Source of the DNA: Octopus bimaculoides
Taxonomy: Eukaryota
Assembly (NCBI RefSeq): GCF_001194135.2
Contig: NC_068986.1
Coordinates: 51,588,753 to 51,652,752 of the forward strand
Length of the DNA stretch: 64,000 bases
Direction: 5' to 3'
This document shows positions 1-64,000 of the stretch, in pieces. Within the stretch, counting starts at the first letter, position 1, and each line of letters begins with the position of its first letter. Below the pieces are notes generated by a model. The model worked only from the letters and a program-made list of their open reading frames with translations, did not search any database and was not told the origin of the DNA. The position numbers were made by a program, and so were the translations under genes.

Positions 1-461
1 GATGAATTTTTTAGATAACATACTTAAATAGTCCTTGACTATTAATTCTGCCATGAAAGGAAACCATTCGGCTGGCAGATTTCCACGATATAGCCCCACC
101 AGATCATCACAGATCCTCCTCCATGTTTAACAGTTAGAAGAAGTCAGTCTGGGTCAAATGCTTCTTTTGGCTGTCTCCACATGTATACTCAGCCGGTAGT
201 CGGAAATAAGGTAAAGGATGACTCGTCTGAGAAAATAACATTCTTCCACTGCTCTCGGGACCAATTCTGTAGGTTTTTACTCCACTCTAAACGCATTGTA
301 ACATTTGTTTTTGAAAGTAGTGGTTTTCTGATTGCAGCACTCCTGTGAAATCCAGCTTCGTGCATCTCCTGGCAAACAGTTTTTGTGGAAACTGGGTTCT
401 CAAGGTGGTCATTAAGATCTGCAGTAATTTTGGGAGCTGTACTTTTGTGATCCTTTCTAAC
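1..461 (-). mobile_element. Tc1-family transposase remnant (HTH-to-DDE region), pseudogenised, runs off the window start
   Basis: ORF 189-479 reads ...AIRKPLLSKTNVTMRLEWSK...WKNVIFSDESSF; past a stop the frame continues ...TVKHGGGSVMIW, the Tc1 signature. The N-terminus is replaced by microsatellite. Confidence 0.92.
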
Positions 462-1479
462 ATATATATATACATACATACATACATTATGTGTGTGTCT
501 GTGTATATTATTTTATTGTTTTACTTGTTTCAGTCATTTGACTGTGGTCATTAGAATTTGATAGGTGTAAAATTGTATATAATGCATAAAGCTGAGTTTA
601 TACATTTATTTAAAGCAGAGGTTTTGCTCATTTACTTTTCAAACTTTCAGGTTATACAACAGAAGAAAGTCTTTGCTTTGAATAAACAAGTTTTGTGTGT
701 GTGTAGTTGATCATTAAATCTGTACTTGTTCACGCAATACATCCATTTCTGCCAGTGTAATTAATTTATTATTGTCACCATCCTCATTATTGTTATTATT
801 ATTACTCCTGTGTTACCAAGGAATAAAATGGTTTAACACCATTGCATAAACCAATTGTTAAGTTTAAACATTTTGTTGATACTTAAAACAGAAAAAAATC
901 TAATTGCAACACTTCCAAGCATTGATATAAAGTAAATATTTAAATATCTAAGATGCGAAGATCTTAATAAGATTATACATTTTGAAACTATAAACCTGAT
1001 CTTTAGAGATGGAAACATTCTCTTATATTTACATATATGCTGAGATTTGATTGGTTTGATGTATCATCATTATCATGCATCTCAGATACAACCGGATGTG
1101 TACATGTGTCAGTTGCCTATTAGTTAAAACAGTTTTGGGCTCTGAGTTTAGAAACATAGGTTCCTGGTTTGAATTTAATTTGCTACCATGTGCACAAATG
1201 TAAATATCATAATATTTTTCACCTTAAGAGATTAAGTTAATAATTAGTTTTGATAATTAATATGTATAATTCTAAGCCTAGTGGTCATGGTAGTTGGATT
1301 ATGATTGTAAGGTTGAGGGTCTGGATCCCAAACTAGGTAACACATTGGGCTCTTAAGCAAAACACTTCATTTCACATATCTGCTCCAGTCCACTCAACTG
1401 GAAAGTGAATATCAGTCAAGTGCTGATGTAGCTTTCTCCACTCTCATTCCAGTTGTCACATCCTTAATATTCTTTGAAA

Positions 1480-1620
1480 TGGTTAGCATTAAGAAAGGCA
1501 TCCAGCCATAGAAACCATGCTACAATAGGGAGTAGAGCACAGCATAGTCTTCTGCCTCGCAAGCTCCTGTCAAACCATCCAATTCATGCCAGCATGGAAA
1601 TCAGATGTCAAATGATTATG
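1480..1620 (+). mobile_element. RTE-type LINE/SINE 3' tail fragment
   Basis: AAGGCATCCAGCCATAGAAACC...CCAATTCATGCCAGCATGGAAA...ATGATT. The same tail recurs many times, e.g. ~8650-8765, ~28900-29030 and ~37890-38045 on +, and ~19430-19600 and ~34030-34190 on -. Confidence 0.7.
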
Positions 1621-1659
1621 ATAGTCAAGAGTAGGCACCTAAAACAATTAGTGAAAGCA

Positions 1660-1975
1660 GAGCGTGTAGCGTAAAGACCCCTTTTGGTTATGAATGACCA
1701 TGGGATTGCACCTAGAAAGTTCCGCTCCAAGACAAAAGTCTGAGCAAGGTTGTTTATGGAAGACCAGCAGTTGCCCATGCGTACCAGCCTCCCTTCTCCA
1801 AAATAGCCAATGTTATCCAAGGGAAAGGTAAAGGTTGATACAGATTGGCACCAGTGACATCACAACTCATTTCAACAGTTGAATGAACTGGAGCTACGTG
1901 AAATAAGGGGTCTTGTTGAAGAACACGACTCACAGCCCAGTCCGGGAATCAAGCTCACTACCACATGATTGAGAG
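1660..1975 (-). mobile_element. tRNA-derived SINE, CORE-like family (near full length)
   Basis: Minus strand shows a tRNA-like B box (GTGAGCTTGATTCCCGGACTGGG) followed by a CORE-like segment. Related heads lie at ~1280-1430 and ~35560-35700 on +. Confidence 0.65.
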
Positions 1976-2422
1976 TCGTAAATATTCACCATTTTTTTTT
2001 TAATCTATATAAATCTAAAGTAGTAGAGATATATGAGTAGATATGCTAACAAAAAAACCTTCAAACTGTCACTCAGCTTGGCAGTAAGAACAGCTTTATC
2101 TCTCTCAAATCACACCTTTTTATCTATGATTGCTTATGGAGTCCTACATATTTCTAAAACAACTGGATGGTCATGAATGGAGTGCCTTGATTGTCAAAGA
2201 TGATCGAGGTTTAACAACAAAACAAGTAAAATAATGGCTTCCTCTTTTACTCCACGTGAGAGTGATGGTAAGATTTTACAACTGCTTTCTTTTTAAATTA
2301 TATATATATATATATATATATTCATACAGACAGGGTAAAAATTAATAATTAATTTGTAATTACTAATTTCACCAAGTAGTTAGGTGTGTTAAAACCATTA
2401 TTGGTAAATTCATATAAACATA

Positions 2423-2541
2423 ATTAAAATTTAAGGTTCAGCAGGCATTGCTTCACCACACACCGAAAATTAGAAATAGCAGCCAAAACTACTATTTCTC
2501 TACCATTTCTCTAATTTTCGATGTGTGGTGAAGCAATGCCT
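2423..2541. repeat. Inverted repeat / hairpin (~50-bp arms) abutting an assembly gap
   Basis: ATTAAAATTTAAGGTTCAGCAGGCATTGCTTCACCACACACCGAAAATTAGA is matched by its near-perfect reverse complement ending at 2541. Confidence 0.9.
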
Positions 2542-2941
2542 GCTGAACCCTAAATTTTAATNNNNNNNNNNNNNNNNNNNNNNNNNNNNNNNNNNNNNNN
2601 NNNNNNNNNNNNNNNNNNNNNNNNNNNNNNNNNNNNNNNNNNNNNNNNNNNNNNNNNNNNNNNNNNNNNNNNNNNNNNNNNNNNNNNNNNNNNNNNNNNN
2701 NNNNNNNNNNNNNNNNNNNNNNNNNNNNNNNNNNNNNNNNNNNNNNNNNNNNNNNNNNNNNNNNNNNNNNNNNNNNNNNNNNNNNNNNNNNNNNNNNNNN
2801 NNNNNNNNNNNNNNNNNNNNNNNNNNNNNNNNNNNNNNNNNNNNNNNNNNNNNNNNNNNNNNNNNNNNNNNNNNNNNNNNNNNNNNNNNNNNNNNNNNNN
2901 NNNNNNNNNNNNNNNNNNNNNNNNNNNNNNNNNNNNNNNNN
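2542..2941. other. Assembly gap
   Basis: Run of N. Confidence 1.
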
Positions 2942-4764
2942 TTTTTTTTTTTTTTTTTTTTTTTTTTGTGCTTCTAACCAGATATCTGTTTGATCAGAAA
3001 TAGCCTCAGGTTACTTGGCAACACCCAACCACATGCTTTCCTCACCAATCCACCCCATTCTATCTTAAGATATAAATGAGTTAGCATTTCAAAATTGTCA
3101 TTGATTTTGACCCAGATCTAAACAATGTTAACTGAATCAAATAACACTACACTAGATCTATCTTTTATTTTGTCCCAGTCACTGGACAATGGCCATGATG
3201 GGCTACAATCCAAACCTTTAGTTGAACACCTCTGTACTTATGTTCTTTTCTAAGTCTGGTATTTAGACTGTCTCTTTTTTGTTGACTCATGAAGTCAGAG
3301 GAACATAAACAAACTAACACCAGTTGACAAGCAGTGGGGGTATGACAAATACAGACACAAAGACACACACACACACACACACATCAACATTTAGGAGCTG
3401 CATTGTGCTCCACGTCACCTTTGGCATGGTTTCTGTAACTGGACATCCTGCCTAACACCAACCACTTTAATGTGTGTACTGGGTGCTTTTTTGTTCATGC
3501 TGCCAGAAATAGCGAGGTTGCCAAATAACTTTCAAGTCAAATAAGAACAAAAGGCTTCCACACAGTTTCCATCAACTAAATTCGCTTACAAAGCATTGGT
3601 AGGCCCAAGGCATCGGTACAAAACACTTGCGCAAAGTGCTGTGTAGTGGAACTGAAGCAAAGATTAAATGGTTCCAAAGCAAGTTTCTAAACAACACTGT
3701 CACATATTTGTAGTGCAGGACCTATGTACAATCATTCTATGCTATAGGAACTTCAGAACCAATTGAAATTTAAATAAATATTCAATCCAGTATTGTTACA
3801 GTCAAGGCACCCCTGTAACCAGACATCCTCCTCATAGAACACACACACATACACTCTTCTGCCAATATTGAACTGTAATATATGCTGAGATTTTTCCAAT
3901 TATCAATCTCTAAACAATATTTTGACGTAATTTTCAACCCACAATAAATTACAATACATACAATTGATATGAGAGTTGTCTATTCAGTCAGAAATTTTAA
4001 TGGTTTTTAAAGTGTTTAATAAATTAAACAAACATACAGAAAAAGAAACAAAAGAGAAACAAAGACAAAGGAAAATCTAATCACTGTCACTTCATCTTCA
4101 AGATATGTAAAACCATTCTTTAAAGTCAGCAACATTAGGATTTTTCAATTTGTTTTTCCAATGGATGATAGCAACAAGTTCAATTATGTAATTATTTATA
4201 TTTATTTTCTATGTGTTTGTTTACAATTAAATGCAAACTAAGACTAGTTATATCCCTATTAGGCTTACCTGCACTAAAACAGAATCTGAAGCAATCAGAT
4301 GCATTAAAATTATTTGCTTCTATGCATAAAATATTATGATGTTGCTTAAAAGATGTCAACTTATAATAAGTCAGCTAAAACAGAATGAATTATACTTCAA
4401 CAACAACAACAACACTACTTTCACCAGCATCACAAAAATTGATAATGATAAATTCTACAAAGCTATAAGTTTTTCTATAATAAATCATAAATAATATTTT
4501 CTTGCAGGAAATGAATCCAAACGTAAATCCAAATAACATGTGCACATGTAATGCACAGACAGCAAAATATTAAATCATTGCACATCTACATATAAAAAAG
4601 AAAGTTTAATTAACAAGAGTCTTTCTTTATTTATACTGAAAGCTACCAGGTTAACAAAGTTACACCAAGTCTTTCTAAAGGGCAGAATGCTATGCATAAT
4701 AGTATGAGAAAATCTCAGAATTCAATGGTTATTTCATATTACAACTTCAATAATTATAATAATC

Positions 4765-5205
4765 CTTTCTATTATAGGCACAAAGCCTGAAATTTGGTAG
4801 AGAGGGATAGTTACGCAACTGGTACTTAATTCGACCCCGAAAAGATGAAAGGCAAAGTTGACTTCCGGAGAATTTGAACTCAGAACATAGCAACAGACGA
4901 AATACTGCTAAGCATTTCTCCTGGCATGCTAATGGTTCTGCCAGGTCATCGCCTTAATATTAATAATAATAATAATAATCATCAACCTCGAAAGGATGAA
5001 AGGCAAAGTTGACCTTGGCAGGATTTGAACTCAGAACATAAAGAATCACAAAAAATGCCATTAATGATTTTGTCTGGAATGTTAATGATTCTGCCAACTC
5101 ACTGTCGTCATCATCATAATAATAATAATAATGATTTCAAATTTTGGTATAAGGCCAGCAATTTTGGGGGAGGGGTTTAGTCGATTACATTGACCCCCCC
5201 CCCCC
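4765..5205 (-). mobile_element. Cluster of three partial tRNA-derived SINEs with a Meta-like central domain
   Basis: Repeated plus-strand GATGAAAGGCAAAGTTGAC...ATTTGAACTCAGAAC. The minus strand reads GTTCAAAT...CTTTGCCTTTCATC..., resembling the MetaSINE domain. The family name is from memory. Confidence 0.75.
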
Positions 5206-6164
5206 NNNNNNNNNNNNNNNNNNNNNNNNNNNNNNNNNNNNNNNNNNNNNNNNNNNNNNNNNNNNNNNNNNNNNNNNNNNNNNNNNNNNNNNNNNNNNNN
5301 NNNNNNNNNNNNNNNNNNNNNNNNNNNNNNNNNNNNNNNNNNNNNNNNNNNNNNNNNNNNNNNNNNNNNNNNNNNNNNNNNNNNNNNNNNNNNNNNNNNN
5401 NNNNNNNNNNNNNNNNNNNNNNNNNNNNNNNNNNNNNNNNNNNNNNNNNNNNNNNNNNNNNNNNNNNNNNNNNNNNNNNNNNNNNNNNNNNNNNNNNNNN
5501 NNNNNNNNNNNNNNNNNNNNNNNNNNNNNNNNNNNNNNNNNNNNNNNNNNNNNNNNNNNNNNNNNNNNNNNNNNNNNNNNNNNNNNNNNNNNNNNNNNNN
5601 NNNNNNNNNNNNNNNNNNNNNNNNNNNNNNNNNNNNNNNNNNNNNNNNNNNNNNNNNNNNNNNNNNNNNNNNNNNNNNNNNNNNNNNNNNNNNNNNNNNN
5701 NNNNNNNNNNNNNNNNNNNNNNNNNNNNNNNNNNNNNNNNNNNNNNNNNNNNNNNNNNNNNNNNNNNNNNNNNNNNNNNNNNNNNNNNNNNNNNNNNNNN
5801 NNNNNNNNNNNNNNNNNNNNNNNNNNNNNNNNNNNNNNNNNNNNNNNNNNNNNNNNNNNNNNNNNNNNNNNNNNNNNNNNNNNNNNNNNNNNNNNNNNNN
5901 NNNNNNNNNNNNNNNNNNNNNNNNNNNNNNNNNNNNNNNNNNNNNNNNNNNNNNNNNNNNNNNNNNNNNNNNNNNNNNNNNNNNNNNNNNNNNNNNNNNN
6001 NNNNNNNNNNNNNNNNNNNNNNNNNNNNNNNNNNNNNNNNNNNNNNNNNNNNNNNNNNNNNNNNNNNNNNNNNNNNNNNNNNNNNNNNNNNNNNNNNNNN
6101 NNNNNNNNNNNNNNNNNNNNNNNNNNNNNNNNNNNNNNNNNNNNNNNNNNNNNNNNNNNNNNNN

Positions 6165-6165
<1 letters not shown>
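5206..6165. other. Assembly gap
   Basis: Run of N flanked by poly-C and (TA)n. Confidence 1.
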
Positions 6166-6202
<37 letters not shown>

Positions 6203-6414
6203 ACCACATATTCAACAAAATAAATCAAACAACAGAGAATTAATCATCAGATATGATAGGAAACAATGAAAATATCAAGATACATATTGTGGGATATAAA
6301 CAATATGGACCCACAACAGGGAAATGACTGGTTGATACTAATATAACATTGCAATTTCTTGCCTAATTTTAAGTTGTCTTCATATGATAATTATATGTTA
6401 ATAAAATTCAGCTT

Positions 6415-6815
6415 GCTTTTTTTTCATCTTTTACTTGATTTAGTCGTTAGGTTACAGCCATGCTGGGGCAGTGCCTTTAAGAACTTTTAGTCAAATAAAT
6501 CAACCTCAGTGCTTCTTTACTTATTCTCTTTTGGGCCTCGTACTCATTGTATCAGTCTGTTTGTCGAACCACAAAGTTACAGGACGTAAACATACCAACA
6601 CTGGTTGTCAAGCAGTGGTGGGGATAAACACAGACATGAAGACAGAAGCATATGATGGGCTTCTTTCAGTTTCCATCTATCACATCCACTCACAAGTCTT
6701 TGGTTGACCTGAAGCTATAGTGGAAGGCACTTGCCCAAGGTACCATGCAGTGAAGACTGAACTCAGAACCAAGTGGTTGGGAAGCAAACTTCTATCCACA
6801 CAGCCATGCCTGAAC
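6415..6815 (-). mobile_element. tRNA-derived SINE family A (most abundant SINE here), full length
   Basis: Minus strand: GGCTGTGTGG...GTTCAGTC...CCTTGGGCAAGTG...ATGGAAACTGAAAGAAGCCC, then the body and a tail matching ...GACTAAATCAAGTAAAAGA. Confidence 0.8.
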
Positions 6816-7382
6816 CTATTAGCATTTCTTTTTTCTTTTTCTTTTTTTTTTTTTGAGAGAGAGAGAGAGAGAAGACATTTTAACAGGTCTTAAAAAATTT
6901 TTTTTTTTAATCAGTTTTCCTCACCTTGCATGATCTAGAAAATTGTTAGCCTGAATAATCAGGAACAGGTATTTTTCACAGCATGACCACTGCAATGATC
7001 AAAGAACCATCAAGTAGGAAACCAAGTATAAATTTGTTTCATTTTGTTTTTTTCCTTCACTTGTGCTAAACAGTGAGGTTGTTGAACTCCTGTGTATCAG
7101 TAATTGGCATGACTTTGTATCTATGACAACATTTCCTTTCATGGCTACTGCATGGGTTACACATGCATACAAACACATATTTACCCTCTCTTTCACACAC
7201 ACACACGCACTAAAAGGTAACAACTATTTAAAAATAGGTTTACCACACAGAAGGTGCTAAATATCAATGTTGCATGACAAAAATCAAATCATGTATTATA
7301 CAAGGTGTTTCTTAGCTGCACACTTTTCTTCTGCTTACCCCTCAAAATTAAGACAGGATGATCAAAGTTGATACATCTTTAA

Positions 7383-7673
7383 CCCATTACCTACCAGTGA
7401 TCTCATATGAGATCACTTAAAAATTACAAATTTCGTTATTATCTGTCAATATTTACACATATCTAACCTTTTTGCTATATCTACTAGGTATATTTCTCCG
7501 ATATTCAAATGAGGTTTGCTAATTTTTCACCCAATATCTCGCTTATTTCTATTTAGAATGTTATTTTGAAATGTTATTTTGATCATTCCAGCATGTTTCT
7601 AAGGCTGTTTTATGCTAGAAATCAAAGTTTCATAAAAAAAATTCCAGTTAATAGAATTATGGGAGGTAATGGG
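7383..7673. mobile_element. piggyBac-type MITE with TTAA target-site duplication
   Basis: TTAA|CCCATTACCTACC ... GGGAGGTAATGGG|TTAA (13-bp TIRs, one mismatch). It sits inside another repeat. Confidence 0.85.
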
Positions 7674-8446
7674 TTAATCATATACCTACCCAGCCAGGGG
7701 CTAATTTTACACTATGAGGCATGCAAAGCATCATAAGTATCTAAATTGAAACAACACAAAAATCAACATTTTAAAACTGAGTCACTGAGAGAACTTCTAC
7801 ATGGTCACTTGATCTGCTATTACTAGCAGCTAAATCACTCAAAATTGCACTGTAAAATCTTAGAAGAGGAGGTATGCATTATACAAGGTGTTTCCTGGAT
7901 GCACACTACTCTGCTCACTGCTCTAAACTTGCACAGAATGGTCAAAGTTGGAACATCTTTAATCATAACCCTGCTCAGTCAGGAGCTGACTGAAGCCTAA
8001 ACAATTTCAACAACATTTATTGATTTGCGATTTAAAAAAAAAAAAAGCAATATGAATGTAATCATGTAATACTTAAATGACAGTTTACATACAAACACAT
8101 GGTTTTAAGTTCAGTCCTACTGCATGGCTGTTTGTGCAAGTGTCTTTTTCTATAGTCTCAGGCTGACCACAGACTGTGAGTGAATTTAGTAGAGAGAAAC
8201 TGGAAGAAGCCTATTGCGCATATATATATATATGTGTGTATGTGTTTTGGCATGTTTTTTTATGACTGGATGCCCTTCCTAATGCCAATCACTTTACAGA
8301 GTGGACTGAGGGTTATTTACATGACACCAGCACTGGTGAGGGGCCAAAACAGACAGTGTTGCCTAGTGCAGTCTTTTGGCTTGCCAGTGCTTATCAAACT
8401 GTCCAACCCATGGAAAACAGACAGTAAATGATGATGATAATATATA

Positions 8447-8478
<32 letters not shown>

Positions 8479-9329
8479 ATGCATTTGTGTCTTCCTGTCT
8501 CTCTCTATCTCTATCTCTCTTTCTCTCTCTCTCTTTCTCTCTCTCTCTCTTCTTTCCTTATCTTGACATTAAGTGATCATTGTAAATCACCATCACTGTC
8601 ATGCAAGTGATGTTCATTTATATTCCATGGTGAAATATTATCTTGCTTAGAAACAAGTGAAGGTTGGCAACAGGAAGTGCATCCAACTGTAGAAAAATCT
8701 TCCACAATAATTTTTTTTTTGACACATGCAAATATGGGTAAGTGCATGTTAAGTAATGATGATGCACAATATTATACACAGACGTGTATATTAACATTCA
8801 TTTCAAGGTGAAGGTTAACTTGGCCACTATCCTGATTTTTCTTGCTTTATACTTTGAAGTTTGTTCATGCAAAATTCATACCATCAACGCATGTCACAGA
8901 ATAAATTTTTGAGGCTTCAAATAATGAAAAATATCATTATTCATCTTTAAGTCTCAACAAATGTACAAAGTGAGAAACTAGGACTAACAACAAAGGCCGA
9001 TCATTAGTTTGAAATGTAGGTGTGTGTGTGCATGTGAGTGAGTGTTTGTGTAGGTGACATCACACTACTTAAATAAATATATTAGTTCTACGATATGTTT
9101 TGAATGCCGTTTTTCTCATGTTTGTAAACAAAAACACATATCTATGTATATTTATCAATCCCCACACTGTCTGTCTGTATGTCTGTGTATAGGTATGTAT
9201 GTACATATACATTAAACACATGCACATATATAAAAGTTGCATGACTATTGACAAAGAGAAAAAAAGTTGGTAAGATTACACTCATACTCACAGCATATGT
9301 GAGTATGAATGAAACTTTTCAATACACAA

Positions 9330-9370
<41 letters not shown>

Positions 9371-9920
9371 CATGTAGAGCAGAGTTTTTATGTGTCAAAA
9401 TATGCAAACAAAATATTACTTTCTGATAATTATAATGCATTTACTACAAGAAAAATGTTACTATTTTAAATCAGAAATTTACGCTGATTGGTTTAATGCA
9501 CTAACAACCCTGGCCCACCTTCAAAATTGATTGAAGAAACAGCAACTGACACAGTTTTTTTCTTTGTTTGTTTTGATTTTTTTTTTTTAACATACATTAA
9601 TAACTTCTATTTTTGACTTTTATTTTTCATTGGATATAAATCACAGGAAGCTAAAAGTAAAAAATCTATATGGATTTAATTAGGATTATCCTAGAAAACT
9701 GTATCTAACACTTTAAGTATATATTTCACAAATTAATAATAAATTAAGATCTTCTTATTAAAATAATCACCTTTAGTCCGAGTGATTGAGTGACTGGCAC
9801 ATAACATTTGAACCAATTTTACATCAGGTCTTTCTCCAGTCAGCTTTTCAGAAAGCAGCTGTTGCCACGTTGATATTCCAACGGGCATATCATTATCAAT
9901 ATCATCAATATTATCACCAC

Positions 9921-9953
<33 letters not shown>

Positions 9954-10740
9954 CATCATCATCATCTTCAGCAACAACATCAATATATTTATTCACTTAG
10001 TCTTATTTCAATACGTATTTGCTTTGCCAAGACAACACGGTAAACATAATGTGGTTTCCACAAAAATTATAAGATTTACATACCTAACGCATAATAGGAT
10101 TACAACATTGATAAAGATGAAAGGAAAAACAAACATATTTAAAGATTTTTTTGGTTGTTTGTTTTTAGTTTAAAACCAACTGAAGTGTATACTACAGTTT
10201 AATTTCTATACATATCATGCATGGAAAGAAAATGGTTCGAAAATAGCAAGGGACACTAAAGTTTCTTTCCAGTTGAAAACAAGAGTAGCTATAAATTATT
10301 TACTTAATGTTAAAGCCTTACTCACTAAATTTCTAGTGAACTACATTGCCTATGTGTACGTATGGCAATTAAATTCTAATAAAGACCGCTTGCTGTATAA
10401 CCACGCACTTCTGAATTCCATCCCACTGCATGTCACTTTGGGCTAGTGTCTTTCTTCTACTATAGCCCTATAGCCCCAGGCTAACCAAAACCTTGTTAGT
10501 GGATTGGTAGATGGAAACTGAAACAAGTCCATTACATGTGTATGTTATATATATATGTGTGTGTGTGTCTGTGTGTGTGTGTATTTACATAAAGATAGTT
10601 ATGGCTGGTGTATGGAGTTACTCAGAGTTTTGAATCTGTAAAGCACTTAGCTTTAAAGTATCTCAGACCAGTCCCAGAGGTAAATACGTTGCTGCTTTAT
10701 AATTTAGGGTGTGCTTCTCTTTTGGATTTATGATTTACTG

Positions 10741-10743
<3 letters not shown>

Positions 10744-10800
<57 letters not shown>

Positions 10801-11027
10801 TGTATACATACATATATACACACATATATACATACATATATATACACACATATATACACACACATATATACACATATATACACACATATACATATGTATA
10901 TACATACATATATATACATACACACACACACACACACACGTATATACATACATATATATACATACACACACACACGTATATACATACATATATATACATA
11001 TATACACACACACACACACGTATATAC

Positions 11028-11082
<55 letters not shown>

Positions 11083-11090
11083 TGTATATA
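10744..11090. repeat. Compound (TA)n/(CATA)n/(CA)n microsatellite
   Basis: Visible low-complexity array; source of the IY/HT/CV-rich ORFs in the track. Confidence 0.97.
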
Positions 11091-11539
11091 GTCAATCCTA
11101 ACATGAACAAGCAAGAAAAAATACGAAAAAACAATAACACGATTGTATATATATATTAGATCCTGTTCAAAACGGGGGCACCAGTTTTCATTTATGTTTT
11201 ATGTAGTGTTTTTGGTACCGAAAGACTTTCAAACTTCATATACTTATCTATTTTGTGTTATAGAACAGAAAAAAATTTTTGTATTTCATGTAAAAAATTG
11301 TCTTATTTCGATAATTTCAACCAATCACTGACAAGTATTCAGCTGTTTACAGTTACTCCTAAGCGGTGTAAAGCGTATTTAATCTCCATTACTTCTGACA
11401 TTTTGCAGAGAGGCAACACACGTGTTCGTTTTCCCTAACCCTAATTGACTTGCTCCTTCCCTCAAAAACCAGGCCTTGTGCCTATAATAGAAAGGTTTAT
11501 TAGCTTCTGCCAATATGCTTCAGCCATTTTTTGACAAGG

Positions 11540-12470
11540 AAATAATAATTTTATCAATGACAGAACCTTTAAAATGGTTTAACACCAATTAGAGTTAAAA
11601 CACAAAGTTCTACACCTCCCTCGGGCACATTTTACAACTCAAAAACAGCATACACCAATAGGCAAGTCCGCACCAGTTAGGTATATACAAGAGTGAAAAC
11701 AGGCACCCAGCAGGTAAAACATGTAAAATTTAATTCCGCTCACCATGTCCAAAAGTTCACAAAACACATGGGTCAAAAGACAAATACAGCACCCAGCAGG
11801 TATTAATCGGTAAAGTCAAATTCACGAAAAACACGTACAATACCTATGGCCATTTTGGGGGTACACCACTGTATTCCAAACACAATAGAGTGCAAACTGG
11901 TGATGACCCCCTTGTCAGGGTAAATTTACTTACAAATGTCACGACATGCACAAAGGGAAAAAATAATTTTTATATAAGAGCAAATTTATATAGTCAATAT
12001 GGACCAGCCTTAGACAAGCCTATGCAAATAATGGAAAGATTAAAAAAACAAAAAAGTGCCATTTTAGAATAGTCAAACAGGCTGCAGTATCAAAACCAAT
12101 CTTCGAGGTTTCAAATCATCCTAACACAAACTATTACACTTGTTATTATCTATTGTTTATATATTTATTTTTATTTCTATACAGTTTCAAGAAGGTGGAG
12201 GAAAACTTATGGTTGCAGAAGGGGATTACTTTGGTGAACTTATTTAAGGTTTTTGGTCCAAAAGACCTGAGTATTTCAAGGGATTCCCTAATACATAATG
12301 AACATTTACTAATATTTGCTTTAAAGTAGGGGGCTCTCGATATAATAGACCATTCAAGAGAGTACTTTATATTTTTCTTCTTGAGGTCATGCAAATAAGA
12401 GGCGAGTGTGGTAGAGTTACAGTATTTTTCAATTGAAAACAAACTCATATGCGCTCTATATCTAGCCTTA
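11540..12470 (-). mobile_element. Penelope-like element 3' end (GIY-YIG C-terminus plus probable 3' UTR/pseudo-LTR)
   Basis: The ORF end at 12146-12468 is followed by ~600 bp of CpG-retaining sequence with a direct repeat (GCACCCAGCAGGTA at ~11702 and ~11789). The UTR boundary is approximate. Confidence 0.65.
12146..12468 (-). pseudogene. GIY-YIG endonuclease C-terminus of a Penelope-like retroelement
   Basis: KARYRAHMSLFSIEKYCNSTTLASYLHDLKKKNIKYSLEWSIISRAPYFKANISKCSLCIRESLEIL...LNK...CNH matches the PLE pattern (RY..H, ST.LS.Y, W.I, C.LC..E, LNK, C.H). It is 5'-truncated. Confidence 0.85.
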
Positions 12471-13174
12471 CATGGCTGCTATCCAATGACTGAAACTAGT
12501 AAAAGAGTACGCTGTTATCTGACACGTAGCAAAAGTTTCTTAATATAATATAAATATGAACAACTTCAACACAAGAAATTTTGTATCATAAAACTAGAAG
12601 CAGACTCAGGTATACTGCTAGCTAAAAGGTTGAATATGCTAGCAGTAGAGTATGTCACATGAACAAAAAAGAGCACATAAGAGAGATAAATATGCAAACC
12701 TAAAATAAACTAGTGCCAACACCTTTACCAGTTAAAATCTTTATCTTGTCAGCTTTTCCACAGCTTTGCCTATTATATTTTTAATAACACATTCCTTTCC
12801 ATCTTAATTAGTTCTGCATATTTGGTTAGCAACACTCTAGAATAGAAAAACTATTTACCAATGCCATCAGTGCAATGTAAAAATAGGTAACACTTAAACA
12901 CATTTTTTTTACAGAGTAGTTGACATAGAATTCCAAATCTATGATATTTTGTTTATTATATTAAATCAAATTTGTTTCTAATGTGCTAAAGTCAAATTGT
13001 TTCAGTGGGCTGTGTGGTAAGAAGTTTGCTTCTCAATCACATGGTTCTAGGTTCAGTCCCACTGTGTGGCACCTTGGGCAAGTGGCTTCTATTATAAGCT
13101 TTGGGTCAATTAGAGTTCTGTGAGTGGATTTGGAATATGGAAACTGAAAGAAGCCCATTGTATATATATATATA

Positions 13175-14044
13175 TTGGGTCATCCCATAAATAATGCGGT
13201 TTTTTTATACTTTTATTTTTCAAAATTAAGATAAACAAAGTTTATTTTCTACAATGCTCTTCCAGCTATCTGGTATATTTGCAAGTCCCCTCTTCCAAAA
13301 TTCACTTGTCCGTGATGAAAAATACTCCTACAGAACTGTCCTGACCTCATCTACAGAATTCATATTTTTTCCGTCCAAATGAATTTGAAGACTGCAGAAT
13401 AAATGATAATCAGATGAAGCAATGTCTGGTGAACATGGTGGGTGGTGCATCATTTCCCATTCATACTGCTCCAGCCTTTGGAATGTCATCCTCACAACAC
13501 ATTCACTCTCTGCATGCAATTAGACTCAGAAAACTTGTGAGGAACACATTGACCCAATTTGCTGCCTTTTCTGATGGCATGCAGGTCTCAATGACCAAAT
13601 CCAAGCTTCTCTACTAGTACCTCAACAATTATGATGGGATTTTGCTCCACTAGGGTTTGCAGGATGTCCTTGTTGAGCTCTACAGATCTTCCAGGAAGAG
13701 GCTTGTCTTCTAGGCTGTAGTTTCTGGCTTGGAATTTCTAGAACCACTGTTGACACTGGCTTACACTTATTGTCCAATTCCTATATACTGCATTAATATT
13801 CCTTGCACTGTCTGTTGCGTTGTTACCTTCATTGAAGTCATAAAGCAAAATATGCCAAATATGCTCTTTTGTCACTTCCATTATAGCTTAGAAAAAATAA
13901 TTGCTAAAAAACTGCACTCTTAAAAACTTGCATTAAGAATAAGGTAAAATTAGTACCAGCTTTTATAGCACATTGATGCAGGTAGGTTATCCTGCCCCCC
14001 TCTGCATGCAATTGAAAAAGTGCATTATTTATGGGATGACCCAA
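13175..14044 (-). mobile_element. mariner element, internally deleted (870 bp), both TIRs and TA TSDs present
   Basis: TA|TTGGGTCATCCCATAAATAATGC ... TGCATTATTTATGGGATGACCCAA|TA. From the ATG at 13881: MEVTKEHIWHILLY...QCQQWF*KF...LEDKPLPGR...LGQCVPHKF, fused to the C-terminal HPPCSPDIASSDYHLF. Confidence 0.95.
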
Positions 14045-14588
14045 TATGTGTGTGTGTGTGTACAGGGTGTCCACAAAGAGTAAAAGCCCTGTCTGAAAGA
14101 AAGTAATAGCAATGAGAGAAAGGAAGGGGTGGTAAATGAATAAGGAAGGAAGGGGTGAAAAAAATCAGTGTTTCAACTCTGTGTGAGTATATGTGTGTGT
14201 GTGAGTGCACAAGGGAAATATATGAATATTTGTTTGTGTGATTATTTTGTACCTTATTTATATATAAAATACTACAATTAGTCATCATTATTGATGGCAC
14301 ATGGTCAGCTAGTACTTTATGTAACAGAACTCCAACTAAAGGCCTTGACAAAGTAGAATGACTAGTAGATGTCTTATAAGTGAAGCCAAACTGTAGACTT
14401 ATTGTTTATCTCCTAAACCAGGTGGAGTTCATTCTTTATGAGATTTGAACTACAGCTGGTTTCTTTCAGAGAGAAAGAGAGAAACAAAAGAATAATTAGC
14501 TCCAGTACTGGACTGGTACTTCATTTGCTGACTCTGAAGAGATGAAATACAAAGTTGACCTCAGTGGAAAACCAAGTAATCTCTACCC

Positions 14589-14647
<59 letters not shown>

Positions 14648-14702
14648 CTTATAGCTAGCTTCAAGTCTTTTTGATTATTAAAACCACTTTGAAATGGTCA
14701 CA

Positions 14703-14812
14703 GAGTCACTCATATTTGGAAAATAGGTCTGTTATTCACAAAGTCACTCATATTTGAAACATAGGTTTGTCATTCACAAAGTCCCTCATATTCGGAAAAT
14801 AGGTTTGTCATT
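14703..14812. repeat. 38-bp minisatellite, about 3 copies
   Basis: RAGTCACTCATATTTGGAAAATAGGTYTGTYATTCACA-like units start at 14703, 14741 and 14779, with no spacers. Confidence 0.9.
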
Positions 14813-15556
14813 ATCCAAACTACATGACTGAGTAACTTATATAGTTCCTTTCAGGTGCCAGGAAAGAATGGTGCAGAAATTATAGGTTTAAAACTACTGA
14901 AACAAAAAGGGGAAAATAAAAATAAAGGCAAAAATAGAAACAAAGGATGAAAATACACCTATCTATCCATTTTAATTTCTGTTCACCTTTCAAAGCTGAA
15001 AAAATCCAGAATGGTAAATATCATATGACAAATCTTGTGATTTTCTGCCTCTCATTCATTTTTTTCTTCTTCATATTTCCTTTTGCAAATAAAACAAATT
15101 TTGTCTTGATCAAAATCCTCAGAATCGTCATCATCATTGCTATCACCACTAACTCCAACACCATTCTCTGACATGGTTTGTATCCTTTATTTTATTTTTA
15201 ACATCTTTTAACAGTTACTTATATGACAGAATGGTGAAATTCTCCACTCCCTGAGTTTCTTTTTATAATTATTCATTTTTATCTTTTACTTGCTTCAGTC
15301 ATTAGACTGCAGCCATGTTGGGGCATTACCTTGAAGGGTTAAGTCAAACAAGTCAACCCCAACACTTTAATTTACTAAATTCTTCATTATTTTCAAAACT
15401 AATAAAAACAAAAACAGTGTATTTAAACAGTGTATTGTAGTGTCTCCCTTTGATTGATGTAAACCCAACCTGTTTTTGTGTCTTGTAAATTGTCCTTTGA
15501 TATTGTCCTCCATGTCTTGGGCCCTTGTGGCTCGTAAGAGAAATTATTATTACTGC

Positions 15557-15589
<33 letters not shown>

Positions 15590-18080
15590 AAATTCTTTTC
15601 CTCTACTAGTTTCAGAGGCTCTACAGAAATGTCATAGGCAGTGCTCTTTTCCCTCAAATTCAAATAAGCCATAAGAAAAAAGATAAACGCTAATAAAAAA
15701 AAGAAGCTAGAACCAGTGGATGGGAAACATAATTAATAAACAGTTTGCTACAATACAACCTTACAGAATTACAAGTTTAATTAATACTGACTAGTAAGAT
15801 ACATGGAATTTCCATATTTTATAAATGTTATTCTATTTTCATGCATAAATTTAGACTGTATAATATGATCTTGATATCATGAGACTCCTACTTTTTGTAA
15901 CTAATAATCATTAATATCCATTTATCTTTTCTTTTTATAACTCAGGTGTAATACTACCCACTCCACCATTCACTGTAATCCTCATGTTTTGTATCAAATT
16001 TCTCACATTATACATTGATAAATATGGTAGAACTGCATAATATTGTTTCATTATGTTAAAGATTGTCATTATGTCTTCAGTTTGGTTGGTTAAGGTTAAG
16101 GTGGTTTAAAGCAAAACTCTAAAAAAACTTATTCTTTACATTCAAGATTTTGTTTATGTCTCATTTTGTTCCATATTAAAAGTTGTTTATAGTGAATTGC
16201 TCAAGGGTGTTTTGTGAAGCTAATGTTTAGTGTTTTTCATTTCATTCCAAAGTTGAGGTTGTTAACAACCAGACGCTTGAACATGTATTGTAAGGAGTAG
16301 CGTACTATTAGAGATTTGAAACATTCTATCACATACAATTTGATTTCTAGCTTCTTTGAAAGGTGAATTAGATTTAAATCAATAAACATAAAACATACAA
16401 AAGATTATACATATATATATATATATATACTGTTTTATTACTGTTCATTTTATGAGCAGTTCAAGTCACTAACTATATTGATTTAAGGAAATGTGAATAA
16501 CAAGGAAAGATTTAGTGATCAACTAGAACCAATAAACTTGATCATTTTTTAGAAAAGGAGAATTGAAAAGTTTCTTTCTTTTTTATACCATCTCTTGCAA
16601 GGTTTACAGGGACTTCAAAAGCAATGTGCAGACAACACATAGCAAAGCTACAGCTTTCTTCCAGTACCAGAAGCCTATGTAATCCTCAATATTTTTTAAA
16701 CAATTATTAACGTGCAAGTTGAAATAATTATGAATGTTTTGTTTATATGCCCTCACCAATGATGAATCTAGTAGAGTTGTATAAACTCTTGACAATGTGG
16801 TCAATAGATCAGCAATCTAAATATATAATCCCAATCTAGATTAATGATATTAAAAGTCCCAGATGACAGGACCTTTTATACACATATATTTATCCAATGT
16901 GAAAGAGGATCCCAAACAAATATGGATAGTCATATGTACTTTCAAATACAGTGATTAGTTACAAAAACTGAAACCTACTTTCAAAACAATGCATTGTACC
17001 GGGTGTAATTTTATATGAAACTAATGAAAAGAAAATCAGATGACATTGATTGATTATTGTAAAATTAGGGGAGGAGGATGTTACATATTGGATAGTGTCA
17101 GATGAAGAGAATCTCGAGTTTCCTACAAGTAACAGGTGTGCCGATTCAGAAGTTGCTAAGCATAAAGTTCCAGCAATTCAGATAGGATCTGCGTATTGCA
17201 GAAAAAGATTTCATAAAATCCTTTTGTTTTATTATTTATCAATTCCATTAGCAGCTAGCTTTTCACAATGACTTTAGAACAGTGCGTGTATTAAGTCTAT
17301 CATGGAAAAACAAACAAATGCAAAAACCTGAATATTAAAAGCAAACTAACTGAATGCTGCTAAGTCTGAATAATTAGTGAGAACAGTACGTAACAGGTCA
17401 CTGAGGCAACAAATTATGTAATGTAGAGGTAACATTATTCAGTTGCATTCAATCAGATAAATGAATAAAGTCCAAAAGACACCTACTTACATAGCTAACT
17501 GACCACTGAGACACTGTGGATGAATTTACTTTACTCTCTCTCTCCTCTCCTATCAGCTTTGACATACGAGTCTCTAACAGCCAATATTATAGCCATTAGA
17601 CTATGTACACAGATGATTTGTTTTCAGTAGCAAAGCCTTGTGTAGGACTAGCTACAAGTTTTAGGAAAGCTGTTAGCAAAAAGTTGGTGCAAATATTTGC
17701 CACAAACTCAATGAACATCATATCTTAGGCTTTTCAATTAGAGCTCTCCAGCTCATAGATAAGTTGCCTTCGCCATAGCTTAAGGTTCTACCAACTCCAA
17801 CATGTTAAATTTGAAACGGATGCCAAACCAGAAATTGTTATGTACAAGCACATATATGTATTTCATGTAGTTGAATGGTCATTGACTCTCATGATTTCAT
17901 CTGCCCTTCAATTATGTCAGCTTGGACTGGAATTTCTGTAAATTTTAAATGTTTTGTTAGGAGGTTGATGATTAAGTTTTTTTATTTTTGTAACTATAAA
18001 AATTAATAATAATTAGATGATAATCTTTACCAAATATTCAGATATTATTTACCAACATTTCAAGACAGCAACAATATTCA

Positions 18081-18420
18081 GTCAGAGACGAGCACAGCAA
18101 GAGGTTTCACCAGCACATTCTGTACATAGAAACCTGGTACCAAGGAAAGTGGAGCTCTTCTATGTTGGCTGATTATTGTTGGTCACTAAAAGGGACATTC
18201 CAGAAGCTAAATATAGTCAAAAATCATATGCCTCCCCATTTTAAAGGTAAGTTTCCTTGTAATATCAGCTTGATTTTTGAACTCATGAAATACGATTATT
18301 TAACAATTTACATATACTATCAGAGAAAACCTGTGACTTATATAAAATATCTGAAAACACACTTGAATTCTGCAGATAAAATGCTATTAAGTTCACCTAC
18401 TTTTATTTGTGTAACAGAAT
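18081..18420 (+). mobile_element. DNA transposon 3' remnant, Chapaev3-like transposase C-terminus
   Basis: VRDEHSKRFHQHILYIETWYQGKWSSSMLADYCWSLK (frameshift) DIPEAKYSQKS* matches the SDEHGERFHQDI...RYQGKW...MLADYCW motif, which I associate with Chapaev3 (CMC superfamily). The superfamily name is less certain than the transposase homology. Confidence 0.7.
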
Positions 18421-18811
18421 TTTTCATTAATTCTGTTGACCAATTATAATTGTAAGTCTTATTTCTGCATTAATATAGTACATTTATTGTATAATTTAAT
18501 TATTCTGTTACATATAAACCATAACTGATAGAAAAATTCTAAAAAAAAGATTTGAAATCTGCATTAAAAATACTATAAAGTTCACTTTCTTTAGTCCATG
18601 GGACAGCAAAAAGTTTGAATTTTATTGACTAGTGTTATTGTTATAAATATCATTATAATAAACATTTAGTTGTCCATAATAAAAGTTTTCCTTCTGCATA
18701 AATTCCTAATTAATGAAAAATCTAAAATTATGCAATAAGTACATGCCTGGCAGTTTGAAGTTCATTTCACAACTACATGGTTCAGTGTTCAATCACATTG
18801 CATGGAACCTT

Positions 18812-18948
18812 TGAGACTTTGGTGATGTGACTGCTTAGTTTTAGAATGTCAATGTAGAAATAGATATGAAATGGATCTGGCCAGTTTGAACATAAAGTTG
18901 GAAAAATATTTGATCTAGATATGACCAATTTAAATGCTAAAGGGTTAA
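18812..18948. mobile_element. Partial piggyBac-type MITE (CCCTTTAGCATT-TIR family)
   Basis: Ends ...TTTAAATGCTAAAGGG|TTAA and is homologous to 58522-58742. Confidence 0.75.
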
Positions 18949-20094
18949 AGAGTAGAAAGTCAAGTAGATATTATTAAACTAAGAAGATTGATAATAGAAG
19001 CTTTAGCAAAGTCTTCAACTGTCTATATTGCATAGAAAAGTTCTTTACCAATCATGAAGTTTCATAGTAGTTATATTTGCAGTAAAGTCCTCTTTATTAT
19101 CAATTCTCTAGAGTCAATAATACAAAAATATCTGTATTTACTGTGACATATGGTATCATAAATAATTTATAATTGTCTTTTTCACAAATCTTTTGATATT
19201 TTCTGGATATAATCTTGAATAATTTCAAAACTTATTGCCTAAATTATTACAGTATGACTTACAAATGTGTCTTTAAAAGATAAATAAATATACGAATAAA
19301 GATACAATTACAAATTGAATTAACAGAGTATATCTGATTGTTAGCACTGCTTCTTGACTTAATAAGCAACAGAAAGATATCCTTTGTGACAATGAAATAT
19401 ATCACTATTACTATAACAAATCACTGTCATCATCAACATTCAATGCCTATTTTCTATGCTGGTATGGGTTAGACAGTTTGACAGGAATTGACGAGGCCAG
19501 GGTCCACACCAAGTTCCATAGTCTGTTTTGGTTTGGTTTCTATGGCTGGATGCCCTTCCTAATGCCAACCACTGTACAGAGTGTACAGGATGCTTTTTAC
19601 ATGGCACCATCACTAGTGCTTTTTATGGTGCACCAACACCTTTTTCATGGCACCAGCACCCACACCAATGTTTTTTATGTGGCACGTTGGTTTTAGGATC
19701 TCAATTCTGTTGTGTGGCAGGAGTATTTTTTCGAATACAACAATGTGCCACATATCTTGGTTCATTGTGTTACATAAAAATATGAATGGAATTATAATGA
19801 AACTAAGTTGCAGAAAAATTATAACACCTATAATTTTTTTTTAAATGGGTATGTAATCAAATATCTAATAATTGAAATGGTCCGTTTCATTTGTGAATAA
19901 ATAGGTGACATTTATTTGTTCCCAAAAGGATGTATTTTTTATTTTCTAACTATATGAATTATAGATAGTAGCATGAGTTAGATTCTTCAACAACCATTGA
20001 TATTTAGATGAATGTAAATTAAGTAAGCAAACTGATGCTTTAAATGCCTTTCCAAATATCAACATTGTACATCAACTAAAGTTCTAAAACAATG

Positions 20095-20290
20095 GTTTTA
20101 AATTTTGGCACACGACCAGCAATTTTAGGGAGAAAGGGTTAATTGATATCATTGACCCCAGTACTCAACTGGTACTTTATTATATCGACCCCTTTGAAGG
20201 ATGAAAGGCAAATCAGACTTCAATGGCATTTGAAATTAGAACATAAATAGTCAGAAGAAATATCCCAAAGTATTCTGCTACCAATTCCTC
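20095..20290 (-). mobile_element. Meta-like tRNA SINE
   Basis: ACCCCAGTACTCAACTGGTACTTT...TCGACCCC...GGATGAAAGGCAAA, same family as 4765-5205. Confidence 0.75.
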
Positions 20291-20316
20291 CTGCTCAAAT
20301 AATGTTTGTTTGCATT

Positions 20317-20356
<40 letters not shown>

Positions 20357-20601
20357 NNNNNNNNNNNNNNNNNNNNNNNNNNNNNNNNNNNNNNNNNNNN
20401 NNNNNNNNNNNNNNNNNNNNNNNNNNNNNNNNNNNNNNNNNNNNNNNNNNNNNNNNNNNNNNNNNNNNNNNNNNNNNNNNNNNNNNNNNNNNNNNNNNNN
20501 NNNNNNNNNNNNNNNNNNNNNNNNNNNNNNNNNNNNNNNNNNNNNNNNNNNNNNNNNNNNNNNNNNNNNNNNNNNNNNNNNNNNNNNNNNNNNNNNNNNN
20601 N
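20357..20601. other. Assembly gap
   Basis: Run of N after (TA)n. Confidence 1.
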
Positions 20602-20735
20602 GTCCAACAATTGATTTCTTATTGATTTAAAAAATTTTTATTTCCATATTCATTGTGGTCATAAGTGAGGATGGTCGTAAATCACATAGGTTGTCAGTTG
20701 AGGAGAAGGTGTTTGTGTGTGTGTGTGTTTGTGTG

Positions 20736-20771
<36 letters not shown>

Positions 20772-21600
20772 GCGAGAGAGTTAGGGGTTGAGGATTCAAC
20801 CCATTAAGGGATAGTATCTATCCAATATACTGCTGGGAGGGTACCCAATTATTGTTACACTAGTGTTTATATATGTAAAATAGTGAAGGCTAGATGTAAT
20901 ATAAAACCAAAAAGGAAAGATTCAATTGTCACTAATAGTGACTGAGGGTACAGGGTGGCAACTACATTGCTAGAAACAAGAGTCAAAGACCCTTATAGTC
21001 ACAAATAGCACATTATCTATGTACTAACATATACTGAAACTTCACTGAAAATCTAATATAAACATTTTCTTAGAGTTAATTTACAGACAAATTTTACTTT
21101 TCAAGGACTTTTGTCCCTTTGAATAATTAGAAAAAAACAAAAAACAATGATCTTTAGGTTTTATACCAATTAATGACCAACTAAAATTTAGATATCTGGA
21201 TTAATAAAAAAAGATATCTGGGATAAGTAACTAAGTTCATTCAATAATCATACCACTTCAAATACTGTCCCATTCTCTCTGAGCCAGACTCAGCTGAGTC
21301 CAGATTTTGTGATGAGGAGAGTAGTTACATTATGGCCCTAAAAGAGCTAAATATTACTCAGTATATATATATCCTTCAAGGGATCAATAACATAGAATAC
21401 CAGTCAAATACTGGGATAAATCCAATCAGCTGACTATTATTCCTCCAGAAACAAAAATTACATAGTTCCTTCCTTATTCAAATAATTTTTAAAAATTATC
21501 TTACCAAGCAATAGTAATTGAAATTAAATAAGCCTATTTATTTATAAAACATCACAAAAAAAAAAAAATTGTTGATAGTATGTGAATTTAGGTTGTAAGA

Positions 21601-21651
<51 letters not shown>

Positions 21652-21709
21652 TCAGTAAATAGTGGGGTTGTGTTAACCGCACTTGGAGAAATAATAGGAN
21701 NNNNNNNNN

Positions 21710-22228
21710 AAATGAAAAAAAATAATATATAAAAAAATAAATATACCAATATATTATATTGTCTTTGAGCTTTTAAAGTTCAATGGTAATCCATGTAGAT
21801 AATAGTTGGAAAAATAAGGATGCATGAAAATTGAGAGTTGTGTTAGGTTTAAAAAAGGAGCTAAAGGTTTATGTGTTAAGCTGGAAGTGTGGTGTCAAAA
21901 CAGGAAGTGTATGTAAGGGGAGACAAATCCCTTTTAGTTGGAGTGACCTTATTTCTCTAGGAACAGACAAACTTCCTGTTGACAAAGAGTCCATAACTCC
22001 AACTAAAGAGATTTGTCTCCCCTTACACACACTTCTTGTTTTGACACCACACTTCCTGCTTAACACAAACCTTTAGCTCCTTTTTTTTAAACCTAACACA
22101 GCACTCAATTTTCATGCATCCTTATTTTTCCAACTATTATCTACATGGATTACCATTGAACTTTAAAAGCTCAAAGACAATATAATGTATTGGTATATTT
22201 ATTTTTTTATATATTATTTTTTTCATTT
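21710..22228. repeat. Large palindrome / foldback element (~235-bp arms, ~47-bp spacer)
   Basis: 21710-~21946 is the near-perfect reverse complement of ~21994-22228, with a few substitutions and indels. The left arm starts at the 10-N gap at 21700-21709. Confidence 0.93.
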
Positions 22229-22736
22229 TTTACTTTTTTGTAAAAAACATTTTCATTCTCCCTCTTCTTGAAAATTTGCCATGCAAATATATATATATAT
22301 GGATTTTTTAAGATGTAAGTTGTATTTCAAGGGAGGTTTCACTGCTAATTTGGGTAGGTTGAGTGACCATGTCGATGCCGCAATCTTTAGATTATAGGAT
22401 CACATAAGTAAGTCACTTAGATTAGTAGTTAGTACTATAATGGTAATTAATTTTGTGAATGCTCTCTTTCTCTCAGAACATCTGTTCATGCAGAATGGCT
22501 CACACACATACATACATACATGCAATTAATTACATACACACACTTTCAAACTTACTTAAAATGGGTTAAGTAAAATATAAACACTAAAAGTAAATACGCT
22601 TACTTGCTAAAATCTCATTTTACAGATCATATAATGTATAGCTGAATTTTAACAACAATGCAAAAACAATACAGACCTAGAAGGAATATAGTGAATTAGA
22701 ACAAAGACCCCAGCTAGGATCAATAATGCAAATACA

Positions 22737-22806
<70 letters not shown>

Positions 22807-22920
22807 CACGCACACATACACAGAGTTGTTTTTTCATGGCACCAGCCCTGGCGAGGTAACCAAGTATCTGCAAGACAAGACTTCTTTGATTGAGCAATAT
22901 GAAAGTATGATATATTTTAT

Positions 22921-22961
<41 letters not shown>

Positions 22962-23907
22962 CAAAACTTCAATGATATACATAGATAATCAGTCTAGATC
23001 ATTTCATTTTATCCTACCATACCTGCTACTACTTCTACCATCAGCAATAGCAAGCAGATTAGAAGATTATCTCAGTGTTACAGTCTAAGCTTAACATAAC
23101 AGCTCTAATTGTACATTCGTAGTTTTTCTTTGATAATCATGCAGGCATGACTGTGTAATTAAGAAGTTCACTTCATAATCATATGGTGCCAGGTTCAATC
23201 CCATCATGCAATACTTTGGCCAAGTATCTTCATGTCAACCCAAACACTTGTGAAGAAAAAAACATGTAAATATAAACTGTACAGAAATCTGCTACATGGA
23301 ATATACCTGCTCTCATCTGATAGACTTAATCTATTGCCTGGTCAACACAAACATCAAAGCCCCTGATTCCCCTTTGCTGTGTCAATTCATTTGCAACATT
23401 TGCACTGAATCTCCTTACAGCAGTTAAGTTTTCTGCTGGGTTTTTCCCCACCAAAACTCTTAGAGGCTATGCAAGACAACTCAAAAGTAATGTACTTACT
23501 CTTCTGATTAACAAAAGAAAAGCCAACGTCTGGTTGTTCTATGTATGTGCTCATATGTTATATACCTCTTTTCTCTGGAAATATTTACCAAGGGATTGAG
23601 CTCTTGTGACAGTGAGTTGGAAGAAAGCAACTGCTAGAGAAGGGGAGAATGTTAATCAACTGAAAATCTTTCAGTCTTTGCTTTTTCTTTATTCACAAGT
23701 ATATATGTATATATATTCAAGGAATTTTATCTGTTTATTTGGATCATTGTCTCCATATTTGCTCACTTGGATTCCCTTTACAGCCACTTGTTACCCAGCT
23801 GACATGGTCCTTGGTAAATATTTTGGAGTGTAAGTTCAAATCTTTTGAGTGCTACTGTTTTCTATATGGAGATTCTCTTGATCTCATCTGTTAACTCTCT
23901 CTCTCTC

Positions 23908-23941
<34 letters not shown>

Positions 23942-24382
23942 NNNNNNNNNNNNNNNNNNNNNNNNNNNNNNNNNNNNNNNNNNNNNNNNNNNNNNNNNNN
24001 NNNNNNNNNNNNNNNNNNNNNNNNNNNNNNNNNNNNNNNNNNNNNNNNNNNNNNNNNNNNNNNNNNNNNNNNNNNNNNNNNNNNNNNNNNNNNNNNNNNN
24101 NNNNNNNNNNNNNNNNNNNNNNNNNNNNNNNNNNNNNNNNNNNNNNNNNNNNNNNNNNNNNNNNNNNNNNNNNNNNNNNNNNNNNNNNNNNNNNNNNNNN
24201 NNNNNNNNNNNNNNNNNNNNNNNNNNNNNNNNNNNNNNNNNNNNNNNNNNNNNNNNNNNNNNNNNNNNNNNNNNNNNNNNNNNNNNNNNNNNNNNNNNNN
24301 NNNNNNNNNNNNNNNNNNNNNNNNNNNNNNNNNNNNNNNNNNNNNNNNNNNNNNNNNNNNNNNNNNNNNNNNNNNNNNNNNN
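23942..24382. other. Assembly gap
   Basis: Run of N after (TA)n. Confidence 1.
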
Positions 24383-24655
24383 TACAAGTGGAACCTCAGA
24401 AGTGGTAAAATCCAAGTGAGGTGTATACTGCTGGCTAATCTTCAGGTCAAGGATATCTTGTATTCTTTTTTGCACACTCAACAACCCTGGTTGCCTACCG
24501 AAGAATATAAAAAGAACCTTTTTGCAGCTCATCGTTCTTTGACAAAAGGAAAAAAAAAATTCACAACTTTCCATCTCAATAAACCACTATTGTTCCAGAA
24601 AGTTATTTTTTTCTAATAACTACAGATTACTCAAAACTAACTTTCTTCCTACACC

Positions 24656-24696
<41 letters not shown>

Positions 24697-25292
24697 TATA
24701 TATATATGTGTGTATTTATATATATTACACAAATATTGCTATTTAAATTTGTATACTATACACACACACACACACACAGAAGCATACTTGTACACATGCA
24801 CACTGAATAAGTACTTGTTCATCTACTGCAACATGAGCCAAGTTATTTGAAATTCAGCATATGTTAATATGCTGTTTACCTTGGGCAACATTTCAACGTA
24901 AATCCAGCAGGTTAATAAATTCATCATGTCTAGTTAATTGCACAGTTTGGGTAGAGAGCCAAACATGTATCTTAGTTCAGTGCTTTGTAGTACTGAGTTC
25001 AATTTTCATCCAGAGCCAAAATTTGAAGTGCTAATAACATACTGGCACTTGTACACTGACATCTTGTTTGTAAAACTCTTCTAGTAACTGTTATTGTAGT
25101 AGCAAGCACTTAATATAACCACATATTTAATGAATGGAAATCTTACACAAAATTTTATTCTCAGTCTGAATAACAATGTTCACTTTTCGTTGAAAAATTT
25201 ATTGCTTGCGAGAAAATCTTGAACACAACAAATTCATTTGCTTATTCTATAATTCTACAGTCATGCATTTATAGAAAAAAAAAAAAAACCTT

Positions 25293-25338
<46 letters not shown>

Positions 25339-25744
25339 TGAAATATTTAATTGAACCGTTTTGTAGACTCCTTATGTTTCAATATAGTCAAGATATTAGG
25401 AGAGGTTTAGTAAAATATTTATAACCTTTTATAGTGATACACTATACTGTGGTTGACTAGCTGAAATCCTTGTGATGAGATTTTTATAAAAATATTAATT
25501 TGAATATGTACATGTTGTTTAGTATGGACAGTATCACACAAGGTTAGTATTAAATGATTTAAGATATTCTTTAGAAGATCTTTAAGAAATAAAAAAAATG
25601 TGCTTTTCTGCAAATTATTTCTTTCAAAACAAAAACTGTTATACAAAGTTACAAAGTGATGAATGTTCTATGATATTAGTCAACACAGCAAAGTGAAAGA
25701 TTATTCGGAAGAGCAAAGTATTAAAATGTAAAAGTTTGTCTCAC

Positions 25745-25787
25745 CAACAATAAATTCAGATACTCACCTGGAAAAGAAGAAAAGAAA
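25745..25787 (-). promoter_or_regulatory. Candidate recursive splice site (ratchet point) with 23-nt cryptic RS-exon
   Basis: Minus strand: TTTCTTTTCTTCTTTTC-CAG|GTGAGTATCTGAATTTATTGTTG|GTGAGA. The acceptor at 25768/25767 is immediately followed by a consensus donor, and a second donor lies 23 nt downstream. Confidence 0.6.
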
Positions 25788-26019
25788 TATTTAATTGTTT
25801 ACTGAATACATGAGATAACAGTATATAGTTTTGTTTTCAAGCAAATATTATCACACAAAGCTATAAACCTGTACAAGGTTTCAAAAGCTGGTAAAAAGCA
25901 TGCTGTATATTTATTATTTAGTAAAACAAGCAGCTAATACAAGCTGATCCTTTATACAAAATGTTTTGGGCTGGAAAGGTTTCAGATTTATAAAAAAAAA
26001 TATTAGGCTTTGTTTTTAA

Positions 26020-26244
26020 TCTTTTATTCTTTTACTTGTTTGTCATTTGACTCCAGTTATGCTGGAGCACTGCCTTAAAGGGTTTTAGTCAAAGAAATCG
26101 ATGCCAAGACTTCTTTTTAAGCCTAGTACTTATTCTGTTGGTCTCTTTTGCTGAACTGCTAAGTTGTGGGGGATGTAAACACACCGACATTAGTTATCAA
26201 GCAATGGTGGGGAGACAAGCACAGACACACTCACATAAATATAG

Positions 26245-26305
<61 letters not shown>

Positions 26306-26455
26306 ATGTGGGCTTCTTTCAGTTTCCATCTACTAAATCTGCTCACAAGGCTTTGGTTGGCCCAAGGCTATAGTAGAAGAGACACTTGCCCAAGGTGCCA
26401 TGCAGTTGGACTGAACCTGGAACCATATGGTTGAGAAGCAAGCTTCTTACCATCT
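26020..26455 (-). mobile_element. SINE family A, full length with internal (TA)n(CA)n
   Basis: Head, internal microsatellite and tail all match 6415-6815. Confidence 0.82.
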
Positions 26456-27390
26456 ATATATTATTTCAGAATGATTGTATATTTTGCATTTGATAGAACA
26501 GTTTGGTAGGATGGAAACGTCCAAGCACTTTTTGGAATTTTCCATCTGTAGCATATCCCAGACGTGTAAAACTTTAGAATTATGCAATCTCTTTTTTTTA
26601 TATTATTATTTCTATAAACTTGCAGCATTAAATTTCTCTTTAAAGGCAAAGGAATAGAAGAACCAATAGTTCAATAGCATCATAACTAGTCAAAGTAGTA
26701 AACTTAAGATATTCATTTTCAACTTATGTAATATAGACTGGAAAGGAATGGCTGATATACATATTTCAAAAAGTTGTACAAGAGAAGGAGAAAATGAGAA
26801 AGCTACACTGGTAATAAATAATGAGTACAAGTTGCATATTGTCAACTTTCCAATTCAATAAATGTGATGCATTTAGATTGTAAAATAGTTTTCATAGGAA
26901 TCTAGAGATGTTGAAGGTTTTGGCAGTTTCTGTAGCAAAAGAAGAAAAATACAATGAGATGCTTGTTGCTTCATGTGTTTCATAGAAGTAGTTTTGAAAA
27001 CATTAGTATTGATTTACATCAGATGGACCGAGGAAACTTATGGACTAGTGTGAATAAAATGTCAGTAGCTACAAATTAGCCAGCTATATTTATATCTTTA
27101 GAGATTAGATGTGAAATATTCATCAGGAAGCTTTCAGTTTACAAAGTTGAGTGGTCGATCAGCTAAACGACAAGTGGGTAGATACTGTTAGCACACATGA
27201 GAGTACGAATCTTATACATTAAATAAAATAATAGTGAATGATGTGTAACTAATACATTAATATAATACTGTAAGCCTATCTCATACAAGTCAGAATGAAG
27301 AAGCACACTTAGAATACATGATGATTTTGCTGATAGGAAACCAATTGATCATTTATCAAAACTTATCCCAGCATTCTATATATTTACAGT

Positions 27391-27455
<65 letters not shown>

Positions 27456-27984
27456 CATCATCGTTTAACGTCCGCTACAAATACGCATAAACACACATTG
27501 CAGCCAATGCTGTCTTATTAATGTTTATATATCATAAATTTTATATGTGCCAGCATTTTATTCGAAGCCTGTTTTAAGTGCGTATTTTAATTTATATATT
27601 AATATATTTTTCTTAGCAATTATTTTTATTTCTGATTTCATTTTCTACTTTAAGATTTTGTAACTTATATCTAAATTGTATTCTACTCTAAATTTTACAC
27701 TTCAATGTTTTCAAAATTGTTTTCTTTTACATACAATATCTTGACACATTTTATTGTCTAACTCTTTCAGATGCCTTTCTACCAAATTATTGCAGACAGT
27801 TGACTAAATTATTTATCTTTCTCTCTATCCATCAAATTTTAAAACTCAAAGGTAACTGGAAATATATATATTTAAGATCTACAGAATAGTAATAATTAAA
27901 GGTGCTAAAATACTAGTCTGCAAGTTATGCGCTTCAGCTTTGTTGTAGCCACTGAGTTAAGTAATACCTATATTCCTTTATTCT

Positions 27985-28345
27985 TTTATTTGTTTATTTG
28001 TTTCAGTTATTTGACTGTGGCCATGCTGGAGCACTGCCTTTAGTTGAGCAAAATTATCCCAGGACTTATTCTTTGTAAGCCTAGTACTTATTCTATTGGT
28101 CTCTTTTGCCAAACTGTTAAGTTACGGGGACGTAAACGCCTCATCAGTCATGAAGCGATGTTGGGGGACAAACACACACACATGATGGGCTTCTTTCAGT
28201 TTCCGTCCACCAAATCCACGCACAAGGCCTTGGTTGGCCCGATGTTATAGTAGAAGATACTTGCGCAAGGTGTCACGCAGTGGGACTGAACCCGGAAGCA
28301 TGTGGTTGGTAAGCAAGCTACTTACCACACAGCCACTCTTGTACC
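27985..28345 (-). mobile_element. SINE family A, full length, relatively young
   Basis: Retains many CpGs (TTACGGGGACGTAAACG, TTCCGTCC, AACCCGGAAG). Confidence 0.85.
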
Positions 28346-28487
28346 TATATGATAACTCAATCAGAATCACATTGCCCTTATACTAAATTATTACATTTGC
28401 TTCACAGTGAATTACTGAAGTTGCAAAGGGATTAATTTATTTTGAATAACCATTTTGCTTTTATTTGTTTTTTTTCTTTCCCTATCA

Positions 28488-28660
28488 GGTGTGGCTGTGT
28501 CGTTAGAAGTTTGCTTCTCAACCACATAGCTTTACAGCAGTCATACTGTGCTGCAACTTGTACAGGTATCTTCTGGTATAACCCCAGACTGACTAAAGCC
28601 TTGTGAGTGGATTTTGTTTAGAGAAACTGGAAAGAAGCCTGCCATGTATGTATGTATGTA

Positions 28661-28719
<59 letters not shown>

Positions 28720-28720
28720 A
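28488..28720 (+). mobile_element. SINE family A head ending in (TA)n
   Basis: GGTGTGGCTGTGTCGTTAGAAGTTTGCTTCTCAACCAC...GAAACTGGAAAGAAGCC. Confidence 0.75.
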
Positions 28721-28736
28721 CATATGTATGCATGGA

Positions 28737-28778
<42 letters not shown>

Positions 28779-30899
28779 TGTGTGTGTGTTAATGTTTCCC
28801 TATATTTACACTGTATGACAATTGTAAGTGAGGGCCATCATCATGCAAGTGGTGTCCTTTGTTTCAGGTCATCTGAGACATATCTGGTCATGGGAAATAT
28901 TATCTTACTAGAAAACAGAGAAGAGTTTGTGACAAGAAGAGCATCTGACCTTAAAAAAAATCCACCTCAGCAAATTCTGTCCAACCCATGCAAGCAAGGA
29001 AATGTAGAGGTTAAATGATGATGATGATCAAATTTATTATGCTAGCATAAAGAGGAACATTCTAGTGGTTCCACTATCTTGACAATGTTGCGTAAAATTT
29101 GCTGCTTTCTTTCAGCCAATATGTTTCCATAATTGTGGTTTTTCAGACCAATTTATTTACAAAGGCCAGGATTCATAGTATTGGGAATCTCATCCTTTTG
29201 TATTTTACAAATTGAGGAAACATCAGTGATATTTTATGCATTCAAACATTATTCTATTTCCAGCAAAACATTCAATGCAGCAATAAAAAAAAAAGTATAT
29301 ATTTCTATCATTGAAAGTAGTTTTAGAAAAGAAAATATGCAACACAGTATTTGTTTTTGGAAAGATAGATGTATTTCAGATATAGCTTAGATAGGTATAT
29401 ATTGGCAAATAATCATGAAGTCTCAGATTTAAGTCTGCTGTATGGAATTTTTGGAAACTGCACCCCTCCTCCAGCCATTACTTTGCATCAAACCAAGTCT
29501 TGTGAGAAAAACTGGGTTGACAGAAATGGTATGGAAGCTTATTGGGTGGCTTCCAGCCTTGTCATGCATTGTGTCATGCTGTTTCAGTCAGAGAATTGTG
29601 CTAAAGCTTACATGCTTTTTAAACATTAATTAAACAAATAGCTAGCCCAATCAATCAAGAAACAAAATGCTAACCAGCAAAAACCTATATTAACTCCATC
29701 TTCATACATTAGTGAGACTTCCATAGTGGTCAATAGACTTGCAAAAGGGCTGATAGACCGGTAAGGGAGTACCATTAGATCAACTGTGTGAAACAAAATT
29801 AGACAGGATATTGAGTAATACGACAATTTTTAGCTTGTGACTATACATCATTTCTAATTTCAAATGATTAACATTAACAGATTTCAGCTTTAGATATTTT
29901 AATTCGAAAGAAAGCATAATTTGATGAAAATTGAAACACCAACATTCCTCAAATGAAAGAAACATGATAAGCTCCAACTAATGAGGGAGACTATGGGGTA
30001 GCCTCACCTACAGAAAATGGTAAACACATCTTTCTCAAATTACACCATAAAGTCTTGGAAATTGATAAGCATATTGGATAGTGTAGGCCAAGATACACGA
30101 AGCCCAAAAATAGGTAATGATGGCCAAGGATAGAACATTTTTGAACATAGATCTGCTCAGTCCAGGCTAACATCAATAACATTATAAACCTTATTTTTTA
30201 CTATTTACATTGACTTTTGATAAAGAAAAAACTTTTCACACAAAAACTATAGTGTCTGTATTGGTCAGGGATAAAAACGTGGTTCCATTCCTGTCAGAGG
30301 CAACCATATTTTTCTCTTCGGATGCCAAGTTTGTACAAGTGTATTTGTTTATGCTAATAATCTGAGAAGTTATACAATCAAATCTACTACTACAAACTGA
30401 TGGATATATGTAAGTTTGAGACAAAATTTAACCTTAAAATCACTTAGCAAAACAGAGTTGTATTTTCTCTAATACAAGTACAAAGAAAAGATTATAAGAG
30501 AAAAGTAAATGTCAATGCAACTAATTTAATCTACTTTAAATAAAAATTTCTCTAGAATCATTGTAAGATTAAGAAATAATATAAACAAGTTGACTAGTCA
30601 GATGTTATTACTTTCAAAAATACACAGAGATTACAACCAATAATCCCAAATGAAAGATTCATGAATGGTTTGTCCAAAAGTCCTCAAAACAGAAGCTTCA
30701 AGACAGGGGAGAAACTTAAGCCATCAGTAATTTACTAATTCAGCTAAACTTGAATGTTATGAAGAATTTTCCAAAAAACGAATCTTCCAAAATATGACTG
30801 TGATGCATTTAAATGATCTGCTTTTAAAATTTCGAAATAACTTAGTGGAAATGCATACACACTTATGCATGCATTCACTAACAATATCTTGTTCCCATA

Positions 30900-31095
30900 T
30901 ACACACATATATTGATATTGCACACATATACACACATATATACATACATACATATATATATACATACATATATACATACATATATATATACATACATATA
31001 TACATACATATATACATACATATATATATACATACATATATACATACATATATATATACATACATATATACATACATATATATATACATACATAT

Positions 31096-31126
<31 letters not shown>

Positions 31127-31212
31127 CATACATATATACATACATACATACATATATATATACATACATACATATATATATATACATACATACATACATA
31201 TATATATATAAA
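30900..31212. repeat. Compound (TACA)n/(TA)n microsatellite
   Basis: Visible low-complexity array. Confidence 0.97.
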
Positions 31213-31358
31213 TAAATAAATTAATTAATATAAACAGCTAGATGCAGTATAAGACCATAAAGGAAAAATTATCATCACTACTTGTGACTGAGGGTGCTGA
31301 AGCACCTATATAGCAAGAAATAAGAAAACTCATAATGCTTTATGCAACACACAATATA

Positions 31359-31399
<41 letters not shown>

Positions 31400-31427
31400 A
31401 GATACTTATACATATACATATGCATAC

Positions 31428-31477
<50 letters not shown>

Positions 31478-31849
31478 ACACACACATATGCATACATATA
31501 TTAAAATGTACATATGTTTGTATGTTATTAGGCCTTAGCCAACAGTTTATTTATAAAACTGAGGAAGCCTTTGCACAATCATTTATCCATCAAGTAATGG
31601 AAATCAAATTAATTATACTCAAACCCTATCATCTTCAAAAAAAAATGAGAACACATCACATATTGTAGTCATTACACAAAGGGTGGGAGAGGTATGGTTA
31701 AAATGTTGCTGATCATAGATTTTGCTAAATTAGCACTGCCCTAAAGTAAATATCAACTTCTAGTCACAAAAAGTATGTTTTCTTTTTCTTTTTTTCACTA
31801 GTTGAGTCTAGAGAAAGAGGGCCTGAGAAGGCCACTGGTCTTTGCAAGC

Positions 31850-32300
31850 CTTCTTAGACCAGAGAAATTAATGTCATTAATGTCCCTCTTGAACCTTTTC
31901 AAGTCAACAACCATGGGAAATATGAGCAAGGATGGAATCCAAGAGGGCCAATATTCTGGGAAGGGCTCCATGTAGTGATTAGTAGAGGAGCTGAAATGGA
32001 ACTTGAACACAAGAGGAAGAAGAGAGTGGGTCAGGAATACCTAAGCAGAGGTGGCATGAAGCTAACAAACTCCAAGGAACAAAGACCATTATAGTAAGCA
32101 GAGAAAGAAAATAATGTTTCACTGGGCCAGAAGCTCAAGTCTGTCTGTGAGTGACTTTATGCCATTCAGTAGGGTAGTCCTTTTCTGGAGGCAGCAGCAT
32201 CTGCTGCACAATTCCAGATTTTAGAGCAATGCTCTAAAGCCAGGTCGGCATGGAAAATGTTAAATGAGGATGACTCTATTGTGAGCCTCATGTGAGCTTT
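31850..32300 (-). mobile_element. CR1/L2-group LINE ORF2 C-terminal remnant
   Basis: Frameshifted translation gives LALEHCSKIW, YYNGLCSLEFVSFMPP and STNHYMEPFP...IFPMVVDLKRFKRDIN. These match the post-RT tail of CR1-like LINEs (LEYCSHIW, YY.G.CS.EL, SF.P..W..LP...F....DL..FK). Confidence 0.65.
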
Positions 32301-32334
32301 GTATTATGTTCTTTTTGATTTACTTTAGAAACAT

Positions 32335-32700
32335 GAGCATGGCTGTGTGATAAAGAAGCTCACTTTGCAACCATGCAGTTTTGGGTTCGGCCCTATTATG
32401 TGATACCTTGGGCAAGTATCTTTTACTATATCCTCATGCTAGGCAATGACTTGAGATTGAATTTGGTAGATGGAAACTACATATATATAAGTATGTATAT
32501 ATGTGTGCGTTTGCTTCTCCACTACTGCTTGATAACTTGTGTAGGTTTGTTTACATCTCTATAACTCAGTGGTTTGGCAAAAGGGGCCAATAGAATAAAT
32601 ATCAAATTTCAAAAAATATTTGTTTGACTAAAACCCTTAGAGGTAGTGTCCCTGCATGGCTGTAGACCAATGACTGAGGCAAGTAAAAGATAAAAAATAC
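32335..32700 (+). mobile_element. SINE family A, full length, diverged
   Basis: GAGCATGGCTGTGTGATAAAGAAGCTC... through ...GACTGAGGCAAGTAAAAGATAA. Confidence 0.75.
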
Positions 32701-35559
32701 TATAAAAAAAACTATTGATCTTGAGAATAAAAATTTTTTTTTATAAAACGACATGCATTTTTTCCAAAAGCTGAATATTAATTATATAATATGGCAAATC
32801 AGCATAATTCAACTTTGTCTCTGGTTAATTGTAGAGGGAAATAATATTAGTTAGAGATCTCAGATGAAGAGGAATGGAGAAATAGTAATGTTAATTAAAT
32901 ATAATCATGACTCTACAAGTCAGAAACAGTTATAAATTTGCTCTAAGATTTTATTTAGAATTTTTTTTTTTTTAATTATTTGTTTGAAAGGATTAAATTC
33001 ATTTACAATTTAAAAATACGCATGTTTCTATTTTGCTGGTGTTTCTTTTATATCTTGAAGTAGATGCTTTAGTTTCAATATGCTATCCCCATAGTGAACT
33101 ACTCAATTATAAAGGACTATTGTTTTATTTTTGGTTAAGCAAACAGATAGTGGTTGAGTAACATGGGCTTGCAGTGGCTTTAAAATATTGAACAACAAGA
33201 TGCTGGAGTCTTATTACTACTACTACTACTACTACCACCTCTTTACCCTTTTTGTCTTGCCAAACAGATCATGTAGTCAGTGTACTTCAAAATTTTTCAA
33301 TTATTTCCAGGATGATAAGCAAATCTATTTAATTGATTTGTATTTAAATTAAATATCTTCCAAGAAGTATTGTCAATCTGAAGTACCTTCACTTATATTT
33401 GGAAAAGAAGAATCTTTCATGATAAAATAATGTAAATTTGAAAAAAAAAAAAATTTTTTTCTTCTATAAATTGGAACTTAAAAAATGCTTCTGAATGTAC
33501 TTGATGCATGTGCATGTGTGTGCACGTGTGTGTGTGTGTGTGATGTGATGTATGTGTGTTTTATATCATCAGTTCATACCTGTCAACTTCAACAAAATCT
33601 AGGAGTACATGATGAATACTGTCAAAAGCAGAGTAATGTTTTTGTTGTTTTCAACAGAGAATTTTGGCTCCATATATAAAATTAAAAACATATATTGTGT
33701 GCATGTTGCAATTCCATGTCATCTTCCAGTTATTAATCACTAGAATAGAATGTTAATGCACTTTAGCAGTTATGAATGAAAAAAAAAATTAATTAACTTT
33801 CAAAAAGAAAAATCAGTAAATTTGTTTTTGTGTATAATTCATATCTATGACGATGATTTAAATACTTATTATGGAGAATGATTATGTATAGCTAATCTTA
33901 TATGTAATTTTTAATAGCAAACAAAATGAAGTACAAGTAATATGAAATAATATACAAATGCTGGATTTTGTTTCTTTTGACAAATGGCAACATCTTGAAA
34001 ATGTTATGATCATTAGACATAGACAAAGCAAGATCATCATCATCATCATTGTTTAACATTTATGTTACTTGGTGCCATGGGTTGAGCAGTTTGACAAGAT
34101 CCAATGGATATAAGGACTGCATTATACTCCAGTATATGCTTTGACATGGTTTCTATGGTTGGATGCCCTTCCTAATGCCAACCACATTAGAGTATATCAA
34201 AGTATGGCTACTCCTATTTAGTAGGAGACAAAGAGAATGATCAGTAGGAGCTGTAATATGCTTACAAAAGCATTGTAGCAGTTTTCAGGTTTTGAATGTT
34301 AAGCAATGGATGAAAATCAGCTTTTAGGAGAGATGGAGAAAAAGAATAAAAGAAGCAACTTAATTCATAGTCACACAACTGACAGAAACATCGCATTATA
34401 CATTTGAAAAGAATTGCCTTTTTTGACAAATATATTTCTGTCAAGAAGATTTCGAAGTACTCCATTATATACACATATGCACACCAACTGCCAAATACAC
34501 CTATCATCATCCTTTTTACTGTTCTTCCATGCTAGCATGGGTTAGACAGATCTTCTCCAATATACTATCTAGCCACTTGGCATATTGAACTTGATAATAT
34601 ATATATACATAAATCTGTGTGATTCACTCCATTGCAGCACATAATGTCTCACTCAAAGTTATATTTATGGTGACAAAAATAATGAACAGCTATGTAAGGA
34701 ATTACTAGCATCATAAAAATATGTAAACTACAAATAAAGCAGTTTCTTTGAAGTCTTGGGGTGCCTACAAAGCTATTGGTACACTCTTTTCTCACAGACC
34801 ATTACAATAGAAATAGATATATCATCATAATCATCATTCTTTTAATGTCCACTTTCCCATGCCTGCATGGGTTGGATGTACTAGTATAGCTAGTGAGTGT
34901 GCAGTAGAGGCGGTCTGCCCTGGGTGGCACTTTGAAAGGGGCACCACTTTTGAGTCTGCTGTAGGCAATATATAATTTTTGTGGGGTCCAGTGGTGGCAA
35001 ACGGAAGGGCTATCCCAGGTAGCACACACTCTAGCTATGCTAGTGGTTGGAAGGAATTTGTTGAGGTAGATTTTCTACAGCCAGATGCCCTTCCTGTCAA
35101 CAACCCTCACCTGTTTCCAAGCAAGATAACATTTCCCCTTGACCAAACATATTTACACAGAATATTGGAACTGAATGACACTTGTATGCAACATTCATGT
35201 GATTTCAAAACAAGGACATACACACACATATGATGGGCTTCTTTCAGTACAAAAACCACTCAGAAGGCTTTGGTCATCCTGGGGGATATAACAGAAGACA
35301 CTGGCTAAAGGTGCCATGCCATGGGACTGAATCTGAAACCACGTAGCTGGGAAACAAACTTTGCCACAAAGCCATGCCTGTATATGTATATACTTATATT
35401 TATTTTTCATTGTTGAGCTCCATATCAGCCCTATTCAAACTGACAGAAGACTGAAGGCTTTCCAAACATGTCTATCACAACTCATATCGAAGCATAGTGC
35501 ACCTAGGACTTCATTATTCAGTGTGTCCTTTTCTAAGACTGTAATGTATGCATTGTGAA

Positions 35560-35850
35560 GGCACGTAGGTTAGTGGTTAGGGTATTCAGCTCATGATTGC
35601 AAAGTCATGAGTTCAATTCCTGGCAGCGTGTTGTATCCTTCAGCAAGAAATTTTATTTAATGTTGCTCCAGTCTACTCAGCTGGCAAAAATGAGTAGTAC
35701 CTATATTTGTGTCACATTGAATCTTCCTGAGAACTACATTAAGGATATGCATATCTGTGGAGTGCTCAGCCACATGCACGTTAATTTCACAAGCAGGCTG
35801 TTCCATTGATCAGATCAACTGGAATCCTTGTTATAACCAATGGAGTACTA
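35560..35850 (+). mobile_element. tRNA-derived CORE-like SINE
   Basis: A box (TAGTGGTTAGG) and B box (GAGTTCAATTCC), then CAGCAAGAAATTTTATTTAATGTTGCTCCAGTCTACTCAGCTG. Confidence 0.7.
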
Positions 35851-35968
35851 ACAACAACTACAACAAGTGTATGCTTAACAGAAATCTGTTCTTGTAGGTT
35901 GGGTAAGTACTTAGAGAGTCCTTTGTTTGCTTATATATTTGTATATATATTTTGCGCGCACGTGTGTG

Positions 35969-36009
<41 letters not shown>

Positions 36010-36253
36010 GAGTGAGTATACATGTGTATATGTGCATGTGGGAGATTATCTTAAGAAGACCATACAAATAGAATATATCCGAACATAAAGTGAAACATTA
36101 ATTTACACACAATGGGTCCATCAATTGCATAAGTTATGGGTTTCAAAAGCAACAGATACATTGGTTTCTCCTGAGGGAAAACCAATATATCTACTAGTTT
36201 TGAAACCTTTGTACAACTGCTGGATGCTCAGCTTGTGTATATGTATGTGTATA

Positions 36254-36290
<37 letters not shown>

Positions 36291-37179
36291 ATGTGATTAA
36301 TTACTAGATGTATATGAGAATACTCAATAATAAGTAAAGTGGATATATGCATATTTCAAGTTGAAGAACTGACTCTAATATGATTTACTACACACTATGC
36401 TCTTCAAATTGAAATAAATAACTGAAACACCTCCAAATACAAATAACTTGAATGAAAAAAATCAAACAAACAAAAATAAATAAATAAATAAATAAATAAA
36501 ATTTCACTTGTACTTCTGTGCAGGAGTGAAGATATTTAAAATACTAGGTTTAAGATATAAGCCAAATGATTGAAACAAGTAACAGAATAAAAGAATGTAT
36601 ATACATACATGTAGACATACATACACACACACATTCTACTGATGAGATCTCACATAGTTTCCACCAACCAATATTCACTCAATAGGCTCACAATTTCAAT
36701 TACAATGTATGACATACTGTGCCACACACTATGACTCAATAGGAAACCATGTAGCTGTGAAGCAAACCTAGTAACCATACAGCCATACCTGTATGGAGTG
36801 TATTGAATTTCTCTACTTTGAATTCATGTGGTTTCATTATGACACGGTATAGTGACAGCTATGCATTTAGAGCAAGAAGCAACAGGAGGAATAAAACTTG
36901 AATTTTTAACAAGTCTTGGCACTCTAAGTAACACTGGAAACATGGCAACATTTGACAATTTTTGTACAGTGCATTATAAAAAAAATGTTTAAAAAGAGTA
37001 TCTAATCCAATTTTTAAAATGTGAGAGAGTGAATAAATGAATTAGTGATTGTGTGCTCACTATGTTTATATAAATATATGCCATTTATATAAATGTAAGG
37101 TTCAATGATGCTGAAATTTTAAATATATGCACCAAACTAAAGCAATAAAAATATGACATACAGATTTAAAACCTCAAAT

Positions 37180-37593
37180 NNNNNNNNNNNNNNNNNNNNN
37201 NNNNNNNNNNNNNNNNNNNNNNNNNNNNNNNNNNNNNNNNNNNNNNNNNNNNNNNNNNNNNNNNNNNNNNNNNNNNNNNNNNNNNNNNNNNNNNNNNNNN
37301 NNNNNNNNNNNNNNNNNNNNNNNNNNNNNNNNNNNNNNNNNNNNNNNNNNNNNNNNNNNNNNNNNNNNNNNNNNNNNNNNNNNNNNNNNNNNNNNNNNNN
37401 NNNNNNNNNNNNNNNNNNNNNNNNNNNNNNNNNNNNNNNNNNNNNNNNNNNNNNNNNNNNNNNNNNNNNNNNNNNNNNNNNNNNNNNNNNNNNNNNNNNN
37501 NNNNNNNNNNNNNNNNNNNNNNNNNNNNNNNNNNNNNNNNNNNNNNNNNNNNNNNNNNNNNNNNNNNNNNNNNNNNNNNNNNNNNNNNNNNNN
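37180..37593. other. Assembly gap
   Basis: Run of N before (TA)n. Confidence 1.
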
Positions 37594-37635
<42 letters not shown>

Positions 37636-39381
37636 AAGTAGAAATGGATGCACTCAGAGCTCGACAATTTTACCACTCAGGTTTCAGCTCTTGTCGTTAA
37701 TCACATTAAACTCCTACTGTTGCATGATCATACAGGATTTTATGCTTGCTGCTTATATGAAGTACATCTATGGATAACATTCATAGTCAGACATCATTTA
37801 TTACCAAATACTGAAACATATGTAACAAGTGAAATAAAGGAAGGCCAAGTTCAAGTCCATGTTCTTTTCTCTCATTACATGTCTCTGCAGAGTGGTTAGT
37901 GTTAGGAAGGGCATCCAGCCGTAAAAACCATGCCAAAACAGACACAGAAATTTGGTGCAGTCTTCTACCTGGCCAGCTCCTGTCCAACCATTCAGCTCAT
38001 GCCAGCATGGAAGGTGGACATTAATCAATGACAATGATGATGGTGTTGATGACATACACACACATGTATGTATGCATGTGCATGTCTATGTATGTAAATG
38101 CATGAGCATGTCTATGTATGCAAATGCATGTCTATTTCTAGTTATAGTAGTTGATGTATAAGAACAAAGTTGAAAAGTCTACAATCATATTCAACAATTT
38201 GTTTCTTTTTTTATTGCTAAGTAGGAGGGAAAAGAACAGCATTTATGATACTATTCAGAGCTTATGAGACTGATGAGAAGAAAAGTAGATATTACTGTTA
38301 GACTGGGGATTTGGCTGAACTGCTTGCAGCAAGGTAAACTTTATTTAAGTTTAATAAAGCTCACCCCAGCTCTTATCTCACCATCGATGTGGTAACAAAC
38401 AATATATATAACAATGCATTCATTTTGTAAGCATTTGCAATTCCAGAATTAGTTCAGTTGCTTAGTTTTATTTTGGAATGGGTTGGTTGACAAATAAATA
38501 TAAATCATTGAGATGTGTTCAAACAAACTGAATGAAGAAAATAAGAGAAAAAAAATGGGGCAAACACAAGTTGGTCTTCATTACAGAGAAGACATTTGAA
38601 AGCAATTCCTATTATCTTTCACTAAATATTCTTTCAGATACAATCTATTTCCCAACGACACTATGTTTTGCACAAGTTGTCTCTCTCTTTCTGCTGCCTC
38701 CTACAACTATAAACTAAAAATAACTTAAATTGTTATCTATAATCTTGGCTGCTGCTTTCAATAATAGATTGCAATTTATATAACATTCTGCAATGAACTA
38801 GGACATGGGGAGGAAAAGAGGTGGGGGGAAAAGAATAAAGACGATTGAATTAATGTTTTTGGTAAGGATATTTAAAACCAATAATCAAACTAGTCAGATA
38901 AATTTATTTGATTCAACAGTCAGATCAGATGATTGCTGTTCTAGTCTTTTATTCTTTTACTGGTCTCAGTCATCAGACTGCAGCCATAACAGGGCACTGC
39001 CTTCAAAGACTTTAATCAATTATATTGACCCTTCTCTGCCCCTGGTGCTTTGCTTTGTAATAATTCTCTAATTCTATAAGCAGGAGATGAAAGGCAAAAG
39101 GTTGGCTAGTTGTAGAAATAATTTAACCCATTTGATACCAACCTACCTGAGACCGCCTTTAGTTCTGTGATATAAAAGTCCTATTTCAAAGAGATTTAAA
39201 TTAAAACCTTCTATCAAAATTTTATGCTGATTAATGTTCTAAATACCAGTTATTCTACTAAAGTTTTCAATATTTTCAAAATCAATAGAAATAAAGGCAG
39301 TATATGCCAACAAAAATATGTTCACAAAAAATATTAAGAAATATTTTCAGAATTGTTAGAGCATCAGATGAACTGCTTAAC

Positions 39382-39575
39382 CCTTTAGCATTCAGATTAC
39401 TGTCATGCTTATATTTTTTACATTGTTTTGAATTAATCATGCTTTATCTCATAGCTTCAAGGCTTTGATGATGTGATTTCTTTATTTTTAGAATGACATA
39501 GAGAAGGTGTGAGAGGTCAAATTTGGTTCATTTTTGAACATAAAACAGAATATTTTGGCTGGATATGGCTGGTTT
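39382..39575. mobile_element. piggyBac-type MITE (CCCTTTAGCATT family), far TIR eroded
   Basis: TTAA|CCCTTTAGCATTCAGATTAC..., homologous to 58522-58742. Confidence 0.7.
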
Positions 39576-40092
39576 AAATACTATTATTCTGGATTCTAAC
39601 ATTCTAAGTTCAAATCCAACTTTCTTTCTGGGGTCAATAAAATAAAATAGCAGTCAAGTCTTGGAACTGATCTGATTGATTGCCCCATTCCACCAAATCT
39701 GATGCCTGGTGTCTATGCAAGAAACCAATACCAACATTTTCAAAAAGAACCTGATCTATGGGTAGGAAAGAAAATAAACAAATGAAATGGCACAAAAGAA
39801 AGTATGAAGAGATTTAAATAATTATCATGTCTAAAGGACTTCAAACAGTGATTAAAAAACAATAAATAAATAAAGCTTCAAACCTAAGAAATCATTTTAA
39901 TAATTAGAAATACCAAAATATTTGTAGAAACTTGAGATAGAAAATTGATTCTAATGATAGTGTTCCCACCCACCCAAGCACCCATCCTTCCATCAATCAG
40001 TATATAGGCAGTGGTAATGTCATGTCTTGCATTAATGAAAACTCCAGTAGCCTGGTGGTTTGACATTCAAAGATATGGAATAAATAACGTAC

Positions 40093-40209
40093 CTTACTTG
40101 AAAACAAGCAAGGGTTTTGGCATTTCAAAGGGTACAAGCTGTCGAATACCGCTTCTAGAAATCTCATCCAACACATGCCAGTGGTGTTAATCTCACATAT
40201 CGAAAAGGT
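40093..40209 (-). CDS. Candidate host exon (117 nt, phase 0-0, or first coding exon from ATG 40176); product unidentified
   Basis: Acceptor TTTTGTGTTTATGGCATTCATAG, donor AAG|GTACGT, open frame TFSICEINTTGMCWMRFLEAVFDSLYPLKCQNPCLFSSK. The sequence is non-repetitive and locally CpG-enriched. No homolog recognised. Confidence 0.35.
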
Positions 40210-40552
40210 CTATGAATGCCATAAACACAAAATTATAAAATAACGAGCCCACAAAGAAGCCACAAAATAGTTGCCAAACCCACTGAAAATAGCAACTTAA
40301 TAGCTTTGAATTACACTCTACTGTCTTAAAAAGAGAAGCTCATGTTAGATGATATAATCTTGGTATGAAATGCTCAAAGAAAGGATGGGATGGCTGGCTG
40401 ATTGTGGTTAACTGCAAAAGATGGACTTCAGTGATATATCTCTCCCCAACCTGACGGGTAATGAGCTGTATCATTAGAAAACCTAATTTTAAGATAATAT
40501 GAAGCAAACAGAATAATTCTAATTCCAAAGAAAAAATACAGAAACTGGAAAA

Positions 40553-41336
40553 GCACTCAGAGAGCGCAGACTTCTGCCAAGCAGCTCATTTTCACCCATA
40601 TACACGCATACTGAAAATCGCCCAATTTCCCAAATCAACGCCGGCAAAAAAATAACCTCCTTGGTGGGGGTAAAAAAAAATAACACAGCCATATGATTAA
40701 AAAACCCCTCTAAAAACAGGAATCATCTGAAGCAGTTAAAATACATCAATGACAACAGCAAGCTTGTTTCACCATACAACTAAAGAGAAACAACAATTAC
40801 TTAAAACTTGAGTGATACACACACAACATCATGGTTGGAAAAGTAACAGTCGGTTACGGTGACTTGTGGACGCCAATCCTGGTTCATGCAAACATGATCT
40901 AGCAGGCTTCCATAGTCGGTGGTGGGTTTTGGGATTAGTTGGTCGAACCCAAATTGGTTCATAGTTGTCAAGATCTCATGGTTAGGGGAATCAAGGAGAT
41001 CCACGTTGAAATCACCAAGAACGATGGTCACATGATTCCTTGGCAAAGATCTTATAAGATGATGCAGGCTGGTAAGGAAAGAGCAAGTGGTACAGAAGGA
41101 GATCTGTAAATGGTGATGATAACAAAAGAAAACTCCTTCAATAAACCATAAAAATTCCTGGATCACTACCAAAATTTCATCATCTGTTCCTTGTGTCCTT
41201 ACCAATTTTTCCTGCAAGTTTCATCAAATACCGTTAACAACTTTTTGAGTTATTTTGCACACAGAGGGACAGACGGAGGGATAGACAGACAAACCAATGC
41301 CGATGAAAACATAACCTCCTTCCTTGGTGGAGGTAA
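40553..41336 (-). mobile_element. Internally deleted Helentron (endonuclease-encoding Helitron) derivative
   Basis: Plus strand: stem-loop GCACTC-aga-GAGCGC with subTIR-like ACTTCTGCCAAG at 40553-40581, and hairpin ACCTCC...GGAGGT followed by AA at 41314-41336. It encloses an APE-domain C-terminus on the minus strand. Confidence 0.75.
40801..41095 (-). pseudogene. AP endonuclease (EEP) domain C-terminus, Helentron type
   Basis: TIVLGDFNVDLL...GFDQLIPKPTTDYGSLLDHV...VTDCYFSNHDVVCVSLKF*. The GDFN, PTT/LDH and SDH-like motifs end at the stop codon, as in Helentrons; LINEs have the EN domain at the N-terminus. Confidence 0.85.
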
Positions 41337-42290
41337 AAACACAGCATAGAGAACTTTATAAAAATATGAGAGAACCCAAAGCAATAATAAAAATCACATC
41401 CTAACTATTCTCTCTCAATCTTAATGTTAGAAAATGTTAATCATTCAGAAAAATATCAAAAGTTCAAAGCACCAGTGTTAAACTCTGGCTCTTGTAGCGT
41501 GAAGTAGAAGAGGAAGTTCTTTGGTTAGGAAGCTAGTCTGCAACAGAAACATTTTACCCAAGAGGGTTAGGTAATCTGTTTTCCAGTGAAGTAAACTGAC
41601 ACATATAAAATTGAATGTCTTGCCAGCAACAAACAAAATATCTGCCACACTACATATACTTGTGACCAATGAACAGTTGTCTCTTGCAATATCCATGCTA
41701 CTATTTCCCCCACAGGATAATATTCTGCTTTTGCAAGCCAGTCAGGGAGCTTTGATATAGTTGTTTGATCTATTCAAAATATCAGACAAATTTCCCTCAA
41801 ATCATACACAACCAGCTTAAAAATAAAAGTACCTTTTAGACAAAAAGACCAGATGACCATGGATGGAAGGTTTTTCAGATTGCTTAATCAAGATTCATTT
41901 TTAATTCTAGAAACTTATATCTTGAAACAGAAAATTAATGGCACCACAATAAAATGCACCTAGCACATTCTGTAAAGTGGTTGGTGAATGAACGAAAACA
42001 ACATAGAGTGGACTTTTGCAAAGGAACAAGATAACCTTGCTTCATGTTAGGAGAAAAGGAAATACATACAGAGCACTCTATGAAATAATTGGCAGTAGGA
42101 AGGATAACATGAGCTAAAAATGGATAATATGAGTAGGATGGGATTTGTGACTCTTCTACAAGTACAATAAATTTGAATAACTGGCAGAGTCCAAGATGAC
42201 CTGCCAGCCCATGCTAGCATAGAAAAGCATATGTCAAATAATGATAATAATGCATACACACAGAAATATGCTTGCGCATTAGTTTACAGG

Positions 42291-42379
42291 TTTGTAAATC
42301 TATTTAGATCATTTTGATCTCCTCGGAACTAATCTGATTAGTTCCAGAGGGATAAAAATGATCAAAACTGGTTTACAAA
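42291..42379. repeat. Imperfect palindrome (~44-bp arms, 1-nt centre)
   Basis: TTTGTAAATCTATTTAGATCATTTTGATCTCCTCGGAACTAATC-T-GATTAGTTCCAGAGGGATAAAAATGATCAAAACTGGTTTACAAA. Confidence 0.85.
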
Positions 42380-43193
42380 TCCATAAAGTAGTGTATAAAT
42401 AAACATGTTTAACTCAAATTTTGTAAATGCTCTTGTTCCTTTAAACCAAATGAACACAGCCTGAAATGCACACTCACACATATACATATGTATACATACA
42501 CACAGAGACTTATTAATTATATCATTATGCATTACCTACTGTATAAATAAACACAGATTAAGTAGTAGTACAAAAATAAAATACCCAATTAAGACAATTT
42601 GTTTCTAATATCAATTTTAACAGAAGCATGGTTGATGGTGGAGACAAGAGGGCAAAAATGCCGAGTGGTATTTACTTACATCTCTTTATACTCTCAGTTC
42701 AAATCAAGTAGTGATCGATGTTGTCATTTATCTTCCCAGCTTTTATTGATTCAGTAGTACTTGAGTATTAGTGGGTAGTATAATCAACTATACCCACCCC
42801 CAACAATAAATAAATAAATAAATAGATAAACGTGGCCTTGTACCACCATCAAACTTCAGTATCAATTTTGATAGATTGAAAGTAAGATATAAACAAGTAA
42901 AGCGAAAAATCTGGGAAGGAGGGATTGCTCGAAGAAGCACTAGTCTGCACATTTTTTGGTTAACTAGTGATTAACTCATGCATATGGAATTATGATCAAG
43001 AACATTAAAACACACAAACACACACACATACACACACAACAAGCATAACAGAATAATATAGGATAAACTGAGTTAATAGCATTATTACTGGAGGTTTACA
43101 TCAAACAGCAATGCATATGGACAGATGCATTCATTATGGATAGATGCATTCAAATATACACAAACAAGCATAAATAAATAAAACACAGACATA

Positions 43194-43537
43194 AACAAGA
43201 GCACTCACAGAGTGCAAACCTCTGCCAAAGAAATACCAATGCCCTCTCAACGATTAACCAGAGATGATTTTTAAAATGAGAATATCTGAAATAAACTCGA
43301 CTGCTCTCTCAAACTAGAATACTAAAAATGAACCCAACTGCTCTCAAAAATTAAGTAAAAAGAAATGGAAAAATAGTCCAGAATCCCAAAATCTAATCAA
43401 TTTGTGCCAGTCATGAGGCCAAACATACATGAAAGTTTCATCAGAATCCATTCAGCAGCTCTTGAGATATCTTGTCCATGGACAAACAACAAACGCAACT
43501 GCAAACAATACCTCCGCCTTCGCTAAGGTGGAGGTAA
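43194..43537 (-). mobile_element. Non-autonomous Helentron (HINE / DINE-1-like), complete
   Basis: Stem-loop GCACTC-aca-GAGTGC with ACCTCTGCC at one end; hairpin ACCTCCGCCTT-cgct-AAGGTGGAGGT followed by AA at the other. The AAGTTTCATC core is shared with 41200-41260. Confidence 0.8.
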
Positions 43538-43579
43538 TAAACGCATACACATTTGGATGTCTGTATATGTATGTGTGTA

Positions 43580-43619
<40 letters not shown>

Positions 43620-43624
43620 CATAT

Positions 43625-43965
43625 GTCTGACTGGCACCTGTACTGGTGGCGCATAAAAAGCACTGTTCAAGCATTGGGCCTCATGGAGGCAATGACAGAT
43701 AACCAAGACATTTGGTGATATACTGTGCTTGTGTAGACCTGTCAAACCAAGTGAGACTGTAGTCATAGGTGATGCCAGTGCTAGTGGCATGTAAAAAGAC
43801 TCCCACTGCACTCTCAAAGTGGCTGGTGATAGGAAGGGCATCCAACTGTAGAAACCTTGCCAAATCAGATCAGATCGGAACCTGGTGTAACCCCCAGCTT
43901 ACCAGTTTTCAGTCAAACCATCCAACCCCTGCCAGCATGGAAAGTGGATGTTAGATGATGATGAT
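43625..43965 (+). mobile_element. RTE LINE 3' end (ORF2 end plus UTR, (ATG)n tail)
   Basis: Contains GGGCCTCATGGAGGCAATGAC...CAAACCAAGTGAG, then GGAAGGGCATCCAACTGTAGAAACC...CCAGCATGGAAAGTGGATGTTAGATGATGATG. Confidence 0.75.
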
Positions 43966-44429
43966 ATGAGTATGCATGTGTGTGTGTGTGTGTGTGAAAG
44001 TATATCATTTTCTACCTTGTTTTAGTCATTGGATAGCAACCATGCTGGTCCCTCATACTGGAAGTATTTACCTGGACTAACTAAACCCAGTACTTACTTT
44101 TAAGTCTTGTAATTACTCTTTCAGTTACTTTTGTTGTATTGCTAGATTACAGGAATATAAACAAGCCATTACCGGGTGTGGAGTGAGTGGGAGGCAAACA
44201 TCAAATAAATACATATTTACTTACACACAGATACATGTGTATAAATGAATGTATTGAAGCAGTGTGTCAGTGTGTGTATACATATGCACATTTTATACTG
44301 TGAATTAAATTGCATGACATACAATTACCATTTACAACACCATGTGCAGCATCGCTTTATATTGCATGAGAAAGATATAAAGAGACCCAGAGATTCATAC
44401 TTGAAAAGAAAAAGGAAAATGAAAAAGGG

Positions 44430-44468
44430 TTCTTGACATTTCGAACATAGAGTCCTTCACCAGAAAAA
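44430..44468 (-). ncRNA. Minimal type-I hammerhead ribozyme-like motif (core variant CUGGUGA)
   Basis: UUUUU CUGGUGA A GGAC-ucuau-GUUC GAAA U GUC^ AAGAA: stem II 4 bp, stem I 5 bp, GUC cleavage triplet. GAAAUGU is plausibly CpG-decayed GAAACGU. Confidence 0.6.
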
Positions 44469-44790
44469 CAAAAAGGGAAAAAAAATGAGAAGGGTGGTGG
44501 AAAAGAGGGAAGAGAATAAAAGAAGAGAGGTCAGGGGCCATGTGGGAATGCAGTTCTATAGGGAGTTGCTAAGAAGAGAGGAAGAGGCAGGGAGTTATGT
44601 GCATATAAAGGAGAGCATCTGTGTAAGGAGATGGTTATAGAGAGAGGGGTATGAGTAGTGTAGGGTACAGGTGGTTGGCTGGGAGGGCTTGAGTGGGATG
44701 CGAATATGGTAATGGTGTGAGGGAAGCATGGAAGTAGAAGAAAATGAGGGAAACACTAGAGAAAATGGTGTAGTAGGTGAAACAAAACAA
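44430..44790 (-). mobile_element. Probable Penelope-like 3' fragment: pyrimidine-rich tract ending in a hammerhead-like motif
   Basis: The minus strand is C/T-rich from ~44790 to ~44470 and is followed directly by the HHR-like motif. Confidence 0.5.
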
Positions 44791-44857
44791 TTAAGGTGAG
44801 TGTATGTGAGAGAGAGAGAGAAAGAGAGAGTGTATGTGTGTGTGATGTACATATATA

Positions 44858-44890
<33 letters not shown>

Positions 44891-47379
44891 GACCTCAATT
44901 AACAGATTTAATATTTAGTCTATATTGCAGTTTTACGACCATACATCTTGACACAAACAGTTACATAAGGCTATGGCTCTCGTAGCATGGTAGATAAAAA
45001 AAGAATATGCAGGTGACTTCCTAATCCACAGTTAGTCATACTAAAGAGCAGCTTGTATGCTAAATCAAAAGCGTTAATTAATATTCCAGGCAAATATAAT
45101 TACACTTTCAAAATATTAAATAAGTATGAAGCAAATGTTTGGCAACATCTATTGATTTTTTTCTATATATGTGATCACAGAAAATCACAATAAATGATAG
45201 TTTTTTTTTTTTTATAGACAAAGGCAAACTAGGATATTTTACATATTATATATTATTCACACCTCCATATGTGCATTTGTAGTTTGATACTATGCATTTA
45301 CATATGCAAAATATTTTCAGTGTTATTCTACACCTGTGAGAATTTCCAATATTTACTGAATTTATGAAATTAGATGAGCTGATATCTTCAATAATTTAGT
45401 CTAACTAAGAACAGGTTATAAGTACAACATCCGCATTAAATGTAATTAGATTAATTAGGTTTTAGTTCTCTGGCAACATGATTTACTCAGTAATATATTC
45501 ACTACACAGGTATTATTCTATTCATTAGCCAGTTCCAGTCACTTATATCAGTACCAGCAGTTTGTCTGATACTTAATTTTATTTCAACAGCCTCAAAAGA
45601 AGGAAAGACAAAGTTGACTTCAGAGTAGCATTTGAACTACAGGGCATAAAGAGCCATATTCAAGAGGATAGCTAGGCTAATGAGAGATGTTCAATAGCTC
45701 CTGAATATCAGAGATGCAAATGAAAGGAAATAACTATAACCTGTAATTGAAAATAAATCATATTTTCGTCGTATCATATTTTGTAAATGTTTTTTTTCCA
45801 CTTTCCTCCCATTTGTTACATATTTTACATAAACAATGGAGTAATGCAGTTTTAATTGTGCTAACTTTCAGGACGAGATCTTCACAAACCAATGAGGAGG
45901 ATCATGCGACTATTTAAGACTGGATAAAAGAGAGGGAATTGTGACAAGTGGAATGCTTTTGATCATAGTTCTGCTTTATCATGGCTGATCCAGGGTTAAA
46001 CAATAGCAATATCACCTTCATATAAGGATTCATGGGAAGACATAGTCAAGTTATCTTGCTTCCTATTTCTAATTGCATGAAAGCAGTGGTGGGCAATGAT
46101 GCTTGCTAATCAAATATTCTCTGATGAAACTTTGAGAAACACTGCCATCTGTGTGGGTTTTCTCCTAGTTCTCTTGTCTTTTCTGTCAATAAAGGACTAC
46201 ACTGTGCAACATGTCCTTCTTTAACATCTAAAAAATAAACTTATTAAGCAGTGAACTATGGGAAAGAAAAAAAAATAGTGAAAAATATATTTTAAACCTT
46301 TATAAGGAAAAGTGCAAGATATATAAAGTTTGCAAGGCGAAAGTGTTTTGAATTGCTCTCCTTACAATATAGAGGTTTCTTAAGTATACATGCTTATATC
46401 TGATTCTATATGCATATATGTGATTCTATATGCATATATGAGTGTGTATTGGTGGTGGGGACTGTATGTATGCATTCATAGCATACAAAGGCACAAAGAC
46501 TACTTCAGAAATTCTATGTCAACAACTGTCATTTGTTTGTGTGTACCTTTCTGCATGTATGTATGCATGCGCATGCCTTGTGAAAAATGCATGCATGGAA
46601 TTCTAAATATGGCGCAATGATTCCAGAAATTTGATGTCAGCAGCAGGCTATCTTATTACCATCTTTGATCTGGCAAGAAGTGTTCAGCCAAAGTGTTAAC
46701 GTTCATCTGTACATTTCTTAAGTTAAATATAAAACAAGTACTTTGAAGAGAAGGCAAGTGTCAGATGAAGCAAATGATCTCTTACAAATTAATGGAACAG
46801 GTTTGTGCTATACTGCACAGAACTGAAGCAAAGCTGGCAAACTGTCATAATTAAATGCAAAAACACCTACGGTATCATATGCTGATAATAGTCACTTCTG
46901 CTGGCAACCATAATTGGATACCACAAAAAAACATGATGCATATGATAACTTATATACACATAAGTGTAATAATGGCTTATTACATTTAAATATCTTGCAA
47001 ATTTCCATTTATTCAATATCTATTATGTTTTTTTAAACAATTGTTTAATGAAATATTTATTCTGAAATATTCAGAATTGTCTTAAAGTAAGCAGATACTT
47101 GCCATAGTGTCTATAGTCTGATTCCTAAAGATTGAACTAATCTATATTTATCGGATTAACGTGAGCTAACACATGCAAGATCATTAGAGACTTAAAATGT
47201 AGAAAAAAAAAGAAAAAAATCAAGAGTAAGATAGAAAATGAAAACAAAACATAGAAAAAAAAAGAAAACAAGAGCACTATGTTTACCTATATAAAATCAG
47301 TTAGATGGCTGAAGAAAATCATGTTTACTTGATCTGCTAGAAATAACAGTCAAATTGCCTTCAAGTTACACCCTACCTA

Positions 47380-47805
47380 GGCACAGGTGTGGCTGTGTGG
47401 TAAGAAGCTCGCTTCTCAACCACATGGTTCTGGGTTCAGCTCCACTATGTGGCACTTTGGCCAAGTGTCTTCTACTATAGCCTCAGGCCAACCAAAGCTT
47501 TGTGAGTGGAATTGGTAGACGGAAACTGAAAGAAGCCAGTTGTAAATATACATATATGTCTATATCTATGTGTGTGTGTATGTGTGTGTCTTTGTGTCCC
47601 CACCACCATCACTGCTTGAAAACCAGTGTTGGTGATTTTACGCCCCTGTAACTTAGCGGCTCAGCAAAAGAAACCAATAAAATAACTATTAGGCTTTAAA
47701 AAAACAAGTCCTGGTTGTCGATTTGTTTGCCTGAAACCCTTTAAGGCAGTGCTCCAGCAGGGCCACAATCGAATGACTGAGACAAGTAAAAGAATAAAAG
47801 AATAC
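47380..47805 (+). mobile_element. SINE family A, full length
   Basis: GGCACAGGTGTGGCTGTGTGGTAAGAAGC...GGTTCAGCTCC...GACGGAAACTGAAAGAAGCC...GACTGAGACAAGTAAAAGAATAAAAG. Confidence 0.88.
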
Positions 47806-47998
47806 CCTTTCAAAAAAGAAGAAAACATTGAATAAAGTAATCCTACACTTACTAAATGGTCATGGCTATGATGCTTTTGATCAAGAGTGACCTAGGGCTA
47901 AATAACATCTACAGAAACCAGCAATCATGTGTCTTTGTTGTCTTTTTTTCAGCTTACTCTGAAATGGGGGAGGGGGATACTATTAGAAAAATGTTTAA

Positions 47999-48435
47999 CC
48001 TTTCAGCATTCAACCCTTTAGCATTTAAACCAATCATATCTGGTCCAAATATGCTACCTGTTTTTTATGTTCTAACCGGCCAGATCCAGTTTATCACACT
48101 TACCCTTCAATGCCATTCTAAAAATATACTACATCATCAAAATTTCACAGCTATGAAATAATGCATGATTAATTAAAAACAATGTGGATGAAAGAAAAAG
48201 CGTTATATTTGATGGAGTAATCTCAATGCTAAAGGGTTAAACCAGTTATATCAGGCCCAAATAGTCTACTTGTTTTATGTTCAAACAGGCTAGATCCAGC
48301 CTCTCACCCTACAATATCATTCTAAAAATTAACAATTACATCATCAAAATCTCAAAACTACAAAATAATGCATGATCAGTTCAACAGTGTGATTAATTAA
48401 GCATTACATTTGAGTAATATGAACACTAAAGACTG
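47999..48435. mobile_element. Nested pair of same-family piggyBac-type MITEs (inner copy 48014-48236)
   Basis: The outer copy begins TTAA|CCTTTCAGCAT. The inner copy runs (TCAA)CCCTTTAGCATT...AATGCTAAAGGG(TTAA), and the outer copy resumes ACCAG... Confidence 0.8.
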
Positions 48436-48569
48436 ATAACTCGAAACGAGGTGTTAAACCCATGGCAGAAAAAAACTAGAATTTTCTAATAGCATGTTTG
48501 TTGCAATATCACATCATTTTATATCAAGACAATGATATTCCTAAATTAGAATGATCAGTCCAGTTAATA

Positions 48570-49005
48570 TAATCCTTTCTACTATAAGTACAAGGCCTGA
48601 AATTTGTGGGGAGGGGTTAAGTCAATTACAATGACCCAGTACTCAATTGGTACTTAATTTATCGACCCCAAAAGGACAAAAGACAAAGTCAACCTCAGCA
48701 GAACTTGAACTCAGAACGTAGCAATAGGAGAAATACTGCTACGCATTTTGCCCGGAGTGCTAACGATTCTTATTTCTTTATTGCCCACAAGGGGCTAAAC
48801 ATAGAGGGGACAAACAAGGACAGACAAAGGGATTTAGTCGATTACATCGACCCCAGTACGTAGCTGGTACTTAATTTATCAACCCTGATAGGATGAAAGG
48901 CAAAGTTGACCTTAGCGGAATTTGAACTCAGAAAATAACGGCAGACGAAATACTGCTAAGCATTTCATCCAGTGTGCTAACGATTCTGCCAGCTCACCGC
49001 CTTCA
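48570..49005 (-). mobile_element. Two tandem Meta-like SINEs with different 3' tails
   Basis: Two successive copies of ...AAAG(A/G)CAAAGT...GAACTCAGAA...AATACTGCTA. The tails differ (...TTGTACTTATAGTAG vs ...CCCTTGTGGGCAATAAAG on the minus strand). Confidence 0.8.
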
Positions 49006-51331
49006 GTCCAATCAATATAATATAAACTATTTTTGATAACCACTTTGTCTTCTTCACATTCAAGAATAACTAAGACGACAAATAATATATGCATGCTCAT
49101 CAGTCTATTAGAAATATATATCCAGAATCTTTCAATCTTGATAAAAATTAAAATCAGTGGATTAAAAGCAGCATCATTAATTCAGCTTATGGCACTAATA
49201 TTCTTATTTATACAATTGGTATGTAAAAAAGAATAACTTTTATGATTTAAGTCACAATTTAATGTGTGAAATGAGAAAAAAGTTCAGAGTTTGCCTTTAA
49301 TGAAAATGAATCAAGCTTGAAATATACAGCAGTATATTCTCATAAATAGTAAAAGGTAAATAATAATAATAGTCAATGTTTAATATGCTTGCCATCAACA
49401 ACTACAGGAGACTTCTCCAGATGCATATCATCATCGGTTTAATGACCACATTTCCATGCTTGTATGGGTTAGATGGAATTTTGCTGAGGCAGATTTTCTA
49501 TACCCAAATGGCCCTCCTGTCACCAGCCCTCACCTGTTTCCAAGTAAGATAATAATCCTCAATGACCAGGCATGTTTACAGAAGATGAAAAAGAAGGGCT
49601 TCTTGCATGATAGTGGCATTCATTTACAACTACCACACAATGTCATTGCAAGGAGACAGTAACACACATGGATATGTGTATGTAAGTATACATATATATA
49701 ACAGGCTTCTTTCAGTTTCCATCAACCAAATCTTTGGTCACTCCAGAAGCTATATCAGAAGACATTTGCCCAAGGTGCCACATAGCATGATTAAACTTGG
49801 AACCATGTGGTTGGGAAGCAAGCTTCTTGCCACACATCTATACCTATGTCTCTCTCTCTCTCTCTCTCTGCATGTATGTATGTATATATATATACAGACA
49901 TACAAATAATGAAAGAAATGAGGCTCCATATATGTTGTAGAATATAATTGTGTACAGCTAGTTCTTCCCTTTGTTGCTTTTCATATTTTTCAGCTGTATT
50001 TGATGTATGTATGTATGTAAATAATATATGTGAATATTAAAAGATTTTAGTCAATATTATCTTTTGACCATTCAATTCTAGCTTAGAACTGTCTACAGTC
50101 GCAGAAGTTTGCCGTCCATATTACATCTAAGACTAAATTTCTAATTTGCTTTAAATGATTCTATGAAATGCCTCCATATACTGTTTATACTAAATTGGTA
50201 GAGATTTATCAGAAGAAGCAATATAAATAAGAACATAAATTTCTCTAAGGATTTCTGAGAAATAGTTTAGAGAGTAAACCAACGGAAACCAATCACAAAC
50301 TCTTCTTTTACTCACTGTTTCTCAATCAAATTTAAGGTGTCGGTCACTTTAGTTACTGATGTGTAATGTTCATCATTTGAAAGTCAGTTTAACTTGCATA
50401 TTGGAAAACAGAACAAAAACAAAAATCTGTTTTATCTCGGTGATCGCAGAGTTCAGTTCTGGCCAACAGCTAGTTAAGCCAATTCCCCTCTACCATTCTA
50501 ACTGTACATGAGCAGAAGCAGATTATTAGTTGATATAGAAAAGACAAGTAGATTGAACCACTTTACAAAGAGGGCAATATCTACTGTCACTTGTGAAACA
50601 AGATGAGAGAGGTCCATATGTCACTTATGGCTGATTAGCTGATGAAAAAAAAAATTTTTCTAACACCTGATTGAGGAATGATATTTAGAATATACTCAAA
50701 AGCAGATCTAAAATCTAAATAAAATATATAAATAAACATAACATGAAGTTACAGGGGTTATGTGAAAGCCAAGATTAGGAAAGAAAAAAGATTACCTTAG
50801 AGAAAGAGAAAATATACTGAACAAAATCTAAAAGTGAATGAGGTATATTTGGCGATGAGTAAGATATCTTCAAAAGAAATGATTCAACATGAGAATATAA
50901 TTTTTGCACAAAATAATCTTTGTAATGATCTTAGAATGTATAAAGACAGCATATATTCCTTCATATCTATGTAATGTTAGATAGGATTCTTGTTTGTTCC
51001 AACATGACTTGTATGAAGAAAATAAAAAACCTACAAACGTAAGCTATATATGTAAACATACATACATGCATTATATACATACAAATAGTCAACATTATAC
51101 ATTGATTATAAGTTTCTTTTTCCAGCATACTAAGTTTATGACCTGGTTTCTATTTCTGATTAGAACTACTTCACTTTTCATCCTCAGTAAAATGGCCTTA
51201 GAAAAGGCCTGCTTGAAAGTCATTGACATCATAAGAGTTAATCACATCAAACAATGGTAGTTAATTACATACAAAGAGCTAAACAACTTTCTTGTATGCC
51301 TAAATACTTAACTATATACAAGCATGAATTT

Positions 51332-51366
<35 letters not shown>

Positions 51367-52164
51367 CACACACATATTATATCTATATATATATAATTAC
51401 ATACATGTATGTGTGGGAGTTGCAGAACTGTTAAGGCTATATAAAGGACAGCCGTTATTAAATCTTCAGAGGAAGTCCTCTAACAAAAGAATGTATGTAA
51501 TATAGAGATTAGGGAATAAATGACAAAGTAATGGACAGAAAGCTTAACATTAATGGAAATTTATTGCTCTCTGGAGAGCGACGTATTTGAAACAATATAA
51601 TACTCTCTTACATCAGTAAACATACTAAACATAAGGAAACTCAGAGAGAAAGGAAATAACACATATTAAGAGTAAAAAGGCAAACAGTTTTAAATGTGCA
51701 AAACAACATAAAATTGCATGATTTTGCAGCATTTAACAGAATTAGAAGATTAAGTATTGTGATAATAAGATAAAAGCAAAAATTCAAAGAACTCAATAGC
51801 CACCATTAAGTAAATCTAATTCTTATACAGCCATCACATTTGTATGCTTACATAAGTTGGCAGGATTTGTAATACAGCATAATTTTATGTGGTTATTTCT
51901 TTAATGCACTGAATGACCTTCAGCATTAGCTGCATGCAGAGAGTAACCAATGAGCAACTCTTATACTAACCTCCCCACTAAATGACTAATGACATAGCAG
52001 GAAGTCAGCTGCAGCTTGTTGGGCACTGTCTGAATTACCAAGGGGTAATCAATCATCTGCCAAAATTGTCATTTCAGAACCAACCCACTACTACAATGAA
52101 TTGTGAGCATCTTTCCAAAACCATGATCAAGATTGACAGAGACAAGTATCTTTTATTATTATCT

Positions 52165-52350
52165 TGTCAAGGTAGCAAGCTGGCAGAATCATTAGCACAT
52201 TGGGCAAAATGTTTAGTAGCATTTTCTTTGTCTGCACATTCTGAGTTCAAATTCATATGAGGTTGACTTTGCCTTTCATCCTTTCAGGGCTGATAAAATA
52301 AATACCAGTTGAGCACTGGAGTCAATGTAATTGTACCAAAATTTGAAGCC
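52165..52350 (+). mobile_element. Meta-like tRNA SINE
   Basis: GGTAGCAAGCTGGCAGAATCATTAGC...GAGTTCAAATTC...GGTTGACTTTGCCTTTCATCCTTTCAGGG. Confidence 0.78.
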
Positions 52351-52479
52351 ATTATCACCTTCACTCAAGCTTTGTGAATGAATGCATGTTTTGGTCAAAC
52401 TGTCCAACACATGCCAGCATGGACAATGGATATATGATGATGATGATGATGATTTTATATATATATATATATATATATA

Positions 52480-53190
52480 TTGGATCATCTCATAAATAAT
52501 GTGGTCTTTTATACTTTTATTTTTCAAAATTAAGATAAACAAAGTTTATACTCTTGTTCATTTTCTACAATGCTCTTCCATCTATCTGGTAGACTTGCAA
52601 GGCCCCTCTTCCAAAATTCACTTGTCTGTGATGAAAAATACTCCTCCAGTACTGTTTGACCTCATCTACAGAATTCATATTTTTTTCCATCCAAATGATT
52701 TTGAAGACTGCAGAATAAATGATAATCAGATGGGGCATTATCTGGCAAATATGCTGGGTAGGGCATCATTTCCCATTCAAACTGCTCCAGCCTTTCAAAT
52801 GTCATCCTTGCTGTATGTGGCCAAGCATTATCCTGATGGAAGAACAACTTTTGTCTTAAAAACAGAGATGGTCGTTTTTCTTCTAGCACTGACTTCAAGC
52901 TGCTTGCAGCAGATCTCCTTTGTTATCATTTTGTTTGGGTTTAAAAGTTCAAAGTGGACTAAACCTTTCATATCCCACCAAACAGATAACAACATCTTAT
53001 GTGGTGAAGACCTTCTTTAGCTTGGGGTGCCAGTGTTTCCCCTTTCCCTACCCACTGTCTTCAGCGCTTGACATTTTTATAGAGAACACATTTCTCATCA
53101 CCAGTCACTATATGGTCCAAAAAAGGTTCATGCATGAGATGTAACAGCAAAGAAGAGCACACATCCACTCTTTGTGCATGATTAGACTTA
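52480..53190 (-). mobile_element. mariner DD34D remnant (catalytic core plus one TIR)
   Basis: IVTGDEKC, WWDMKG and HQDNA-(34 aa)-APSDYHLF. The TIR TTGGATCATCTCATAAATAAT matches 13175. The N-terminal half is missing. Confidence 0.93.
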
Positions 53191-53934
53191 CACACATACA
53201 CTTGCAGATATATATATAAAGTTTGCAGAAGAAAATTGTCATTAATACTAGCTTTAAAACAAGGTTTTAAACATTAAAATTGTTTTAATATGAATTTTTT
53301 TTCTTAATATGATAATTTTTCTAATTATTAAACTCATCTTTATAGAGAAAAACTGTTTCTAACATTAACACATCTGCTGTTTCAATCTGTTTGATCTCTG
53401 TTCCTCATCAGGTGTTTTAGCCCTGGCTCTTGTATATGGTACCAGACAAAATTTGAACTAATGAACTATTTCCAATGTTTTTATCAATGAGATCACTGAT
53501 GCATGTACAAAAAAATGGGTTTAAGACAGCAATAAATGAATAACAGGTAGTAGTTTCAAGATGGTGCAAATATTGTCATTTATGATGCAGAGAAACATGA
53601 AGTACATAACAGATAAGTAAAATTAACAAAAATAAATAAGAGAACAGTAAGAATAGCAAGCTTTATACTTCAAGCCAATGATAAAAGTAGAAATGACAGT
53701 AACTATACTCCTATTGTATCTTACCAACTGGACTATGTTGTCTGTGATATATAATATGCAACACAAAAAGAAAGATGAGCCAATTAAGACTGGATCATCT
53801 TTGATCATATTTCAGCTGAATCAGGTCTGATATGGGTTTAAACAACTACAATCTTAGTGCAAAGATTGACTTGCAGCTTTCTCCTACATATTGCACAGAC
53901 TACCCAACTGTCTTAAAATCTAACAAGGCAATGG

Positions 53935-54160
53935 ACAATTCTTTTCTACTCTAGGCACAAAGCCCAAAATTTTGGGGGAGGGGGCCCAGTCGATTATATC
54001 AACCCCAGTACACAACTGGTACTTAATTTATCGACCCCCCAAAAAATGAAAGGCAAAGTCAACCTCAGCGGAATTTGAACTCAGAACGTAAAGACAGATG
54101 AAATACTGCTAAGCATTTTGCCCAGCGTGCTAACGTTTCTGTCACCTCGCTGCCTTAAGG
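53935..54160 (-). mobile_element. Meta-like tRNA SINE, near full length and young
   Basis: TGAAAGGCAAAGTCAACCTCAGCGGAATTTGAACTCAGAACG...CCCAGCGTGCTAACG. Confidence 0.82.
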
Positions 54161-54400
54161 CAATGGACAATTAACAAGAATGTGTGAAGAACAAAACTGA
54201 AATAAGATGATCTTCATAAAATAAATGCAGGATGAGTTTATCTTATCTGTGTTCAATAAAGAAACTAAAATCCAATCTCACATAAATTTATCTATCTTTT
54301 ATTTTATTTAATTTATTTTTATTATTGTTTGGTTCTGGGAGAGCTCTGTGTCCACGGACATCACTAGCCCACTGAAACTAATGAGGTCAATGTTGTAAAT

Positions 54401-54657
54401 CAGTGGTTCTCAACCATTTTTTCCCTATGGACCCCTTCTATTTCTGTTTCACTCGAATGGATCCTCATAGCCATTTGATGTTTAGAAAATCCCAGTATAT
54501 TTTCAGAACGCAATATTATTAGGAATTATATATAAAAAAAAATTTGTTGACATTTTGTGCATTGTAGAAGTATAACCAATTTATTGCACATACATTTTAA
54601 TGACAAAATCTTTTATGCACCCCCAAGGGTCATATGGACCACAACTGAGAATCACTG
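54401..54657. mobile_element. hAT (Charlie-like) MITE with imperfect 8-bp TSD
   Basis: CAGTGGTTCTCAA ... CTGAGAATCACTG TIRs; flanks TTGTAAAT / TTGTGAAC (6/8 identical). Confidence 0.8.
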
Positions 54658-56777
54658 TTGTGAACGTTTCTCCTGAATAGCTGTGAGTTGATAGGAACAG
54701 CAAAAACCAAGCAGAGTGGTTAACATAGAGATAAACCCAGAGCGAGTGGATGCAATGTTGGTGAAAGAGGAGTGACAAGTGAGTTGGGGGAGCCTGAGAT
54801 CAAACAACTCTGAGATACAGAGGCCACTTTAATTAATAGCACCAAAATAAAAGTTCAAGATAGTAATGGTAGCACTATATTCATTTAATAAATAACATTA
54901 TTTCTTTCATAATTTAACCCTTTTAATATCATCCAACATGAAGCCATCGTTGTTTCTATGATACAAATTTCATTCTAAAGTGATCTAAATTTAAACTTCC
55001 CATCAAAATTCCATGTTAATTTATGTTCCAAACACAGCACAGAAATGACAAAATTATTTTATCAAATTCTTTGTTACTTTTAAAAATAAACTGAAACAAA
55101 GTTGATGTTTTACTTGAATTTCGATGTTAAAATTTTGAAAAGAAAACACACAGCTTACATATCAACAGATATGAGATTTGACAAAGATTTCAACAACAAC
55201 AATCAGATAGAATTGCAAAGTTCACATTTTGCGAACCTCTCATTCAATAACATCAATCCATTTGCTAAGTACATTATTGATTGAGAAGTTTGAAATGAAT
55301 AATATTTAACAACATATCAAAGCAAAACTACCAAAGTTCTACTAAGACAATAACAATATAATAATAGAATAGATTCCTTTTGTCGAGATACGCATACTCA
55401 CTATGTCAACACCAGCATTTAACATCATGATAAAACTTCACTTGCCTAACTTTCTTGTTTATCCAGCTTACATCTGAAGCCATTAATGGAAAAGGAATTA
55501 ACAACTCACTTTACTTAGTTATTCCTTTCATTGACTTCTCAAAACAAGTAGACTGTCTCTGTGTATTTGATGCTACAGAAAATTGCTTCAGCATTTCATA
55601 TCAGTGCTCCCTAGAGTTCTGGTTATTTTAGATTTGATCAAATAGAGTGATATGATATTTCATAAACCAAATAGATGTGCTTTGTTAATACTCACTTTAG
55701 CTACTAAGATACTGATTATTTTTAGACATGGCATGAAGAAAAAATTGTTTTTCTTTTTCAAGGAGAAAAGAATAATTAACTAAATTGACTTTAATATATT
55801 GCTGACACTCATTTTATTAACCACCAGCAGAATGAAAGGCTAAGTTGTCTCCTGATGGACCTTAACCGAGACAGTGGAAGAGAATAAAAACTAAATGTTG
55901 TAAAGCATTAAACATGGTGTTCCAATATGCTGCTAAACATTTCTACTGACCTCAATCTAGAAAAATTTATTTATTCAATCGCATAAATTTTAAAGACATT
56001 GTAATAATGTTCAGTTTCCATTCATGCAAACTTGGTAAAGGAGCAGAAGTAAACAGTTTGGAATGACTGATAGTGAAAAGAAAATTGATATACACAAGTA
56101 ACATCACTGAAATTTCGACATCATCTTTTCCATGGGGACATGGGTTAACTGGGACATTATGGTTTGTATTATCTTACAAACTCAGCAACAGAAAAAAAAA
56201 AATAGCTAGTGTTGATTGAACCTGTCTCATCATGCCACTGGAACTAGAGAAGTTATCCAATTCAGGAAGTATTAAATAGTCCCCTCAATCTTGCATCAGT
56301 TCTTATCTAGAGTTACAGTCTGCCTAGATGTTGCTTGCAGAGTCCACATCTCGTGCATTCCATTTTAGCATGGTTACCATGGGTGGATTTCTTTCATGTC
56401 ACTAATCACTTCATAACATGTGCTGAGTGTATTTTATCATGCCGTTGCACTAAAAAGCTTATGAGGAGGATTAAAGCCCATTCTATGTTAGTTTTTACTC
56501 AGAGTTACTGGCATCTAAAACAAGCGTTTTTTTTTTTTTTCATATCACTAAACTAAGAGGTTTTGCTGATAATGTCTCCATCACACTAGAAACTTTTTTT
56601 GAGGTAGAAAAAAACATAATAATAACTGAAGAGTAACTAATTGCAGAGTTAATATGTTCAATATGCATGTGAATATCCCTCCACCTCAAACAAAAGTTCC
56701 TAGTATGATGGAGAATTTGTCCATAAAAACCCTATAAGTTTAGTGATGTACATACATACATACTTTTATTAAAGTCA

Positions 56778-56912
56778 GAAAAATCTTCACAAACTGTTAC
56801 TCAGCATTTTACATTACTGTGTGTTGGACAGTTGTGATCATACTTGTATAATCACAACCGTCCAACAAATAGTAATGTGAAACTTTGAGTAACAGTTTGT
56901 AAAGATTTCTTC
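56778..56912. repeat. Imperfect palindrome (~60-bp arms, ~12-nt loop)
   Basis: GAAAAATCTTCACAAACTGTTACTCA...GTTGGACAGTTGTGAT / ATCACAACCGTCCAAC...TGAGTAACAGTTTGTAAAGATTTCTTC. Confidence 0.88.
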
Positions 56913-57040
56913 AGCTTCACTAAAAGCATATTACTCTACCTTCAATATACGAGTACTATTTTTTCCACCTTGTTTTGCATTTATGTGCCTACTTGTATAC
57001 ATACATAATTACATAGTATATATATAATTTTTGATGGCTG

Positions 57041-57110
57041 GCCCGGTAACTGGAGAGATACTGGAGTGGGTTTCTGCCCCGACATCTGAAACTTGGAGTT
57101 TTATCATGGC
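57041..57110 (+). ncRNA. Type-I hammerhead-like motif with long stem II insert (core variant CUGGAGA)
   Basis: GCCC-GGUAA CUGGAGA GAU...AUCU GAAA CU-ugg-AG UU^ UUAUC-au-GGC. Stems I and III pair, but stem II is irregular. Confidence 0.4.
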
Positions 57111-57321
57111 TACCGAATAATTGTCACATATTACATTTACAAATAAATATATATATATATATATATTTATTTCGTTTTGGGATTTGGCTTGCAAGATTCT
57201 TTATCTGAGTTTGTGTGTTGAAGCATATTTTGTTGTGTCTGGGGAGAATCATTCTCTTATAGTGCCTTGTTATTTAACATACTCACTGGTTCAATTTCCA
57301 CTCATTTACTTATTTATTTTG

Positions 57322-57590
57322 TGAGTATGTTAAAAAATAAGGTACTAAAAGCGAATGACTCTCCCCAGACCCAACAATATAGATACATAGTTGGAATTTA
57401 CAAAAAAATAAACAAAAGATGAAGATGGGTGTATAAACAACAGACAGATATATTAGTTTAACGCTTGAGAAGTGAGAAAGTCTTTTACATTTCGAGCCTA
57501 TGCTCTTCAACAGAAAGGAACCCAGAAATAAAAAGAGAGAGAAAATAGAAAAAGTTTCAGTGGCTAGCAATCAATTATGGCGAAATAAAT
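57322..57590 (-). mobile_element. Short hammerhead-bearing element, probably a Penelope pseudo-LTR derivative
   Basis: HHR-like motif at 57482-57517, followed on the minus strand by ~160 bp ending in a box shared, in inverted orientation, with 57233-57288. Confidence 0.55.
57482..57517 (-). ncRNA. Minimal type-I hammerhead ribozyme-like motif (core variant CUGUUGA)
   Basis: CUUU CUGUUGA A GAGC-auag-GCUC GAAA U GUA^ AAAG: perfect 4-bp stem II, 4-bp stem I, GUA triplet. Confidence 0.62.
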
Positions 57591-58521
57591 AAATATATAT
57601 ATATATATAATATAGACCTATGCATTGAGCACAACACACTTCTGAATGATCAAACCCAAGACATAATACTACAAAGTGCTTGATAAACAGTCTACAGTAA
57701 GTTTGAATATTTAGAGTGGGAAGAGGTTCTGTCTATGTAAATTGAACTTATGACTTATTCCATCAGTTAGTTTTAACAAATGATACAAGAGTAATCACTC
57801 TGCAAGAACTGAGACATGAAGATATTGAATCTAGCAAAATGAACAAAAAAAAAATCACTTTGGACATGCTACCCTGTTAAGTTAAAACATATTTTCGAAG
57901 TACTCAGTTGTATGATGAAAAAGCAAAAAATCCTGACATAGTATACAAGGTGTATAATAGATAAAAATGTTATATCTATTTTGTTATCTATCTTCTGAAG
58001 CTTGTTGTGCTATATATAATATATATAGATATATATTACACACATGATCCAGAAGATAGCTAACTAGATAGATATAACATATGCAGATATATATAAAGTC
58101 ATGATGTCAGCGATTTATCAGATCCTGGCAATTAGAAACACAATTGTGATATCAAAATAGTATTTTTATACACACACATACACACACTCACCAAACAAAA
58201 TGTTTATAATTATGCTATTGAATATAATAGTAAAAGCATCCAGTAGATATATTTGATGCTATAATGACTTACATTTTTATCTTCTAAAATGAAATTTTGT
58301 ATGCCATCTTATTATTTCATCTTCTTGACTGTTATTTCCATTAAAACATAGAATTATTTCTTTTAAATACTAGCACAAGTATACAACTTGTTAAAAGAGT
58401 GGATAAATTGACTGAATTTCCCCTAGTAGATGTCTTGGAAAATTCATTTTATCAGCCCCCATAGAAATGAGATATAAAAGTTAGCCCAGGTAGTATTTGA
58501 ACACATCACACAGATGATTAA

Positions 58522-58742
58522 CCCTTTAGCATTCAAATTATTCTGTCAAATGTAATGCTTATTTATTCACATTGTTTTAAATTCATCATGCATTTATCTC
58601 ATAGCTTTGAGATTTCAATAATGTGACAGCATATTTTTTGAATGACATTGTAGCGTAGATGTGAGAGACTGGATCTGGCTAGTTTGAACATAAAATAGAT
58701 AGAACATTCAGGGCAGATATGGCTTGTTTAAATGCTAAAGGG
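58522..58742. mobile_element. piggyBac-type MITE, complete, TTAA TSD
   Basis: TTAA|CCCTTTAGCATT ... AATGCTAAAGGG|TTAA. Confidence 0.9.
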
Positions 58743-60199
58743 TTAAGACAGATGTTGTAGTTATGTTTACGTCACTGTTATCTACAGAGTATTTTTCTGG
58801 CAGTGTAATTCAATTCAGTTTGTGTTACTTGTTAAGGTGGTAGGATTGTAATTCAAGCAAAATTTGGCTGCTATTTCTAGTAAATCCAATTAACCTCTTC
58901 TTCACTGGGTTACATATGGTGTTGATATACAAAGAAATAGATAGCTTTTTCTACTTGTATAAGTATTAACACCACTCCCTGATCCTTGAGTGACTTTCAC
59001 AGAGATCAGAGTTGTAAGCATTCATACTAGTGCCAGATTCTTCTTCCACATGTTTTTTTCTTGTAGTAGTTCAAGCTGGGCATGAATATTACAAATTATC
59101 TCCAATAACTTAGAAATGATTCTAGAGATGAAACATGTTCTAATTTAGACTATTGAATTCATACATATAATGGAAAATGTTTTTTTTGTCTGTTTGTATG
59201 AATGGATGAATGGCAGATTTTAATTTTCAAAACCAAATCTGGAGTCAATCATAAGAGAATTTGATGCTATCAAGAAAGGTAAGAACGGAATTTCATTATG
59301 GCCCCACATCAAACAGTTTCATATGAAATCCTGAATGGGTACCAACTTCTATCTTTTTTACCAAGTAGTTTTATAAACACGCAGGTTTAATTCATTACAA
59401 CAATTATCAAACTGAGACAGTAACTAAATGGAAATGTAAACTTTTCAAAAGATATTTACAAACAATGTGTCTTCGTCTTCATTCACAGAAGTGAAAAGAA
59501 AATGTCTGCAGTCTGATCTAATCTGAAGTGTGAGTGTGTGTGTGCATGTTTTTAGGTATAGATGCATGTGATAGTAGACATATACATGTGTGTACATGTG
59601 CAAATAACTATTTGTGTGTACCTATGTAAAGAACTTGATTGCATGTGGAGTTATGTGTGGAATAGCGTGTGTTGTAGCCAAAACCATTTTTTGTAGGTCA
59701 AATAACAAAAGCTAAAGAAAGGAGCAAATCCAAAAGAAGTTTCCATTTTTAAAAAACATGGTGCTTTTTAAAGAAAACTCTCTAACAGCAAAGAGAGAAA
59801 GTGAATAAATGTTTTTTTTTATTTCTTTCTTTCGAGGGGTGCGGACTGTTTTCTATGATCTCAAATGTTATCAGTTGCTTATTTATAATATATTTAAAGG
59901 TAGATTTTGTACAGTAAACACTGATGTAGGAGTGGTCCATTTTTTTATCTGGGCAAACAGGGATGAATAAAATATGCATCCTCCTAGAGGCACAATACAG
60001 TGCATGAAGAATTATTTAACTTCACATCTTTGTACTCAATAAACCAGCATCACTTCAATTTTTCATTATTTAGCAGTTTGGGAAAAAGGGACCAATAGAA
60101 TAAGTATCAAACTTTAAAAAAGAAAAACAGGTACTGTAAGTTAAAAATCCCATCAAGAATTAACTCAAAGTTGGAAGACTTTGGGGGTATTTGGTTTTT

Positions 60200-60625
60200 T
60201 ACTTGTTTTAGTCATAAGAATCAACCATGTGTGGGCACTTCTTTGGAGGGATTTTAGTTGAACAAATCAACCCCAGCACCTATATTTTCTTTTTAAGACT
60301 GTTAATTATTGTATTTATCTCTTTTACTGAACCACTAAGTTATAGGGATGTAAATGAACCGATACTGGTGGTCAAGTGGCAGTGATGAGGCAAACACTAA
60401 CACACTCACAGACAGACACACACACACACACACACACACTAACACTAACACTCACGCTAACACTCAGCTTTTATGCAGTTTCTGCTCACCAAATTGACTC
60501 ACAAGGCATTGGTTGACTCACAAGGCTATATCAGAAGACACTTGCCCAAGGTGCCATACAATGGGTCTGAACCTGAAACTATGTGGTTACAAAGTGAGGT
60601 TCTTAACCATACAGCCATGCCTGTA
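60200..60625 (-). mobile_element. SINE family A, full length, diverged
   Basis: Tail, (CA)n and head all match other family A copies. Confidence 0.75.
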
Positions 60626-61769
60626 CACATGGTAGTAGAATAGTTGCCCAAATCAACCTTGGAAAACCATGTTTATAATATGGAGAGATGTACCATTTTG
60701 GCATAAAAGAGCAACATCTAACAGTCTAGAACAAATCTATATGGTGAACCCATATTTGGGGCATTTTTCAGATTTTGGTATACACCAATATATTGAGACA
60801 ATAATAGATTCTTAATTTTTTTTTTACAGTAATTATGACAGATCAGAATTTTAGATGAAGGAAAATTGTTAATATGTTGTTTTTGTTTTTACAATTAATA
60901 CCAATATGAGCTAAGTAATTAGTACTGAAAATATAAATAGCAATGCTTATAACAATATTTTACCATGGCAAACTGCTAAATAGCAAAATTCCAATAGTGA
61001 AATCATTGAAAAAAATATAATTAAACTAAGGCAAATGATTAATGAGTAAAACAATTAATAATTGAGATCTGACAGAGTAGTCTGAGTTCATTGTGAGCCA
61101 AATATTGCCACTTGATTAGCATAAAATTCAATGATGTTCAGAGAATATAATTATTATGATAGACAGGTGCTAACTTTGCAAGCAGAATTTTTACTGCTGA
61201 CAAATCTTGTCAGTTAAATAATGGCTTCAAGTGATTTGAAGAGACTGGGGGAACATGATAATTACATATCACATTCATCATTATCATCATCATCATTTAA
61301 CATCCATGTTCCATGCTGGCATGGGTTGGACAAATCTGATGGATTCAAGGACTGCATAACTCTCCACTTTCTACTTTGCCATGGTAACTACAGCCAGATG
61401 CCCTTTCTAATGGCAACCACTGTACAGTGTAGCTAGATGCCTAACCTAATCCCAACAATTTTCAGCTTGTTTTAGGTAATTTTTTTTTTTTGTGTATACC
61501 ATCAGCACTAGTGAGGTCATCATGCAGCTTGCAAGACTACTACAACCCCTAAGAGAGTTTGGTGTTTAAGCCAGAAGATGAGGGGTTAAATTTTGAGAGA
61601 AGGGGCCAAAGCTAAACAAGTTTCTTACTAATACACACACACACACACACACACACTCACATACCACAAGCTTCTTTCAGTTTCAGACTACCAAATCCAT
61701 TTACAAGGCATTGGTCAGCCAGAGACTGTAGAAGATAGTATTTGCTTATGGTTTCACTTGGCTTGACAG

Positions 61770-62160
61770 GTCTAGCCAAAAGAAACCAGAGTCACAGCCG
61801 ATGCTGGTGTCACGTAACAGGCACCTGTGCCAGTGGCACACAAAAAGCACCCTTCAAATGTTGAGCCACACGGAGGTGATAAGTGACAGAGATCTTTGGC
61901 GATATGTCATGATTGAGAAGACTGTCAAACCAAATGAAACTGTAGTTATGGCCAATGCCGATGTCGCATAACTGGCACCCATGACAGTGGAATGTAAAAA
62001 GCACCCATTACACTCTTGGAATGGTTGGCATTAGGAAGGTCATCCAGTCATAGAAACCATGCCAAACCAGATTGGAACCTGGTGTAGCCCTACAGCTTAC
62101 CAGTTCCAGTCAAACCATCTAACCCATGCCAGCATGGAAAGCAGACACTATATGATGATA
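61770..62160 (+). mobile_element. RTE LINE 3' end inserted in a SINE A head
   Basis: ...LSHTEVISDRDLWRYVMIEKT... (RTE ORF2 end), then TTAGGAAGGTCATCCAGTCATAGAAACC...ATGATGAT. SINE A head halves lie on both sides. Confidence 0.75.
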
Positions 62161-63709
62161 ATGTGCCATACACTAAACCTGAAATCATGTGGTTGGGTAT
62201 CTCTAACTTCTTAATCAGACAGCTACACTTGTGCCTATATATATATCACAGATAAGAGACGTGAGGTGAAGTGAGAGAGTAGATGTTTATTCCATTCGTT
62301 TACAGTTGTTTCATAATTTTGTTACTTATATAATAGATGTTACATCAACATAGACATATACATAATAAACATATGTATATATATATATATAAATACATGT
62401 GTGTGTGTAAGTTAGTATACTCAAACATAGAAGGGTGTTGATATGAGAACCAACAAACTAATCCTCGGAATGACTGATGGTAGCTGAAAACAGCAACTAC
62501 TACAGAGAGTAAGCTGACCCCAGATATATCCACAAGGAATAGATGTACTCTGCATTTTGCCATTTGTGATTTACTTTAAGGGGACAATGGCCATAGAACC
62601 TTACAAATTCAGAGGGAAAAGCAATAAATAATCACAGTAAAGTCAAAATACCTTTGCTTCAACTACAGTCATTCTTGTTAGCCATACACTTGGTAGAGAG
62701 CTGTTTGATTCTTTGAATCCCTATTATTACTATATACACACACACACAGACTGAAAGTTGTCCATCACCCTTTCATAAGCCAATGAAGTACATCAACCAT
62801 GGAAAGCATGCATATTAAGCTAACTTTGGTCAGCTTTATCATTGTATAAACTATATAAAGCTAAGTGAGCTCTAGTCACACTCATCAATTATGAAGTCCT
62901 GCTACTTTATCACTCTCACTATTCAACTTGCAATCAATTAGAAAGTCTTAATTACATTCTCCAAGAACACAAACACATTATGATGTCTGTGCCAGCAATG
63001 GTATGAGTGTTCACAGAGCTTAGGGGCAACACCCAATCACATCATTCGTTGTTACTAAGGAGAGCACAAGTTTCACAATTTTAGTGATATAAAAACCAGT
63101 TATAAGTATTCAAACTATTTTTGTGTTTTATTTAAATACTCATGATTTATTGATTTCTCAGATACATTGCTTGATTCATTCATACTTCACAGCTATGAGC
63201 TAAATGTACCAGCAGAATTAAGACGGAGAATCAATAATGCATCCTGTTCTTTATCATGATGAATGAATACCATATGCTGCTGATTGAAATAGTGGCAAAT
63301 CAATTGCATATATTACATTGTTATATACAAATAACATGTGACCAGCTTCTGGTATGGTCGTGTATAGAGACAACAGCAGAGTCACAACATATAACATAAA
63401 ACTGTTAAAACAACAGGATATCACAGAATTATCTCTCTCCTCAAACACACACATGCATAATCATACAAACACACACTTTCTCTCTCTCTCTCTCATAAAA
63501 ACATATGTATATATATATATANNNNNNNNNNGTGTGTGTGTGTGTGTGTGTGTAAAATGTATTCATACATGCATATGTGTGAGTATGTGCATATGCATAA
63601 GTGTGGAATTCTCAGTCACTTGCACTATATAATACAATGAGTAGGCAGTTTATAATACATACATACATACATACATTTATACACACACATACACATATAA
63701 TATACACAC

Positions 63710-64000
63710 ATATTTCTAGTGAGACAGCTGCAGGAGAAATATCTAGCCAAGGATAAACCTCTGTACCTGGCCTTCGTTGACATGGAGAAAGCCTTTGACA
63801 GGGTCCCCCGATCCCTTATCTGGTGGTCAATGAGGAAACTCGGGATAGAAGAATGGTTAGTGAGAGCTGTGCGAGCCATGTACAGAGATGCTGTCAGTAA
63901 GGTGAAGGTTGGAAATGAGTACAGTAATGAATTCCGGGTAGAGGTAGGGGTCCACCAAGGTTCCGTCCTCAGCCGCCTCCTATTTATCATAGTCCTCCAG
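63710..64000 (+). mobile_element. RTE-clade LINE reverse transcriptase, open frame, 5'-truncated, runs off the window end
   Basis: IFLVRQLQEKYLAKDKPLYLAFVDMEKAFDRVPRSLIWWSMRKLG...GVHQGSVLSRLLFIIVLQ: 97 codons without a stop, with the D.EKAFD and GV.QGS RT motifs. Confidence 0.95.

What the first reader, a model, noticed from the sequence alone, without database searches (positions are those of the whole stretch)
25745..25787. Textbook recursive-splicing ratchet point with a cryptic 23-nt RS-exon in a probable cephalopod long intron
Seen: in unique sequence the minus strand reads a 17-nt pure pyrimidine tract + CAG directly followed by GTGAGTA, a perfect acceptor butted onto a perfect donor. 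A second donor (TTG|GTGAGA) lies 23 nt downstream. Established: AG|GT ratchet points subdivide very long introns in Drosophila (e.g. Ubx) and vertebrate neuronal genes, and they are defined through a short cryptic exon with a downstream 5' splice site. Inference: the window lies in a long minus-strand intron removed stepwise. The 23-nt exon is frameshifting and has TGA in phase 0, so inclusion would be a poison event. I know of no description of recursive splicing in cephalopods, but cannot check the literature here.
Basis: partly seen in the sequence, partly recalled or inferred. Interest (0 to 1): 0.7.

Follow-up and report, generated by a model that had tools for sequence, protein, structure and literature searches.

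The report
Candidate recursive splice site, unverified
The minus strand really does carry a near-perfect intron-end signal butted against a near-perfect intron-start signal, the signature of stepwise ("recursive") removal of very long introns, but with no RNA data, gene annotation or related genomes to hand it stays a good candidate rather than a demonstrated site.

Summary
The minus strand at 25787-25739 reads TTTCTTTTCTTCTTTTCCAG|GTGAGTATCTGAATTTATTGTTG|GTGAGA, with the AG|GT junction at 25768/25767. It is the only YAG|GTRAGT in the window and the clear outlier among 351 scored AGGT sites. The sequence is single-copy within the window.

Chance expectation is about 0.003 per window for a pyrimidine run of at least 12, and about 0.00016 for a run of at least 18, as seen here. 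That scales to roughly 6-116 chance sites in a 2.5 Gb genome.

It meets the sequence-level criteria of fly ratchet points. These are TT at -5/-6, adenines at -21 to -33, and a weaker second donor less than 100 nt downstream.

The defining criteria could not be tested: position in a long sense-strand intron, junction or lariat reads, and conservation. No coding exon was detected on either strand. Indirect hints favour a minus-strand transcription unit (T>A on the minus strand in all eight bins; CpG o/e 0.21 throughout).

The 23-nt "RS-exon" is shorter than the roughly 50 nt reported for flies. No canonical branch site is present.

My estimate is about 0.42 that the site is used recursively and about 0.40 that it is an inert coincidence. 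The cephalopod origin is unverified.

The parts
25770..25787 (-). Polypyrimidine tract: an uninterrupted 18-nt pyrimidine run (TTTCTTTTCTTCTTTTCC) with TT at -5/-6
   Evidence: It is the longest Y-run-plus-AG in the window on either strand. TT at -5/-6 is found in 99.5% of fly ratchet points (bioRxiv 10.1101/006163).
25768..25769 (-). Acceptor AG; the putative recursive junction lies between 25768 and 25767
   Evidence: No other AG occurs between -3 and -34; the nearest upstream AG is at 25803/25802.
25760..25767 (-). Ratchet-point donor GTGAGTAT, a 6/6 match to GTRAGT, preceded by CAG
   Evidence: Only 3 of 351 scored AGGT sites in the window have a 6/6 donor.
25745..25767 (-). Putative 23-nt cryptic RS-exon (GTGAGTATCTGAATTTATTGTTG). 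It shifts the frame and has TGA in two of three frames.
   Evidence: read directly. It is shorter than the ~50 nt described for fly RS-exons (PMC8605326). It lies within the '<100 nt to the next 5'ss' rule (PMC6224609).
25739..25744 (-). Downstream donor GTGAGA, preceded by TTG. By consensus match it is weaker than the ratchet-point donor.
   Evidence: It is the only reasonable donor within about 170 nt downstream. The others (GTAACT, GTATAA, GTTGAC, GTTTTT) are poor.
25788..25803 (-). Branch-point window (-21 to -36): A-rich (ATAAATTAACAAATGA read 3'->5'), with several adenines but no CTRAY/YTNAY consensus
   Evidence: read directly. Fly recursive branch points map to -36 to -21 with a peak at -30 (10.1101/006163).
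25336..26008 (.). Block that is single-copy within the window and holds the motif. It lies between a (TG)n(TA)n microsatellite (25293-25335) and a SINE-like repeat (26009-26453).

Best explanation
This is a sequence-competent recursive splice site (ratchet point) on the minus strand.

Proposed mechanism, all inferred:
1. The window lies inside a long minus-strand intron.
2. U2AF and U2 recognise the 18-nt pyrimidine tract plus CAG. They may be helped by U1 bound at the TTG|GTGAGA donor 23 nt downstream, or by intron definition.
3. The upstream exon is spliced to position 25767.
4. This recreates a strong 5' splice site, (exon)|GTGAGTAT.
5. That site out-competes the weaker +23 donor, so the next segment of the intron is removed and nothing from here reaches the mRNA.
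6. If the +23 donor were used instead, a 23-nt frameshifting insert would result.

Shown: the motif, its rarity, its single-copy status within the window, and the relative donor strengths by consensus match.

Inferred: transcription from the minus strand, intronic position, actual use by the spliceosome, and any selected function.
For: - The motif is the only one of its kind in 128 kb of strand length and a clear outlier.
- Chance expectation at the observed strength is about 1.6e-4 per window, or about 6 per 2.5 Gb.
- TT at -5/-6, as in 196 of 197 fly ratchet points.
- An AG-free zone runs from -3 to -34, with adenines at -21 to -33. Fly recursive branch points lie at -36 to -21.
- A second, weaker donor lies less than 100 nt downstream, as at most fly sites (PMC6224609). 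The ratchet-point donor being stronger than the RS-exon donor is the arrangement that gives constitutive skipping (PMC8605326).
- No coding exon was detected on either strand in 64 kb. This is compatible with a very long intron.
- Repeat-masked sequence has T>A on the minus strand by 5.3 +/- 0.6%, with the same sign in all eight 8-kb bins. From my own knowledge, that is the direction expected for the sense strand of introns.
- CpG o/e is 0.13-0.25 throughout. In octopus, methylation is confined largely to bodies of a subset of genes (PMC9476566).
- In flies, 63% of introns longer than 40 kb hold a high-confidence recursive site (PMC6110457).
Against: - There is no RNA evidence, no annotation and no conservation data.
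- Efficient recursive sites are rare in vertebrates: about 20 in mouse brain, in under 0.06% of long introns (PMC8797253), and about 10 in human. If cephalopods resemble vertebrates, chance sites (6 to ~116 per genome) equal or outnumber real ones.
- The 23-nt RS-exon is unusually short for exon definition.
- No other usable donor lies at 30-170 nt downstream.
- There is no canonical branch-site motif.
- GC skew is zero overall, so only half of the transcription-asymmetry signature is present.
- The baseline CpG o/e of the source genome is unknown to me.
- Single-copy status was tested only within the window.
Confidence: 0.42

Rival explanations
1. An inert coincidence. One of the many pyrimidine-rich low-complexity tracts of this AT-rich genome happens to end in CAG and abut GTGAGT. 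The DNA here is either not transcribed from the minus strand or is ignored by the spliceosome. There is no function.
For: - Pyrimidine runs of at least 10 followed by AG are common: 12 in the window, 6 of them at least 12 long.
- TC and CTT-type simple repeats occur elsewhere in the window.
- Extrapolation gives 6 to ~116 chance composites per 2.5 Gb.
- The scan examined many windows for many kinds of motif.
- No host-gene exon was found. No RNA family or tRNA gives any strand information.
- Most of an octopus genome is intergenic.
- The 23-nt spacing to the second donor and the missing branch consensus look unselected.
- A GTRAG donor-like motif falls within 100 nt by chance about 14% of the time (195 per 128 kb).
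Against: - The per-window probability is 1.6e-4 to 3e-3.
- The site is far ahead of every other AGGT in the window.
- The strand of the motif agrees with the strand favoured by the T>A asymmetry.
- Uniform strong CpG depletion hints at a methylated gene body.
Confidence: 0.4
2. An ordinary, non-recursive splice signal. It would be the 3' splice site of an unannotated alternative, poison, UTR or lncRNA exon that starts at 25767 (the 23-nt microexon or a longer terminal exon). Alternatively it would be the 5' splice site of a short exon ending in ...TTCCAG.
For: - The acceptor and donor are each individually excellent.
- One frame of the 23-mer is open.
- Mouse 'RS-like cryptic exons' and thousands of annotated exons begin with GT (PMC8797253; PMC6224609).
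- A possible acceptor (…TGTATTCAG|) lies 34 nt upstream of the donor.
Against: - No protein in a 5.8-billion-sequence database matches any unique ORF of at least 30 aa on either strand.
- A 23-nt exon would shift the frame and has stops in 2 of 3 frames.
- An exon made of a pure pyrimidine tract is implausible.
- A strong donor at exon position +1 would normally cause the exon to be skipped recursively.
Confidence: 0.1
3. The motif is carried by an old dispersed repeat or transposon fragment that is present in many copies elsewhere in the genome. Its apparent rarity would then be an artefact of looking at one window.
For: - At least 18.5% of the window is repeated within the window itself.
- A SINE-like element abuts the block 240 nt upstream.
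- Genome-wide copy number could not be checked.
Against: - There is no second copy or even weak similarity in 64 kb.
- There was no exact 25-mer match in 241 million JGI metagenome records, although cephalopod DNA is hardly expected there.
- No Pfam or Rfam signal lies in the block.
Confidence: 0.08

Closest known systems
Drosophila intronic ratchet points (zero-nucleotide recursive splice sites; Ubx, kuz, Bx, luna; Duff et al., Pai et al., Joseph & Lai)
   Same: - A long pyrimidine tract plus CAG directly joined to GTRAGT.
- TT at -5/-6.
- A-rich region at -21 to -36.
- A second, weaker 5' splice site less than 100 nt downstream.
- An out-of-frame cryptic exon.
- Setting in exon-free DNA of tens of kilobases.
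   Different: - The RS-exon would be 23 nt rather than about 50 nt.
- The donor is GTGAGT rather than the commoner GTAAGT.
- Host intron, usage and conservation are all unknown.
- The organism is not an insect, and recursive splicing is undescribed in its presumed clade.
Vertebrate recursive splice sites defined through RS-exons (CADM2, HS6ST3, LSAMP and others; Sibley et al. 2015, and PMC8797253 for mouse)
   Same: - An AGGT core enriched for the U1-complementary AGGTRAGT.
- A pyrimidine-rich 20 nt upstream.
- A downstream 5' splice site.
- Poison-exon potential if the downstream donor wins.
   Different: Vertebrate sites sit in first or second introns longer than 51 kb, in genes longer than ~294 kb. 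They are highly conserved and very few in number (about 10-20). None of this can be checked here. A 23-nt RS-exon would be atypical for exon definition.
Pseudo (decoy) splice sites in non-coding DNA
   Same: An isolated consensus-like signal with no exon, no coding potential and no supporting transcript evidence.
   Different: Decoys are usually single acceptor-like or donor-like motifs of moderate strength. A near-perfect acceptor fused to a perfect donor is expected only about 6 times per 2.5 Gb at this strength.

Membership tests
Recursive splice site / ratchet point (fly type) | [quoted passage not shown] | tested here: met
   An 18-nt Y-run plus AG|GTGAGT. It is the only YAGGTRAGT in the window and has the top composite score of 351 AGGT sites.
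Recursive splice site / ratchet point (fly type) | TT at positions -5 and -6 (99.5% of fly ratchet points) | tested here: met
   -8 to -1 reads TTTTCCAG, so -5 and -6 are both T. The criterion comes from 10.1101/006163.
Recursive splice site / ratchet point (fly type) | Location inside a long intron (over ~11 kb in flies, over 51 kb in mouse), on the sense strand | tested here: inconclusive
   No exon was found on either strand in 64 kb. The T>A asymmetry and CpG depletion are compatible with a minus-strand transcription unit. No annotation or RNA data was available.
Recursive splice site / ratchet point (fly type) | Downstream 5' splice site that defines a cryptic RS-exon (less than 100 nt away, ~50 nt typical) and is weaker than the ratchet-point donor | tested here: inconclusive
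   TTG|GTGAGA at +23 is within 100 nt and is weaker by consensus match. But 23 nt is well below the typical ~50 nt, and no alternative donor lies at 30-170 nt.
Recursive splice site / ratchet point (fly type) | Branch point about 21-36 nt upstream | tested here: inconclusive
   Adenines are present at -21, -23 to -25, -28, -29 and -31 to -33. No YTNAY or CTRAY match was found.
Recursive splice site / ratchet point (fly type) | Splice-junction reads from the upstream exon to the site, a saw-tooth nascent-RNA profile, and lariats to and from the site | not testable with these tools
   No RNA-seq data is accessible.
Recursive splice site / ratchet point (fly type) | Strong evolutionary conservation of the AG|GT core relative to its flanks | not testable with these tools
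   No related genome is reachable. Window ORFs are not on record. The nearest reverse-transcriptase relatives are only 60-74% identical and come from unnamed ENA assemblies. The metagenome scan was empty.
   32% GC, abundant (TA)n and (TG)n, and a ~430-nt tRNA-headed SINE that I recall as octopus-like. That recollection is memory, not a test. No tool returned an organism name.

The most novel reading that the evidence does not exclude
A constitutively used, conserved ratchet point in a giant intron of a cephalopod gene. It would be the first recursive splice site outside insects and vertebrates. It would work through an unusually short 23-nt RS microexon, or by intron definition. That would imply that fly-style recursive splicing is ancestral to bilaterians, or was recruited independently to handle the very long introns of cephalopods.
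Probability: 0.2. Interest if true: 0.55.

Novelty: new member of a known kind. Interest (0 to 1): 0.35.

Why it matters
Recursive splicing has been shown experimentally only in Drosophila and vertebrates. The two differ about 20-fold in how often they use it (197 or more sites against about 10-20).

A verified site in a lophotrochozoan with a large, intron-rich genome and a complex nervous system would address two questions. One is whether the mechanism is ancestral. The other is whether its frequency tracks intron length or lineage.

This single locus cannot answer either question. It does supply a concrete junction (25768|25767), a lariat start (GTGAGTATC) and a motif definition for a genome-wide census.

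Tried and rejected
1. Finding the host gene.
- Pfam on concatenated minus-strand ORFs from 64000 down to about 29500 returned only transposon domains.
- The search for homologous proteins was run on all unique ORFs of at least 30 aa: minus strand 2,853 aa and plus strand 3,754 aa. Neither gave a hit.
- A reverse-transcriptase fragment used as a positive control gave 338 hits, so the search itself works.
- Caveats: exons in ORFs shorter than 30 aa, UTR or non-coding exons, and ORFs removed by my composition and repeat filters would be missed. The source species' proteome may not be in the database.

2. Locating the source contig or orthologues through exact-protein look-ups. Window ORFs are not on record. 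The reverse-transcriptase relatives sit on unnamed ENA contigs that are only 68-72% identical at the DNA level, one with 48% GC, so they are not close relatives.

3. Strand clues from non-coding RNAs. Rfam gave no match at gathering threshold and there are no tRNAs.

4. Strand counts of GTRAGT, Y-tract acceptors and AATAAA. The splice-like motifs are symmetric between strands. The AATAAA imbalance (119 against 84) is what the A/T skew alone predicts, so it adds nothing.

6. An exact 25-mer scan of JGI metagenomes found nothing.

7. A full-text search for a SINE fragment, to name the taxon, found nothing.

8. SINE copy alignment to calibrate CpG decay. Mixed CG/TG/CA columns show decay, but there is no outside baseline, so I did not use it.

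9. Rejected: reading the CACCTG on the plus strand as an E-box. Any CAGGTG contains one, and 6-mers are uninformative.

Full report
**What is there**

Read on the minus strand, 25787-25739 is TTTCTTTTCTTCTTTTCCAG|GTGAGTATCTGAATTTATTGTTG|GTGAGA. Its parts are:
- an uninterrupted 18-nt pyrimidine run at 25787-25770;
- the acceptor AG at 25769-25768;
- the first donor, GTGAGTAT, at 25767-25760;
- a 23-nt interval at 25767-25745;
- the second donor, GTGAGA, at 25744-25739.

That includes the TGA in phase 0. There is also a TGA in phase 1, and the third frame is open.

**Is it more than chance?**

The window has 352 AGGT on the two strands, but only this one matches YAG|GTRAGT. I scored 351 of them by pyrimidines in the 20 nt upstream of the AG plus matches to GTRAGT. 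This site has 19/20 and 6/6, for a score of 33. The next best scores 28.

Pyrimidine runs that end in AG fall off about 0.61-fold per added base. There are 131 runs of at least 6, 12 of at least 10 and 6 of at least 12. P(GTRAGT | AG) is about 4.9e-4.

| Pyrimidine run | Expected per window | Expected per 2.5 Gb |
|---|---|---|
| at least 12 | 0.003 | about 116 |
| at least 15 | 0.0007 | about 27 |
| at least 18 (as observed) | 0.00016 | about 6 |

These figures come, and one search agrees. Order-3 and order-5 Markov simulations of 20 Mb each produced no Y12 composite.

So the motif is a real statistical outlier for one window. A genome of this size is still expected to hold a handful to about a hundred such coincidences. 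These figures assume the two halves of the motif are independent and that no dispersed repeat carries it.

**Repeat status**

The motif sits in a 673-bp block (25336-26008). This block has no other copy in the window at word size 11 or 7. It is flanked by a (TG)n(TA)n microsatellite at 25293-25335 and a SINE-like element at 26009-26453. Genome-wide copy number could not be tested. A 25-mer scan of JGI metagenomes was empty, as expected.

**Fit to known recursive sites**

Points that fit:
- Fly ratchet points have TT at -5/-6 in 196 of 197 cases, and branch points at -36 to -21 (10.1101/006163). Here -5 and -6 are TT.
- The stretch from -3 to -34 has no AG, and adenines lie at -21 to -33.
- Most fly sites are followed by another 5' splice site less than 100 nt downstream (PMC6224609).
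- The RS-exon is constitutively skipped when the ratchet-point donor is the stronger one (PMC8605326). Here GTGAGT after CAG beats GTGAGA after TTG by consensus match.

Points that do not fit well:
- No YTNAY or CTRAY branch consensus is present.
- The fly RS-exon is described as about 50 nt, and Ubx m1 and m2 are 51 nt. Here it would be 23 nt.
- No other usable donor lies between 30 and 170 nt downstream.
- From my own knowledge, internal exons under about 50 nt are poorly recognised by exon definition unless helped. A 23-nt RS-exon is therefore a weak point, unless the acceptor is recognised by intron definition.

**Gene context**

This is the crux, and it could not be settled.
- Pfam on minus-strand ORFs from 64000 to about 29500 found only Transposase_1 and Exo_endo_phos.
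- Searches of all unique ORFs of at least 30 aa against 5.8 billion proteins gave no hit. The minus-strand query was 2,853 aa and the plus-strand query was 3,754 aa.
- A reverse-transcriptase fragment used as a positive control gave 338 hits.
- Rfam and tRNA scans were empty.

So 64 kb shows no detectable coding exon on either strand. That fits either a very long intron or an intergenic desert.

Two indirect signals lean towards a minus-strand transcription unit.
- In repeat- and microsatellite-masked sequence, (A-T)/(A+T) on the plus strand is +0.053 +/- 0.006, and it is positive in all eight 8-kb bins. T therefore exceeds A on the minus strand. From my own knowledge, that is the direction typical of the sense strand of introns. 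GC skew is zero overall, so the signature is only half present.
- CpG o/e is 0.21 overall and 0.13-0.25 in every bin, with GpC o/e near 1.1 and no CpG island. In O. bimaculoides fewer than 10% of CpGs are methylated. Those that are cluster in the bodies of a subset of genes, while intergenic DNA and transposons are largely unmethylated (PMC9476566). If the window is octopus DNA, such depletion suggests a germline-methylated gene body. I do not know the genome-wide baseline, so this is a hint and not a test.

Counts of splice-like motifs and AATAAA by strand add nothing beyond base composition.

**Base rates**

- In flies, 197 to about 540 recursive sites are known, and 63% of introns longer than 40 kb hold a high-confidence one.
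- In mouse brain only about 20 sites were found, in under 0.06% of long introns. About 10 efficient sites are quoted for human.
- If cephalopods resemble flies, real sites at this motif strength would far outnumber the roughly 6-30 chance ones, and the posterior probability would be high.
- If they resemble vertebrates, chance sites equal or outnumber real ones.

I weighed these scenarios together with the compositional hints (for) and the short RS-exon, the missing branch consensus and the mostly intergenic genome (against).

| Explanation | Probability |
|---|---|
| Site is used recursively | about 0.42 |
| Inert coincidence | about 0.40 |
| Conventional or cryptic exon boundary | about 0.10 |
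| Repeat-borne motif | about 0.08 |

The probability that it is a conserved, constitutive ratchet point is lower, at about 0.2.

**Taxon**

No tool named an organism. The reverse-transcriptase relatives are 60-74% identical and lie on unnamed ENA contigs. One of these has 48% GC, so they are not close relatives.

The window has 32% GC, many (TA)n and (TG)n tracts, TA-flanked assembly gaps, and a ~430-nt SINE with a tRNA-like head. I recall that SINE as typical of octopus genomes, but that is memory, a lead and not a test. A text search for a fragment of it found nothing.

**Novelty**

The searchable library holds no paper that combines recursive splicing with octopus. Only one paper combines it with 'cephalopod', and there the two terms occur in unrelated references. 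If verified, this would be a new member of a known kind of element in a new clade. It would not be a new mechanism.

**Verdict**

Interest is moderate to low until RNA or conservation data are examined.

Noticed in passing
window 1-64000: CpG depletion is uniform and vertebrate-like. CpG o/e is 0.21 overall and 0.13-0.25 in every 8-kb bin, with GpC o/e about 1.1. There is no CpG island, and the maximum GC in any 500 bp is 0.45. For an invertebrate with mosaic methylation this would point to a germline-methylated domain such as a gene body.
   Followed up: partly
window 1-64000, repeat-masked: There is a consistent strand asymmetry. A exceeds T on the plus strand by 5.3 +/- 0.6%, with the same sign in all eight bins and the strongest signal at 40-56 kb (0.085-0.11). 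GC skew changes sign along the window, from -0.08 at 1-16 kb to +0.04 to +0.06 at 32-48 kb.
   Followed up: partly
26009-26453, 47398-47804, 27977-28348, 60197-60626, 6418-6819, 32478-32710 (partial): A SINE-like family of about 430 nt. It has a tRNA-like head (…GGTTCNGGTTCAGTCC…), a conserved core (TGGCACCTTGGGCAAGTGTCTTCTACTATAGCC…GGAAACTGAAAGAAGCC), an internal (TG)n/(TA)n microsatellite and an A-rich tail (…CAAGTAAAAGAATAAAAGAATA). Copies lie in both orientations. CG/TG/CA mixtures at several columns indicate CpG decay. ARAGORN does not call the heads as tRNAs.
   Followed up: partly
192-512 (-), 13591-13887 (-), ~52665-53016 (-): Broken Tc1/mariner transposase fragments: HTH_Tnp_Tc3_2 (E = 9e-14), the Mos1 HTH_48 domain (E = 6e-15) and Transposase_1 (E = 2e-9). 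All are interrupted by stops or frameshifts.
   Followed up: yes
40804-41217 (-) and 63701-64000 (+): LINE remnants. One is an endonuclease/exonuclease/phosphatase domain (E = 5e-7). The other is an RVT_1 reverse-transcriptase fragment that runs off the window end (E = 8e-9). The closest database relatives of the latter are 60-74% identical and lie on megabase ENA contigs.
   Followed up: yes
2562-2941, 5206-6164, 20357-20601, 21700-21709, 23942-24382, 37180-37593, 63522-63531: Seven assembly gaps (2,459 N in total). Several are bordered by (TA)n, which suggests a short-read scaffold broken at AT microsatellites. The nearest gap is about 1.4 kb from the motif.
   Followed up: no
12149-12448 (-): A 100-aa ATG ORF (MSLFSIEKYCNSTT…CSLCIRESLEIL…) with no Pfam match. 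It lies within a self-repeated, transposon-rich stretch, so it may belong to an unclassified mobile element.
   Followed up: partly
18246 (+) and 44794 (+): The only other AG|GTRAGT sites in the window are AAAG|GTAAGT and TTAAG|GTGAGT. Neither has a comparable pyrimidine tract (14/20 or fewer), so they look like ordinary donor-like decoys.
   Followed up: yes
14698-14812; 30922-31208; 10767-11090: Minisatellite-like tandem arrays: 38 nt x 3 copies, 28 nt x 10 copies (an ATAC-based unit), and 36 nt x 9 copies embedded in (AT)n.
   Followed up: no
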